NCBI GenBank assembly: GCA_046735265.1
Contig: JBKPSZ010000258.1
Location: forward strand, 1 to 51,527
Origin: Acidobacteriota bacterium
GTDB taxonomy: Bacteria; Acidobacteriota; Thermoanaerobaculia; UBA5066; Gp7-AA6
DNA length: 51,527 nt
Reading direction: 5' to 3'
Shown: piece after piece, positions 1-51,527 of the stretch
Numbering within the stretch: position 1 is the first letter of the stretch
How the letters are laid out: each line of letters starts with the position of its first letter
Translations under genes and position numbers: made by a program
The notes under the pieces: generated by a model
The model's database searches: none
Told to the model about the DNA's origin: nothing
Seen by the model: only the letters and a program-made list of their open reading frames with translations

Positions 1-530
<530 letters not shown>

Positions 531-607
531 CGAGCCTCCTGGTCGTCGGGGCGCCTGGAATGTGCGGTGAGTTTAGCGCGCCGTCCGTCTAAGATGGACG
601 CGAGTCC

Positions 608-2002
608 TTGAGCCTCCCAGAGTACTTCGTCCGCAGCCGTCGCGTCGTGACGCCCGGAGGGGTGCGCCCCGCGTCGTTTCTCGTCCGGGACGGCCGCATC
701 GTTGCGGTCGAGGGGCCGGACGAGGTCCCGTCCCGCGCGGAGGTCCTCGACTTCGGCGACGCCGTCGTGATGCCGGGAGTCGTGGACACGCACGTGCACG
801 TCAACGATCCGGGTCGCGCGGACTGGGAGGGCTTCGAGTCCGCCACTCGCGCCGCCGCGGCGGGCGGCGTCACGACGCTCTTCGACATGCCGTTGAACAG
901 CATTCCCGCGACGACCGACGTCGCCGCCTTCGAAGCGAAGCTCGAAGCCGCGGCCGGTCGCTCGCACGTCGACGTCGGATTCTGGGGCGGCGTCGTGCCC
1001 GGGAACGTCCGAGAGATCGTGCCGCTCCGCCTCCGCGGCGTGCCAGGCTTCAAGTGCTTTCTCGCGCCTTCGGGAGTCGAGGAGTTCCCCGCGGTCGGCG
1101 AGGCGGAGCTGCGCGAGGCCCTTCCCGCGATCGCCGATGCCGGGGCCGTTCTCCTCGTGCACGCGGAGCGCGCCGAAGACCTCGCCGAAGTCCGTCCGGG
1201 CGCTCGGGATTACGCCGCGTACGTTGCGTCGCGGCCGCCCCGCGCCGAGAGCGCAGCCGTCGAGCTCCTCGCCCGCCTCGCCGAGGAATTCCGCTCTCCG
1301 ATCCACGTCGTGCACCTCTCCTCCGCCGAAGCGCTGCCGGCTCTGTCCCGCGCCCGCGAGGCCGGCGTGCCGCTGACCGCAGAGACGTGTCCGCACTACC
1401 TCTTCTTCGAGGCCGAAGCCATTCCGCCGGGGTCGACCGAGTTCAAGTGCGCTCCGCCCATCCGGGGACGGGAAAACCGCGAGCGCCTCTGGCAGGCGCT
1501 CGGAGATGGCGTGATCGGAATGGTCGTCTCGGATCACTCTCCGTCCCCGCCCGAAGGGAAGTGCCGCGACACCGGCGACTTCTCGCGGGCCTGGGGAGGG
1601 ATCTCGTCGCTCGAGCTCGCACTTCCGGCGCTCTGGAGCGCGGCGCGGCGGCGCGGAGTGGGCCTCGAAGCGATCGCGGACTGGATGTGCTCCGCGCCCG
1701 CGCGGCTCGCCGGCCTCGAGTCGCGCAAGGGAAAGCTCGCTCCCGGGTTCGACGCGGACTTCGTCGTGTGGCGTCCGGAGGCGTCGTTCGAAGTGGTTCC
1801 CGAGAAGCTCCAACATCGTCACAAGCTCACTCCTTACGCCGGAAGAGCGCTCTTCGGCGTGGTGGAAGAGACGCACCTGCGCGGGAAGAAGATCTTCGAC
1901 AGGGGGAATTTCGTCGGCCGGCCGCGGGGAGAGGCCCTTCTGGTGCCGCCAGGGGATCCCGGCCCACGGAAAGGGGCGCACGACTGGACTTTCGAGAGCT
2001 GA
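608..2002 (+). CDS. allB: allantoinase (cyclic amidohydrolase)
   Basis: 464 aa. Has the DTHVHVNDPGR HxH metal motif and amidohydrolase-fold length. Sits in a urate-degradation gene neighbourhood. TTG start. Confidence 0.88.
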   Translation: MSLPEYFVRSRRVVTPGGVRPASFLVRDGRIVAVEGPDEVPSRAEVLDFGDAVVMPGVVDTHVHVNDPGRADWEGFESATRAAAAGGVTTLFDMPLNSIPATTDVAAFEAKLEAAAGRSHVDVGFWGGVVPGNVREIVPLRLRGVPGFKCFLAPSGVEEFPAVGEAELREALPAIADAGAVLLVHAERAEDLAEVRPGARDYAAYVASRPPRAESAAVELLARLAEEFRSPIHVVHLSSAEALPALSRAREAGVPLTAETCPHYLFFEAEAIPPGSTEFKCAPPIRGRENRERLWQALGDGVIGMVVSDHSPSPPEGKCRDTGDFSRAWGGISSLELALPALWSAARRRGVGLEAIADWMCSAPARLAGLESRKGKLAPGFDADFVVWRPEASFEVVPEKLQHRHKLTPYAGRALFGVVEETHLRGKKIFDRGNFVGRPRGEALLVPPGDPGPRKGAHDWTFES

Positions 2003-2982
2003 TCGACCTCGCTTCGGAGCGCGTCGGCGGCGTCGTCCTCGCCGCCAACGACGATTTCTTCGCGCCGAAGGAGAATCTCGTGAAGGCGAGCAAGCCCCTG
2101 TTCCGCGAGGGCGAGTACACCGATCGCGGGAAGTGGATGGACGGCTGGGAGACGCGTCGCCGCCGCACCCCGGGCCACGACTGGTGCCTGATCCGACTCG
2201 GGTTGCCCGGCCTCCTGCGAGGCGTCGTCGTGGACACCGCGTTCTTCCGCGGGAACTACCCGGACGCCTGCGCTCTCGAGACGTGCGAGGCGCCGGCCGA
2301 TTCCTCGCCCGCGGAGCTCGAATCGGCGAGCTGGAACGAAGTCCTTCCTCGCTCCGCGCTTCGAGGAGACTGCGAGAATCCCTTCGAAGTCCGATCGTCG
2401 CGCCGGGCGACGCACGCGCGCTTCCACATCTTTCCCGACGGCGGCGTGGCGCGGCTCCGGATCTACGGGCTCGTCGCGCCGGACCCGCGGACTCTGTCAC
2501 GCCAAGAGCCGATCGATCTCGCCGCCGTCGAGCACGGCGGCATGGTGCTCGCGGCGAGCGACATGTTCTTCGGAAACCGGCACAGCCTGATCCTCCCGGG
2601 CGCCCCCCTCGGGATGCACGACGGGTGGGAGACCCGCCGGCGCCGCGGTCCGGGCCACGACTGGGCGATCGTTCGGCTCGCCGGCAAGGGGCGCGTTTCA
2701 CGGATCGAGGTGGACACGCGTTTCTTCAAGGGTAATGCGCCGGGGAGCTGTTCGGTCGAAGGGCTCGATGCGCCGGAGCTCCGGGAGGGGGAGCTTCCGT
2801 CCTCGACGGCACCCTGGAACGAGATCCTGGCGAAATCCTCTCTGGAGCCGGACTCGGTCCGGGTCTTCGACCGCGAAGTGAGCCCCGTCGCGCCGATCAC
2901 GCACGCGAGGCTGAACATCTTCCCGGACGGGGGCGTCGCGCGCCTCCGCCTCTGGGGCCGTCTCCAGCCGACCGGAGCATGA
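1984..2982 (+). CDS. alc: allantoicase (two allantoicase repeats); start codon uncertain
   Basis: This is the C-terminal ~333 aa of track ORF 1054..2982: ...LIDLASERVGGVVLAANDDFFAPKENL...WMDGWETRRRR...HARFHIFPDGGVARLRIYG. A second repeat follows: ...MHDGWETRRRRGPGHDW...NIFPDGGVARLRLWG. No in-frame ATG/GTG/TTG lies near the conserved N-terminus. The nearest candidate is CTG at 1984, preceded by GGAAAGGGG. Confidence 0.82.
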   Translation: MDFRELIDLASERVGGVVLAANDDFFAPKENLVKASKPLFREGEYTDRGKWMDGWETRRRRTPGHDWCLIRLGLPGLLRGVVVDTAFFRGNYPDACALETCEAPADSSPAELESASWNEVLPRSALRGDCENPFEVRSSRRATHARFHIFPDGGVARLRIYGLVAPDPRTLSRQEPIDLAAVEHGGMVLAASDMFFGNRHSLILPGAPLGMHDGWETRRRRGPGHDWAIVRLAGKGRVSRIEVDTRFFKGNAPGSCSVEGLDAPELREGELPSSTAPWNEILAKSSLEPDSVRVFDREVSPVAPITHARLNIFPDGGVARLRLWGRLQPTGA

Positions 2983-3467
2983 CCGCGGCGCTCGAGCGGC
3001 TGAACGCCCTCGGCGACGCAGAAGCGCAGGAGGAGCTCCGTCGATTCTGCGGCTCGATAGAGTGGGCGCGCCGGATGGCGCGCGCCCGTCCGTTTCCCGA
3101 CGTGTCGCGGGCTCTCGAAGCGGCGGAGCGGATCTGGGCATCGCTCGAAAAGGAAGACTGGCTCGAGGCGTTCCGCGCGCATCCGCGGATCGGCGATCGC
3201 GCCGCCTCCGGCCGCGAAGCCCGGGAACAGGCCGGAGCGCACGCGGCCACGGCGGAGGTGCGGGCGCATCTTTCCGAAGCGAACCGACTCTACGAGGAGC
3301 GATTCGGCCACGTCTTTCTCGTCGACGCGACGGGCAAGACCGGCGCGGAGATGCTGGAGCTTCTCCGGCAGCGCATCGGAACGGAGCCGGACGAGGAGCT
3401 GCGCATCGCCGCCGGCGAGCAGCGTAAGATCACGCGACGACGCCTGGAAGGAGCTCTCGGAAAGTGA
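2979..3467 (+). CDS. uraD: 2-oxo-4-hydroxy-4-carboxy-5-ureidoimidazoline (OHCU) decarboxylase
   Basis: 162 aa with ...AFRAHPRIGDR...RLYEERFGHVFLV... typical of OHCU decarboxylase. ATGA overlap with the allantoicase stop. Confidence 0.88.
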   Translation: MTAALERLNALGDAEAQEELRRFCGSIEWARRMARARPFPDVSRALEAAERIWASLEKEDWLEAFRAHPRIGDRAASGREAREQAGAHAATAEVRAHLSEANRLYEERFGHVFLVDATGKTGAEMLELLRQRIGTEPDEELRIAAGEQRKITRRRLEGALGK

Positions 3468-3805
3468 GCGGAATCACGACCCACGTGCTCGACACGTCGA
3501 GCGGCCGGCCCGCGAGCGGAGTCCCGGTCGCGCTCGAGGTCCGGTCCGAAGAGGGGAGCTGGCGGGAGATCGCGCGGAGCGCGACCGACGGAGAGGGCCG
3601 CGCGAGCCTCCTCGCGGCGAAATCTCAGGTTCCCCGCGGCGTGTATCGGCTCTCCTTCGACACCGGCGCCTACTTCCTCGCCTCGAACGTCGAGGCGTTC
3701 TATCCCGAGGTGCGGGTCGTCTTCGAGGTCCGCGAGCTCTCGCCTCACCACCACGTTCCGTTGCTCCTCTCGCCGTACGGGTACTCGACCTACCGGGGGA
3801 GCTGA
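3464..3805 (+). CDS. uraH: 5-hydroxyisourate hydrolase (transthyretin-like)
   Basis: 113 aa. Begins ITTHVLDTSSGRPA and ends with the C-terminal signature ...LLLSPYGYSTYRGS. Overlaps the uraD stop. Confidence 0.92.
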   Translation: MSGITTHVLDTSSGRPASGVPVALEVRSEEGSWREIARSATDGEGRASLLAAKSQVPRGVYRLSFDTGAYFLASNVEAFYPEVRVVFEVRELSPHHHVPLLLSPYGYSTYRGS

Positions 3806-3819
3806 GGACGGATCCCTCG

Positions 3820-4689
3820 ATGCTCGGTCCCAACTCCTACGGCAAGTCGGGCATCCGCGTAGTGCGGGTCTCTCGCGGACCGAATCGCCACGACATCGTG
3901 GACCTCACGGTCGCCGTGAGCCTCGAAGGAGACTTCGAGGCCGCACACGTGACGGGGGACAACTCCGCGGTGCTCCCGACCGACACGATGAAGAACACGG
4001 TGTATGCCTTCGCGGCCAGGACGCCGCTCGAGCCGATCGAGGGCTTCGCGCTCGCCCTGGCCCGGCACTTCGTCGAGACGCATGCGCCCGCCGAGCGCGC
4101 AAGCGTCGAGATCTCGGAGCACCCCTGGGAACGGCTCGACGTGTCCGGACAACCGCACGGCACGGCTTTCCGGCGTCCCGGAGGGGAGACACGCGTGACC
4201 CGAGCCCGAGTCGAACGAGGCGGAGGAGAGGTCGTGGAGTCGGGCCTCGCGGGACTCGTCCTGATGAAGACGGCGCGGTCCGGTTTCGCCGGCTTCGCGC
4301 GGGACCGCTTCACGACTCTGCGTGAAACGGACGACCGTCTGCTCGCCACCGCCCTGGAGGCCGCCTGGACCTACGCGTCCGCGGATCTCTCGTTCGCCGT
4401 CCTCCGAATGGGAATCCGGCAGACGCTCCTCGAAACGCTCGCCGAGCACGAGAGCCGCTCGGTCCAGCACACCCTGTACGCGATGGGGGAGACGGTTCTC
4501 GAGAGATACCCGGACGTCGCCGAGATCCGGCTTTCGATGCCGAACAAGCACCACCTGCCGGTCGACCTCGCGCCCTTCGGATTGGAGAACCGCAACGCGA
4601 TCTTCGTCGCGACCGAAGAGCCGTACGGCTTGATCGAAGCGAAAGTGAGACGGCCGTCCGCCGCCGAGCGGACGAGCCATCGACCTTGA
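3820..4689 (+). CDS. uox: urate oxidase (uricase)
   Basis: 289 aa. Contains YGKSGIRVVRV..., ...LPTDTMKNTVY... and the tunnelling-fold repeat architecture. Confidence 0.88.
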   Translation: MLGPNSYGKSGIRVVRVSRGPNRHDIVDLTVAVSLEGDFEAAHVTGDNSAVLPTDTMKNTVYAFAARTPLEPIEGFALALARHFVETHAPAERASVEISEHPWERLDVSGQPHGTAFRRPGGETRVTRARVERGGGEVVESGLAGLVLMKTARSGFAGFARDRFTTLRETDDRLLATALEAAWTYASADLSFAVLRMGIRQTLLETLAEHESRSVQHTLYAMGETVLERYPDVAEIRLSMPNKHHLPVDLAPFGLENRNAIFVATEEPYGLIEAKVRRPSAAERTSHRP

Positions 4690-4705
4690 CGAGGGGAGGA
4701 GTCAC

Positions 4706-5158
4706 ATGAGCGACCAGCCACCGGCGGCTCTTGCGGGACGGGGCAAGCGTCTCGGCGGCATCATCATCGACGCGCTGATCGTGGCCGTGATCCTCGTTCC
4801 CATCATGTTCGTCACCGGCGCCTTCCGCATGATGTTCGGAGGGGGCTACTCCTTCGGCCGTCAGGCCGGATACGGCCTTCTCGGCTGCGGAATCTGGCTC
4901 GTGCTCAACTGGCGCCTGCTCGAGCGGAGCGGGCAGACGATCGGGAAGAAAGCCCTCGGGATGAAAATCGTGGACCTCTCGGGCGCCCTTCCCCCCTTCG
5001 GAAAGCTCGTGGCCCTTCGCTACGTCCTTCCGATCCTGATCGCGCAGATTCCCTTCCTGGGAGGGTTGTTTTCGCTCGCCGACGCGCTCTTCATCTTCGG
5101 GCCCGAGCGACGCTGCATTCACGACTACCTGGCCGGAACGCGGGTCGTCGAAGCATAA
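4706..5158 (+). CDS. RDD-family membrane protein
   Basis: 150 aa. Has GKRLGGIIIDALIV and C-terminal IHDYLAGTRVV motifs and about 3 hydrophobic segments. Confidence 0.72.
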   Translation: MSDQPPAALAGRGKRLGGIIIDALIVAVILVPIMFVTGAFRMMFGGGYSFGRQAGYGLLGCGIWLVLNWRLLERSGQTIGKKALGMKIVDLSGALPPFGKLVALRYVLPILIAQIPFLGGLFSLADALFIFGPERRCIHDYLAGTRVVEA

Positions 5159-5274
5159 AGGCGGCTCGGCTGCGGGCGGGTCGAGCCCGGCCCCTACATT
5201 TCTTCGATCGGGGCCCGCCGGCCGGGCCGGAAATCTGCGGTTCATGGAGCCGGAAGCGCCGCGCAACGCGAGTC

Positions 5275-5499
5275 TTAGTTGCAGTGGATGAGCTGCAGGA
5301 CTTCGCCCGTTTCGGGCACCGTCTCGAGGAAAAAGCCGATCCCTTGTGCGTAGTAGTTGCGCTCGACACTTCCCGGATCGAGCGGGGTGAACTCGAGCGT
5401 CACGATGCAGTCCCCCGCGGAGCAGAGCAGCTCCGCCAGCTTTCGAGGCACCAGCGTGTCGAGATCCCGATCCTTGCCGAACGCGTACGAGATCGACAC
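5275..5499 (-). CDS. small hypothetical protein (74 aa; may be a C-terminal remnant of a longer gene)
   Basis: GC3-rich codon pattern consistent with coding. GTG start. The coding-like reading frame continues upstream to a stop at 5587-5589 without any canonical start. No recognisable family. Confidence 0.35.
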   Translation of the reverse strand: MSISYAFGKDRDLDTLVPRKLAELLCSAGDCIVTLEFTPLDPGSVERNYYAQGIGFFLETVPETGEVLQLIHCN

Positions 5500-5557
5500 G
5501 ACCTGGGCGACGTCCTCGGCGTTCGCGATCGAGAACTCCTGCCTGTACAGCTGACGC

Positions 5558-6904
5558 CTACCGGCGGCGTCGCGCCGCCAGGATCTTCACGAAGGAACGG
5601 CTGCGGAGCTCGTCGAGAGTCAGACCGCTCTTCTCGACGGCTTCGCTCTCCGTGATGGCGCCGCAGCTCCAGGCGCGCAGGAAGTAGTTGAGAAGCCCCT
5701 GGCCTGTCGCCGCGTCGTCGAAGACCTCGCCGACGAGGGTCGCCTGTCCCGCCTTCTCGACGAAGTTCTTGAGCCTCGCCGAGGCGGCGTCGAGCCCTTC
5801 GAGGAAGAAGGCGGCAAGAGCGGCGTAACGGGTTGGCAGCTGCGCGGGGTGCAGGTCCCACCCCTGGTAGTACCCCCCCTCGAGCGAGTGCCGGACGTGG
5901 CCGTAGTGGAGCCGCCAGGCCGCGTGCACCGCTTCCCGATTCTCCCGGATCTGCGCGTCCGTCAGCTTCCGGCCTTCGGCGGCCCGATGCCGCGGCACCG
6001 GCAGGACGTTCGTGGCGCCGTCGGAAATCCAGACGCCGGTGCCGGCGAGCGCGACCTGCATCGCGTGCTTGGCGAAGTCGCAGGCCGGGTGCGCCATGTG
6101 CTGGTGCGCGGCGGTGATCTGGAGCGAGGCCGTGTAGTCGTACGTCCCGAAGTGCGCCGCGGCGCAGCGCCCCCGGGCGGCCTCGGCCAGGCGCAGGACC
6201 TGGACCTGGCCGCGCTCGCCCAGGATCGCCTGCGGCGTCTCGATCATGATCTCGAGCCGGAGCGTCCCCGCCGGCAGCTTTCGACTCCGCTCGAAGCGAT
6301 CGAAGACGTCCGCGAGCGCCCAAACCTGCTCGGGGATCGTTACCTTCGGGAGCGTGACGACGAAGTTCTCGGGGAAGCGGCCGGCCCGCTCGAGCAGCTC
6401 CGTCAGGAAGAGATCGAGCGTCCGGAGGCTGCGCCGCTTCAACTCCTCGGTGAACGGCTTGATCCGGATGCCGATCGAAGGAGGCAGCGTCCCCGCCGAG
6501 AGCCCGGCCGCGGTCTCGCGCGCGGCGCCCGCGGCGTGGCCGTCCTCCTCCGCGTCGGGCCGGTTCCCGTAGCCGTCTTCGAAGTCGATCCGGAAGTCCT
6601 CGACCGGCTCGCGGCGGAGCTTCTCGACGACGCGCTCGAAGATCTTCGGCGCGGATCCCGACGGCAGCCCGAGCGCTGCGCCGAAAGCGGCGGCGTCCGG
6701 CGCGTACTCCTCGAGCGACCGCAGAGCCAGCGCGCCCAGCCGCGGGGCCGTGTCGGCCTTGAAGACCTGCGCGCCTCCGTAGACCGTGTGGACCGGCTGC
6801 CGCCGCGCGGAGTCCCCCGGATAGCGGGCGGCCAAGGCCTCGTTCCCCTTCTTGAGCTCGCCGAGGACCGGCGCCAGCACCGCGTCGGAAAGGGTCGCCT
6901 TCAC
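5558..6904 (-). CDS. HpcH/HpaI aldolase / citrate-lyase-beta (CitE)-like family enzyme, 448 aa
   Basis: The true start is GTG at 6904 (VKATLSDAVL...), in a GTGA overlap with the upstream FAD-subunit stop. Motifs FRIDFEDGYG and LRLEIMIETPQAI resemble the TIM-barrel metal/substrate motifs of CitE/malyl-CoA-lyase-like proteins. The long N-terminal extension in the track (to 7624) is a shadow frame. Confidence 0.68.
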   Translation of the reverse strand: MKATLSDAVLAPVLGELKKGNEALAARYPGDSARRQPVHTVYGGAQVFKADTAPRLGALALRSLEEYAPDAAAFGAALGLPSGSAPKIFERVVEKLRREPVEDFRIDFEDGYGNRPDAEEDGHAAGAARETAAGLSAGTLPPSIGIRIKPFTEELKRRSLRTLDLFLTELLERAGRFPENFVVTLPKVTIPEQVWALADVFDRFERSRKLPAGTLRLEIMIETPQAILGERGQVQVLRLAEAARGRCAAAHFGTYDYTASLQITAAHQHMAHPACDFAKHAMQVALAGTGVWISDGATNVLPVPRHRAAEGRKLTDAQIRENREAVHAAWRLHYGHVRHSLEGGYYQGWDLHPAQLPTRYAALAAFFLEGLDAASARLKNFVEKAGQATLVGEVFDDAATGQGLLNYFLRAWSCGAITESEAVEKSGLTLDELRSRSFVKILAARRRR

Positions 6905-7725
6905 GCGCGCGCCTCGCGCCAGAAGCGCTCGAGAAGATTGCCGCAGACGCGGCGCCGGTAGTCCGCCGTGGACCGCAGGTCGTCGATCGGCGCGATCTCG
7001 GAGAGGAGTGCCTCGCGCGCTTCCGCGAGCGAGCCGCCCGAGGAGAGAAGGCTCTCGGTTCGACGCGCGCGGATCACCGTGGGCGCGACGCTCCCGACCG
7101 CGATCCGCACCGAGGGACCGATGACCGCCGCCATGACGACTTTGGAGATGGCTTGAGCCGTGCGGGTCCCGACTTTGCGGAAGAGCTGGCGGCCGCGGAG
7201 GGGCGGGATCTCGATCGCGAGGAGAAGCTCGTCCGGCCGCATCACGCTCTTTCGATATCCGGTGTAGAAGTCCGCGAAGGCGATGCGGCGGCGTCCGCCG
7301 GCGCTCGCCAGGACGAGCCTCGCCTCCGCCGCGACGAGCACGGGGAGCGTGTCGCCCGCCGGAGACGCGTTCACGACGTTTCCGCCGATCGTCCCCCGGT
7401 TCTGGATCTGGACGCCGCCGACTTCGCGGGCCGCCGCGGCGAGCATCGGGATTCGACGACGGACGAGCGCGGAGCGCTGGAGCTCCGTGTAGGTCGTCAG
7501 CGCGCCGATCGAGAGCGTTTCTCCGCGGAGACGGATTCCGCGCAGCGCTTCGAGCGGCCAGAGGTTCAGGAAGCGCTTGTCCTTCAGCGTTCCGAAGTTC
7601 AGATTCACGTAGAGATCCGTGCATCCCGCGAGCGGCGTGAGCGGGCCTTCGTCGCGGAGCATCCGAAGGGCCTCGGGGAGCGAGCGCGGCTCGAGAAGTG
7701 TCAAGGGAGAGATGGCGCCCTTCAT
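6901..7725 (-). CDS. xanthine-dehydrogenase-family FAD-binding subunit (CoxM/XdhB-like)
   Basis: Start at MKGAISPLTLLEPRSLPEAL (ATG at 7725, ATGA overlap with the 2Fe-2S subunit stop). Has the FAD-binding PCMH-type motif ...LAGCTDLYV...NRGTIGGNVVNASPAGD... Confidence 0.85.
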   Translation of the reverse strand: MKGAISPLTLLEPRSLPEALRMLRDEGPLTPLAGCTDLYVNLNFGTLKDKRFLNLWPLEALRGIRLRGETLSIGALTTYTELQRSALVRRRIPMLAAAAREVGGVQIQNRGTIGGNVVNASPAGDTLPVLVAAEARLVLASAGGRRRIAFADFYTGYRKSVMRPDELLLAIEIPPLRGRQLFRKVGTRTAQAISKVVMAAVIGPSVRIAVGSVAPTVIRARRTESLLSSGGSLAEAREALLSEIAPIDDLRSTADYRRRVCGNLLERFWREARA

Positions 7726-8165
7726 GCCCTCGCCCTCGACCCGCGCGCCTTCCGGATCGCGCGATAGATCCCTTCGTATCCGGTGCATCGGCACAGATTG
7801 CCGGCCAGCCCGAATCGGATGTCCTCGAGGGTCGCCTTCCGCGGAAGCGCCGCCGCGGCGAGAATCATCCCGGGCGTGCAGATGCCGCACTGGGCGCCGC
7901 CCTCCGTGACGAAGGCTTTCTGGAGCGCCCCCTTCCCCTGGAGCCCTTCGATCGTCGTCACGCGGGAGTTGCGCGCCTGGGCGAAGGGAACGAGGCAGGA
8001 GTTGACCGGCTCGCCGTCCAAGAGAACGGTGCACGCGCCGCACTCCCCCTCGCCGCACCCCTCCTTCGTCCCGGTGAGCCCGCAGTCCTCGCGCAGGACG
8101 TCCAGGAGGCGCTTCATCGGGTGCGCCGCGACCTCACGGCTGCGGCCGTTGACCGTGAGCTTCAC
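7722..8165 (-). CDS. xanthine-dehydrogenase-family (2Fe-2S)-binding small subunit
   Basis: 147 aa. Has the Cys clusters CGEGECGACTV and ...QCGICTPGM...NLCRCTGY. Confidence 0.9.
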   Translation of the reverse strand: MKLTVNGRSREVAAHPMKRLLDVLREDCGLTGTKEGCGEGECGACTVLLDGEPVNSCLVPFAQARNSRVTTIEGLQGKGALQKAFVTEGGAQCGICTPGMILAAAALPRKATLEDIRFGLAGNLCRCTGYEGIYRAIRKARGSRARA

Positions 8166-10300
8166 TTCCGCATCGCCTCGAGAATCCGCTCCGGCGTCGC
8201 CGGAATCGAACGCACGTCCACGCCGAGATGGCGGATCGCGTTGACGACGGCGGGCGCGGGGCCGTCGATGGGCAGCTCTCCGACGCCTTTCGCGCCGAAC
8301 GGGCCGCGCGGGTACGGGTTCTCGAGGATCTCGACGTCGATCTCGGGCGTGTCCATCGTGGTCGGGATCAGGTAGTTCGTGAGCTGGGCGTTCGCCATGC
8401 GGCCGTCCCGCATCGCGACCTCTTCCAAGAGCGCCCAGCCGAGGCCCTGCGCCGTTCCGCCTTCGATCTGCCCCTTCGCGAGGATCGGGTGGATCGCGCG
8501 GCCGAACTCCTGCACGGCGGTGACGCGCGTCGGTCGGATCTCTCCGGTGTCGGGATCCCGCTCGACCTCCGCGACGTCGCAGCCCCAGCCGTACGCGCCG
8601 TACGCGTCACCCCGATAGGTTTCGTCGCTCCACCGGATCTCGGGGGGCTTCGAGTACTCCTTCGTGATGCGAAGCGGACCGTGGCGCCGCAGGTACGCGC
8701 GGGGGGAGAGCCCGCCGAGGCGCGACTTCATCTCCCGCGCGGACTCCTCGAGGATCTTCCCGACGATCATGCACGTCCGAGAAGCAACGGTCGGGCCGCT
8801 GTCGGGCACGCGCGCGGTGTCGGCGTCGCCGACTTCGATCCGATCGTAGGGGAGACCGAGCGCCTCGGCCACGATCTGCGCGTGCATCGTCCGCGTGCCC
8901 TGTCCCATTTCCGTCGAAGCGACGAGGATTCGCGCGCCGGTCTCGGTCAGCTCGAGCGAGGCCTTCGAGGCGAGCTTGACCTCGCCTCCGCCGGTGAACC
9001 CCGAGCCGTGGAAGAAGAGCGCGAGGCCGATGCCGCGATCGGTTCCCGCCCAGGCGCGCCGCTTGCGGCGGAAGTCGCTCCGGCGGACGGCCTCGCGTAG
9101 AACCGCGAGCGCGCTCGTGTCCGCGCCGAGCTTCTGGCCGGTGGCCGTCTCGTCCCCGGGACGCAGCGCGTTGATCTCCCGGAGGCGGACCGGGTCCATT
9201 CCGAGAGTTTCCGCGATCCGCTCCATGTGGACTTCGGCCGCGAACTCCGACTGCGGCGCGCCGAAGCCGCGGAAGGCGCCGTTCGGTGGCGTGTTCGTCT
9301 TGACCGAGCGGGCGCGCAGGCGGACGTTCTCGCAGCGATACGGGCCGGTCGCGTGAATCGCGGCGCGGGAGAGCACGACCGCCGACAGGGTCGCGTAGGC
9401 GCCGCCGTCCATCAGGATGTCCGCGTCGATCGCCGTCAGGCGGCCGTCGCGCTTGACGCCGGTGCGGTGGCGGAGGATCGCCGGGTGCCGCTTCGTCGTC
9501 GCGACCATGTCCTCGCCGCGGTCGTAGACGATCTTGACCGGGCGGTTCGCCTTGCGCGCGAGGAGCGCCGCGTGTCCCGCGATCATCGAGGGGTACTCCT
9601 CCTTGCCGCCGAAGGCGCCGCCCGTCTCGGTCTGGACGACGCGGACCTTCTCGTCGGGCAGGCCGAGAAGGATCTTCAGTGCCCGGTGCACGTAGTAGGG
9701 GCACTGGAGCGACCCGTACACGGTGATGCCGCCGTTCTCGGGGAGCGCGATGACACCGTTGGGCTCGATGTAGAGCTGCTCCTGGTGGCCCGTCCGGTAT
9801 TCCCCTTCGACGACGACGTCCGCCTCCCGGAATCCGCGCTCGAGATCGCCTTTGGCGATGGTGATGTCCTTGAACGTCTCGGTCGCGCGTTCCGGGTCGA
9901 GGATCGGGTCGGCGACTTCGTAGTCGATCGCCACCTCGGCCGCCTCGAGTCGCTCTCGGTCCGCGTGGGCGAGGAGCAGGATCGGCTCGGCGAAATGCCG
10001 GATCTCGCGCTCCGCGAGGCACGGCTGGTCCTCTTCGATGAGCGCGACGAAGTTGCGGCCCGGCACGTCGCGGTGGTCCGCGACGACGAATCCTGCGGGG
10101 TCGAAGCCGAGGCGGATGCCGCGGATGCGCCCGCGCGGAATCGTCGATCGCACGGTGCGTCCCCAGAGCATTCCCGGGAAGGAGATGTCGTCGATGTACC
10201 TGGCCGCGCCGGTGACTTTCGCCGCCCCCTCCTTGCGGGGGACGTTGCGGCCGACGAAACGGGTTCGGGGGGGAGTTTTCCTCGGTCCTCTCGACGTCAC
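8162..10300 (-). CDS. xanthine-dehydrogenase-family molybdopterin-binding large subunit
   Basis: GTG start at 10300 (VTSRGPRKTPP...FVGRNVPRKEGAAKVTG), in a GTGA overlap with the PreA-like stop. Has QTETGGAFGGKEEY, ...GFRGFGAPQ... and ...GAKGVGELPIDGPAP motifs. The track extension to 11623 is a shadow frame. Confidence 0.9.
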   Translation of the reverse strand: MTSRGPRKTPPRTRFVGRNVPRKEGAAKVTGAARYIDDISFPGMLWGRTVRSTIPRGRIRGIRLGFDPAGFVVADHRDVPGRNFVALIEEDQPCLAEREIRHFAEPILLLAHADRERLEAAEVAIDYEVADPILDPERATETFKDITIAKGDLERGFREADVVVEGEYRTGHQEQLYIEPNGVIALPENGGITVYGSLQCPYYVHRALKILLGLPDEKVRVVQTETGGAFGGKEEYPSMIAGHAALLARKANRPVKIVYDRGEDMVATTKRHPAILRHRTGVKRDGRLTAIDADILMDGGAYATLSAVVLSRAAIHATGPYRCENVRLRARSVKTNTPPNGAFRGFGAPQSEFAAEVHMERIAETLGMDPVRLREINALRPGDETATGQKLGADTSALAVLREAVRRSDFRRKRRAWAGTDRGIGLALFFHGSGFTGGGEVKLASKASLELTETGARILVASTEMGQGTRTMHAQIVAEALGLPYDRIEVGDADTARVPDSGPTVASRTCMIVGKILEESAREMKSRLGGLSPRAYLRRHGPLRITKEYSKPPEIRWSDETYRGDAYGAYGWGCDVAEVERDPDTGEIRPTRVTAVQEFGRAIHPILAKGQIEGGTAQGLGWALLEEVAMRDGRMANAQLTNYLIPTTMDTPEIDVEILENPYPRGPFGAKGVGELPIDGPAPAVVNAIRHLGVDVRSIPATPERILEAMRK

Positions 10301-11415
10301 GAGGACTTGGAGCCTACCGCTTCCGACTCGTAGCCGCCGTGGTAGCCGGACGCCTCGGGGCGCTTGATCTGCGAGTGCGGCACGATCCGGTCGCGGCGCA
10401 GTCCCCGGAAGTCGTCGAGGGTCTTCCAGCCGCGGTGGGCGTTCTTCTCGAGGAACTCGGTCATTCCGTTTCGAAGCTCGCGGACGACGTTCGGTCCGAC
10501 CGCGTGATCGAGCATGGCCGCGGTGCAGACCTGGACGGTGCCGCAGCCGAGCAGGAAGTAATTCAGGGCGTGGGCGAAATTCGAGATGCCTCCGATGCCC
10601 GAGAAGCTGCGGTCCGGAAGAGCCGCGGTCATCTGCGACATCTTGGCGAGCGAGAGCGGGAGGATCGCGGGTCCGCCGAGGCCGCCCATCGCCGTCAGGC
10701 CCTCGACGTTCATCTCGAACTCGAGCGTCTCGGCGTCGATGAGCGTGAGCGACGTGAAGGTGTTCGAGGAGGAGATCGCGTCCGCCCCGCCGAGGAACGC
10801 GCCGCGCGCCTCGACGACGATGTCCGTCGTGGAAGGCGTCAGCTTCGCCCAGATCGGGATCCGCGAAACCTCGCGCACGACGTTCGTCACGATCGAGATC
10901 TGCTGCTGGTCCTTCCCGATGTTCGACCCCATGTCCTTGCGGTCCATGTGTGGGCAGGAGAGGTTCAATTCGAGCGCGTCCACGCCCTCGTCCTGACAGG
11001 CCTTCGCCAGCGTCTGCCAGTGGCGCATTTCTTCGTCGGACCCCGAACCCGCCATGATCGAGGCGACGAGCCTCTTCGTCGGGTGAGCCTTCTTGATACG
11101 CGAGAGACGGCCGATCCACCAGTCGAGGGGCTTGTCCGAGATGAGCTCCCAGTTCCACGAGGAATGGAGCGCGGCGCCCGGCCGCTTCTTCATGGAGAGT
11201 TGCGGCGAGTCCGCATCGGCCCGAAGGAAGTTCGTCTTCGGCCCCTTGACGTTGACGACCGGGTGGAGACCGATCGTCTTCGTGACGACCCCACCCCAGC
11301 CCGCTTCGAAGGCCCGCAGGATGTTCGATTCCGACTCCGTCGGGGGAGCCGACGAGAGGAGAAACGGGTTCTCGAATCGGAGCCCGGTGAAGACGGTCGA
11401 GAGGTCGGTGCTCAT
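10297..11415 (-). CDS. preA: dihydropyrimidine-dehydrogenase PreA-like / class-1 dihydroorotate-dehydrogenase-family flavoprotein, without a C-terminal Fe-S domain
   Basis: 372 aa. Contains ...FENPFLLSSAPPT..., ...LELNLSCPHM... (catalytic Cys loop) and ...SGIGGISN... No CxxCxxCxxxC cluster motif occurs anywhere in the protein. Confidence 0.82.
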   Translation of the reverse strand: MSTDLSTVFTGLRFENPFLLSSAPPTESESNILRAFEAGWGGVVTKTIGLHPVVNVKGPKTNFLRADADSPQLSMKKRPGAALHSSWNWELISDKPLDWWIGRLSRIKKAHPTKRLVASIMAGSGSDEEMRHWQTLAKACQDEGVDALELNLSCPHMDRKDMGSNIGKDQQQISIVTNVVREVSRIPIWAKLTPSTTDIVVEARGAFLGGADAISSSNTFTSLTLIDAETLEFEMNVEGLTAMGGLGGPAILPLSLAKMSQMTAALPDRSFSGIGGISNFAHALNYFLLGCGTVQVCTAAMLDHAVGPNVVRELRNGMTEFLEKNAHRGWKTLDDFRGLRRDRIVPHSQIKRPEASGYHGGYESEAVGSKSS

Positions 11416-11498
11416 GGTTCAGTTCCCGTTGGCGGCCCGGCACGATTCTACGCTCGTGCGGCGCTCTCCGCGGTCTCGGACCCCTCCGAATCGGCCGC

Positions 11499-12026
11499 TC
11501 AGGCGGTGTCCGAAAGAAAGGCGGCCCAGTTGTCGGGAAGGCGGGAGATTCCGGCGACCTCTCGCAGCCGATCGGACGTGAGGGGAACGACCTTGAACTC
11601 GGCGTCCACGCAGAGGGCCCCATCCGTCCGCCGCGCTTCGATGTGAACGACGAGCGGATCCGAAGCGCCGCCCCGCTGCTTCACACGGCCGAGGAGAGTG
11701 ATCGGCAGATCCGTCGGCGCAGGCTTGTGGTACGTCGCGGTCGCCGAACGGAGCAGCCACGCCGCGCCGCGATTCGGGCCGAGCAGCGTCGCAACCCACG
11801 TGGAGAGGCAGTCCATGGCGGTGTAGATCGCGCCGCCGTGGGTGATGCCGGGAAATCCGGCCATGTGGTCGGTCGGTACGAAGCGGGCACGGAGATAGGA
11901 GTCGTCGTTCGAGTCACGGTGGATCTCGATCCGAAGCCCGTGAGAGTTCTCCAGGCCGCATCCGAAGCAGGTGTTGTCCGCGAGCAGATCGCGATTGACG
12001 AGAGAAGTCACGGAAGGTCCCTCCAT
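11499..12026 (-). CDS. PaaI-family (hotdog-fold) thioesterase
   Basis: Start at MEGPSVTSLV (ATG at 12026). Has ...CFGCGLENSHGLRI... and ...GITHGGAIYTAMD... The upstream part of track ORF 11499..12305 is rejected. Confidence 0.75.
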   Translation of the reverse strand: MEGPSVTSLVNRDLLADNTCFGCGLENSHGLRIEIHRDSNDDSYLRARFVPTDHMAGFPGITHGGAIYTAMDCLSTWVATLLGPNRGAAWLLRSATATYHKPAPTDLPITLLGRVKQRGGASDPLVVHIEARRTDGALCVDAEFKVVPLTSDRLREVAGISRLPDNWAAFLSDTA

Positions 12027-12045
12027 TCGGATGGATGCCGGCGCG

Positions 12046-12456
12046 TCAGAAGAATCCGCGGAGGAAGGCTGCCGCTTTCTCCGAGATGCCGGCGATCTTG
12101 TTCGTCGCCTGACGATAGAACTTGAAGTTGAGCTCGGTCTCGGGTCGGCCGTCGTTCCAGTCGGAAAAGGGCTTGAGCTCCGTGCGCCCGAGGCGCCGCT
12201 TCGCGGCCCCCGTGCGTCGGACGGTGATGCTGACGCGCGGCGTCTGCCGGGCAATCCCGCTCTTCTTTGGGGTCGCTCTGGCCGTCGTGACGACGCCGCT
12301 CGCAATGAGTCCCGGTCCTCCTTCGTTCTCGCTCGCCAAGACGAAGATCGTGTCGCCCTTGGTGATGCGCCTGCCGCCGTACATCGTCTTCTGCGCGGGG
12401 AACGCGAACGTCTTCGCGCGCGGGTCGCGAACCTCGGCTTTGATCACGAACATCAT
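12046..12456 (-). CDS. hypothetical protein (136 aa)
   Basis: Coding-like codon bias. ATGA overlap with the RidA stop. No family recognised. Confidence 0.5.
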   Translation of the reverse strand: MMFVIKAEVRDPRAKTFAFPAQKTMYGGRRITKGDTIFVLASENEGGPGLIASGVVTTARATPKKSGIARQTPRVSITVRRTGAAKRRLGRTELKPFSDWNDGRPETELNFKFYRQATNKIAGISEKAAAFLRGFF

Positions 12457-12890
12457 TTTTCGCGAGCGTCAGCGCCCGTCACCGGTGTCGCAATGGCGAG
12501 CGCTTCCACTTCCACCAGAAATTCGGGCCTTCCGAGCGCCTGGACGCCGACGAGCGTACATGCCGGCAGAGATGGACCGTCGAAATGGCGCTGCACGGCG
12601 CTCCGGATCGCACCGATTTTTCCCTGCTCGTAACCGACCACGTAAATCGTGAGCTTCGCCACGTCTCTCGCCGAGCAGTCTGCGGCGGAAATCGCCCGGA
12701 TCAGGTTGACAAACGCCTGCTCGACTTGCGCTTCGAAGCTGCCGTCGCCCACCAGGGCCTCATGCGCGTCCACGCCGACCTGGCCCGACGTGACCACGAT
12801 CCGAAGCGGCGACCCCTCCGTCGCGACGACCTGCGAAAACAGAGTGCTCCAGTCCGGAAGCTCCGGCGGATTGAGATGCGTCCGTTTCAC
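12453..12890 (-). CDS. RidA/YjgF-family reactive-intermediate deaminase
   Basis: GTG start at 12890 (VKRTHLNPPELP...), in a GTGA overlap with the upstream VOC gene. Contains ...IVVTSGQVGVD... and ...LTIYVV... Confidence 0.82.
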   Translation of the reverse strand: MKRTHLNPPELPDWSTLFSQVVATEGSPLRIVVTSGQVGVDAHEALVGDGSFEAQVEQAFVNLIRAISAADCSARDVAKLTIYVVGYEQGKIGAIRSAVQRHFDGPSLPACTLVGVQALGRPEFLVEVEALAIATPVTGADAREK

Positions 12891-13261
12891 GGGGCGGCTT
12901 CGGAGAAACACAGGATGTAGCCGTCGGGATCCTCGACGTAGAAATCGCGCGTGCCCCAGGGCCTCTGCTTGAGCGGTCTCGTGATGGGCGCTCCGCGGCC
13001 GACGAGCTCGTCGTGCAACTCCCCGACCCCGGAGACGGCCAGATACGCGTCGAGATGCTCGCCCGACCTGCGGTGGGCGCGCTCGGCGTCGAGCTTGGGC
13101 GCGCACTTCAAGTGGATGACGGCGCGATCGCGGGAGACGCTGGCGTAGAAGCTTTCGTAGACGAAGTCGCGCGAGAAACCGAGGCGCTGTTCGTAGAAGG
13201 CCAGGGAGTCATCCAGTTTGTCGACGAGGAATTGAGGAACCGCAGCGGTGATCGAAGCCAT
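12887..13261 (-). CDS. VOC-family (glyoxalase/bleomycin-resistance fold) protein
   Basis: 124 aa. Contains ...SLAFYEQRLGF... and ...FYVEDPDGYILCF... Confidence 0.8.
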   Translation of the reverse strand: MASITAAVPQFLVDKLDDSLAFYEQRLGFSRDFVYESFYASVSRDRAVIHLKCAPKLDAERAHRRSGEHLDAYLAVSGVGELHDELVGRGAPITRPLKQRPWGTRDFYVEDPDGYILCFSEAAP

Positions 13262-13467
13262 GAGACACCTCCTGGCGGTTTAGCCGACGCTCCCGGAGCG
13301 AGTCCGCTACACGCGCGTGTTCGGCGGCCGACGAGTTGTTCCCGCCAAATGTTAGACCGGGTCCGTCACGCTCCCTCGGGGAGCCACAGGACTGCCGAAC
13401 TCGGGTTCGGGTACGCCCATCATGTTCCCCTTGCGCTACCAGGATGCACGCCTGTGAAGACGCAACC

Positions 13468-13953
13468 TCAACCCCGGCGCGCCGCCTCGATCGCAGCGAT
13501 GTCGATCTTCTTCATCTGCATCATCGCATCGAAGGCGCGCTTGGCGGCTGCAGGATCGGGATCGGTGATCGCTTTCGTCAGAGCCAGAGGCGTAATCTGC
13601 CACGACACGCCCCATTTATCTTTGCACCAGCCGCAAGCACTCTCCTCGCCGCCGTTGCCGACGATTGCGTTCCAGTAGCGATCCGTTTCGGCTTGGTCGG
13701 CGGTTGCGACCTGAAACGAGAACGCTTCGTTGTGCTTGAACGTGGGTCCACCATTGAGCCCGAGGCAAGAAACGCCCATGACGGAGAAATCGACCGTCAG
13801 CACATCTCCTTTCTTCCCGGACGGAAAGTCGCCCGGGGCGCGATGCACGGCGCCGACGGATGAATCCGGAAACGTCCGGGCGTAAAAGCGCGCCGCGTCC
13901 TCGGCGTCGCGGTCGTACCAGAGGCAAATCGTGTTCTTCGCTGGCTTCGTCAT
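13468..13953 (-). CDS. VOC-family protein, PhnB / 3-demethylubiquinone-9 3-methyltransferase-domain type
   Basis: Start at MTKPAKNTICLWYD (ATG at 13953, GGAG 7 nt upstream). Contains ...CGWCKDKWGVSWQI... Confidence 0.8.
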   Translation of the reverse strand: MTKPAKNTICLWYDRDAEDAARFYARTFPDSSVGAVHRAPGDFPSGKKGDVLTVDFSVMGVSCLGLNGGPTFKHNEAFSFQVATADQAETDRYWNAIVGNGGEESACGWCKDKWGVSWQITPLALTKAITDPDPAAAKRAFDAMMQMKKIDIAAIEAARRG

Positions 13954-14301
13954 GTCACTTCTCCATCGTTGTGAGCCGCCTGGAACCGGAGTAACGCCGT
14001 AGGTCACAGTCGAAGGCACTGGCTCTGCCAACATTTCCGCGTTAACCGGGGCAAGATCCGTACCATTTCCGCCGCTCAGCCGCCTGACGTTCGCGTTCCG
14101 CCGCGAACGAATCGAATCCCATGTGAGACGCGCCGCGATCGTGTTGAGGGGTACATCGCGGACCTGCTGGCTGCCGCGCGCGGCGAGCAGCTTCCCGGCG
14201 CAAGAGCTAGTCCGACCGCCACGGTCGCTCAGGATCGACGGTTGGGAGGGCGCCTCAGCGGAGGACTCCCCGATGGGACCGGCGACGGCGTCGTCAAACC
14301 C

Positions 14302-14973
14302 CTAGCCCTCGCGCTTCATCCGCTCCCGGCGGGCGACCTCGCGATCGCTCGGTGAATCGAGGGCGGTGTCGCCAATCTTGATAGCACCCTCTCGCTCGTA
14401 ATGGCCGACGATCAGGCCATTTGGAGAGACGCGGGACCTCGTCAGCTTGAACGAATGCGGCGCCGATCCGTCGGCGAAGAGCTTCTTGCCGCTGCCCAGC
14501 AGGACCGGCACGGTGAAGATGCTCATCGCGTCGACCAGATCATTGGCGAGCAACGCGTGGACGAGTTCGGTGCTGCCCTGGGTGACGAGGTTCGGGCCGT
14601 CTTCCTGCTTCAGGCGCTTCACGTCGGCGATGTCGCGCAGGAGCACGGAACCCGCCCAGCTCGTATCGACCTGGCCCGAGCGCGAAACCGCGTACTTCTT
14701 GATGTCGTTGAACAGCCTGGCGATGCCGCCATAGTCAGCGTCTTCGTCGTAGTAGGGCCAGTACCCGGCAAAAATCTCGTAGGTCTTGCGGCCGAGCAGC
14801 AGATCGAACTTCTCCTTGAAAACGCGATCGATCTCTTCGCCGAACGCTGGATCGAAATAGGGCATCGCCCAGCCGCCGAACCTGAAGCCCTTGGTCGGAT
14901 CCTCGGTCGGCCCCCCGGGCGCTTGCATGACGCCATCGATCGAAACCTGGGCGCCGACGATGATCTTCCGCAT
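14302..14973 (-). CDS. dihydrofolate-reductase-family (RibD C-terminal domain) protein
   Basis: 223 aa. Contains MRKIIVGAQVSIDGVM... and ...LLGRKTYEIFAGYWP... Confidence 0.83.
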   Translation of the reverse strand: MRKIIVGAQVSIDGVMQAPGGPTEDPTKGFRFGGWAMPYFDPAFGEEIDRVFKEKFDLLLGRKTYEIFAGYWPYYDEDADYGGIARLFNDIKKYAVSRSGQVDTSWAGSVLLRDIADVKRLKQEDGPNLVTQGSTELVHALLANDLVDAMSIFTVPVLLGSGKKLFADGSAPHSFKLTRSRVSPNGLIVGHYEREGAIKIGDTALDSPSDREVARRERMKREG

Positions 14974-15111
14974 GGGTCACTCCTTGTTCGAAACCAGGAC
15001 GAGCCGCCCGCTTCTGATCCGACACGTTCTCGTTGTCGTCTTGGCGAGCGGTGCGGTTCAAGCGGTGCGCCAGCTAGCCCGAGCGGCCGAATCGGCTAAC
15101 GAGCCCGATGG

Positions 15112-15660
15112 CTACCTTCTCGGCTCGTACCGCATTGCCACCGCCCCCGAGCCGAACTCCAGCCGACCCACGAGCTTCAAGTCGACATGCTTCGACAGCC
15201 CCGCGAACAACGTCGGCCCGTGGCCCACGATCCTGGGCTGCACCACGAACTCGTATTCGTCGATCAATCCCAGCTCCGCCAAAGCCAGGGGGAGCTTCAC
15301 GCCTCCCGTAAACAATCCTTTCCCCGGCTCTTGTTTGAGCTTCTGAACGGCTCTCCCCAGGTCCCCGCGCACGAGCTCCGCGTTCCAATCGACCCGGTCC
15401 AGGGTGCTCGACACGACGTACTTCTTTTTCGCATCGATCGTCCGGGCGAACGGTTCCGTCCAATCGGGCCTCACTCCCTCCGGCGCCGGCCGCCGCCACC
15501 CCGCCTCCATCATTTCGTAGGTCACCCGGCCAAAGAGGAGGGCATCGGCCCGTTCGATGTTCTCAACCGCGTGGCGATGTATCTCTTCGTCTGCGAAATT
15601 CAGACGATGATCGCAGCACCCGTCCAACGTGACGTTGATGGAATACCGAAGCGGTCGCAT
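15112..15660 (-). CDS. dihydrofolate-reductase-family (RibD C-terminal domain) protein, second copy
   Basis: 182 aa. Contains ...INVTLDGC..., ...LFGRVTYEMM... and ...IDEYEFVVQPRIVG... Confidence 0.83.
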   Translation of the reverse strand: MRPLRYSINVTLDGCCDHRLNFADEEIHRHAVENIERADALLFGRVTYEMMEAGWRRPAPEGVRPDWTEPFARTIDAKKKYVVSSTLDRVDWNAELVRGDLGRAVQKLKQEPGKGLFTGGVKLPLALAELGLIDEYEFVVQPRIVGHGPTLFAGLSKHVDLKLVGRLEFGSGAVAMRYEPRR

Positions 15661-15689
15661 TACGTAAGAATACCGATCGCCAGAGGGCA

Positions 15690-15765
15690 GCCCAACGAGC
15701 TGCCGTTCAGCGGCGGGCGACCAAGCGAAGCGCGGGAGCGAGTCCGCTGCAACGGCATATTAGAC
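15690..15765 (-). repeat. best attC-like imperfect palindrome (76 nt)
   Basis: Reverse strand: GTCTAAT-AT-GCCGTT[G]CAGCGG-(28 nt)-CCGCTGAACGGC-AGCTC-GTTGGGC. The outer 7-nt boxes pair with G:T wobbles, followed by an unpaired spacer. The 12-bp inner stem has one extrahelical G. Confidence 0.5.
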
Positions 15766-15918
15766 GGCACCTGGTCTACTACCGTTCTCGCCTCGAGTCG
15801 TCGCGCGCCGCTGCCGGTCTTTGCGCCGGTCGTGAATTGGAACCCAGATCATCAGCCCGACCAGGGCCAGGAACAAGGCCACCGCCTGAAGCCACGGAGG
15901 ATCTGTGAGGTGAATCAT
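15760..15918 (-). CDS. possible 52-aa single-TM micro-protein (not in the ORF track)
   Basis: Own translation: MIHLTDPPWLQAVALFLALVGLMIWVPIHDRRKDRQRRATTRGENGSRPGAV*. Its stop codon lies inside the GTCTAAT box of the attC-like site. No RBS check was possible, so this is weak. Confidence 0.25.
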   Translation of the reverse strand: MIHLTDPPWLQAVALFLALVGLMIWVPIHDRRKDRQRRATTRGENGSRPGAV

Positions 15919-15983
15919 GAGGGGCTCGGCCGCTGCGCCTCCCCCACGCTCGGAAGTCGTCGCAGTAGCCAGCCGACAGTCAA

Positions 15984-16409
15984 TCAGGCGACGCCGAGCT
16001 TCCCGCGCTCCCCTTCACGGGGCGCCGCGAGCTCCTCGGGCGTCATGAACTCGGCCAGATCCGCCGCCTCGTAGAACGGCCGGATCTCGATCTCGCTCCG
16101 GCCCGGCATCGGATTGGGGGAGCGCTTCGCCCAGGCCAGCGCCTCGTCCATGTCCTTGACCTCCCAGATCGAGAAGCCGGCGATCAGTTCGCGGGTCTCG
16201 GCGAACGGCCCGTCGATGACCGTGCGGCCGGGACCGTCACAAACGACGCGCTTGGCCTGGGCGCTGTTTTTCAGGCCGGCGGCGGCCACGAAGACCCCGG
16301 CCTTGACCAGCTCCTCGGTGAACCGGTCCATCGCCGCGAACGCCTCGGCCGTGGGGGGCGCCGCCTTTTCGCTGCTCTCAGTGGCTTTCGCGAACACCAT
16401 AACCCGCAT
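15984..16409 (-). CDS. YciI-family protein
   Basis: Start at MRVMVFAKATE (ATG at 16409, AAGGAGG upstream). Contains ...DGPFAETRELIAGFSIWEV... Confidence 0.83.
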   Translation of the reverse strand: MRVMVFAKATESSEKAAPPTAEAFAAMDRFTEELVKAGVFVAAAGLKNSAQAKRVVCDGPGRTVIDGPFAETRELIAGFSIWEVKDMDEALAWAKRSPNPMPGRSEIEIRPFYEAADLAEFMTPEELAAPREGERGKLGVA

Positions 16410-16613
16410 CGTCAACCTCCTTGTTTGAGCCGGCCCTTTTGGCCTCTCATCGGGACGACGAACGAGCTTGTCGGAAATCGACATCCTTCTGCAAATCTCG
16501 CTCGAAGTTCGAACCGCGCGGCATCGCGGACAGCTGTTACGGTCTGAGGTTTGAACTCAGCCGCCTGCGAAGGTTGGCGAAGCCAGCCGTACCGGGTCGG
16601 CGGGAGCGAGGGG

Positions 16614-17033
16614 TTAGGCCTCGTTGCCGCGTGGCGCCTGAGCGGAAGCGCGTTCGACCAGGAGATACCGTCGACACAGCAGTTTGACCGCCGGTGCGAG
16701 TTTGCTGTCGTCGCGGTAGTCGAGCCATCGGACCTCGCTGATCTCGCCGTGTGCACGAGGATCACCCGCCCATTGCGCAGAGAAACAAATGAGCTCGACG
16801 TCGCCCGGATGACCGTACGCGGGGCCGACAACGGAATAGAGGTAGCGGATCGACTGTGGCGACAGATCGATGCCGAGCTCTTCCGTGAGTTCACGCTGGA
16901 GCGCTGATTCTGCGGACTCATGCTGCCCGATCTTGCCCCCTGGCAGATACCAGTGCTCATTCTGCCGAACGCGAACCAGCAGCAGCTTGCTGCCCCGCGT
17001 ATCCACGAGGCAAGCGCATCGAATTGGCGACAT
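16614..17033 (-). CDS. NUDIX hydrolase
   Basis: 139 aa. Has the Nudix box GGKIGQHESAESALQRELTEELG. Confidence 0.85.
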   Translation of the reverse strand: MSPIRCACLVDTRGSKLLLVRVRQNEHWYLPGGKIGQHESAESALQRELTEELGIDLSPQSIRYLYSVVGPAYGHPGDVELICFSAQWAGDPRAHGEISEVRWLDYRDDSKLAPAVKLLCRRYLLVERASAQAPRGNEA

Positions 17034-17098
17034 AGGACGAAGTGCGAAGAATGAAGCCGAATCCCCGGTTCAGCGGCGGTGCGTCGCGCCGTCCGCTC

Positions 17099-17501
17099 TT
17101 ACCCGACTCTCATGACGTTCTGCAGCTTCGCCGTGTCCACGTACTGCTGGAACCTGGTCACCTTGCCGTCTCGGATGTCGAAGACGTGGCAGACCTGTGT
17201 GTCCATGGTCTTCGCGGTCGGCTTGTACTTCCCGGTGTAGCGGCCCTCAACGGATGACGCTGCCGCCCGCATTGTGAAATGACTTCGGATGGACGGAGAA
17301 GCCGTCCCACTCCGCGCCCAATCTCATGAACAGATTGTTCAGGACGGCGTCCGGTCCGACCCAGGCCTCGCCGCTGGGCATGTACGGGTTGCTCTCCGCC
17401 TGATACCAGTGGATGTCCGGGCTCATTGCACCAAGAACGGCCGGGATGTCTCCACGGCCAAACGCATCGTAGAGATTCTTCACAAGGCTTACGTTGTCCA
17501 T
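17099..17501 (-). pseudogene. SnoaL/NTF2-like protein gene disrupted by a 1-nt frameshift
   Basis: MDNVSLVKNLYDAFGRGDIPAVLGAM...FHNAGGSVI runs into a stop at 17247-17249. The adjacent frame continues as VEGRYTGKYKPTAKTMDTQVCHVFDIRDGKVTRFQQYVDTAKLQNVMRVG*, the expected C-terminal half. Total span is 403 nt (3n+1). Confidence 0.7.
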
Positions 17502-17634
17502 GCTTCTCTCCTCGGGTCTTGCGTTTCTGCCAACGGGTGATGGGCGCCTGCCGCGCAGCGAGGGCCAGGGCCCAAAGACACTTCGAGCTGTCGAATTTCC
17601 CGTATCCCCCAATTGTCGGGCCGGGCGCGGAGAC

Positions 17635-18969
17635 CTACCTCGCCCCGGCCGCTTCGAAAGACTCCCGCAGGATCCCGAGCGCCTCTTCGATCTCGGAGGA
17701 GCCGACGGTCAGGGCCGGCGCGATTCGGAAGGCATTGCCCTCGAGCCCGCCCTTTCCGATCAGGAGCCCGCGTTTCTTCGCCTCCTCGAAGACTCGGTTG
17801 GTCAGCGGCTTGTTCGGCGTGCGATCCCTCGCGGTCTCGTCTTCCACCAGCTCGACCGCTTGCATGAGCCCCATCCCGCGGACGTCCCCAACGTTTTTCG
17901 GGAAGCGGCGCTGGAGATCTTCGAGGCCGGCGCGCAGCAGGCGTCCCATCTTCTCGGCGTTGCCGGCGAGATTTTCTTCTTCGATGATCCGGATCGTGGC
18001 GTTGGCGGCGGCGCAGGAGACCGGGTTGCCGCCGAAAGTCGAGATCGTGAGCGCCTTCAACGACGCCGCGATCGCCGGGGTCGCGATCGTGACGCCGAGC
18101 GGCAGGCCGTTGGCGATCCCCTTCGCCATCGTCATGATGTCGGGTTGAACGCCCCAGTGCTGGATGCCCCACATCCTCCCGCCCGTCCGGCCGAAGCCGG
18201 TCTGCACCTCGTCGCAGAGGAAGAGCCCTCCGTACTTCTTCACGATGCCGACCGCGATCTCGAAGTACTCGGGGGGAGGCGTGATGAAGCCACCGACTCC
18301 CTGGATCGGCTCGGCCAGGAATCCGGCGATCCGCCCGGTCGTCGTCGTCCGGATCAGCTCCTCGATGTCCTTGGCGCACGCGATCCCGCAGGACGGATAC
18401 GTCAGGTGGAGCGGGCAGCGGTAGCAGTAGGGCGAGACGGCGTGCTTGACGCCGGCGACCTGGGTCGGCAGCGCCCGCCAGGTCGACTGCGCGGTCAGCG
18501 ACTGAGCGAGCATCGACCGCCCCGAGTAGCCGTGTCGCAGCGCCACGATCTCGGTCGAGCCGGTCGAGAGCTGCGCCATCATGACGGCGGTCTCATCCGC
18601 TTCGGTGCCCGACGCGGTGAAGTACGACTGCTTGAGGTCCCCCGGCGCGAGACGCGCGAGCCGCTCGGCGAGCTCCACGATGGGAAGCGTCGGATAGAGC
18701 GTCGAGACGTGGGAGAAACGCTCGAGCTGCAGGACGATCGCCGCATTGACTCGGTCGTCGGCGTGTCCGATCGAGACGGTCAGGATCCCGCCGAAGAAGT
18801 CGAGGTACTCGTTGCCGTCGGCGTCGCGGATCCGCAGGCCCTTCCCCTCGGTCAGAACGACCGGGTCCTGGTAGTACTGGATCGTGGCGGGGAAGAGGTA
18901 CTCCTTGTGCTTCGCGCGGACGTCGCGTGTCCGGTCGGTTGTCGGCTCTTGAGTTTTTGTCGTGCTCAT
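17635..18969 (-). CDS. class-III (AGXT2/beta-alanine-pyruvate type) aminotransferase
   Basis: Start at MSTTKTQE (ATG at 18969, GGGAGGAG upstream). Contains ...FASGTEADE-like SGTEADETAV and ...DEVQTGFGRTG..., plus a PLP Lys in ...TMAKGIANG. Confidence 0.88.
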   Translation of the reverse strand: MSTTKTQEPTTDRTRDVRAKHKEYLFPATIQYYQDPVVLTEGKGLRIRDADGNEYLDFFGGILTVSIGHADDRVNAAIVLQLERFSHVSTLYPTLPIVELAERLARLAPGDLKQSYFTASGTEADETAVMMAQLSTGSTEIVALRHGYSGRSMLAQSLTAQSTWRALPTQVAGVKHAVSPYCYRCPLHLTYPSCGIACAKDIEELIRTTTTGRIAGFLAEPIQGVGGFITPPPEYFEIAVGIVKKYGGLFLCDEVQTGFGRTGGRMWGIQHWGVQPDIMTMAKGIANGLPLGVTIATPAIAASLKALTISTFGGNPVSCAAANATIRIIEEENLAGNAEKMGRLLRAGLEDLQRRFPKNVGDVRGMGLMQAVELVEDETARDRTPNKPLTNRVFEEAKKRGLLIGKGGLEGNAFRIAPALTVGSSEIEEALGILRESFEAAGAR

Positions 18970-18978
18970 GGCTCCTCC

Positions 18979-19066
18979 CGCGGGCGGGGACGAGCCCCGC
19001 ACCTACAAACCTGAGCGGGGACGACCCCGCCCCTGCAAACCCGGGCGGGGACGGCCCGCCCGCTAC
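18979..19066. repeat. 2.8 tandem copies of a ~30-nt GC-hairpin (REP-like) unit
   Basis: The units are cgggcggggacgagccccgcacctacaaacc, tgagcggggacgaccccgcccctgcaaacc and cgggcggggacggcccgcccgctac. Each contains a GCGGGG-ACGA-(G)CCCCGC hairpin. The last unit overlaps the dihydropyrimidinase stop. Confidence 0.8.
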
Positions 19067-20439
19067 GACCGAGGCCGACGTTTCAGGAAGGCTCCCGAGC
19101 CCGGCTTCCCGGTGAACTTTCCACCTTCGACGATCACCCTGCCGCGCGACAACACCGTCTCCGCCGCTCCCGTGACCTGCCGGCCTTCGTACGGGTTGTA
19201 GTCCACCTTCATGTGGTGCGTCTTGGCCGAAAGCGTGTGCTTCTTCTCCGGATCGAAGACGACGACGTCGGCGTCGGAGCCCGGAGCGATCGTCCCCTTC
19301 CTGGGAAAGAGGCCGAAGATTTTCGCGGGCGACGTGGACGTCAGCTCGACGAAGCGATTGAGCGAGATCCGCTTGCCGACGACGCCCCCATCGAAGAGAA
19401 GGCTCATCCGCGTCTCGATCCCGGGCGCGCCGTTGGGGATCTTCGAGAAGTCTCCCTTGCCGAGCTCCTTCTGCTCCTTCATGCAGAAGGGGCAGTGATC
19501 GGTCGAGACCGCCTGCAAGTCGTTTCCCGCGAGCCCGCGCCAGAGCTTCTCCTCGTTCCCTTTCGCGCGAAGCGGCGGCGACATGACGTACTTCGCGCCC
19601 TCGAACCCCGGCTCCTCGTAGTTGGCGTACGAGAGGAACAGGTACTGCGGGCAGGTCTCGGCGTAAGCGGGAAGCCCGCGGTCGCGCGCCACGGTGATCT
19701 GCTCGAGCGCCTCGGCCGCCGAGAGGTGGACGACGTAGAGCGGAACGCCGGCCATCTCGGCGAGGCAGATCGCGCGGTGCGTGGCCTCCGCTTCGGCCCG
19801 GGCCGGCCGCGTGAGCGCGTGATGTTTCGGGGCCGTCTTCCCCTCGGCGAGCGCCCTCTTGACCAGCACATCGATCACGTCCCCGTTTTCGGCGTGCATG
19901 CAGATCGTGCCGCCGTTGTCCGCCGTGCGCAGGAATGCGCGGAAGATCGAGCCGTCGTCGAGCATCAGGACGCCGCGGTATGCCATGAAGAGCTTGAAGG
20001 ACGTGACACCCTCCGCGACCATGGCGTCCATCTCCGTCTCGACGCTCTCGGGCAGGTCCGTGATGATCATGTGGAAGCCGTAATCGATCGCGGCCTTCCC
20101 CTCCGCCTTCTTCATCCAGGCCTCCCAGGCCTGGCCGAGCGTCTGGCCCTTGTACTGGATCGCGAAGTCCACGATCGACGTGGTGCCGCCGTGCGCGGCC
20201 GCGATCGTGCCCGACTCGAAGTCGTCGGCCGACGTCGTGCCCCCGAACGGCATGTCGAGATGCGTGTGGACGTCGATGCCGCCGGGGATCACGTACTTGC
20301 CGGCGGCGTCGATCGTGCGGTCCACGGGGCCTTCGAGGCTCGTCCCGACGGCGGCGATCTTCTCGTCCACGATGAGGACGTCGCCGCGGTAGAAGTCGGC
20401 GGCGGTGACGACCGTTCCGCCGCGGATCAGCGTCCTCAA
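19063..20439 (-). CDS. dihydropyrimidinase / D-hydantoinase
   Basis: TTG start at 20439 (LRTLIRGGTVV), in a TTGA overlap with the upstream gene. Contains GGIDVHTHLDMPFGG, ...SFKLFMAY... and ...STDHCPF... Confidence 0.9.
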   Translation of the reverse strand: MRTLIRGGTVVTAADFYRGDVLIVDEKIAAVGTSLEGPVDRTIDAAGKYVIPGGIDVHTHLDMPFGGTTSADDFESGTIAAAHGGTTSIVDFAIQYKGQTLGQAWEAWMKKAEGKAAIDYGFHMIITDLPESVETEMDAMVAEGVTSFKLFMAYRGVLMLDDGSIFRAFLRTADNGGTICMHAENGDVIDVLVKRALAEGKTAPKHHALTRPARAEAEATHRAICLAEMAGVPLYVVHLSAAEALEQITVARDRGLPAYAETCPQYLFLSYANYEEPGFEGAKYVMSPPLRAKGNEEKLWRGLAGNDLQAVSTDHCPFCMKEQKELGKGDFSKIPNGAPGIETRMSLLFDGGVVGKRISLNRFVELTSTSPAKIFGLFPRKGTIAPGSDADVVVFDPEKKHTLSAKTHHMKVDYNPYEGRQVTGAAETVLSRGRVIVEGGKFTGKPGSGAFLKRRPRS

Positions 20440-21311
20440 GGCAGGTGTTCCGCCATCTTCTGGTAGGTCTCGGGGCGCCGGTCTCGGAAGAACTGCCAGA
20501 TCCGGCGGACCTCCTCGATCATGTCGAGGTCCATCTCCGCGGTGACGAGCTCGTCCCTGTCCTCCGTGCCCTGCGCGAGGAAGTTGCCGCGCGGATCGAC
20601 GAAATAGGAGGAGCCGTAGAAGCGCCCGACGTTCCAGGGCGATTCCGTCCCGACGCGGTTCGAGCATGCCATGAAGTAGCCGTTGGCGACGGCGTGCGCC
20701 GGCTGCTCGAGCTTCCAGAGGTACTGCGAGAGACCCGCCACCGTCGCCGACGGATTGAAGACGATCTCCGCGCCGTTCAGGCCGAGGAGCCGCGCGCCCT
20801 CGGGAAAGTGGCGGTCGTAGCAGATGTAGACGCCGACTTTCGCGAAGCGCGTCTGGAAGACCGGATAGCCGAGGTTGCCCGGCTTGAAGAAGTACTTCTC
20901 CCAGAAGCCGGCTGTGTGGGGGATGTGGTTCTTGCGGTACTTGCCGAGGTAGCTCCCGTCGGCGTCGTAGACGGCCGCCGTGTTGTAGTAGACGCCCGCC
21001 TGCTCGCGCTCGTACACGGGCACGACCATCGCCATCCGGTACTTCTTCGCGTACTCGGCCATCCGCTCGGTCGTCGGGCCGGGCACGGGCTCCGCCATGT
21101 CGTACCAGTGCGGGTCCTGCGACGGGCAGAAGTAGGGGCCGTTGAAGACCTCCTGGAGGCCGAGAATCTGCACGCCGCGCTTGCCCGCCTCTTCGATGAA
21201 CGGGAGGTGCCGCTCGATCGCCGCCTCACGGACCTTTTCGATCGGAAGCGAGGCGTCGGTCAAGGGAGTGGCGCACTGGATGAGACCGCCCAGGACTTTT
21301 CGGGGCATCAC
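20436..21311 (-). CDS. beta-ureidopropionase (nitrilase-superfamily N-carbamoyl-beta-alanine amidohydrolase)
   Basis: 291 aa. Has carbon-nitrogen hydrolase Glu-Lys-Cys triad context ...LQEVFNGPYF... and ...VGVYICYDRHFPE... Confidence 0.85.
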   Translation of the reverse strand: MMPRKVLGGLIQCATPLTDASLPIEKVREAAIERHLPFIEEAGKRGVQILGLQEVFNGPYFCPSQDPHWYDMAEPVPGPTTERMAEYAKKYRMAMVVPVYEREQAGVYYNTAAVYDADGSYLGKYRKNHIPHTAGFWEKYFFKPGNLGYPVFQTRFAKVGVYICYDRHFPEGARLLGLNGAEIVFNPSATVAGLSQYLWKLEQPAHAVANGYFMACSNRVGTESPWNVGRFYGSSYFVDPRGNFLAQGTEDRDELVTAEMDLDMIEEVRRIWQFFRDRRPETYQKMAEHLP

Positions 21312-21318
21312 GGCCTCC

Positions 21319-21413
21319 GGGGGAATCGGATCAGCGGACCATCGGGGAATCGGGAGATCGGGGATGTCCGTTGGCGATGATCCGATCGCCCGATCGCCCG
21401 ATGGGCCGATTCC
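21319..21413. repeat. GATCGG/CCGATC-rich imperfect palindrome (family member 1)
   Basis: The left arm is gggaatcggatcagcggaccatcggggaatcgggagatcgggg. The right arm is gatgatccgatcgcccgatcgcccgatgggccgattcc. The termini are ggaatcgg / ccgattcc. Confidence 0.7.
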
Positions 21414-21414
21414 T

Positions 21415-22920
21415 TCAGAACCACCTCGATATGACGACCTTCTTATCCGTGTAGAACTCGAACGCGTCCCGTCCGTGGACTTTCAAGTCCCCGAAGAAGC
21501 TGTCCTTCGCGCCGCCGAAGGGGAAGTACGCCATCGGCGCCGCGACGCCGATGTTGACGCCAACCATGGATGCGGTGGCGTGCCGCGCGAACTCGCGCGC
21601 GGCTTTTCCGCTCGACGTGAAGATGGACGTTGCGTTGGCGTTGGGGTGCGCGTGCATCACCTCGATCGCTTCCTCGAGCGAGCGCACGGGGGTGATGGAA
21701 GCCACCGGGCCGAAGATCTCTTCTCGCCCGATCGCCATAGACGGAGCCACGCCGTCGAAGACCGAGGGGCCGAGGAAGAACCCGTTCTCGCGCCCCGGGA
21801 CGCGGAGGTCGCGCCCGTCGAGGAGGAGCTTCGCCCCTTCCGACGCTCCCTTCTGGATGTAGCCCGCGACGCGCTCCTTGTGGCGCGCGCTGATGACGGG
21901 GCCCATCGAGACGCCGGGCTCCATCCCGTCTCCGACTTTGAGGGCCTTCGCCGACTCGACCATGCGCTCGCGCGCCTTCCCGTGCGCGTCTCCGACCGGA
22001 ACGAGCACGCTGCCCGCGAGGCAGCGCTCGCCGGCGCAGCCGTAGAACGACTCGGTGATCACCGGCATCGCGCGATCGAGGTCGGCGTCCGGCATGACGA
22101 CGACGAAGTTCTTCGCTCCACCGAGCGCCTGGACGCGCTTTCCCGCGTGCGTCGCGCGCTGATACACGGCTCGCGCGACGGCGGTCGAACCGACGAAGGA
22201 GACGGCCCGGATGTCCGGATGGTCGCAGATCGCCTCAACGACCTCGCGCCCGCCGTTGACGAGGTTGACGACGCCCGCAGGCAGTTCGCAGCGCTCGAGG
22301 AGCTCGAAGATCCGCTTCTGCGAGAGCGGAACCTGCTCGGACGGCTTCACGATGAACGTGTTCCCCGTGGCGACGGCGAAAGGGAGGAACCAGAGCGGCA
22401 CCATCGCCGGGAAGTTGAACGGAGCGATCGCCGCGCAGACTCCGACGGGCTGCCGGAAGACGTTACAGTCGATTCCCGAGGCGATCTGCTCGAGGCTGTA
22501 GCCGGCGGCGAGCGAGGGCGTCCCGCAGGCGACCTCCACGCACTCGATGCCGCGGCGCACGCTCCCGCGCGACTCGTCGAGCGTCTTGCCGTGCTCGGTC
22601 GTGACGATCCGCGCGAGCTCCTCGAAGTGGTCCTCGAGAAGCTGCCGGAAGCGGAACATCGCCCGCGCGCGCAGAACGGGAGGCGTATCGCGCCAGGCGG
22701 GGAACGCCTTCTTCGCCGCGGCGACGGCGGCCGCCAGGTCCTCCACGGTCGAGAGGGGAGTCCGCGCGATCGTCGCTCCCGTCGCGGGATTGTGGACGTC
22801 GAGCGTCTCGGCGGCTCGCGATCGGACCCACTTTCCGCCGAAGAAGTTTTCGAGGATCGGGGCCTCCGCCGCTCCCGCACGCCCCGCGACGCTGCCGGCA
22901 TCCACCGCGCTTTCCACCAT
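21415..22920 (-). CDS. mmsA: CoA-acylating methylmalonate/malonate-semialdehyde dehydrogenase
   Basis: Start at MVESAVDAG (ATG at 22920). Contains ...FNFPAMVPLWFLPFAVATGNTFIVKPSE... and ...GERCLA... (catalytic Cys). The C-terminus ...KVVISRWF is typical of MmsA. Confidence 0.9.
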   Translation of the reverse strand: MVESAVDAGSVAGRAGAAEAPILENFFGGKWVRSRAAETLDVHNPATGATIARTPLSTVEDLAAAVAAAKKAFPAWRDTPPVLRARAMFRFRQLLEDHFEELARIVTTEHGKTLDESRGSVRRGIECVEVACGTPSLAAGYSLEQIASGIDCNVFRQPVGVCAAIAPFNFPAMVPLWFLPFAVATGNTFIVKPSEQVPLSQKRIFELLERCELPAGVVNLVNGGREVVEAICDHPDIRAVSFVGSTAVARAVYQRATHAGKRVQALGGAKNFVVVMPDADLDRAMPVITESFYGCAGERCLAGSVLVPVGDAHGKARERMVESAKALKVGDGMEPGVSMGPVISARHKERVAGYIQKGASEGAKLLLDGRDLRVPGRENGFFLGPSVFDGVAPSMAIGREEIFGPVASITPVRSLEEAIEVMHAHPNANATSIFTSSGKAAREFARHATASMVGVNIGVAAPMAYFPFGGAKDSFFGDLKVHGRDAFEFYTDKKVVISRWF

Positions 22921-22952
22921 GGCCCCCTCCCCGTGGATGAGAAAGGGAGAGT

Positions 22953-24017
22953 TTAGTCCACCGGCGGAATCTCGGCGGCCTCGCCGTTGTCGAGCAGGAG
23001 GAACCGCGGGCGGGGCTCGGGGCGCTCCGCGAGCGCGGCGCGCAGCGCCTCCTGCGGCTCGAACTCGCCGTCGTCCGCCTGGGCGAACGTCCCGAAGTGG
23101 ATCGCGAGCGAGGTCGCGGCGCCGAGCTCGCCGTGGGCGCAGACGGCCTCCTCGGGGTCGATGTGCACCGGCGACATGAACCAGCGCGGCCGGTACGCCC
23201 CGATCGGGAGGAGCGCGAGGCGCAGGCGCGGGAAGCGTCGGCCGATCCACGAGAAGTGGGATCCCCACCCCGTGTCGCCGGCGAAGAAGTAATCGCCCGA
23301 CGGGCCGGATACGACGAAACCGCACCAGAGCGCACGATTGTCGTCGAACGGTCCCCGCGAGGAGAAGTGGCGCGTCGGCACGGCGGTGACGGTCAGGCCC
23401 GACGGGAGCGCCACGGCGTCCCACCAGTCGAGCTCGCGCGCGCCCGGGACGCCGTGGTCCGCGAGGAAGGCCGCGTTGTTCAAGCCGACGAAGATCGGAG
23501 GCGAGTCGCGCCGGGCGACGCGGCGCAGCGTGTCCAGATCCATGTGATCGTAGTGATTGTGCGAGACGAGCACGACGTCGATCGGCGGCAGATCCTCGAA
23601 CCGAACGCCGGGCGGGCGATGCCGCCGGGGTCCGACGAAAGAGAAGGGGGAGACGCGATCCGACCAGACCGGATCGGTCAGGACGTTGACGCCGTCCATC
23701 TGAAGAAGCACGGTCGCGTGGTTGACGAACGTCGCGCGCAGTCGGCCGTCGCCGACGCGCTGCGGCGGCGGGGAGGCGGGCGAAGTGTTCGTGAAGTCGC
23801 GCCAGGGGCCGCGCTCGCGGTTCAGCATCCACTTCCAGAAGCTGCCGGAGGCCCTGGCGCGCGGCTCGAGGTTGTTGAAGCGCTTCCCGTCGAAGTGATC
23901 CGTTCGCGGCCCCTTCCACCGGGAGACGGACAGCGCGCATCCTGTCGCCACCGCGGCGGCGCCGAGCGCCGCTGCGATACCCGCCGAGGCGAGACCGAAG
24001 CGAGATTTCCCCGTCAT
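22953..24017 (-). CDS. MBL-fold metallo-hydrolase (NAPE-PLD-like), predicted lipoprotein
   Basis: 354 aa. Has a lipobox-like N-terminus ...AAVATGC and the HNHYDHMD metal motif. Confidence 0.78.
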   Translation of the reverse strand: MTGKSRFGLASAGIAAALGAAAVATGCALSVSRWKGPRTDHFDGKRFNNLEPRARASGSFWKWMLNRERGPWRDFTNTSPASPPPQRVGDGRLRATFVNHATVLLQMDGVNVLTDPVWSDRVSPFSFVGPRRHRPPGVRFEDLPPIDVVLVSHNHYDHMDLDTLRRVARRDSPPIFVGLNNAAFLADHGVPGARELDWWDAVALPSGLTVTAVPTRHFSSRGPFDDNRALWCGFVVSGPSGDYFFAGDTGWGSHFSWIGRRFPRLRLALLPIGAYRPRWFMSPVHIDPEEAVCAHGELGAATSLAIHFGTFAQADDGEFEPQEALRAALAERPEPRPRFLLLDNGEAAEIPPVD

Positions 24018-24048
24018 GCTCCGCTTCGCAGCGTGCGCGACGTCGCGT

Positions 24049-25128
24049 TTATTCCGACTGAAGACAGAGCGCGGTCTCGAACGCGGGAGCGGGCTCGAGG
24101 AACGGGACGTCGAGCGACTGTCCGTTGTCGAGAACCGCGAACGTCGGGCCGGGCTCGCCCGCCTCGATCAGGGCGGCTCTGAGATCGCGGAGAGGCTCGT
24201 CCTCCGCGTCGTCGGACTGGGGGAACGTCCCGAAATGCACCGGGATCGCGGTCTCGGGATGGAGCACCGCGGCCGCCCGGACCGCGTCCCGCGGGCTCAT
24301 GTGCTGCTGGTGCATGTACCAGACGGGGACGAAGCCGCCGATCGGCAGGAGCGCGAGCCGCAGGTGCGGAAAGCGTTCGGCGATCATCGCGAAGTGCGAG
24401 CCCCAGCCGGTGTCGCCCGAGTAGTAGACGGAGCCGGACGGCCCCGCCAGAACGAAACCGCACCAGAGGCGGCGGTTCCGGTCGAACATGCTGCGGCCTG
24501 AAGAGTGCCGGGCGGGAACGGCGGTCACGCGCACGCCGGGAGCGAGTTCCACCGACTGCCACCAGTCGAGGTCTTTCCCGCCCGCGATCCCCTTGCTTCG
24601 GAGGTACGCGGCGGCGCCGAGGCCGGCCACGAAGAGCGGTTCGCGCGTCTGGACGAGGCGGTGCAGCGTCGGCAGGTCCATGTGGTCGTGGTGGTCGTGC
24701 GACAGGAAGACCGCGTCGATCGGCGGGAGATCCTGGAAGCGAAGCCCGGGCGGCCGCCGCCGTCGCGCCCCGAGAACCGGGACGGCGCGGTTCGCCCACG
24801 TCGGATCGAGGAGGACGTTGACCCCATCCATCTGGATCAGGACCGTGGAGTGGTTGACGAGGGTGACCCGCAGAACGCCGTCCGCGACGCGCTCGGCCGG
24901 CGCAGGACCCGGAGGCGTATCGGTGAAAGGCCTCCACGGCCCCTGGTGCCGCGTCGCCTCGCGGCGGAACCAGTCTCCGAGCGAGTGCCGTACCGGCTCG
25001 ATCGAGTGGAATCGCGCGCCGTCGAAGTGATCGGTCGGGTCTCCGTTCCAGACGGGGGTGCAACTCGGGAACAGGGTCAGCGCCACGAGACCGCCGCAGA
25101 ATAACGCTTCCCGAGCGGCGGAAGGCAT
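24049..25128 (-). CDS. MBL-fold metallo-hydrolase, tandem paralog of 22953..24017
   Basis: Start at MPSAAREALFCGGLVALTLFPSC (ATG at 25128). Has the SHDHHDHMD motif and is collinear with its neighbour (DHFDG.RF...LVNH.TVL.QMDGVNVL.DP...LLPIG...HFGTF). The track extension to 25884 is rejected. Confidence 0.78.
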   Translation of the reverse strand: MPSAAREALFCGGLVALTLFPSCTPVWNGDPTDHFDGARFHSIEPVRHSLGDWFRREATRHQGPWRPFTDTPPGPAPAERVADGVLRVTLVNHSTVLIQMDGVNVLLDPTWANRAVPVLGARRRRPPGLRFQDLPPIDAVFLSHDHHDHMDLPTLHRLVQTREPLFVAGLGAAAYLRSKGIAGGKDLDWWQSVELAPGVRVTAVPARHSSGRSMFDRNRRLWCGFVLAGPSGSVYYSGDTGWGSHFAMIAERFPHLRLALLPIGGFVPVWYMHQQHMSPRDAVRAAAVLHPETAIPVHFGTFPQSDDAEDEPLRDLRAALIEAGEPGPTFAVLDNGQSLDVPFLEPAPAFETALCLQSE

Positions 25129-25164
25129 CGTGTAGATTCTCTCGCGTTTGCGGGAGGGACGGCG

Positions 25165-26322
25165 ATGAGAAGAGTCGCGCGACGCGTGGTCGGGATGCTC
25201 CTGGGTCTGGCGCTTTCCTGGGCGACCTTTGCCGAGAACCCGCCGCGGGCGCGTGACCTCGGTGTCCCCTTCGAAGGGACGCCGGGACCCTCCAACGCGA
25301 TCACCGACGTCGCCGGCGTCGAAGTCGGCCAGACGACGCTCATTTCCGGAGACGGAAAGCTCGTCGTCGGGCAGGGGCCCGTCCGCACCGGCGTCACGGC
25401 GATCCTGCCGCGCGGCAAATCCTCGAACGACGACGCCGTCTTCGCCGGCTGGTTCTCGCAGAACGGGAATGGGGAGATGACCGGCACGACGTGGGTCGAG
25501 GAGTCCGGGTTCCTGGAAGGGCCGCTGCTCATCACCAACACCCACAGCGTCGGCGTCGTGCGGGATGCCGCCATCGCGTGGCGGGTGAAGCACGGCAAGG
25601 CCGACGCCTCCGGCTACTGGTGGTCTCTGCCGGTCGTCGCAGAGACGTGGGACGGATACTTGAACGACATCAACGGATTCCACGTCAAGCCCGAGCACGT
25701 CTTCTCGGCGCTCTCTTCCTCCGCCGGCGGCCGCGTCGCGGAAGGAAACGTCGGCGGCGGGACCGGGATGATCTGCTACGAGTTCAAGGGCGGCATCGGC
25801 ACGAGCTCGCGGCGTCTTTCCTCCAAGCGCGGCGGCTACACCGTCGGCGCGCTCGTCCAGTGCAACTGCGGGAGGCGGTCGCAACTGACCGTGGCGGGCG
25901 TTCCGGTCGGACGCGAGATCCCGGGGACGGTCTACGGGGAGGACACGGGCTCGATCATCATCGCCGTGGCGACGGATGCGCCGCTCCTACCGCACCAGTT
26001 GAAGCGCGTGGCGCGCCGCGCGACGATGGGGCTCGCGCGGACCGGCTCGACGTCGGGCAACGGCTCGGGAGACATCTTCATCGCGTTTTCGACGGCGAAC
26101 CCGAAGGCCTGGACGGCCGAGTCGCCGGTCCCGGTGAAGATGCTGCCCAACGAGGAGATGAACGGGCTCTTCGAGGCGACGGTTCAGTCGGTCGAGGAGG
26201 CGATCGTCAACGCGATGGTCGCCGCGGAGACGATGACGGGCGTCGATGGGCATCGGGCCGACCGGCTTCCCCACGACCGCCTGCGCGCGGCGCTCCAGAA
26301 GTACGGCCGTCTCGCGCCGTGA
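25165..26322 (+). CDS. P1 (DmpA/BapA, S58) family aminopeptidase, secreted
   Basis: 385 aa with a signal peptide. Contains ...NAITDVAGVEVGQTT... and ...GGGTGMICYEFKGGIGTSS..., with the self-processing nucleophile region ...GSIIIAVATDAPL... Confidence 0.83.
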   Translation: MRRVARRVVGMLLGLALSWATFAENPPRARDLGVPFEGTPGPSNAITDVAGVEVGQTTLISGDGKLVVGQGPVRTGVTAILPRGKSSNDDAVFAGWFSQNGNGEMTGTTWVEESGFLEGPLLITNTHSVGVVRDAAIAWRVKHGKADASGYWWSLPVVAETWDGYLNDINGFHVKPEHVFSALSSSAGGRVAEGNVGGGTGMICYEFKGGIGTSSRRLSSKRGGYTVGALVQCNCGRRSQLTVAGVPVGREIPGTVYGEDTGSIIIAVATDAPLLPHQLKRVARRATMGLARTGSTSGNGSGDIFIAFSTANPKAWTAESPVPVKMLPNEEMNGLFEATVQSVEEAIVNAMVAAETMTGVDGHRADRLPHDRLRAALQKYGRLAP

Positions 26323-26783
26323 GCACTCCGCCCGATCCCGCCGCGATGCTCGCCGTGGCGCTCGGCGAGGCGCGGCTCGGGCTCTCCGAAGGCGGAGTGC
26401 CGGTCGGAGCCGCGCTCTTCGACGCGGAGGGACGGCTCCTCGGACGCGGGAGGAACCGCCGCGTGCAGGAGGCCGATCCTTCCGTGCACGGCGAGACCGA
26501 CGCCTTCCGGAAGGCGGGACGCCAGAAGACCTACCGCGACAAGTTCCTCGCGACGACCCTCGCCCCGTGCTGGTACTGCAGCGGCCTCGTGCGCCAGTTC
26601 GGGATCGGGACGGTCGTCGTCGGCGACTCGGTCAGCTTCTTCGGCGGCCTCGACTGGCTCCGGGAGAACGGCGTGCGCGTCCTCGACCTCGCCTCAGGAG
26701 AATGCATCGAGATGATGCGCGAATTCATCCGGACGCGACCCGAGCTGTGGAACGAGGACATTGGGGAGGATCCGGCGACCTAG
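26319..26783 (+). CDS. CMP/dCMP-type zinc deaminase (Fcy1-like cytosine deaminase / nucleoside deaminase)
   Basis: GTG at 26319, in a GTGA overlap with the DmpA stop. Has HGETDA and PCWYCSG zinc motifs. About 154 aa. Confidence 0.82.
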   Translation: MSTPPDPAAMLAVALGEARLGLSEGGVPVGAALFDAEGRLLGRGRNRRVQEADPSVHGETDAFRKAGRQKTYRDKFLATTLAPCWYCSGLVRQFGIGTVVVGDSVSFFGGLDWLRENGVRVLDLASGECIEMMREFIRTRPELWNEDIGEDPAT

Positions 26784-26785
26784 GT

Positions 26786-26848
26786 GCCGATTTTCGATTG
26801 GCGACTGCCGATTGGTGATTGGCGATTGCGGATTGCCGATCGTCGGTA
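26786..26848. repeat. CGATTGG-type short direct repeats (family member 2, one arm only)
   Basis: The sequence is ccgattttcgattggcgactgccgattggtgattggcgattgcggattgccgatcgtcgg. It lies between the convergent deaminase and icd genes. Confidence 0.6.
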
Positions 26849-26854
26849 CCTCTC

Positions 26855-28303
26855 CTACTCCCCTTGGCCCAGCGAAAACCCCTTCTCTCCGTCGAACGTC
26901 TGGAGCGTCTCGGTCTTGACGAATTCGAGGCCCGCTCCCGTGATCCGGCCGAGGAGCTCGACGATCCCGCCCTGTGAGACGGCGCCCCCGCCGTCCGCGA
27001 CGAAGCGGCAGCGTGCCTCGTCCACGCGCAGCGTCTCCGGCATGCCGCCGGGCCAGACCTTGACGCCGCGACAGGTCATCATCGTCAGCCGGAAACCGGG
27101 GGCGGCCAGCGGAACGAGCTTCTCCGCGAGCGCATCGGTGTCGCGGCTCTTCCAGCCGACGTAGACGTCCACGCCGACCGTCTCGCGCCGGGCGGCAGGC
27201 CGCGACGCCTCCTTCGTCTCCGCGCTCTTCACGGGGGCGGCTCCGTACTCGACGGCTTTCAGCTGCTGCGGTTTCTTTCCGAGCCGCTCGACGACCGCCT
27301 TCGCGAACTCGCTCGTGCCGACCTTCTGCTGGCTGACGCCCGGCTTGAAGACGTCGTAGGTGTGGACGCCGTCCTCGAGGGTCGAAAGCCAGGCGTTGTG
27401 CACGCGTTCGGCGACGTCGCCCTGGCCGATATGGACGAGCATCATCACGCCCCCGAGCAGGAGGCCCGAGGGGTTCGCCACGTTCTGCCCCGCGCGGCGC
27501 GGCGCCGAGCCGTGGATCGCTTCGAACATGGCGCAGCCCGAGCCGATGTTGGCCGAGCCCGCGAGCCCGACGGAGCCCGCGATCTGCGCCGCGACGTCGG
27601 AGAGGACATCCCCGTAGAGATTCGGCATCACGATGACGTCGAAGGCTTCGGGCGTATCGGCGAGCTTCGCGGCGCCGATGTCCACGATCCAGTGCTCCTT
27701 CTCGAGGTCCGGATACTGCGCTCCGATCTCGTCGAAGACGCGATGGAAGAGGCCATCGGTCAGCTTCATGATGTTGTCCTTCGTGAAGCACGTCACCTTC
27801 TTGCGCCTGTTGCGCCGCGCGTACTCGAAGGCGTAGCGGACGATCTTTTCCGAGCCCGGGCGCGTGATGAGCTTCAGACACTCGTAGACCTCGTCGGTCA
27901 AGCGGTACTCGATCCCGGCGTACAGGTCCTCTTCGTTCTCGCGGACGATCACGACGTCCATCGAGGGATGCTTCGTCGCGACGAAGGGGTGGTAGGACAC
28001 GCAGGGCCGGACGTTGGCGTAGAGACCGAGCGTCTTGCGGGTCGTGACGTTCAGGCTCTTGAAGCCGCCGCCCTGGGGGGTGGTGATCGGTGCCTTCAGG
28101 AAGACTTTCGTCCGCCGCAGTGAGTCCCACGAAGACCCCTCGATGCCGGCGGTGTTGCCTCGCTGGTAAACCTTCTCGCCGATCTCGATCACTTCGGGCT
28201 CGATGCGAGCGCCCGCGGCCTCGAGGATCGAGAGGGTCGCGGACATGATCTCGGGCCCGATTCCGTCGCCGTAGGCGACCGTGATCGGCGTCTTGGCGCT
28301 CAT
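26855..28303 (-). CDS. icd: isocitrate dehydrogenase with an extra ~130-aa C-terminal domain
   Basis: 482 aa. Contains ...GDGIGPEI..., ...VRENEEDLYAGIE... and ...NLYGDVLSDVAAQIAGSVGLAGSANIG... The region after about residue 350 has no counterpart in ~400-aa prokaryotic homodimeric IDHs. Confidence 0.88.
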   Translation of the reverse strand: MSAKTPITVAYGDGIGPEIMSATLSILEAAGARIEPEVIEIGEKVYQRGNTAGIEGSSWDSLRRTKVFLKAPITTPQGGGFKSLNVTTRKTLGLYANVRPCVSYHPFVATKHPSMDVVIVRENEEDLYAGIEYRLTDEVYECLKLITRPGSEKIVRYAFEYARRNRRKKVTCFTKDNIMKLTDGLFHRVFDEIGAQYPDLEKEHWIVDIGAAKLADTPEAFDVIVMPNLYGDVLSDVAAQIAGSVGLAGSANIGSGCAMFEAIHGSAPRRAGQNVANPSGLLLGGVMMLVHIGQGDVAERVHNAWLSTLEDGVHTYDVFKPGVSQQKVGTSEFAKAVVERLGKKPQQLKAVEYGAAPVKSAETKEASRPAARRETVGVDVYVGWKSRDTDALAEKLVPLAAPGFRLTMMTCRGVKVWPGGMPETLRVDEARCRFVADGGGAVSQGGIVELLGRITGAGLEFVKTETLQTFDGEKGFSLGQGE

Positions 28304-28416
28304 GGACGTCTCCTCCTCCGGAACTCCCGGTCAAAAATGGCGTGCATTATGCAACGAGCCGGCACCTACGTGCCGGCTCCGAAAGGACTTATCGAAGGCT
28401 TTATAATCTCGCGGAC

Positions 28417-28779
28417 GTGAGATCCTCGATTTCCTTCATCGAGTCGACCGAGCGCTCCATGCCCGGCAGCGAAGCGCTCGCGCTCCGGTACGATCCGTCG
28501 CGCCGGGTCATGCTGCGTTTCCGGCTGCAGGCCTCCACTCCCGAAGACCTGGAAGCCTTACGGTACGCGCGGCGGGCCATGATCCGTGAGGAGCGGACCC
28601 GCGGACTCGAGTGGGAGGAGCCCTCGATGGAGGATCCCACGTTCACGGCGAATGAGGTGCGATGGTTCGCGCTGACTTCGCAGGCGGCCTGGTGCCGTCA
28701 GAAGATCTCCGAGCTGGTGGACCGAGCCAATCGCGCGGTGGAGGATCTGCGGGAGACCTCGGCCAATTTCGCCGACTAA
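28417..28779 (+). CDS. hypothetical small protein, paralog A (start uncertain: GTG 28417 or ATG 28459)
   Basis: Shares about 35% identity by eye over ~95 aa with the 28912..29271 product (LEAL.YARR.I.REE.T.G.E...F...E..W...LT...C..K..EL..RANRA). A TATAAT hexamer sits at 28402-28407, just upstream of GTG 28417. Confidence 0.5.
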   Translation: MRSSISFIESTERSMPGSEALALRYDPSRRVMLRFRLQASTPEDLEALRYARRAMIREERTRGLEWEEPSMEDPTFTANEVRWFALTSQAAWCRQKISELVDRANRAVEDLRETSANFAD

Positions 28780-28911
28780 CCGTTACCTTCCGTAACGGGT
28801 TCTCGCGGGATCCGGCCCGCTCCGACGATTCGGTCTCTCTTCCAAGCCTTTTGCGGCGAAGACTTAGCACACTTTGCCGAGGACGGCACGTCCTTCGCAA
28901 AATCGACACGC

Positions 28912-29271
28912 ATGGACTCGAAGATTCGACTGGAGATCGCCGGCGAAGTTTCACCGGACGCGGTCGCGTCGCGGGGCTCGGTGGCGCTCGCCGCCGCTCC
29001 CGACGCCCGGATCACGCTCCGCATCTCGATCGAGGCCCCGGGGCTGTCCGGCCTCGAGGCGCTCAAGCACGCGCGGCGTTCGATCCTCCGCGAGGAGTGG
29101 ACGCTCGGCGCGGAGCCCGGTACGCCGACGCTGCAGACCGCGGAATTCTCCTCGTCCGAGATCGTATGGACGGTTCCTCTGACGCACGTGGAACGCTGCC
29201 TCGAAAAGGTGGCCGAGCTCGAAGCGCGCGCAAACCGCGCGCTCGCCCAGATCCCTTCCCGGGAGCGGTGA
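28912..29271 (+). CDS. hypothetical small protein, paralog B
   Basis: 119 aa. Collinear similarity with paralog A. No known family recognised. Confidence 0.5.
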   Translation: MDSKIRLEIAGEVSPDAVASRGSVALAAAPDARITLRISIEAPGLSGLEALKHARRSILREEWTLGAEPGTPTLQTAEFSSSEIVWTVPLTHVERCLEKVAELEARANRALAQIPSRER

Positions 29272-29296
29272 GGGGGACGTTTCGGGGGACGCTCGG

Positions 29297-29683
29297 ATGA
29301 GCGGCCGCCGGATCCGCAACCTGATCCTCCTGGCGCTCGTCGTCGGCGTCGGCTACTGGTACTACAAGGAGCGGCCCACCCTCGGCGGATTCATCGACGG
29401 CATCACCGAGCCGCTCTTCGGATCGCGGGCGGCCGTGAAGGAGTCGGAGCGCAAGCGCGTGATCGACGATGCCTCCACGGTGATCACCCAGCAGACCGAC
29501 GAAAACGTCGGCATGCTGCGCCTGGGGATGTCGATGTCCGACGTCCGCGATCTGCTCGGCAGCCCGGACAAGATCGAGGTGCTGACACAGAACGATCCGG
29601 TCAAGGTGCGCTGGGATTACCGCGTCGTCAAGCGGAGCGTCTTCTTCGAAAACGGCCGGGTCGCGTCGATCGCCATCCGGTAG
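29297..29683 (+). CDS. membrane-anchored protein with a BamE/SmpA-OmlA-like C-terminal domain
   Basis: 128 aa. Has the N-terminal TM segment RNLILLALVVGVGYWYY. ...LRLGMSMSDVRDLLGSPDKIE... resembles a BamE-like fold signature. Its 3' end overlaps the convergent glk by 67 nt. Confidence 0.5.
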   Translation: MSGRRIRNLILLALVVGVGYWYYKERPTLGGFIDGITEPLFGSRAAVKESERKRVIDDASTVITQQTDENVGMLRLGMSMSDVRDLLGSPDKIEVLTQNDPVKVRWDYRVVKRSVFFENGRVASIAIR

Positions 29684-30651
29684 GCGGCCGCGGCCGCGCC
29701 GAAGAGACCGAGGAGCGGCTCGACGACGATCCGGACGGGAATGCCGCGGAGAAACTCGGAGAGCGGCGGCTTCTCCCGAGACGACGCGAGGAACGCGCCC
29801 CGCTCGATCGCGGGAAGGATTTTCGGCGCAATCCCTCCCGCGACGAAGTCGCCGCCCGTCGCGCGGTACTGGAGCGCCAGGTTCCCCGCCTCGGAGCCGT
29901 AGAGGGACACGAAGAGGTCGAGGGTCTCCCGGCAGAGACGGTCGGCGTTCTCGAGGCCGAACCGGGAGATGACGGCCGCCCTGTCCGGCTCGCCTGCCAG
30001 CGCCCGCGCGACCTCTTCGCTTTCCGCAACCTGTCCTTCGGCGGCGAGAAAGTCGTAGATCCACCCGATGCCTTCTCCCGAGAGGACGCGGTCCCACTCG
30101 GCGCGGCCGATCCGTTCCCGAAGGAACCGCGCGAATCGGTCCTCGCGGTCGTCGCGAGGGGAGAAGTCCTTGTGGCCCCCCTCGGAGGCGAAGGGCTCGT
30201 AGCGCCCGGCGACAAAGAGAAGCGCCCCCTCCCCGAGCCCGGTGCCGGCGCCGATCAGGGCGATCGGTCCCCCCCGTTCCGGATTTCCGCGAGTGAGCGT
30301 GCGGACCTGGCGCGGCCGGAGATACGGCAGGCCGAGCGCGTTGGCGACGAAGTCGTTGACCAGGCGAAACGAAGTCTTCGGGAAGCGCCGTTCGAGGACC
30401 CGCTCGTCGATCGACCAGGGGAGCTTGGTGACGCGCACGCGGCGCTGGCGGACCGGTCCGGCCACCCCGGCGCCGGCGAACCGCGGCGCCGGCCCCGCGC
30501 CGTCGAGAAAGTCTTCGAGGAGGTCGCCGAAGGAGCGGTGCTCGCCGCTCGAAAAACGGCGGTGCCGGACGAGCGAGAGCGAGCCCGCTTCGATGTCGAC
30601 GATCGCGGCCACGGTCTTCGTCCCGCCGACATCGGCCGCGAGCACCCTCAC
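29617..30651 (-). CDS. glk: glucokinase
   Basis: 344 aa. Has the MRVLAADVGGTKT ATP-binding start, and ...VNDFVANA... and ...GAGTGLGE... as in Glk. Confidence 0.87.
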   Translation of the reverse strand: MRVLAADVGGTKTVAAIVDIEAGSLSLVRHRRFSSGEHRSFGDLLEDFLDGAGPAPRFAGAGVAGPVRQRRVRVTKLPWSIDERVLERRFPKTSFRLVNDFVANALGLPYLRPRQVRTLTRGNPERGGPIALIGAGTGLGEGALLFVAGRYEPFASEGGHKDFSPRDDREDRFARFLRERIGRAEWDRVLSGEGIGWIYDFLAAEGQVAESEEVARALAGEPDRAAVISRFGLENADRLCRETLDLFVSLYGSEAGNLALQYRATGGDFVAGGIAPKILPAIERGAFLASSREKPPLSEFLRGIPVRIVVEPLLGLFGAAAAAYRMAIDATRPFSKKTLRLTTR

Positions 30652-30684
30652 GGAACGAACTTATCTCCTCGATAGACGGGTGGT

Positions 30685-30820
30685 CCATCGGGCCATCGGA
30701 TGATCGGGGGATCGGGCGATCGGGAAGCCATCATCGACCCACCGATCCCCCGCTGAACCGATGACCCGATGATCCGATCCAAGATGGTCCGATGATCCGA
30801 TCAACCGATGATCCGATTCC
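30685..30820. repeat. GATCGG/CCGATC-rich imperfect palindrome (family member 3)
   Basis: The left arm is ccatcgggccatcggatgatcgggggatcgggcgatcggg. The right arm is ccgatcccccgctgaaccgatgacccgatgatccgatcc...ccgatgatccgatcaaccgatgatccgattcc. Confidence 0.7.
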
Positions 30821-30854
30821 AAAAAGGCGCCCCGGGGCGGGGAGCCCGCGAGGC

Positions 30855-30894
30855 AAAAAAAAGCCCCGGGTCGGGGTGGGTCCGCCCGGGGGGC
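30855..30894 (-). terminator. intrinsic terminator with no annotated gene upstream
   Basis: The reverse strand reads GCCCCCCGGGCGGACCCACCCCGACCCGGGGC followed by TTTTTTTT. The stems are CCCCGGG/CCCGGGG plus an inner CGG/CCG. Confidence 0.65.
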
Positions 30895-30968
30895 GAAAGG
30901 AGGAGGTGAGGTTTTGATCCTCGATCTCTCTGGATAGCAAGCGCGCGGCCACCTCAGCTGTTATCGAC

Positions 30969-30991
30969 AAGTGACTGTAAATAAATCACTT
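30969..30991. promoter_or_regulatory. palindrome AAGTGA-N11-TCACTT inside the AT-rich island (candidate operator)
   Basis: Perfect 6-nt inverted arms sit in the only strongly AT-rich stretch of the window. It lies between the divergent glk and cls genes. Confidence 0.3.
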
Positions 30992-31056
30992 AAGTCTGAA
31001 GGTGTCTGTCCAATCTGACGTTGTTTGTCATCTTTCTGCACAATTTGTAACAACCT

Positions 31057-32409
31057 TTGCCCGGTGTGTCAGAGGGCGCCCGAGATTTGCGTTCCTCTCG
31101 GCCGCAACCTCGCCGGCCGCCGATACACTGCGTGCCCTTGCTGAATGACCCGTCGCCGCGAGGCCGCGCCCGTCTCGCGCTTCTCCTTCTCTGCGCCGTG
31201 TCGGTCTCGGCCTGCACGATCTTTTCCGACAAGCGCACCGAGTACCACTACGACCCTCCCTACGGCGTCGACAGCCCGGAATTCCGCCGGTCTCTCGACG
31301 CGCTCGGAACGGAGATGGTGCCCGGCAATCGGGCGGAGCTCCTCTCGAACGGCGCCGGGATCTTCCCGTCGATGCTCCAGGCGATCCGCGAGGCGAAGTC
31401 GAGCGTCAACATCGAGATCTATCTGTTCGACGACGGCAAGACCGCGACGAGCTTCGCCGAGGCCCTCGCTCAGAAAGCCCGGGAAGGAGTGGAGGTCCGT
31501 CTCCTGATCGATGGCGTCGGCGCGCGCCTCGGATTTCTTCAGGACCTGATGGAGAAGGCGGGCGTCAAGGTCCGGATCTACCGGCCGCTGCGGATCTACT
31601 CCATCACCCGCATCGGGAATCGCACGCATCGAAAGATCATGACCGTGGACGGGACGATCGGGTTCTGCGGCGGGGTCGGCATCGACGAGCGCTGGGCCGG
31701 CGACGCGCGAAACCCGCGCGAGTGGCGCGACGTGATGATCCGCGTCGAGGGGCCGGTCGTGTCGCAGCTCCAGAGCATCTTCCTCGAGGACTGGCTCCAT
31801 ACGACCGGCGAGGTCCTCTCCGGAGACGGTCAGTTTCCGCCGCTCGTGCCGATCGGCGACATGCAGGCGCAGGCGGTCGCCGCGTCGCGGGCCGATCAGA
31901 GCTCGATGGCGAAGCTGCTCTACTACATGGCGATCCAGGCGGCGCGGCGCCGCATCTGGATCGAAAACGCTTATTTCGTGCCGGATCGACAGATCCGCAA
32001 GGGTCTCGTACAGGCGGTCGCGCGAGGCGTGGAGGTCAAGATCGTGGTGCCGGGAGAGCACATCGACATCCCGGCGATCCGGATGGCCTCGCGGTACCAC
32101 TACGGCGAGCTCCTGGATGGAGGTGTGGAGATCTACGAATACCTTCCGACGATGATGCACAACAAGATCATGGTCGTGGACGGCATCTGGTCGACGGTGG
32201 GGTCGATCAATTTCGACAACCGCTCGATGCGCAAGAACGCCGAGGCGAACGTGGCGGTCTACGATCGCGAGTACGCGCGCCTGCTGGAAGAAATGATCCA
32301 AGAGGATCTTCTCGCCTGCGAGCGCTTCACGAAGGAGAAGTGGAAGAAGCGCGGTCTGCCCGCCCGGTTCGGCGAGTTGTTCTTCTGGCTGTTCTCGGAG
32401 AATTACTAG
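31057..32409 (+). CDS. cls: cardiolipin synthase / phospholipase-D-family protein (lipoprotein-like N-terminus; alternative start GTG 31132)
   Basis: Has two HKD motifs, HRKIMTVDG and HNKIMVVDG, and the signal/lipobox-like segment LALLLLCAVSVSAC. Confidence 0.87.
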   Translation: MPGVSEGARDLRSSRPQPRRPPIHCVPLLNDPSPRGRARLALLLLCAVSVSACTIFSDKRTEYHYDPPYGVDSPEFRRSLDALGTEMVPGNRAELLSNGAGIFPSMLQAIREAKSSVNIEIYLFDDGKTATSFAEALAQKAREGVEVRLLIDGVGARLGFLQDLMEKAGVKVRIYRPLRIYSITRIGNRTHRKIMTVDGTIGFCGGVGIDERWAGDARNPREWRDVMIRVEGPVVSQLQSIFLEDWLHTTGEVLSGDGQFPPLVPIGDMQAQAVAASRADQSSMAKLLYYMAIQAARRRIWIENAYFVPDRQIRKGLVQAVARGVEVKIVVPGEHIDIPAIRMASRYHYGELLDGGVEIYEYLPTMMHNKIMVVDGIWSTVGSINFDNRSMRKNAEANVAVYDREYARLLEEMIQEDLLACERFTKEKWKKRGLPARFGELFFWLFSENY

Positions 32410-32450
32410 GCCTGCGGGCCACCGGCGACCAATCGTCTCCGGGTGTCGGG

Positions 32451-32472
32451 GCGGGGCTCGTCCCCGCCCGCG
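32451..32472. repeat. inverted solo copy of the same REP-like hairpin
   Basis: gcggggctcgtccccgcccgcg is the exact reverse complement of 18979-19000. Confidence 0.8.
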
Positions 32473-32670
32473 CTGAGCGAAGAAGAGACGCTGAGTCCGC
32501 CGGCTCCGGCGATGCGGGCGACCGCGTACCGAGCGCCCGAAGGGCGCGACAAGCGCCGGGTTCGCCCGGCGCTAACGGCCGCCCCGACATCAGCCGCGGC
32601 GACGTTTCACGCGATTCGGCTCCGCGACGGTTGGACATCAATTGACCGTGGCGCCTCGTACTCTGTCTTC

Positions 32671-33444
32671 GTGATTCACGAGACGCTGCGCCTCGAACGG
32701 CCGGTCGTCTTCATCGACACCGAAACGACGGGTGTCAACCCGCGCATGGATCGCATCGTCGAGATCGCCTGCGTGAAGGTGCATCCGAACGGCGAGCGCG
32801 AGAGGTGGGTGCGTCGCCTCGATCCCCGGATTCCGATTCCTGCCGCGGCGACCGCCATCCACGGCATCCGGAACGAAGATGTCGCGGGTCTGCCGACCTT
32901 CCGCGACGTGGCGCTCGAGCTCGCCGTCTACCTGGAGGGCTGCGACCTCGCCGGGTACAACATCTCCGGATTCGATCTGCCCGCTCTGAGGGTCGAGTTC
33001 TTTCGTGCGGGGGTGTCGTTCGACGTGGCCGGCCGGCGGCTCGTCGATGCCCAGCGTATCTTCTTCGCGCGCGAGCCCCGGCACCTCTCGGCCGCCGCCC
33101 GCTACTACTGCGGCGCCGACCATCAAGGTGCGCACGGCGCGCTCGCCGACGCGGAGATGACGCTGCGCGTTCTCGAGGGGCAGCTCGCGCACTACGACGA
33201 CATCCCCCGCTCCGTCGAAGAGCTGCACGATCTCTTCTGCTCGGGGCTCGACCAGGATCTCGACCCGGAGGGCCGGTTCCGCGTGGTGAGCGGCGAGCCG
33301 ACGGTGAATTTCGGACGGTATCGCGGACGCAGCTTGAAGGAGATGAGCCGGGACGAGCCCGGCTTCCTGCGATGGATCCTGAATGGAGACTTCTCCGAGC
33401 CGGTCAAGGAGATCGCGAGGCGCTACCTGCCGCCGGAAATGTGA
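32671..33444 (+). CDS. DnaQ-like 3'-5' exonuclease with an ExoX-C/DUF3820-like C-terminal domain
   Basis: GTG start at 32671 (VIHETLRLERPVVFIDTETTG). Has DEDDh motifs ...VEIACV..., ...GYNISGFDLP... and ...HGALADA... The track extension from 32443 covers a repeat element and is rejected. Confidence 0.83.
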   Translation: MIHETLRLERPVVFIDTETTGVNPRMDRIVEIACVKVHPNGERERWVRRLDPRIPIPAAATAIHGIRNEDVAGLPTFRDVALELAVYLEGCDLAGYNISGFDLPALRVEFFRAGVSFDVAGRRLVDAQRIFFAREPRHLSAAARYYCGADHQGAHGALADAEMTLRVLEGQLAHYDDIPRSVEELHDLFCSGLDQDLDPEGRFRVVSGEPTVNFGRYRGRSLKEMSRDEPGFLRWILNGDFSEPVKEIARRYLPPEM

Positions 33445-33548
33445 CGCGCCGGGACTCCGCGGAGTCGGCGCGGCGGCTCGCAATCGACCGAAGTTCGGGC
33501 CTCAAACTGGGACGACGAGGGCTACGTCGCGGCGTCGCGCCCGAGGCT

Positions 33549-34094
33549 TCACTTGCCGACGCGCTTGAAACGCAGGGTCTCTCCGCTCGTCGCCTCGCGG
33601 AGCCGGAGCGATCCGGGCTCGGCCTCCACCGTCCACTTCGAGTTCGCTCCGCGGATCGCGACCGCGCAGGAAGACCCGAGCGTTTCGCCGATGAATCCGT
33701 CGCCACGCTGCTTGAAGTTGCAGCCGCAGGCGGCCGTGGCTTCGCGGTCGGTGAACACGGTGGCGTTCTGCGAAAGCGCCGTCACGGACGGGTCGAAGTG
33801 CGGCACGTAGGTCACCAGGACGTCCCGGCCCTCGATGTCGAAGCGCATGACACCCTGCAGACGGATGTTGTCCTCCTGATACTTGCCCGCCACCTCGATG
33901 AAGAGATCGTAGGGATGACTTGGATCGGTCGTCAGGGACGTCGCGCGAAGCTGCAGGTTGTTGCCGGGCGTGGATCCCTGCCAGTTGCCCGACAGAATCG
34001 CGGCCAGTCGATAAGCCTGATTCTCCGCGGCCGACGCCGCAGTCGCGGAAAGAAGCACCGCGGCCGCGAGGACGAGAATCGAACGCTTCCTCAT
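33549..34094 (-). CDS. secreted protein of unknown function (faint CpcT/CpeT-like beta-barrel resemblance)
   Basis: Start at MRKRSILVLAAAVLLSATAASA (ATG at 34094, GGAGG upstream), with a signal peptide. The family assignment is weak. Confidence 0.55.
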   Translation of the reverse strand: MRKRSILVLAAAVLLSATAASAAENQAYRLAAILSGNWQGSTPGNNLQLRATSLTTDPSHPYDLFIEVAGKYQEDNIRLQGVMRFDIEGRDVLVTYVPHFDPSVTALSQNATVFTDREATAACGCNFKQRGDGFIGETLGSSCAVAIRGANSKWTVEAEPGSLRLREATSGETLRFKRVGK

Positions 34095-34212
34095 AGAACC
34101 TCCACCCCGCAATCTGCGAGATTCGTTCCGGTGCGCCGCCAGACCTAACTGTCTGGCGCAGAAGGAACTCCTCGGAGCCCGTGCTCCGGGATGTGTCTCC
34201 TTCCGAGGACGC

Positions 34213-34728
34213 CTATTGTACCGGCGGGACAGCTTGCAGGCCCGCGAGCGTCTTCTTCAGCGCTTCGGCGAGGACCTGTTTGAGCGCCTCTTTTTCGTTG
34301 TTCGATCCCATGTAGTTTGGCCGCGAGACCTCCGACGTCGCGTCGAAATCCGTGAGAGTCCCTCCGGCCGCATCCCGCGCGAAGACGTTCCAGTCCGCCC
34401 GCCCTTCCCAGGCTCCCTCCTCGAAGGGCGCGCTGAACCGATTGATCTCGATCGAGAGGGACGGCACGTTCGGTGTGCCGGGAGCGCTCCAGGTGCAGCC
34501 GGGCAGCGACTTCGTGATCGAGTCGTGGACGAGGGCGATGACCCGCTCGGAGGCCTCCCGGTCGGCGCGCCGATCGAGGACCTCGAGTGACCACTCCTTC
34601 CGGCCGCCCGGGCAGCCGGCCTCCGGGTCGTTCGCTCCGACCGGCTGGATCTTGGGCGGCCCGCAAGCGGCGGCGAGCATGAGCGCTGCGGCCGCGGCCA
34701 GCCACCCCCGGCAGGATGCGTCTCTCAT
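34213..34728 (-). CDS. lipoprotein of unknown function
   Basis: 171 aa with the lipobox ...LMLAAAC. ATGA overlap with the WYL regulator stop. Confidence 0.6.
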   Translation of the reverse strand: MRDASCRGWLAAAAALMLAAACGPPKIQPVGANDPEAGCPGGRKEWSLEVLDRRADREASERVIALVHDSITKSLPGCTWSAPGTPNVPSLSIEINRFSAPFEEGAWEGRADWNVFARDAAGGTLTDFDATSEVSRPNYMGSNNEKEALKQVLAEALKKTLAGLQAVPPVQ

Positions 34729-35765
34729 CGGCGTGCCCTCGTCCGGGAGGTCGTCTCCCGCGCCCGTTCGTTCTGCGAGTCCCTGTAGGCGCGCGCGAGA
34801 GTGTCCGCCTGCTCGCGCAGGTCCGCGACGAGCTCCGGAGGAGAGAGGACCCGCGCGCTGCCTCCGTACTTCAAGACGAGCTCGCGCGCTTCGCGGATCG
34901 AGACGGCCGGGAGCTCCAACACGACCTCCCCGCCGGGCAGCTCCTCGAGCGTCTGTCGCGGGTGCCAGCGCTGTTCCCGGATCTCGTCGGCGACTTCCCG
35001 GGAGAACCGCACCCGAAACCGGAAAGGCTTTTCTCCGCCGACGTAGAGCCCGAACGTGTTGCGGTAGAAGCGGGCGACGTCGAAGTCTTTCGGGATGGCG
35101 TATCGCTCATCGGTGGGCCGCGCCTCTTCCATTCGCGACAGATAGAACGTCTTGATCTGGCCGGCGTCCTCGGCCACGGCCAGCCAGTCACGCCCGGAGA
35201 GCACGATGGCATAGGGGCGAAGGACGCGCGGTTCTCCCGGCGGCTCTCCCGGATGGCGGTAGCGGATCGACAGGCAGACACCGCGCTGCATCGACTCGGA
35301 CACCGCCTGCCACGTCTCCTCCTTGACGAATCGCTGAGGCGCGAGGCTTCGGACCGTGATCTTGTCGCGCACGATCTCCGGACGCAGTCGCACCGCGGGG
35401 GGCATCAGCTCGGCCAGCCGTTCGTAGCAGGATTCCAGATCTCGGCCGAGCGGGGTTCCTCCGAAGAGCTCCATGACCTGCGCGGCCACGCCGATCGAGA
35501 AGAGGTCCTTGCCGTCGACCGGCAGAAACGGCAGGACGTAGTCGGCGCGCGCGTAGCGGTAGCCGTTCTCGCCGCGGTCGAACTCGATCGGGGCCTCGAG
35601 CTCGTCGCGAAGGTAGTCGAGGTCGCGCTGGACGGTCTTCGTCGAGACCTTGAGCTCGCGCGCGAGCGAGGAGGCGTTGGGACGCCGGCCTTCCTTGATC
35701 TGGTGATGAATGGTCTGGAGCCGCCGCCAGAGCGGACGGTCCTTGAAGGCGCCTTTCCGACCCAC
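34725..35765 (-). CDS. HTH-WYL-WCX domain transcriptional regulator
   Basis: 346 aa. Has an N-terminal wHTH (...ASSLARELKVSTKTVQRDLDYLRDEL...). The central WYL-like region is ...RPYAIVLSGRDWLAVAEDAGQIKTFYLSRM... Confidence 0.8.
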   Translation of the reverse strand: MGRKGAFKDRPLWRRLQTIHHQIKEGRRPNASSLARELKVSTKTVQRDLDYLRDELEAPIEFDRGENGYRYARADYVLPFLPVDGKDLFSIGVAAQVMELFGGTPLGRDLESCYERLAELMPPAVRLRPEIVRDKITVRSLAPQRFVKEETWQAVSESMQRGVCLSIRYRHPGEPPGEPRVLRPYAIVLSGRDWLAVAEDAGQIKTFYLSRMEEARPTDERYAIPKDFDVARFYRNTFGLYVGGEKPFRFRVRFSREVADEIREQRWHPRQTLEELPGGEVVLELPAVSIREARELVLKYGGSARVLSPPELVADLREQADTLARAYRDSQNERARETTSRTRARR

Positions 35766-36322
35766 GAAAGCGATTGTGTCACGCCGAATCCGAAGCCAGA
35801 AAGTGTCGCTTCCAGGCGACGCCGCGCGTCAATCGAGGTCGCCTCCGAGAAGCCGCTCGACGGCAACCGACGGCGGTGGAATGTGTTGAGTGCTTCGGGA
35901 GGTCTGGCCTCGGGCTTGCTAGTTCCTCGAACGTGCAGATTCCGACGCGGTCGGACGCTTTTCCCGCGGGGACCCGCTCCGACGGGTCCGCTACCTCGAC
36001 CGACATCGGCCTTCTCGAAGGGGAGATGCTCGACGGGCTCCTCTCGAGACTGGAATCCATCGTCCGTCGCTCCCCGGCCCCGTCCCCGGACGACGGCGAC
36101 GACACGCGCCCGAGCGCCCGCCGACGGAGCCGGTCGTGAACGGCCCGATCGGCGGATCCGCCGACCTGCCGCTTGCCCTGATGTTCATCCTGATGGTCGT
36201 CGGGATCCTTCTATCCAACGACGACGACTTGCCCGGGCCGCGGCGCAGCTGGGCGCGCGCGCAGGCCGCGAATCTGCCGCTCTAGACTCGGGACGAACCG
36301 GCCAATAACTTCGCCGGCCGCT

Positions 36323-37246
36323 TCACTTCAAGGCGTCGAGCAGCTCCTTCGCGGTCTCGGCCTCCTTGCCGTTGGGGTCGAGCTCGAGGTACTTCTGCAG
36401 ATGCTCCCTGGCGTCGGCGTTCTTCTTCAAGTTGAACAAGACGATTCCGAGCTGATAGTGCGCCATCGCGAAGTCCGGTTTCACTTCGATGGCTTTCTGG
36501 AAGAAGCCGGCGGCGTCCTGGTATTTCTTCGCGTTGAACGCCTCGACCCCCTTGTTGTAGATGACCTCGGGCGTATCGGGATGGGATTCGGCGTGTTTGG
36601 CCTGCCACTCGGCCGCCGCCTTCTTGTCGCCCGTCTGCTCGGCGGCGACCGCCATCATCTGGTAGAGGGACGTGAGCGTCGGATCGAGGTCCGTCGCCTT
36701 CTGGCCCGCGTCGAGGACCTTCGCCCACTCCTTGTTCTGATAAGCGAGGACCGCGATCGCCTGCCACGCCTGCGGGAGATCGGGATTCTTCGTCGCCGCC
36801 TCCTGGAACTTCGCCGCCGCGCCCGCCTTGTCGCCGGCATTCAAGAGCTCGACGCCCGAGTTGTAGGCGACCGCCGCCTGGTCCGCGGTGGACATCGCCG
36901 CGGCCGCCGGCGCCGCCGCAACGGGCTTGTCGAGTTTGACGTCCACGGCGGTGACGTCGGCCGTCGAGAGCTTCTTCTGCTCTTCGTGCGGCGCGAATCC
37001 CTCTTTCTCGTAGCGAATGCGGTAGTTGATCGTCGCATCGTTCACGATCAGCGCGTATTGCCCTTTCTTGTCGGTTTTGGTCGACAACTTGAACGTCGAG
37101 ATGCTCGGCGTCGTCAGCGTGATGACGACACCTTCGATGGGCGCGCCGTCCGGTCCGGTCACCTTTCCTGTCAGCCGCCCCTGCATGCCGGCGATCGCGG
37201 CGCCGGCCATCGCGAGCGCCGTCAGGGCGATTGCGATCTTTCTCAT
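36323..37246 (-). CDS. secreted carboxypeptidase-regulatory-like domain + TPR-repeat protein
   Basis: Start at MRKIAIALTALAMAGAAIA (ATG at 37246, GGAGG upstream). ...GKVTGPDGAPIEGVVITL... is followed by TPR-like repeats. Confidence 0.72.
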   Translation of the reverse strand: MRKIAIALTALAMAGAAIAGMQGRLTGKVTGPDGAPIEGVVITLTTPSISTFKLSTKTDKKGQYALIVNDATINYRIRYEKEGFAPHEEQKKLSTADVTAVDVKLDKPVAAAPAAAAMSTADQAAVAYNSGVELLNAGDKAGAAAKFQEAATKNPDLPQAWQAIAVLAYQNKEWAKVLDAGQKATDLDPTLTSLYQMMAVAAEQTGDKKAAAEWQAKHAESHPDTPEVIYNKGVEAFNAKKYQDAAGFFQKAIEVKPDFAMAHYQLGIVLFNLKKNADAREHLQKYLELDPNGKEAETAKELLDALK

Positions 37247-37317
37247 GTTTCCTCCCTCGGAGCCCGGCCCGCGGGGCGCCGGCGCTCCCAGCCGCGATTC
37301 TATTGCGGCGCGGGGCT

Positions 37318-39186
37318 TCAAGCCCGCGCGGCCCGCCGCTCTCGAGCGGGGAGCGCCGGCAGAATCTCCGCGACCGCGTCGTAGCGCCCCATCGGGAGGA
37401 CGTGGATGCCGCGGGCGAGCCCGGCGATGCCCGCGGCGAGCTCCCGGGCGATCGCGAGGCCTTCCTCCCTTTCTGCTTCGACGCCGCGCGCGGAGGCTGT
37501 CTTCATCCGATCCTGGACCGACTCCGGCACGACGATCCCCGGGACCTCGTTGGCGAAGAAGAGCGTCTGCCTCCAGGAGCGCAGCGGCAGGAGGCCGACG
37601 AGAACGGGCAGCGTCCGCGCCTCCTCGCTCGAGAGAAAACCCTCGAGGACCGAGAGGTCGAAGACCGGCTGCGTCTGCGCGAAGGCGGCGCCCGCCTCCA
37701 CCTTGGCGCGCAGCTTCGCGAGCTCGAGGTCCCGGTCCGGGGCGGCCGGATTGGCGGCGCAGCCGATCGCGAAGGACGTGGGTGCTCCGATCGCGTTGCC
37801 GGCGAGGTCGGCTCCCTCGTTCAAGCCCTTCGCCATGCGCAGGAGGCCGAGGACGTCCACTTCGGAGACCTGGCGGCCCTGCGGATAGTCCCCGATCTTC
37901 AAGGGATCGCCGCCGAGACAGAGGATGGCCTTCACCCCGAGGCCCGCGGCCCCGAGCAGGTCCGACTGGAGCCCGAGGACGTTGCGGTCCCGCGTCGTGA
38001 TCTGAACGACCGCCTCGAGCCCGGTCTCGCGCTGGATCAGCGTCGCCACCGCGATCGAGGACATCCGCAGCCGCGCCATCGGGTTGTCGGTCACGTTCAC
38101 GGCGTGCGCGCCGGCGGCCCGGATCCGGCGCGCCCCTTCGATCGCCGCGGAAGGATCGACGCCGCGCGGAGGCTCGACCTCGGAGGTCACGACGAAGGCT
38201 TCCGGGTCGGCGAGGAGCCGCTTGAAGCGGGAGGTCTCAAGAGCCGGCTCAGGCGGTTTCGGAGGGGGAGCCTCGACCGCGAGGGAGACGCGCGCGCCGG
38301 CGGCGCGCTTGCGACCGGCGACTTCGCGCGCCATCGCGCGGATGTGCTCGGGTGTCGTTCCGCAGCAGCCGCCGATGATCGCGGCGCCCGCGTCGAGGAA
38401 AGCCCGCGCGAATTCGCGCAGGTAGTCGGGAGACGAGAGATAGACGTTCCGGCCGTGCGCCAGCGTGGGGTAACCCGCGTTGGGCATCACGGAGAGCGGC
38501 GCGGCGATGGTCGCGGGCAGCCGCGCGAAGATGTCGTGCGTCTCCTGCGGGCCGAGTGTGCAGTTGACGCCGACGACGTCGGCGCCGGCAAGCTGAAGCG
38601 TCGGAAGCGCGTGAACGGCGCTCTCGCCGAAGGCGGTCCGACCGTCGGCGAGAAAAGTCATCTGAGCGACGACCGGGATCTCGGCCGACAGCCCGCGCAC
38701 GGCGCGCACGGCTTCGGCGGCTTCGAGGAGGCTCCCGAACGTCTCCAGAAGGATCAGGTCCACCCCGGCTTCGATCAGGATCCGCGCCTGCTCTTCGAAG
38801 ATCTCCCGCACTTGCGCGAGAGTCAGAGCGCCGTACGGCTTGACGAGCGCGCCGAGCGGCCCGATCGAGCCGGCGACGAACGCGAGCTCCCCGGCCGAGG
38901 CCTCGCGGGCGAGTCGGACCCCCTCCCGGTTGACCTTGTCGAGCGAGTCGCCCCACTCGTGCGCCGACAGCTTGACGCGGTTTCCGTCCCAGGTGTTCGT
39001 AGTCAGGATCCGCGCACCGGCCTCGAGATAGTCCTCGTGCGCTTCGCGCACCGAGTCGGGATCCGTCAGATTCAACGGAGACTTGGCCTGGTCCGGCGCG
39101 GCGCCGCGCGAGACGAGAAGCGTCCCCATGGCGCCGTCGGCGAGCAGCACCTCGCGGGCGATGGCTTCTCGGAAATTTTTCTTCAT
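37318..39186 (-). CDS. yitJ: bifunctional homocysteine S-methyltransferase / 5,10-methylenetetrahydrofolate reductase (YitJ-like)
   Basis: 622 aa. The N-terminal Hcy-binding domain ends with the ...GGCCGTTPEHI Zn motif. The C-terminal MTHFR domain contains ...AVNVTDNP...TTRDRN...LCLGGD... Confidence 0.9.
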   Translation of the reverse strand: MKKNFREAIAREVLLADGAMGTLLVSRGAAPDQAKSPLNLTDPDSVREAHEDYLEAGARILTTNTWDGNRVKLSAHEWGDSLDKVNREGVRLAREASAGELAFVAGSIGPLGALVKPYGALTLAQVREIFEEQARILIEAGVDLILLETFGSLLEAAEAVRAVRGLSAEIPVVAQMTFLADGRTAFGESAVHALPTLQLAGADVVGVNCTLGPQETHDIFARLPATIAAPLSVMPNAGYPTLAHGRNVYLSSPDYLREFARAFLDAGAAIIGGCCGTTPEHIRAMAREVAGRKRAAGARVSLAVEAPPPKPPEPALETSRFKRLLADPEAFVVTSEVEPPRGVDPSAAIEGARRIRAAGAHAVNVTDNPMARLRMSSIAVATLIQRETGLEAVVQITTRDRNVLGLQSDLLGAAGLGVKAILCLGGDPLKIGDYPQGRQVSEVDVLGLLRMAKGLNEGADLAGNAIGAPTSFAIGCAANPAAPDRDLELAKLRAKVEAGAAFAQTQPVFDLSVLEGFLSSEEARTLPVLVGLLPLRSWRQTLFFANEVPGIVVPESVQDRMKTASARGVEAEREEGLAIARELAAGIAGLARGIHVLPMGRYDAVAEILPALPARERRAARA

Positions 39187-39237
39187 CGAAGCGGCCTCCC
39201 GGGCTCGAGAGGCGCGCGAGAAAACGCGGTCGCGGCG

Positions 39238-39376
39238 CCCCTCATCTTCGTTCCCCGGCTCGGAGCTCCTGCGCGCCCCGGGGACTCCGGACTTGGCACC
39301 GGGCGGGTCCGCCGCGACGCGGACTCCGGTTGCCGTGGGGTCGTCGGGCCGGTCCCTCGCCCACTCTGGATGCGTC
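39238..39376 (-). promoter_or_regulatory. SAM-I (S-box) riboswitch aptamer in the yitJ leader
   Basis: The reverse strand reads CAUCCAGAGUGGGCGAGGGACCGGCCCGACGACCCCACGGCAACCGG...CCGGUGCCAAGUCCGGAG...GAAGAUGAG. This matches the SAM-I consensus blocks (AUC.AGAG.GG..GAGGGA..GGCCC..GA..CC..GCAACC / GGUGC.AA.UCC / AGAUGAG). It lies 52 nt upstream of the yitJ ATG. Confidence 0.82.
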
Positions 39377-39552
39377 GGGACGGCGTCGCCGTCCCGACGG
39401 GCTCAAAGAACGCGGCTTCACGGTACCCCGCGGGCGGAAGGGGTGTCAATGCCGCGCGAACCGGCCGACAGCCTGTTAAACTGGCGCGGTCTTCATCGGC
39501 GAGTCCCGCGAGGGCCCGCGGCGCCTTTCTCGATCACGAGAAGGAGACCCCG

Positions 39553-39969
39553 ATGAGACTGCTCCCACTGATTCTCCTGCTCCTCGCGTCCCCCTCCGAA
39601 GAGCCTCCCTGGTCCGAGCTGTCGCTGACGATCGAGCCGGAAACCGGCTACTCGAGCGATCAGGTCGCGATCTGCCGCGTCCGCGTGATCAACCACGGCT
39701 CGCGCACGTGGCCCGGTCGCACGCTCCACTTCGAAGCGCGCGCCTTGGACGGCGGCGCGGTGGTCGAGCGCGCGAGAGGGCGGTTCGGACTGTCCCTCCC
39801 GCCTCACGGCACTCTGGAGACTCTGATTTCGTTTTCCGCGCCGTACCGCCGTTTCGAAGTCTCGCCCGCCGCGTCCTCCGAGAAGAGCGGTCACCGCGGA
39901 GCGGGGGGGAAAACGGGCGGAAAGAAGGGGGGAAAGAAGCCGCGGACTTCCCGGCACCGTACGCGGTGA
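39553..39969 (+). CDS. secreted hypothetical protein with a Lys/Gly-rich tail
   Basis: ATG at 39553 is preceded by AAGGAG. Has the signal-like segment MRLLPLILLLLASPS and the C-terminal tail GGKTGGKKGGKKPRTSRHRTR. It is the terminal part of the implausible 912-aa track ORF. Confidence 0.5.
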   Translation: MRLLPLILLLLASPSEEPPWSELSLTIEPETGYSSDQVAICRVRVINHGSRTWPGRTLHFEARALDGGAVVERARGRFGLSLPPHGTLETLISFSAPYRRFEVSPAASSEKSGHRGAGGKTGGKKGGKKPRTSRHRTR

Positions 39970-39999
39970 GCCCCGCGCCAGCAGTTACAATGCGCGCAC

Positions 40000-41283
40000 A
40001 TGAAAGTGCTCGTGGTCGGCGGGGGAGGGCGCGAGCATGCGCTCTGCTCCGGTCTTCGCCGGAGCCCCTCGGTCAAAGAGCTCTACTGCGCGCCGGGCAA
40101 CCCGGGCATCGCCGAGATGGCCGACTGCCTCCCGGTGACGCCGGGAGACATCGTCGAAATCGCGGACCTCGCGGAGAAGCTCGCGCTCGACCTGACCGTG
40201 GTGGGGCCCGAGCTCCCCCTGTCGCTCGGCGTCGCCGACGAGTTCGCGAAGCGCGACCTGCCGATCTTCGGACCGACTCGTCTCGCGACACAGATCGAGT
40301 CGTCCAAGGTTTTCGCCAAGGAGTTCTTCGCGCGGCACCGCATCCCAACCGCCGAGGCGCGCATCTGCTCTTCGGTGGACGAGGCGCGCCGGGCGATGAA
40401 GGACCTCGGGTTTCCCGTCGTGATCAAGGCGGACGGCCTGGCGGGCGGCAAAGGCGTCCTGATCCTCGATACCGAGGAGGAGGCCCGCCGGGCCCTCGTG
40501 CTCTTCTTCGAGGAGCGCGTCTTCGGCTCCGCGGGCGACCGCGTCCTCGTGGAAGAGTTCCTCCACGGGAGCGAAGCCTCGTTCCTCGCGATCTGCGACG
40601 AGCACACCGCCGTGCCGCTTCCGACCGCTCGCGACTACAAGAAGGTCTACGACGGCGATCGCGGCCCGAACACCGGCGGGATGGGCGGCCACTCACCGGC
40701 GGGCGTCATGGACGCCGCCACTTCGACGCAGGTCTTGAAGGAGATCATCTGGCCGACGCTTCGCGGCCTTGCCGCCGAAGGGCGCCCGTTCCGGGGCGTC
40801 CTCTACGCGGGCCTGATGCTGACCGAGTCGGGCCCGAAGGTGCTCGAGTTCAACGCCCGCTTCGGAGACCCCGAGACCGAGGTCATCGTCCCGCGGATCC
40901 AATCGGACTTTGCGGCGCTCCTCTTCGCGGGAGTGCGCGGAGACGTGGAGAAGCACTCTCCGATCGAGGTCAAGCCGGAGGTTTGCGTCGGGGTCGTTCT
41001 CTGCTCGGCCGGCTATCCCGGACCCCACGGCAAGGGGAAAGTCATCTCGGGGTTGAACGACGCGGCGCGAATGCCGGGTGTCGAGATCTTCCACGCCGGC
41101 ACCGCGCGCGAAGGAGACCGGCTGGTGACCGCGGGAGGACGCGTTCTCGTCGTCACCGCGATGGCCCCCTCGATCACCGACGCCGCGGCGACCGCTTACG
41201 CGGCAGCGGACCGGATCGAGTTCGAAGGCAAGCACCTCCGCCGCGACATCGGACAGACCGGCTTTCGCGCGAGCCGCCTCTAG
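40000..41283 (+). CDS. purD: phosphoribosylamine--glycine ligase
   Basis: 427 aa. Has MKVLVVGGGGREHAL, the ATP-grasp segment ...VVIKADGLAGGKGV... and ...EFNARFGDPE... Confidence 0.95.
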   Translation: MKVLVVGGGGREHALCSGLRRSPSVKELYCAPGNPGIAEMADCLPVTPGDIVEIADLAEKLALDLTVVGPELPLSLGVADEFAKRDLPIFGPTRLATQIESSKVFAKEFFARHRIPTAEARICSSVDEARRAMKDLGFPVVIKADGLAGGKGVLILDTEEEARRALVLFFEERVFGSAGDRVLVEEFLHGSEASFLAICDEHTAVPLPTARDYKKVYDGDRGPNTGGMGGHSPAGVMDAATSTQVLKEIIWPTLRGLAAEGRPFRGVLYAGLMLTESGPKVLEFNARFGDPETEVIVPRIQSDFAALLFAGVRGDVEKHSPIEVKPEVCVGVVLCSAGYPGPHGKGKVISGLNDAARMPGVEIFHAGTAREGDRLVTAGGRVLVVTAMAPSITDAAATAYAAADRIEFEGKHLRRDIGQTGFRASRL

Positions 41284-41324
41284 CGCGAGGCGGCCGGCGG
41301 CGCCGGATCGAGATCGAGGAGGTT

Positions 41325-41350
41325 CCGGCTGCCCGCCGCCGGGCAGCCGG
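41325..41350. terminator. perfect GC hairpin between the convergent purD and 41364..42764 genes (bidirectional terminator candidate, no U-tract)
   Basis: CCGGCTGCCCG-CCGC-CGGGCAGCCGG, with an 11-bp perfect stem. Confidence 0.45.
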
Positions 41351-41363
41351 AGATCGCGAGAGG

Positions 41364-42764
41364 TTACAGCCCGCCGCAGTGGCCCGTCGGGTCCCCGCAC
41401 TTCATCTCGTGGAAGCGGGAGTCGAGCGAGCGGAAGTCCTGGATGAGGACGAACCCTTCGATCGTCGGCGAGGACGGCGTGCGGTTGCGAACGTCGGCGA
41501 AGAGGATCAGGGATTTGTTCGCGTTGCCGACGCCGGCCGCCGTGTAGAGATCTTCCACCACCCGCACTTCGCCCGGCGCGATGCCGTTCAGCTGCACGAC
41601 GTTGCCGATGCGCGCGCCGCTGTCGGGGTCGTAGAGCGACAGGTCCACGTTCACGTTGGCGTTGGTGCCGACGATGTCGGTGTTCCGGATTCCGACGTTG
41701 GTCAGGAGGTCCCCTTCGAGCCCGGGCGTGACCCGCGTGTCCCTCACCGTCGCCGTCACGGACGTGTTCGTGGATTCGAAGAAGAGCGAGCCGTTCATGC
41801 CATAGCCGACGGTGCCGCGCAGCTCGTCCGGCTCGGAGATCCGGTTGTACGTATTCGCCTGCGCGGTCGCCTCCCAGCCGACGTTGCCGGGCAGGCCGTT
41901 GAACGTGATCAAGAGCGTCCCGATCGAGCCCTGGTTGGCGCCGGGCTGCAGGACCCCCTGGCTGTCGAGAAGATCGACGATGTCGTCGTCGTGGAAGTTC
42001 CCGAAGGCTCCCAGATTGATCCGCCGCACGGCGGTGTTGTAGAAGCCGCCGACCGGCGAGCAGGCTGCCGAGGTGCACTTGTAGGTGTACTGGATGTCCG
42101 CCGTGATCGAGGCCGGTGTGTGATTCGAGATGTCGACGGCGGTGCGGACGAAAGCGTTGGGCGTCTCCTGGATCGCGCTGGTGTGGCGGGCGGTCACGCC
42201 GGCGGTCGGCGTGAAGGTCGTCGTGTCGAAGAAGTTCAGCTGCTGCCCGGCGTCCTTGTGGAACGTGCGCGAGCGGCCGGTCCCGTCCTCGGTGACCGTC
42301 AGGTCGAAGATCAGGTCCGTCAGGAAGCCGCCGAAGATCCAGTAGCCCTGGCCGGGGATCGCCGTCGCATCGAGCACCTTGACGAAGACCTCGGGGTTGC
42401 TCGGGTTCTGCGTGAGAGCGGGTATCGAGAAGTAGCCGAAGACGTCGCTCTGCTTCAGGGCGACGCCGGGCCCCGTATTCCCGCTGCGCGGGTCTCGGGC
42501 CGCGAGCGTCACGCTGAAGCTGTGAGCCGCGTTGAGCACCAGCGTGTTGCTCTCCCCGTTGTCCGCAGGCGCAAAACGCTGGACGAACGGCAGTTCCGTC
42601 GAATAGGTGGCGGCGGCGGCCTCCGTCGAGGCGGGAAGCATCCCGCCCGAAGCCGAGGGTCCCCCCGCTCGAATGACGGGAGCGCGGCCTGAAGTCTGAG
42701 CGAAAACGACCGGGGTGAGGGCGGCGGCAAACGAGCAGGCGACAAAGAGGCGCGACAATTTCAT
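41364..42764 (-). CDS. secreted protein of unknown function (466 aa)
   Basis: Start at MKLSRLFVACSFAAALTPVVFA (ATG at 42764, GAGGAG upstream), with a signal peptide. The composition is beta-rich, Asn/Thr/Gly-rich. The C-terminus is ...KCGDPTGHCGGL. Confidence 0.6.
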   Translation of the reverse strand: MKLSRLFVACSFAAALTPVVFAQTSGRAPVIRAGGPSASGGMLPASTEAAAATYSTELPFVQRFAPADNGESNTLVLNAAHSFSVTLAARDPRSGNTGPGVALKQSDVFGYFSIPALTQNPSNPEVFVKVLDATAIPGQGYWIFGGFLTDLIFDLTVTEDGTGRSRTFHKDAGQQLNFFDTTTFTPTAGVTARHTSAIQETPNAFVRTAVDISNHTPASITADIQYTYKCTSAACSPVGGFYNTAVRRINLGAFGNFHDDDIVDLLDSQGVLQPGANQGSIGTLLITFNGLPGNVGWEATAQANTYNRISEPDELRGTVGYGMNGSLFFESTNTSVTATVRDTRVTPGLEGDLLTNVGIRNTDIVGTNANVNVDLSLYDPDSGARIGNVVQLNGIAPGEVRVVEDLYTAAGVGNANKSLILFADVRNRTPSSPTIEGFVLIQDFRSLDSRFHEMKCGDPTGHCGGL

Positions 42765-42922
42765 CCTGTCTCCTCGGGGGCTCTCGAGCCCGGCTGGCAC
42801 GTTTCGTCGAAGACTTTAGCAGATCCTGGGCCAACTGCCTTCCCGGCCGGAGAGACAGGAATCCTGTCCCGAAGGACGGGTTCGAGCGTCTCCATTCTGG
42901 GACGAACTGTCCGCGGCGAGAC

Positions 42923-43456
42923 TCAACGCAGGAGTCCGCGGACTTCCTTCTCGAAGTCGGCGTAGGAGCTCTTGCCGGAGAGGACCCGCGCTTTGCGCCC
43001 GTCTCGCCCGTAGAGAACCGTGAAGGGCAGCTCGCCGCCCCACTTGGGATCGACGGCCTCGATGAAGTCCTGATCGTCGCCGCCCGGCTTCTTTCGGTAG
43101 TTGGGGAATCCGGGCTTCTGCTCGGCGAGGAACTTCTCGACTACGGGAAGCTGGGAAGTGAGATCGGTCGTGATCCCGACGACGGTCAGGCCCTTTCCCC
43201 GGTATTCGCGGTCGAGTCGGACGAGCGCGGGGTATTCCTCCCGGCACGGCTCGCACCAGGTCGCCCAGAAGTTCAGGAGCACGACGCGCCCCTTTTCGGC
43301 CGCGAGGCGCTTCTCGAGACCCGGGGCGTCGAGGTCCCCGGCCAGTCGGGACCCGGACGGCGCCGCGGCCACGACGGCCGCGGCGAGGACCAGCGTCCGG
43401 CCGACGAGGCGAAGCCGGCCGCTTCGACCGGGAGAGCGGGCGGGTTTCGCGGTCAT
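42923..43456 (-). CDS. TlpA-family thiol:disulfide oxidoreductase
   Basis: Start at MTAKPARSPG (ATG at 43456, ATGA overlap with the upstream stop). Has the FWATWCEPC thioredoxin motif. Confidence 0.83.
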   Translation of the reverse strand: MTAKPARSPGRSGRLRLVGRTLVLAAAVVAAAPSGSRLAGDLDAPGLEKRLAAEKGRVVLLNFWATWCEPCREEYPALVRLDREYRGKGLTVVGITTDLTSQLPVVEKFLAEQKPGFPNYRKKPGGDDQDFIEAVDPKWGGELPFTVLYGRDGRKARVLSGKSSYADFEKEVRGLLR

Positions 43457-44037
43457 ACCCTCTTGATCGTGCACCCGAACGCCTTGGTCTCGGCCTTCGC
43501 GATCGGCTTGTTCGCGAGCAGCGCGTCGAGCGCGTTCTTCAGATCCGGCTCGGCGACCTTCGAAGGCTGCTCGTAGTTCTCGTCGATCCGGCCGTGGTAG
43601 ACGAGCTTGCCGCTCGGGTCCACGACGAAGACTTCCGGAGTCCGCTTGGCGTCGTAGAGGTCGGCCACTTTGTTGTCCGGATCCTTTGCGATCGGAAACG
43701 TATGGCCGTGCTCCTTGGCGTGCGCGACGACCTCGGACTGCGGCTCGGTCTTGTTGCTGTTGATTCCGAGGAAGAGCACCCCCTGCTTCGAGTACGCGGC
43801 CGCCATGTCCTTCATCCGGTCGTTGTAGGCGTTGGAGTACGGGCACTTCGTCGCGATGAACATCACGACGACCGCCTTGTGGCTCTTCGCGGCGTCGCCG
43901 AGCGCGAACGATTTGCCGTCGATCGTGTCGAGCTTGAAGTCCGGGGCTGCCGACCCGATCGCCGGGCTCTCGGCCAGGGCGGCGCCGGCGGCGGCGGCGA
44001 AGAGGACGCCGGAAAGGGCAGTGGCTGCGAGTCGCAT
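43453..44037 (-). CDS. secreted thioredoxin-fold (redoxin/AhpC-TSA-like) protein
   Basis: Start at MRLAATALSGVLFAAAAGAALA (ATG at 44037, GGAGG upstream). Contains ...VVVMFIATKCPYS... Confidence 0.78.
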   Translation of the reverse strand: MRLAATALSGVLFAAAAGAALAESPAIGSAAPDFKLDTIDGKSFALGDAAKSHKAVVVMFIATKCPYSNAYNDRMKDMAAAYSKQGVLFLGINSNKTEPQSEVVAHAKEHGHTFPIAKDPDNKVADLYDAKRTPEVFVVDPSGKLVYHGRIDENYEQPSKVAEPDLKNALDALLANKPIAKAETKAFGCTIKRV

Positions 44038-44128
44038 CGAAGACCTCCTTTGAATCAAAGACTTCGAATACGGACGGGGAGGGGAGATATTCCCCGCTTC
44101 GACCGACTCACGCCGTTTTTGCAGCCGG

Positions 44129-44518
44129 CTAGCGCTTTCCGAACCAGCCCCGGCGTGGGGGCGGCTCGTCCCGCCCGGCCAGCCGCGCTTCGAGCGCCGC
44201 GACCCTCCGGGCGAGATCCTCGGCGGCGCGCTCTCCCGCCTCCAGCCGCTCCGAGATCCTTTCGATCGCTTCGGCGAGCCCCTCGTCCTCGCCGCGTGTG
44301 CGCAGGACGCGTTTGACTTCCGCCAGGGGGAGGCCCTCGGCGGTCAGGGCGCGCAGAGTCGCAAACCGCGAGACGTCGCGGTTGTCGTAGCGCCGGTGGC
44401 CGCCGGCCGTCTTCCGGATCGGAAAGAGCCGCGGAAGCTCTCGTTCGTAGAAGCGCAGCGTCGTGACGGGGATCCCGGTCCGCCGGGAGACGGCGCCGAT
44501 CGAGTAGCGGTCAGCCAT
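44129..44518 (-). CDS. MerR-family transcriptional regulator
   Basis: 129 aa. Has the N-terminal HTH YSIGAVSRRTGIPVTTLRFYE and a C-terminal coiled coil. Confidence 0.85.
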   Translation of the reverse strand: MADRYSIGAVSRRTGIPVTTLRFYERELPRLFPIRKTAGGHRRYDNRDVSRFATLRALTAEGLPLAEVKRVLRTRGEDEGLAEAIERISERLEAGERAAEDLARRVAALEARLAGRDEPPPRRGWFGKR

Positions 44519-44602
44519 CCGCGGTCCGCCTGCCGCCGGAATTCCCGGCGAAGCGTTCGGTCTCGGGCGGATCGCGGAAAACCGTCGGCGGACCGCTCGA
44601 GA

Positions 44603-44980
44603 CTAGACGGCGAACAGCGGACGGCTCACGACCGGGTCGAGCTTCCACACGTACTTGTACAGGCCGTTGAAGAAGTCGATCGTCATCTCGTAGTGCGCCT
44701 CGATCGTGATCGCCACCTTGTCCCGTTTGATGATCAGGTTTTCCTTCCCGATCGGAAGCTGCAGCTCCCGAGCCTTCTGCAGGACCGCATATTCGATCTG
44801 GGGAAGGCTCTTGATCGAGCCGAACGAGGCCTGCTCCTGCATGGTGTCGTAGAAGGTGGACGTGGCGATCTTGACCGGCACGACTTTGAACAGGACATAT
44901 CCGACGAGGACGACGATGCCGAGCCAGATGATGCATCCGATATTGGCTTTTCCGCGCATGGCGCTTGCGCGCTTCGTCAT
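44603..44980 (-). CDS. membrane-anchored hypothetical protein
   Basis: 125 aa with one N-terminal TM segment (IGCIIWLGIVVLVGYVLF). No family recognised. Confidence 0.55.
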   Translation of the reverse strand: MTKRASAMRGKANIGCIIWLGIVVLVGYVLFKVVPVKIATSTFYDTMQEQASFGSIKSLPQIEYAVLQKARELQLPIGKENLIIKRDKVAITIEAHYEMTIDFFNGLYKYVWKLDPVVSRPLFAV

Positions 44981-45031
44981 CGTTGAGCTCCGAAAGTTTT
45001 TGGAATTGTAACCCGAATCGGCGCGGAACGA

Positions 45032-45709
45032 TCAGTGGACCAGGCGGAACGTGCGCTCCCAGCGTGTCCTCCGGAAGAGATCGACGATGCGGCGGCCGAA
45101 GCTTTTCCCCTCCGGCTCCGGGCTCGCGGACCAGTAGATCAAGAGCGCCCGCCCTTTGACGTGGGAGAGAGGCACCGTTCCCCAGAATCGGCTGTCGTTG
45201 GAGCGATCGCGATTGTCGCCGAGTGCGAAGACCTGTCCGGCCGGGACGCGGAGCGGACCGAACTGATCCCGGCGCCCGGCGGCGAAGATGCTCGCGTCCG
45301 CGTGCGTGACTTCCGGCTCGGACGTCGAGGCGCCGTTGATCGAGACGACCTTGTCGTGAATCTCGACGACGTCGCCCGGCAGGGCGACGACGCGCTTGAC
45401 GAAGTCGCGCCTCGGGTCGTCGGGGAACTTGAAGACGAAGACGTCCCCGTTCTTGAGCGGCCGCCGCGGAAGAACCGGGTCGAGGAAAGGGAAGCCGCGA
45501 GGGCCGTACACGAACTTGTTGACCACGAGGTGATCGCCCACGAGGATGTTGTCTTCCATCGAGGCCGTCGGAACCGCGTAGGCCTGGAGGAGGAACGTCC
45601 GGACGAAGAGCGCGAGCACGACGGCGACCAGGATCGCCTCGACGTACTCCCTCGAGCGGGGCCGCCGCGCGGGAGCTGTCAGCGAACGAGCGTGAACATC
45701 CGGTCCCAT
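45032..45709 (-). CDS. lepB: signal peptidase I (copy 2)
   Basis: 225 aa. Contains ...PTASMEDNILVGDHLVVNKF... and ...GDNRDRSNDSRFWG... Confidence 0.87.
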   Translation of the reverse strand: MGPDVHARSLTAPARRPRSREYVEAILVAVVLALFVRTFLLQAYAVPTASMEDNILVGDHLVVNKFVYGPRGFPFLDPVLPRRPLKNGDVFVFKFPDDPRRDFVKRVVALPGDVVEIHDKVVSINGASTSEPEVTHADASIFAAGRRDQFGPLRVPAGQVFALGDNRDRSNDSRFWGTVPLSHVKGRALLIYWSASPEPEGKSFGRRIVDLFRRTRWERTFRLVH

Positions 45710-46437
45710 CGCGTGCGCGAGAAGAAATGGATCGCGACCCCCAGGAGCTGCCGGATCTTGGCGAGGGCGCCGCGCCAGATGTGCGAGTTGGGCTCGGCCT
45801 CGTACGACCAGTAGATCAGGAACGGGCGCCCGAAGACGTTGGCGCGCGGGATCGGGCCCCAGAACCGGCTGTCGAGCGAGTTGTCGCGGTTGTCTCCCAT
45901 CCCGAAGAGGTTGCCGGGGGGGACGGAGAACGGCCCGTACTGATCGCGCAGCAGGCCCATCTCGTTGGCCTGCGGATCGTTCTTCCGGTAGAGATCGGGG
46001 TAGATGTGCTGGACGTAAGGGCCGTCGGCGGCCTGATCATTCACGTAGAGCTTCTTGTCCTTCAACTGTACGGTGTCGCCGGGCCCCGCTACGGCGCGCT
46101 TCACGAGCACGTTGCCCGGATTCACGTCGTCCCCCGGCTTCTTGAAAACGACGATGTCGCCGCGGCGGACGTCGCGATACGGAAAGAGCTTCGCGAAGGC
46201 GGGAAGGCGCGGGGCGTACGCGAACTTGTTGACGAGGAGATGGTCCCCGACGAGGATCGTCCGCTCCATCGAGCCGGTCGGCACCTGGTAGGTCTGGACG
46301 ACGAAGGTTCGGACGAAGAGAACGAAGATTCCTGCGACGAGGAGCGACTCGTACCACTCCCTCGAGGAGGAGTGCCGGGGCCCGGCGGGAGCGGACTCTT
46401 CGGCCGGGGGAGGCGAGGGTGTCTTTTGGGTCGTCAT
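45679..46437 (-). CDS. lepB: signal peptidase I (copy 1)
   Basis: Start at [11 protein letters not shown] (ATG at 46437, ATGA overlap with the lepA stop). Contains ...[20 protein letters not shown]... and ...[14 protein letters not shown]... Confidence 0.87.
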
Positions 46438-48233
46438 TCCACTTTCAGCACGGCGAGGAAGGCTTCCTGCGGGATGTCCACCCTCCCGACGCGCTTCATC
46501 CTCTTCTTTCCTTCCTTCTGCTTCTCGAGGAGCTTCCGTTTCCGCGTGATGTCGCCGCCGTAGCATTTCGCCAAAACGTTCTTGCGCATCGCCGAGACCG
46601 TCTCCCGGGCAATGATCTTCGAACCGATCGCCGCCTGGATCGCCACTTCGAACATCTGGCGGGGGATGATTTCTTTCATCTTCGACGCGAGCAGCCTCCC
46701 CTTGGCCGCCGCCTCCTCCCGGTGGACGATGAGCGAAAGCGCGTCCACCGGCTCGCCGTTGACCAGGATGTCGAGCTTGACGAGGTCCCCCTCGCGGTAA
46801 CCGGCGAACTCATAGTCGAAGGAGGCGTAACCCTTGGAGATCGACTTCAGCTTGTCGTAGAAGTCGAGGACGACCTCGTTCAACGGGAAGTCGTAGGTCA
46901 GGACGACGCGGTTCGACGAGAGGTACTCGAGCGCCTTCTGGACGCCGCGCCGCTCCTCGCAGAGCTTGAGAAGGCCCCCGAGAAAATCGTCCCGCGTGAT
47001 GATCGTGGCGGAAATGTAGGGCTCCTCGATCCGCTCGATGTGGTTCGGTGAGGGGAGGTGGTTCGGGTTGACGATGTCGCGGACCTCTCCCGACGTCGTC
47101 GTCACCCGGTAGCTCACCCCCGGAGCCGTCGTGATCAGGTCCAGATCGAATTCCCGCTCGAGACGCTCCTGGACGATCTCCATGTGGAGCAGCCCGAGGA
47201 AGCCGCACCGGAATCCGAAGCCGAGTGCTGTCGAGTTCTCCGGCTCGAAGGTGAACGAGGCGTCGTTCAAGCGGAGCTTCTCCATCGCGTCGCGGAGATT
47301 GGAGTAGTCGTCGGCGTTCGTCGGGAAGAGGCCGGCGAAGACCATGGGCTTCGCCTCCGCGAATCCGGGCAGCGGCTCCGCCGTGGGCCGTCCGACTTCC
47401 GTGATCGTGTCGCCGATGCGCGTCGAATGCAGGTCTTTGATGTTGGCCCAGAGGAAGCCGACTTCTCCCACGCTGAGCTCGGCGACCGCTTCCCGCTGGG
47501 GACGAAAGACCCCGACTTCCTCGACTTCCGCTTCGAGCCCCGTACCCATGGCACGAATCTTCATCCGCGGCTCGACGCGGCCGTCGAGGATCCGAACCAG
47601 GGACGTGACGCCGCGATACGGGTCGTACCAGGAGTCGAAGAGGAGCGCCTGGAGCGGCGCCTCCGGATCCCCTTTCGGAGGAGGGACGTCCTGGACGATC
47701 CGTTCGAGCAAGTCCTCGATGCCGATCCCCTGCTTGGCCGAGGTCAGCACCGCGTGATCGGCCGGAATCCCGACCACCTGCTCGATCTGCTCGCGGGCGC
47801 GTTCCGGTTCCGCCGAAGGGAGGTCGATCTTGTTGATGACCGGCACGATCGTCAGGTTGTTGTGCACGGCGAGATACGCGTTGGCGAGCGTCTGCGCCTC
47901 GACGCCCTGGGTCGCGTCCACGACGAGGACCGCTCCTTCGCACGCCGAAAGCGACCGCGACACCTCGTACGAAAAGTCCACGTGTCCGGGCGTGTCGATG
48001 AGGTTCAGGACGTACTCCTGGCCGTTGCGCGCCCGATAGTGAAGCGTCACCGCGCGCGCCTTGATCGTGATTCCGCGCTCCTTCTCGAGCTCCATGTCGT
48101 CGAGCATCTGCTCGTGCATCTCGCGCGCGGAGACGGCGCCGCAGACCTGGAGGATCCGGTCCGAGAGCGTCGTCTTGCCGTGATCGATGTGGGCGACGAT
48201 CGCGAAGTTGCGGATGAAGCGCGGGTCCTTCAT
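46434..48233 (-). CDS. lepA: translation elongation factor 4
   Basis: 599 aa. Contains [15 protein letters not shown] and DTPGHVDF, plus a LepA C-terminal domain. Confidence 0.95.
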
Positions 48234-48278
48234 GGGCGAACCGGAGATGATATTCGAGATGGAATCGGTCCTCGGGGG

Positions 48279-49325
48279 CTAGGGGCTCGCGGCTCCCAGC
48301 GGCCAGCGGGATCGCGCCACGATGGCCGACTCCCGGGCGCCTTCTCGCCGGTGTCGCAGGAATCCCGCCCACGCGATCATCGCCGCGTTGTCGGTCGTCA
48401 GCGATCGGTCCGGAAGGAGGACGCGGACGCCGCGCGATTCCCCCCAGGACGACAGCGTCGCCCGCAGCTCGGAATTGGCGGCGACTCCTCCCGAGACCGC
48501 CAGGAGGGTCAAGCGCTCGCGCCGCCGGACCGCCTCGAGCCGGTCGACGAGCGCCGAGACGACGGCGCGCTGGAAAGAGGCGAAAAGATCCGTCAGCTCC
48601 CGGCCGACTCTGTCGGGGTCGAGCGGCGCGCCGTCCACGCCGAGGCGTTCGAACTCGCGGAGCATCGCGGTCTTCAGGCCCGAGAATGAGAAGTCGAGCG
48701 ATCCGTCGCCCGGCCTTCCGATCGGTAGCAGGAACCGGCCGCCGTCGCCGCGCGAGGCGATGCGATCGATCGGAGGACCGCCGGGATAGGGGAGGCCCGC
48801 GCGGCGCGCGACTTTGTCGAACGCCTCGCCCGGAGCGTCGTCGCGCGTGCGGGCGATCGGGACGATCCGGTCCGTTTCGACTCGGACGAGCTCCGCGTGG
48901 CCGCCCGAGACGACGAGCCCGTGGAACGGGTGCTCGACCGGACGCGCCGGTTCGCCGGAGGCGAGGAGGAAAGGAGAGTAGAGATGCCCCTCGAGATGGT
49001 TGACGCCGACGATCGGGACCCCGCGCGCGTACGCCACGGCCTTCGCCGCCGAAAGGCCGACGAGGAGAGGGCCGATCAGACCGGGTCCCGCGGTCGCGGC
49101 GACGAGCCCGACGTCCTCCAGACGCGCGCCGGCCTGTGCGAGCGCCTCCTCGAACACCGTCGGAAGATTCGTCAGGTGCGCCCGGGCCGCGAGCTCCGGC
49201 ACGACGCCGCCATACGGAGCATGCGTCCGCAGCTGCGAGGCGACGACGTTTGCCCGGATCGCGCCGTTCTCTTCGAGGAGGGCGACCGAGGTTTCGTCGC
49301 AGGACGTCTCGACGCCGAGGAGCAT
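48279..49325 (-). CDS. tsaD: tRNA N6-adenosine threonylcarbamoyltransferase
   Basis: Start at MLLGVETSCDETSVAL (ATG at 49325). Contains ...VNHLEGHL... and ...SGGVAAN... The track extension to 49976 is rejected. Confidence 0.92.
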   Translation of the reverse strand: MLLGVETSCDETSVALLEENGAIRANVVASQLRTHAPYGGVVPELAARAHLTNLPTVFEEALAQAGARLEDVGLVAATAGPGLIGPLLVGLSAAKAVAYARGVPIVGVNHLEGHLYSPFLLASGEPARPVEHPFHGLVVSGGHAELVRVETDRIVPIARTRDDAPGEAFDKVARRAGLPYPGGPPIDRIASRGDGGRFLLPIGRPGDGSLDFSFSGLKTAMLREFERLGVDGAPLDPDRVGRELTDLFASFQRAVVSALVDRLEAVRRRERLTLLAVSGGVAANSELRATLSSWGESRGVRVLLPDRSLTTDNAAMIAWAGFLRHRREGARESAIVARSRWPLGAASP

Positions 49326-49327
49326 CG

Positions 49328-50377
49328 TCACGCCCGCCGCGCGAGCTCGACCGCCCGCCGAAGGCTCTCGGCGTAGGGCGGTCGGCAGATCCCCTGCTCG
49401 GTCACGATCGCGGTGACGTAGCGCGCCGGCGTCACGTCGAACGCCACGTATCTCCCGCCCACGCCCGTGGGTGCGACCGGCCGTCCGGCGAAGGTCAGGA
49501 CTTCGGCGGCGTCGCGTTCTTCGATCGGGATCGCGTCGCCGCCGGGGCAGTCGAGATCGACCGTCGTCGTCGGCGCGGCCACATAGAAGGGGACTCCGTT
49601 CTCCTTCGCGAGAACCGCGAGCGGATACGTTCCGATCTTGTTCGCCGTGTCTCCGTTGGCCGCGATGCGATCCGCTCCGACGACGACGGCCTGTACGCCA
49701 CCGCGCGCGAGAAAGTGGCCTCCCATTCCGTCGGTGATGACCTCGACGGGGATTCCGTCGCGCGCGAGCTCCCACGCGGTCAGCCGCGCGCCCTGCAGAT
49801 ACGGGCGCGTCTCTCCCGCCAGCACGCGAACCGCCTTGCCCGCCTCGACCGCGCCGCGAACGACGCCGAGCGCCGTCCCGTACCCCGCCGTGGCGAGGGC
49901 CCCCGCGTTGCAGTGCGTCAGGAGCGTGACCTCGCGCGGGAGGAGCGAGGCCCCGAGCTCGCCGATCCGGCGGCAAGCGGCGATGTCCTCCGCGGCGATC
50001 CGATCGGCTTCGTCCACGAGCTCGCGCTCGATGCGCTCGGGAGCCTCTTCGCGGCAGGCCTCGAAGCGCCTCGCCACCCGGTCGAGTGCCGCGAAGAGGT
50101 TCACCGCCGTCGGACGCGTCGAGGCGAGCAGGCGCCGAGCGGTCTCGAAGCGCTCGGCCGGCGGCGTCGAGCTTCCGCTTCGCTGCGAGAACGCGGCGCC
50201 GTACGCGGCCGCGACCCCGATGGCCGGGGCTCCGCGGACCGCCATCTGGCGGATCGCCAGAGCGATCTCCGGCGCCGTCTCGAGCTCGAGCCAGATCTCC
50301 TCGGAGGGAAGACGCCGCTGGTCGAGAAGGCGAAGGCGTCGTCCCTCGCGGTAGAGCGGGCGGAAGACCTCGGTCAC
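49328..50377 (-). CDS. mtnA: S-methyl-5-thioribose-1-phosphate isomerase (start GTG 50377 preferred; ATG 50452 would overlap ggt)
   Basis: Contains ...[10 protein letters not shown]..., ...[10 protein letters not shown]..., ...THCNAG... and ...[11 protein letters not shown]... Confidence 0.86.
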
Positions 50378-50381
50378 GCGG

Positions 50382-51527
50382 TCACGGGGCGGGAGTGACC
50401 GCCAGGGCCGCGCCCTGCCGGCGAGGATCCGCGACCGCCTCGGTGATTCCACGCGGGAGGCTCGCCACGGCGTGGACCCGTCCGATCTTCCCCGGCACCG
50501 GGTCCCGCGTGCTGACCTTGACCGTGTGCCCCTTCGCTTCGAGAGCGGCGATCCAGGCCGGATCGAACGCGTCCTTCTCGACTTCGAGGTCGGGCGAGTC
50601 CTGCTGATGAAACCGCGGGGCCGCGACCGCCGCCTCGAGCGAAGCGCCCCGCAGCGCGAGCTCGAGCAGCACCTGGAAGTTCGTCGTCAGAATCGTCGCC
50701 CCGCCGGGACTGCCCCAGCCGTAGACGCCGCGACCGGGGAGGACCGCGATGATCGGGCAGATCGACGACAGCATCCTCTTGCCGGGGGCCACCGCATTCG
50801 CGTCGCTCTGCACGAGGCCGTACAGATTCGCCTGTCCCGGGCGCGTCGTAAAGTCGTCCATCTCGTTGTTCCAGAGGAACCCGAGGCCCGGCGCCATGCG
50901 GCCGTTGCCGAACGAGTCGTTCAAGGTCGTCGTGACGGACACGATCGCCCCCTTGCCGTCGACGACGGAGAAGTGGGTGGTCGACGGATCGCCGTCCGAG
51001 AGGGAACGCACCGACTCGAGCGGCGTCGCGCGCGCGGGATCGATCGTCGCGGCGAGGCGCCGCGCGCGCTGGGCGGAGAGGAAGAGTCCCTGGCGGACCC
51101 CGGAGAAATCGGGATCTCCGAGGTACCGGTTTCGGTCGGAGAAGGCGCGCTTCTCGATCTCGGCCACGAGGTGCGCCGAGGCGGCGTCGCGCGGCTCGAA
51201 ACGCGAGCTCCCGACGGCACCGACGAGGAGGGCCATCTGCGCGAGCGCGGGCCCGGAAGAGGGCGCGCCGGTCGTGAAGACCTCGGCGTCTCCGAGCTGG
51301 AAGAGGACGGGCTTGCGGATCCGCGACGCGTACAGCGCGAGGTCCCCGCGCGTGATCAGGCCTCCCGCTCGCTTCTGACCCTCTTCGATCTCGCGCGCGA
51401 CACGCCCCCGGTAGAACCCGGCCTCGCCGCGGTCGGCGATCGCGTCGAGAGTCGCGGCGAGCCCCGGCTGTCGGAAGACGGAGCCCACGCGGGGAGCCTC
51501 GCCGCCCGGAAGGAAGGTCGCCGCGGC
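50382..51527 (-). CDS. ggt: gamma-glutamyltranspeptidase, C-terminal part (5' end beyond the right edge)
   Basis: The frame is open to the window edge. Has ...[21 protein letters not shown]... (autoprocessing Thr) and ...GSPGGATI... Confidence 0.88.

Follow-up and report, generated by a model that had tools for sequence, protein, structure and literature searches.

We interpret the stretch from 11416 to 17634 on the minus strand of the 51,527-nucleotide sequence analysed here (the window) as a cluster of integron cassettes lying away from an integron platform, a decaying CALIN in the genome of an uncultured soil Acidobacteriota, and we give this reading a probability of about 0.86. The island is an ordinary but clear example of a kind of element that is already known. 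By the IntegronFinder rule, which asks for at least two attC matches, the window alone is borderline and at best a SALIN with debris, as only one site in it is a full attC at a stringent threshold. An earlier note, made from the sequence alone, had proposed a CALIN-like array, and this proposal is supported, with none of the three outcomes it named as speaking against it being found. The array it delimited is part of the island, but the island is larger and additionally contains RidA, a 136-aa gene and a 4HBT thioesterase. The features are listed in Table 1.

Table 1. Features of the island and of its spacers in window coordinates.
Feature	Position	Strand	Evidence or remark
Lineage-specific island	11416..17634	-	Aminotransferase stop to preA start; ~11 small co-oriented genes
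GCGTAGAAT, -10-like motif upstream of preA	11445..11453	-	Downstream edge of ancestral intergenic region
Tightly packed four-gene block	11499..13261	-	Pfam
4HBT thioesterase	12026-11499	-	Pfam
RidA	12890-12453	-	Pfam; GTGA overlap with Glyoxalase/VOC
Glyoxalase/VOC	13261-12887	-	Pfam Glyoxalase
attC, same family as 15765-15690, without R'	13272..13325	-	Family HMM 17.8 bits for 13324-13294
3-dmu-9_3-mt / PhnB-like (VOC superfamily) gene	13468..13953	-	Pfam, E = 2e-49
Long spacer, weak attC-like fragments	13954..14301	-	R1 5.5 bits at 14129-14082; alone not significant
RibD_C (DHFR1) gene	14302..14973	-	Pfam RibD_C, E = 2.6e-17
Spacer with attC-like debris only	14974..15111	-	By eye: GTTAGCC 15100-15094, CGCTTGAACCGC 15064-15053
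RibD_C (DHFR2) cassette gene	15112..15660	-	Pfam RibD_C
Nearly intact 76-nt attC	15690..15765	-	R1 34.4 bits, E = 5.3e-8, full length
Hydrophobic 52-aa micro-ORF	15760..15918	-	ORF list; in the 323-nt spacer
YCII-family cassette gene	15984..16409	-	Pfam YCII, E = 2.5e-17
Decayed attC after NUDIX	16542..16619	-	R1 10.8 bits, full length
NUDIX cassette gene	16614..17033	-	Pfam NUDIX, E = 3.6e-16; TAA stop within R'' box GCCTAAC
Decayed attC directly after SnoaL stop	17056..17097	-	R1 10.3 bits
SnoaL_2 cassette gene, split	17099..17501 (halves 17501-17247 and 17272-17099)	-	Pfam match on each half
First spacer	17528..17634	-	R'-like box and family L'-R' spacer, by eye; alone not statistically significant

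The attC models were rebuilt from published data and real soil arrays. The covariance model R1, trained on 71 real Acidobacteria-type attC sites and with E-values from a shortened calibration, scores real control attCs at 40-76 bits and 1.36 Mb of related genomes gave no match above 13.1 bits. The published Acidobacteria attC HMM, which we transcribed, detects 250 full-length attCs in the control arrays at about 18-38 bits. The covariance-model search that the earlier note had suggested was thus run in equivalent form with R1 and returned one strong site, at 15765-15690 on the minus strand. Three of the top five R1 matches window-wide are located in island spacers, on the coding strand and directly after stop codons.

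The family HMM gives the site at 15765-15690 41.1 bits (E = 8.5e-12) and the published Acidobacteria HMM alone 5.4 bits (E = 1.2). It is composed of R'' GTCTAAT, ATG, L'' CCGTT-G-CAGCGG, a loop, L' CCGCTG-AACGG, CAGCTC and R' GTTGGGC, in this order, and its sole clear defect is the AAT of R'' compared to the invariant AAC. Folded as ssDNA, the L stem forms with one extrahelical base and the R box is predicted to be unpaired because AAT replaces AAC in R''. The same attC family is found 18-19 times in each of two large real cassette arrays (L082 and L083). The site aligns nearly base for base with the attCs of these arrays and its score falls inside their range of 30-51 bits. Moreover, the DHFR2 gene is 87% identical to a cassette gene of L082 and L083, which is flanked by attCs there, and its 29-nt 5' UTR, from R' to the ATG, is homologous to the one of that cassette. 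R', the 29 nt and the ATG can be aligned between the window, L082 and L081. L081 also has an 83% identical copy of the PhnB-like gene, next to its DHFR2 homolog.

Only one spacer holds a complete attC and the rest are degenerate, as had been noticed before. The match at 13324-13294 is a 5' half-site with a family HMM E-value of 1.6e-4 window-wide and 2e-6 within the spacers. Aligned by hand to L082:11413, it reaches as far as CCGCCAG, so that the site consists of R'' GCCGAAC, ACGCGCGTG-T-AGCGGACTCGCTCC, a short hairpin, GGCTAAA and CCGCCAG, with the RBS and ATG of the Glyoxalase/VOC gene directly 3' of it. The R'' of this remnant is the GCCGAAC at 13325-13319 and not, as first suggested, the GTCTAAC at 13357. 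In the attC after NUDIX (R1: E = 0.7 window-wide, 0.087 within the island) R'' is GCCTAAC, GCCTAACCCCTCG is identical to the start of the 66-nt attC L082:7356, and R' is decayed. The attC after SnoaL (R1: E = 1 window-wide, 0.13 within the island) has the L''/L' stem AGCGGAC...CCGCCGCTGAAC and an R' decayed to ATTCGGC. Both sites are marginal in the window but clear attCs in L205, a 95% identical sister strain: the former (1439-1514) reaches 24.7 bits with R1 (E = 2e-5) and E = 1e-3 with the published Acidobacteria HMM, the latter (942-1002), with R' GTTAGGG, 15.5 bits (E = 0.013).

The first spacer ends with CATCACCC GTTGGCA (box 17534-17528), 26 nt before the SnoaL ATG. This R'-like box may be what is left of an attC at its 3' end, and exactly at this position L205 has 126 extra nt. 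The spacer between DHFR1 and DHFR2 gave no attC model match, so its attC is presumed lost. In the spacer at 13954-14301 (family HMM: E = 0.76) the fragments are CGGACTAGCTC at 14214-14204, GTCAGGCGGCTGAG at 14088-14075 (a decayed R' and GGCTGAG) and CCGGTTAAC...GTTGGCA at 14049-14026, comparable to GTTAGGCGGCTGAG of L082:7415. No attC could be demonstrated for the DHFR2, DHFR1 and VOC-RidA-p136-4HBT units; hence not all of them need have come as cassettes.

The three exact words and three RYYYAAC-type boxes that the earlier note had listed for the spacers are correct in position and orientation. Its estimate of about 0.01 chance occurrences in 51 kb does not hold, with 848 identical 12-mer pairs in the window compared to 588 in shuffles. 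The spacers, 1.5 kb in total, contain 5 pairs of identical 12-mers where 0.2 would be expected (P = 5e-4), and 15 pairs of identical 10-mers where the expectation is 2.7. The sharing of words among the spacers is real, and the three words are the conserved cores of the attC family found in the real arrays. A genome-wide REP family as their source was rejected, with 0 copies in 1.34 Mb of relatives.

The host site is a conserved operon for pyrimidine breakdown (reductive pyrimidine catabolism), in which the island occupies the gap between a beta-alanine-type aminotransferase and preA. Of the 80 relatives fetched, 17 have aminotransferase and preA next to each other, among them the five closest ones, and in these 17 DHPase, aminotransferase and preA directly adjoin with gaps of 11-955 bp. 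Homologs of the island genes were not found in the 10-kb flanks of any of the 80 relatives, so the gene order is not conserved in relatives and, judged by this comparison, the island is an insertion specific to the lineage. Its GC content is 63-65%, compared to 66-72% in the flanks. The motif GCGTAGAAT is found upstream of preA in the window, L001, L003, L004 and L014, with close variants in L002 and L005. Within the clade the aminotransferase-preA gap varies: L002 and L003 have a different VOC gene there, and the other inserts in L001 and L005 are without attC signal.

Such variation would also be expected of an ordinary islet of accessory genes at a recombination hotspot, in which small detoxification or stress genes were gathered by homologous recombination and the palindromes are REP or terminator hairpins. 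Most island spacers having no significant attC match, and the same gene families occurring together in non-integron contexts (L081, L084, L206, L207), fit this explanation as well. However, it does not account for a full-length attC at 34 bits against the R1 background in relatives, for the match of this site to the family of real 18-19-site arrays, for the DHFR2 cassette boundary common to the window and a real array, or for repeated words with 0 copies in relatives and a terminator scan at chance level. We regard the islet and its REP or terminator hairpins as very unlikely and largely refuted.

The array is present in two other assemblies, and gene content and order are identical across the three. 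The L205 contig covers aminotransferase-SnoaL-NUDIX-YciI, and a JGI contig begins just upstream of YciI and continues through 4HBT, preA and xanthine-dehydrogenase-type subunit genes. Assemblies often break in cassette arrays, which are rich in repeats, so together with the start of the JGI contig near YciI one could suspect a cassette-array contig misjoined into a core-genome contig of the MAG. But both junctions are covered independently, the upstream side by L205 and the other by the JGI contig through preA, and these two contigs refute a chimera.

Decaying cassettes, our preferred reading, also have to be distinguished from an active array in which cassettes are excised and inserted to this day and which belongs to a complete integron at another place in the genome or is serviced by one. 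The best site retains R'', L'', L' and R' at family spacing together with the extrahelical base and scores like the sites of L082/L083, cassettes of a CALIN may be open to mobilisation in trans (Cury et al. 2016, PMC4889954), and the 126-nt segment of L205 is missing from the window exactly at the R'-like box. On the other hand, even this site has a defective R'' and an R box predicted to be unpaired, and the remaining sites lack R' or R''. With content and order identical in three assemblies, the strains show no sign of cassette turnover. The differences to L205, whose genes are ~95% identical, are indels of 126, 108 and 28 nt in the spacers and point decay inside attCs rather than exchange of whole cassettes. 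Neither a Phage_integrase domain nor a box II motif was found in the window (20 largest coding ORFs; six-frame motif scan), which bears out the missing intI reported before, and at least 11 kb to one side of the island and 34 kb to the other are free of an integrase. An array in active use is thus very unlikely.

Pfam confirmed the gene families first proposed, all on the minus strand, and the spacer lengths of 206, 348, 138, 323, 204 and 65 nt are right. SnoaL carries a 1-nt insertion near 17253, and removal of one C gives a 133-aa frame closely matching the protein of L205, where the gene is intact (144 aa); the split marks a pseudogene or stems from a sequencing error. L205 has a 95% identical copy of NUDIX, and the YCII gene is also present on the JGI contig carrying P0002. 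The 52-aa micro-ORF, which has its TAA stop inside R'' of the nearly intact attC, is called as a gene on the independent JGI contig. The order of the four-gene block is unchanged on the JGI contig. Its 136-aa protein (12456-12046, minus strand) has no Pfam match, and no attC model match follows the block in 11498-11416. The block could be a single large cassette at the end of the array or cargo separate from it.

The original form of each cassette was an ORF without promoter, followed by an attC of a specific, mostly 76-nt, Acidobacteria-type family. The likely source is a sedentary chromosomal integron pool like the L082/L083 arrays, from which the cassettes would have entered the short intergenic region between aminotransferase and preA, most likely by integrase-mediated recombination at a secondary genomic site or by transfer of a preassembled segment. 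The attC sites have not been maintained without an integrase in cis: one is nearly intact, one lacks R', two are eroded with indels between strains, and at least two appear to be gone, while the SnoaL cassette gene is frameshifted. The cassettes run in the same direction as the operon and several have an RBS of their own, which makes read-through transcription from the host operon probable; the promoter and terminator scan of the island gave a terminator signal at chance level. The genes would in effect be in the course of fixation as ordinary chromosomal genes, and at most 15765-15690 might still be usable by an integrase supplied in trans.

Cassettes can be inserted at non-classical genomic sites, called attG (Loot et al., bioRxiv 10.1101/2022.09.11.507474), and earlier 'secondary site' insertions are described. 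The island resembles these in that its cassettes lie outside attI, in an intergenic region by a resident promoter or operon and in an orientation that permits host transcription, but there are several cassettes instead of one, and an attG x attC event is a candidate here. CALIN and SALIN are clusters of attC sites and single attC sites, respectively, without integron-integrase (Cury et al. 2016, PMC4889954; IntegronFinder 2.0, PMC9024848). The window shares with them small ORFs that lack promoters, point in one direction and have an attC behind each of them on the coding strand, as well as the lack of a nearby intI, the chromosomal location and the non-resistance, mostly enzyme-like functions. 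It differs in that its attCs are mostly eroded, so that only one (arguably two) would pass a detector, and in that the array is wedged in a conserved catabolic operon and not near IS elements or an intI pseudogene.

The attC family of sedentary chromosomal integron arrays in soil Acidobacteriota and related bacteria was modelled by Ghaly et al. 2021 (PMC8352920); our examples of such arrays are L082/L083 and L085-L204. In real arrays an attC follows every ~0.3-1.5 kb (maximum ~2.9 kb) with 30-76 bits and near-perfect R boxes, whereas the window has ~7 gene units with one good site and no linked platform (intI, attI, Pc). The attC architecture is the same, RibD_C and VOC families recur as cassettes in these arrays, and with L082/L083 the window shares the 76-nt family (TGCAGCGGACTCGCTCC ... 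CGCCGCTGA) and the RibD_C cassette gene with its homologous 5' boundary.

The genes for dihydropyrimidinase, an aminotransferase (17635-19002) and preA follow each other in this order in 17 out of 80 related loci, which were retrieved via this aminotransferase, the gene adjoining the island. These 17 loci include the five closest ones, and the gap between aminotransferase and preA is 11-955 bp. In the window this distance is 6.2 kb, and no homolog of the island genes was found in the 10-kb flanks of any of the 80 loci. As aminotransferase and preA are adjacent in these 17 relatives, 11416-17634 is a lineage-specific insertion into the reductive pyrimidine-catabolism cluster. Soil MAGs with the label Thermoanaerobaculia or Acidobacteriota are the nearest relatives. 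The GC content is about 68% for the window, and 63-65% in the island versus 66-72% in the flanks.

The island which the earlier note had proposed is real, but its interval was too small, because genes for RidA, for a 136-aa protein and for a 4HBT thioesterase also lie inside. The gene list of that note holds, with Glyoxalase/VOC, PhnB-like 3-dmu-9_3-mt, two RibD_C ('DHFR-like'), YCII, NUDIX and SnoaL_2 all found on the minus strand. The SnoaL_2 gene is split by a frameshift, as stated there, and removing one C near 17253 restores a 133-aa SnoaL close to the protein of a sister strain. The RidA gene overlaps the VOC stop and the 4HBT gene begins 19 nt downstream of the gene for the 136-aa protein. 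Exact-protein look-ups of the first RibD_C protein (DHFR1) and of NUDIX showed that neither is on record. An assembly chimera, which would have joined the small genes to the catabolic cluster artificially, is excluded, as independent contigs span both junctions. A 28-kb JGI contig carries YciI through preA in the order of the window, and a 1.9-kb contig of the sister strain (L205) carries aminotransferase, SnoaL, NUDIX and YciI at ~95% identity. The array is thus present in two further assemblies, and the island is no assembly artefact.

Different inserts are found in the aminotransferase-preA gap of other relatives: an unrelated VOC/glyoxalase gene in L002 (11333-12287) and L003 (11333-11853), a 452-bp insert in L001 (11363-11814) and a 168-bp GGACTGAGGAC-type palindromic repeat in L005 (11333-11500). 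No attC remnants were found in the inserts of L001-L005 at this site. Since the inserts differ and carry no attC signal, the site is a general insertion hotspot. A -10-like element upstream of preA is shared with several relatives, which suggests from sequence conservation that preA has its own promoter, left intact by the insertion.

Rfam does not include an attC family, and a scan of the window at gathering scores gave a single match, a borderline Guanidine-II (mini-ykkC) riboswitch outside the island (32.1 bits, E = 0.011, where the gathering score is 32). This match is probably spurious, because aminotransferase and DHPase are encoded on the other strand and no obvious gene follows it. In a search of the spacers, canonical RYYYAAC and GTTRRRY boxes were too sparse for a decision. 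We then transcribed the filter HMM for Acidobacteria (consensus GCCUAAC-AacuC-GUUgAAGCg-GA...cGCUUAAc-UCGagC-GUUAGGC) from the taxon-specific Infernal attC models published by Ghaly et al. 2021 (PMC8352920, Supplementary Data 1). This HMM alone has no significant match in the window; the best one in the island has E = 1.2, at the spacer described as attC-like in the earlier note, so the HMM is insensitive to the 76-nt subfamily of the window. In the controls, 80 listed of 120 metagenome stretches from a consensus pattern scan, many of them real multi-site arrays, it found 250 full-length attCs with ~18-38 bits. A MAFFT alignment of full-length real attCs was dropped because the 3' halves were misaligned, and a 'mini-attC' alignment was used instead. 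The covariance model R1 was built from 71 diverse real attCs and spans the first 32 and the last 34 nt with 22 base pairs. It scores 40-76 bits on the controls and at most 13.1 bits on 1.36 Mb of relatives.

With filters off, R1 has exactly one strong match in the window, at full length in the spacer between a 52-aa micro-ORF and the second RibD_C gene (DHFR2), with 34.4 bits and E ~5e-8. An HMM of the attC family found in two large cassette arrays (L082 and L083) gives 41.1 bits and E = 8.5e-12 on the same site. This full-length site far above the null and the family match to real arrays support the cassette array that had been suggested. For both strands, the predicted ssDNA fold shows an L stem of 5+6 bp in which one base, at model position 16, bulges out. 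Pairing of the R box is poor in this fold, since AAT replaces the invariant AAC in R''.

Coordinates of the attC sites, their boxes and other features in the window
Feature	Position	Strand	Remarks
-10-like element GCGTAGAAT	11445-11453	-	conserved 30-45 nt upstream of preA; also in L001, L003, L004, L014; variants in L002, L005
136-aa protein	12046-12456	-	no Pfam match; 4-nt overlap with stop of upstream RidA; kept on JGI contig
attC site before VOC	13325-13272	-	only 5' half significant (13324-13294); R'' GCCGAAC
23-aa micro-ORF MMGVPEPEFGSPVAPRGSVTDPV	13357-13428	-	ends in GTCTAAC box, 25 nt upstream of real R'' remnant GCCGAAC
PhnB gene	13468-13953	-	
DHFR1 (RibD_C) gene	14302-14973	-	
DHFR2 (RibD_C) gene	15112-15660	-	182 aa
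52-aa micro-ORF	15918-15760	-	
Strong attC site	15765-15690	-	
R'' GTCTAAT	start of 15765-15690	-	includes TAA stop of 52-aa micro-ORF; then ATG
L'' CCGTT-G-CAGCGG	in 15765-15690	-	extrahelical base at the position of the model; loop next
L' CCGCTG-AACGG, then CAGCTC	in 15765-15690	-	after loop
R' GTTGGGC	3' end of 15765-15690	-	29 nt, then DHFR2 ATG
attC site after NUDIX	16619-16542	-	directly after stop
attC site after SnoaL	17097-17056	-	directly after stop; R1 match 17097-17072
Guanidine-II match	18982-19029	+	outside island

A second site lies before the VOC gene (family HMM 17.8 bits, E = 1.6e-4, for its 5' half); it is traceable by eye to CCGCCAG at 13272, and the VOC RBS stands in place of R'. 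The sites after NUDIX (10.8 bits) and SnoaL (10.3 bits) are marginal with R1, both with E = 0.7-1 window-wide and ~0.1 within the island, and rank 4 and 5 among its matches in the whole window. An HMM of the 66/67-nt subfamily has no significant match at the site after NUDIX. Like the cassettes, the four recognised sites are all oriented along the minus strand. Three of them begin at, or a few nt from, the stops of the 52-aa micro-ORF, NUDIX and SnoaL, and the fourth begins ~140 nt past the PhnB stop. The DHFR2-DHFR1, DHFR1-PhnB and terminal spacers hold sub-significance attC debris only.

The three exact words repeated among the spacers and the three RYYYAAC-like boxes reported in the earlier note are present. 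Its estimate that such words would hardly be shared by chance does not stand for the whole window, with 848 identical 12-mer pairs versus 588 in shuffles. The sharing does reach significance when the 1.5 kb of spacers is taken by itself, where 5 such pairs were counted and 0.2 are expected (P = 5e-4). The words are explained by attC structure, as TGCAGCGGACTCGCTCC and CGCCGCTGA are common to the L082/L083 attCs and the strong site of the window. The first word corresponds to the L'' core with the adjoining conserved loop and the second to L', while the third, CAGGCGGCTGAG, looks like a decayed R' with the following GGCTGAG (compare GTTAGGCGGCTGAG at L082:7415). The GTCTAAC box at 13357 could be a further eroded R'' or be there by chance. 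A genome-wide repeat of REP/BIME type was rejected, because words and family-HMM matches are restricted to the island within the window; 1.34 Mb of relatives contain no copies of the words.

The arrays L082 and L083 are genuine, with 18-19 co-oriented attCs each at 30-51 bits in the covariance model search, mostly 76 nt long. Both are contexts of P0100, a homolog of DHFR2 with 87% identity. In L082 the DHFR2 cassette is flanked by attCs, and R', the 29-nt leader and ATG align with the window, so DHFR2 entered as a cassette. In L081, a context outside arrays, a decayed GTCAGGC is found at the same 29-nt distance from the ATG. Among the island genes, this common boundary with bona fide arrays is established for DHFR2 alone. 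A non-integron islet, gathered gene by gene at the insertion hotspot, would fit the varied inserts of the relatives; it is contradicted by the covariance model statistics, by the family-level identity to real attCs and by the common cassette boundary.

Thousands of metagenome proteins, and also proteins named from Kitasatospora (Actinomycetota) and Bryobacteraceae (Acidobacteriota), match the DHFR2 protein at 85-90% identity, and the type is found in attC arrays and in non-array contexts alike. Such cross-phylum sequence conservation is unusually high for a small accessory enzyme. A PhoD alkaline phosphatase lies between attCs in the real arrays (L083 784-2847; L082 800-2452) and is 86-93% identical to proteins attributed to Steroidobacteraceae, Chthoniobacterales, Rhodocyclaceae, Eisenbacteria and Acidobacteriota; it, too, looks like a widely exchanged cassette, and an unusually large one. 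The identities of RibD_C and PhoD across phyla point towards cargo that cassettes share very widely by exchange in soil, with a function worth testing.

At L082 7440-7971, an ORF (~7440-7945) is followed by only the 3' part of an attC (GCCGCCTGACCCGCCGCCC GTTAGGC), so attC truncation and cassette fusion are seen in bona fide arrays too. At L082/L083 5424-6482 (minus strand), three reverse-oriented genes share one 2.8-kb unit between two attCs; they include genes for a metallo-beta-lactamase-fold protein and for an ECF sigma factor with a fused SnoaL_2 domain. L206 (5614-10478) has a DHFR2 copy of the 90%-identity cluster of the window gene in a row of small genes that all point the same way (4HBT, Cupin_2, DUF1697, RibD_C twice, Rce1-like and Glyoxalase_6) with weak attC-like matches of 10-12 bits, and may be another decayed array.

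The sister strain shows how the spacers change. Between the window and L205 the genes are ~95% identical and the spacers differ. The L205 counterparts of the sites after NUDIX and SnoaL reach 24.7 bits (E = 2e-5) and 15.5 bits (E = 0.013), and both pass as attCs. At an R'-like box, 126 nt of L205 are absent from the window; a further 108 nt are likewise missing from it, along with the intact R' GTTAGGG of L205, in whose place the window reads ATTC--GG. A 28-nt tandem duplication is found in L205, and a 2-nt indel follows R'' between the strains. The picture is one of attC sites no longer under selection. An array still active in cassette exchange is disfavoured: the gene content is identical in three assemblies, and the differences between strains are decay and not exchange of cassettes.

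Housekeeping or catabolic genes make up the 20 largest coding ORFs of the window; examples are uricase, allantoinase, CN-hydrolase, IDH, glucokinase, PurD and LepA. Pfam finds no Phage_integrase domain in these ORFs and the tyrosine-recombinase box II motif is absent from a six-frame search of the window, in agreement with the earlier claim that an integrase is missing. Core genes directly flank the island, which leaves no room for an integron platform. A complete integron with intI, attI and Pc beside the first cassette was rejected, as the array begins right after the aminotransferase stop and the window has no integrase; attI is unrecognisable by sequence. Integrases were found neither beside the control arrays (L088, L131) nor by motif in any locus, on contigs too short for this.

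Taken together, we assign a probability of roughly 85% to the island being a decaying CALIN as defined by Cury et al. 2016 (PMC4889954), with Acidobacteria-type integron-pool cassettes outside any integron and advanced attC erosion. Two routes of arrival are possible: the cassettes may have inserted at an attG or a secondary site (Loot et al., bioRxiv 10.1101/2022.09.11.507474), or a pre-assembled segment may have been transferred. Read-through from the host operon would be a plausible way of expressing the cassettes, which share its orientation and in several cases bring an RBS. A consensus promoter and terminator scan of the island stayed at chance level. A more far-reaching and rather doubtful reading is a natural snapshot of cassette domestication: a multi-cassette segment would have been captured at a non-attI (attG-like) site in a core catabolic operon, expressed by read-through and turned into ordinary chromosomal genes as the attCs erode, with the cargo under selection. 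Under domestication, RibD_C, kept at 85-90% across phyla, might act against a widespread soil antifolate-like or other toxic metabolite, and soil Acidobacteriota would gain permanent genes from integron cassettes to a measurable extent.

The value of the locus lies in the empty site of the close relatives and in a donor-type array and attC family that can be identified. Two strains show ongoing attC erosion while the cassette genes stay conserved. All of this favours the idea that cassettes are able to leave the integron and to be fixed as chromosomal genes, in this case within a pyrimidine-catabolism operon. Detectors demanding two intact attCs will miss such decaying arrays. Stranded cassettes without integrase are already described and common, so no new category is opened by the island, which is a well-resolved example of them in a poorly studied, uncultured phylum.
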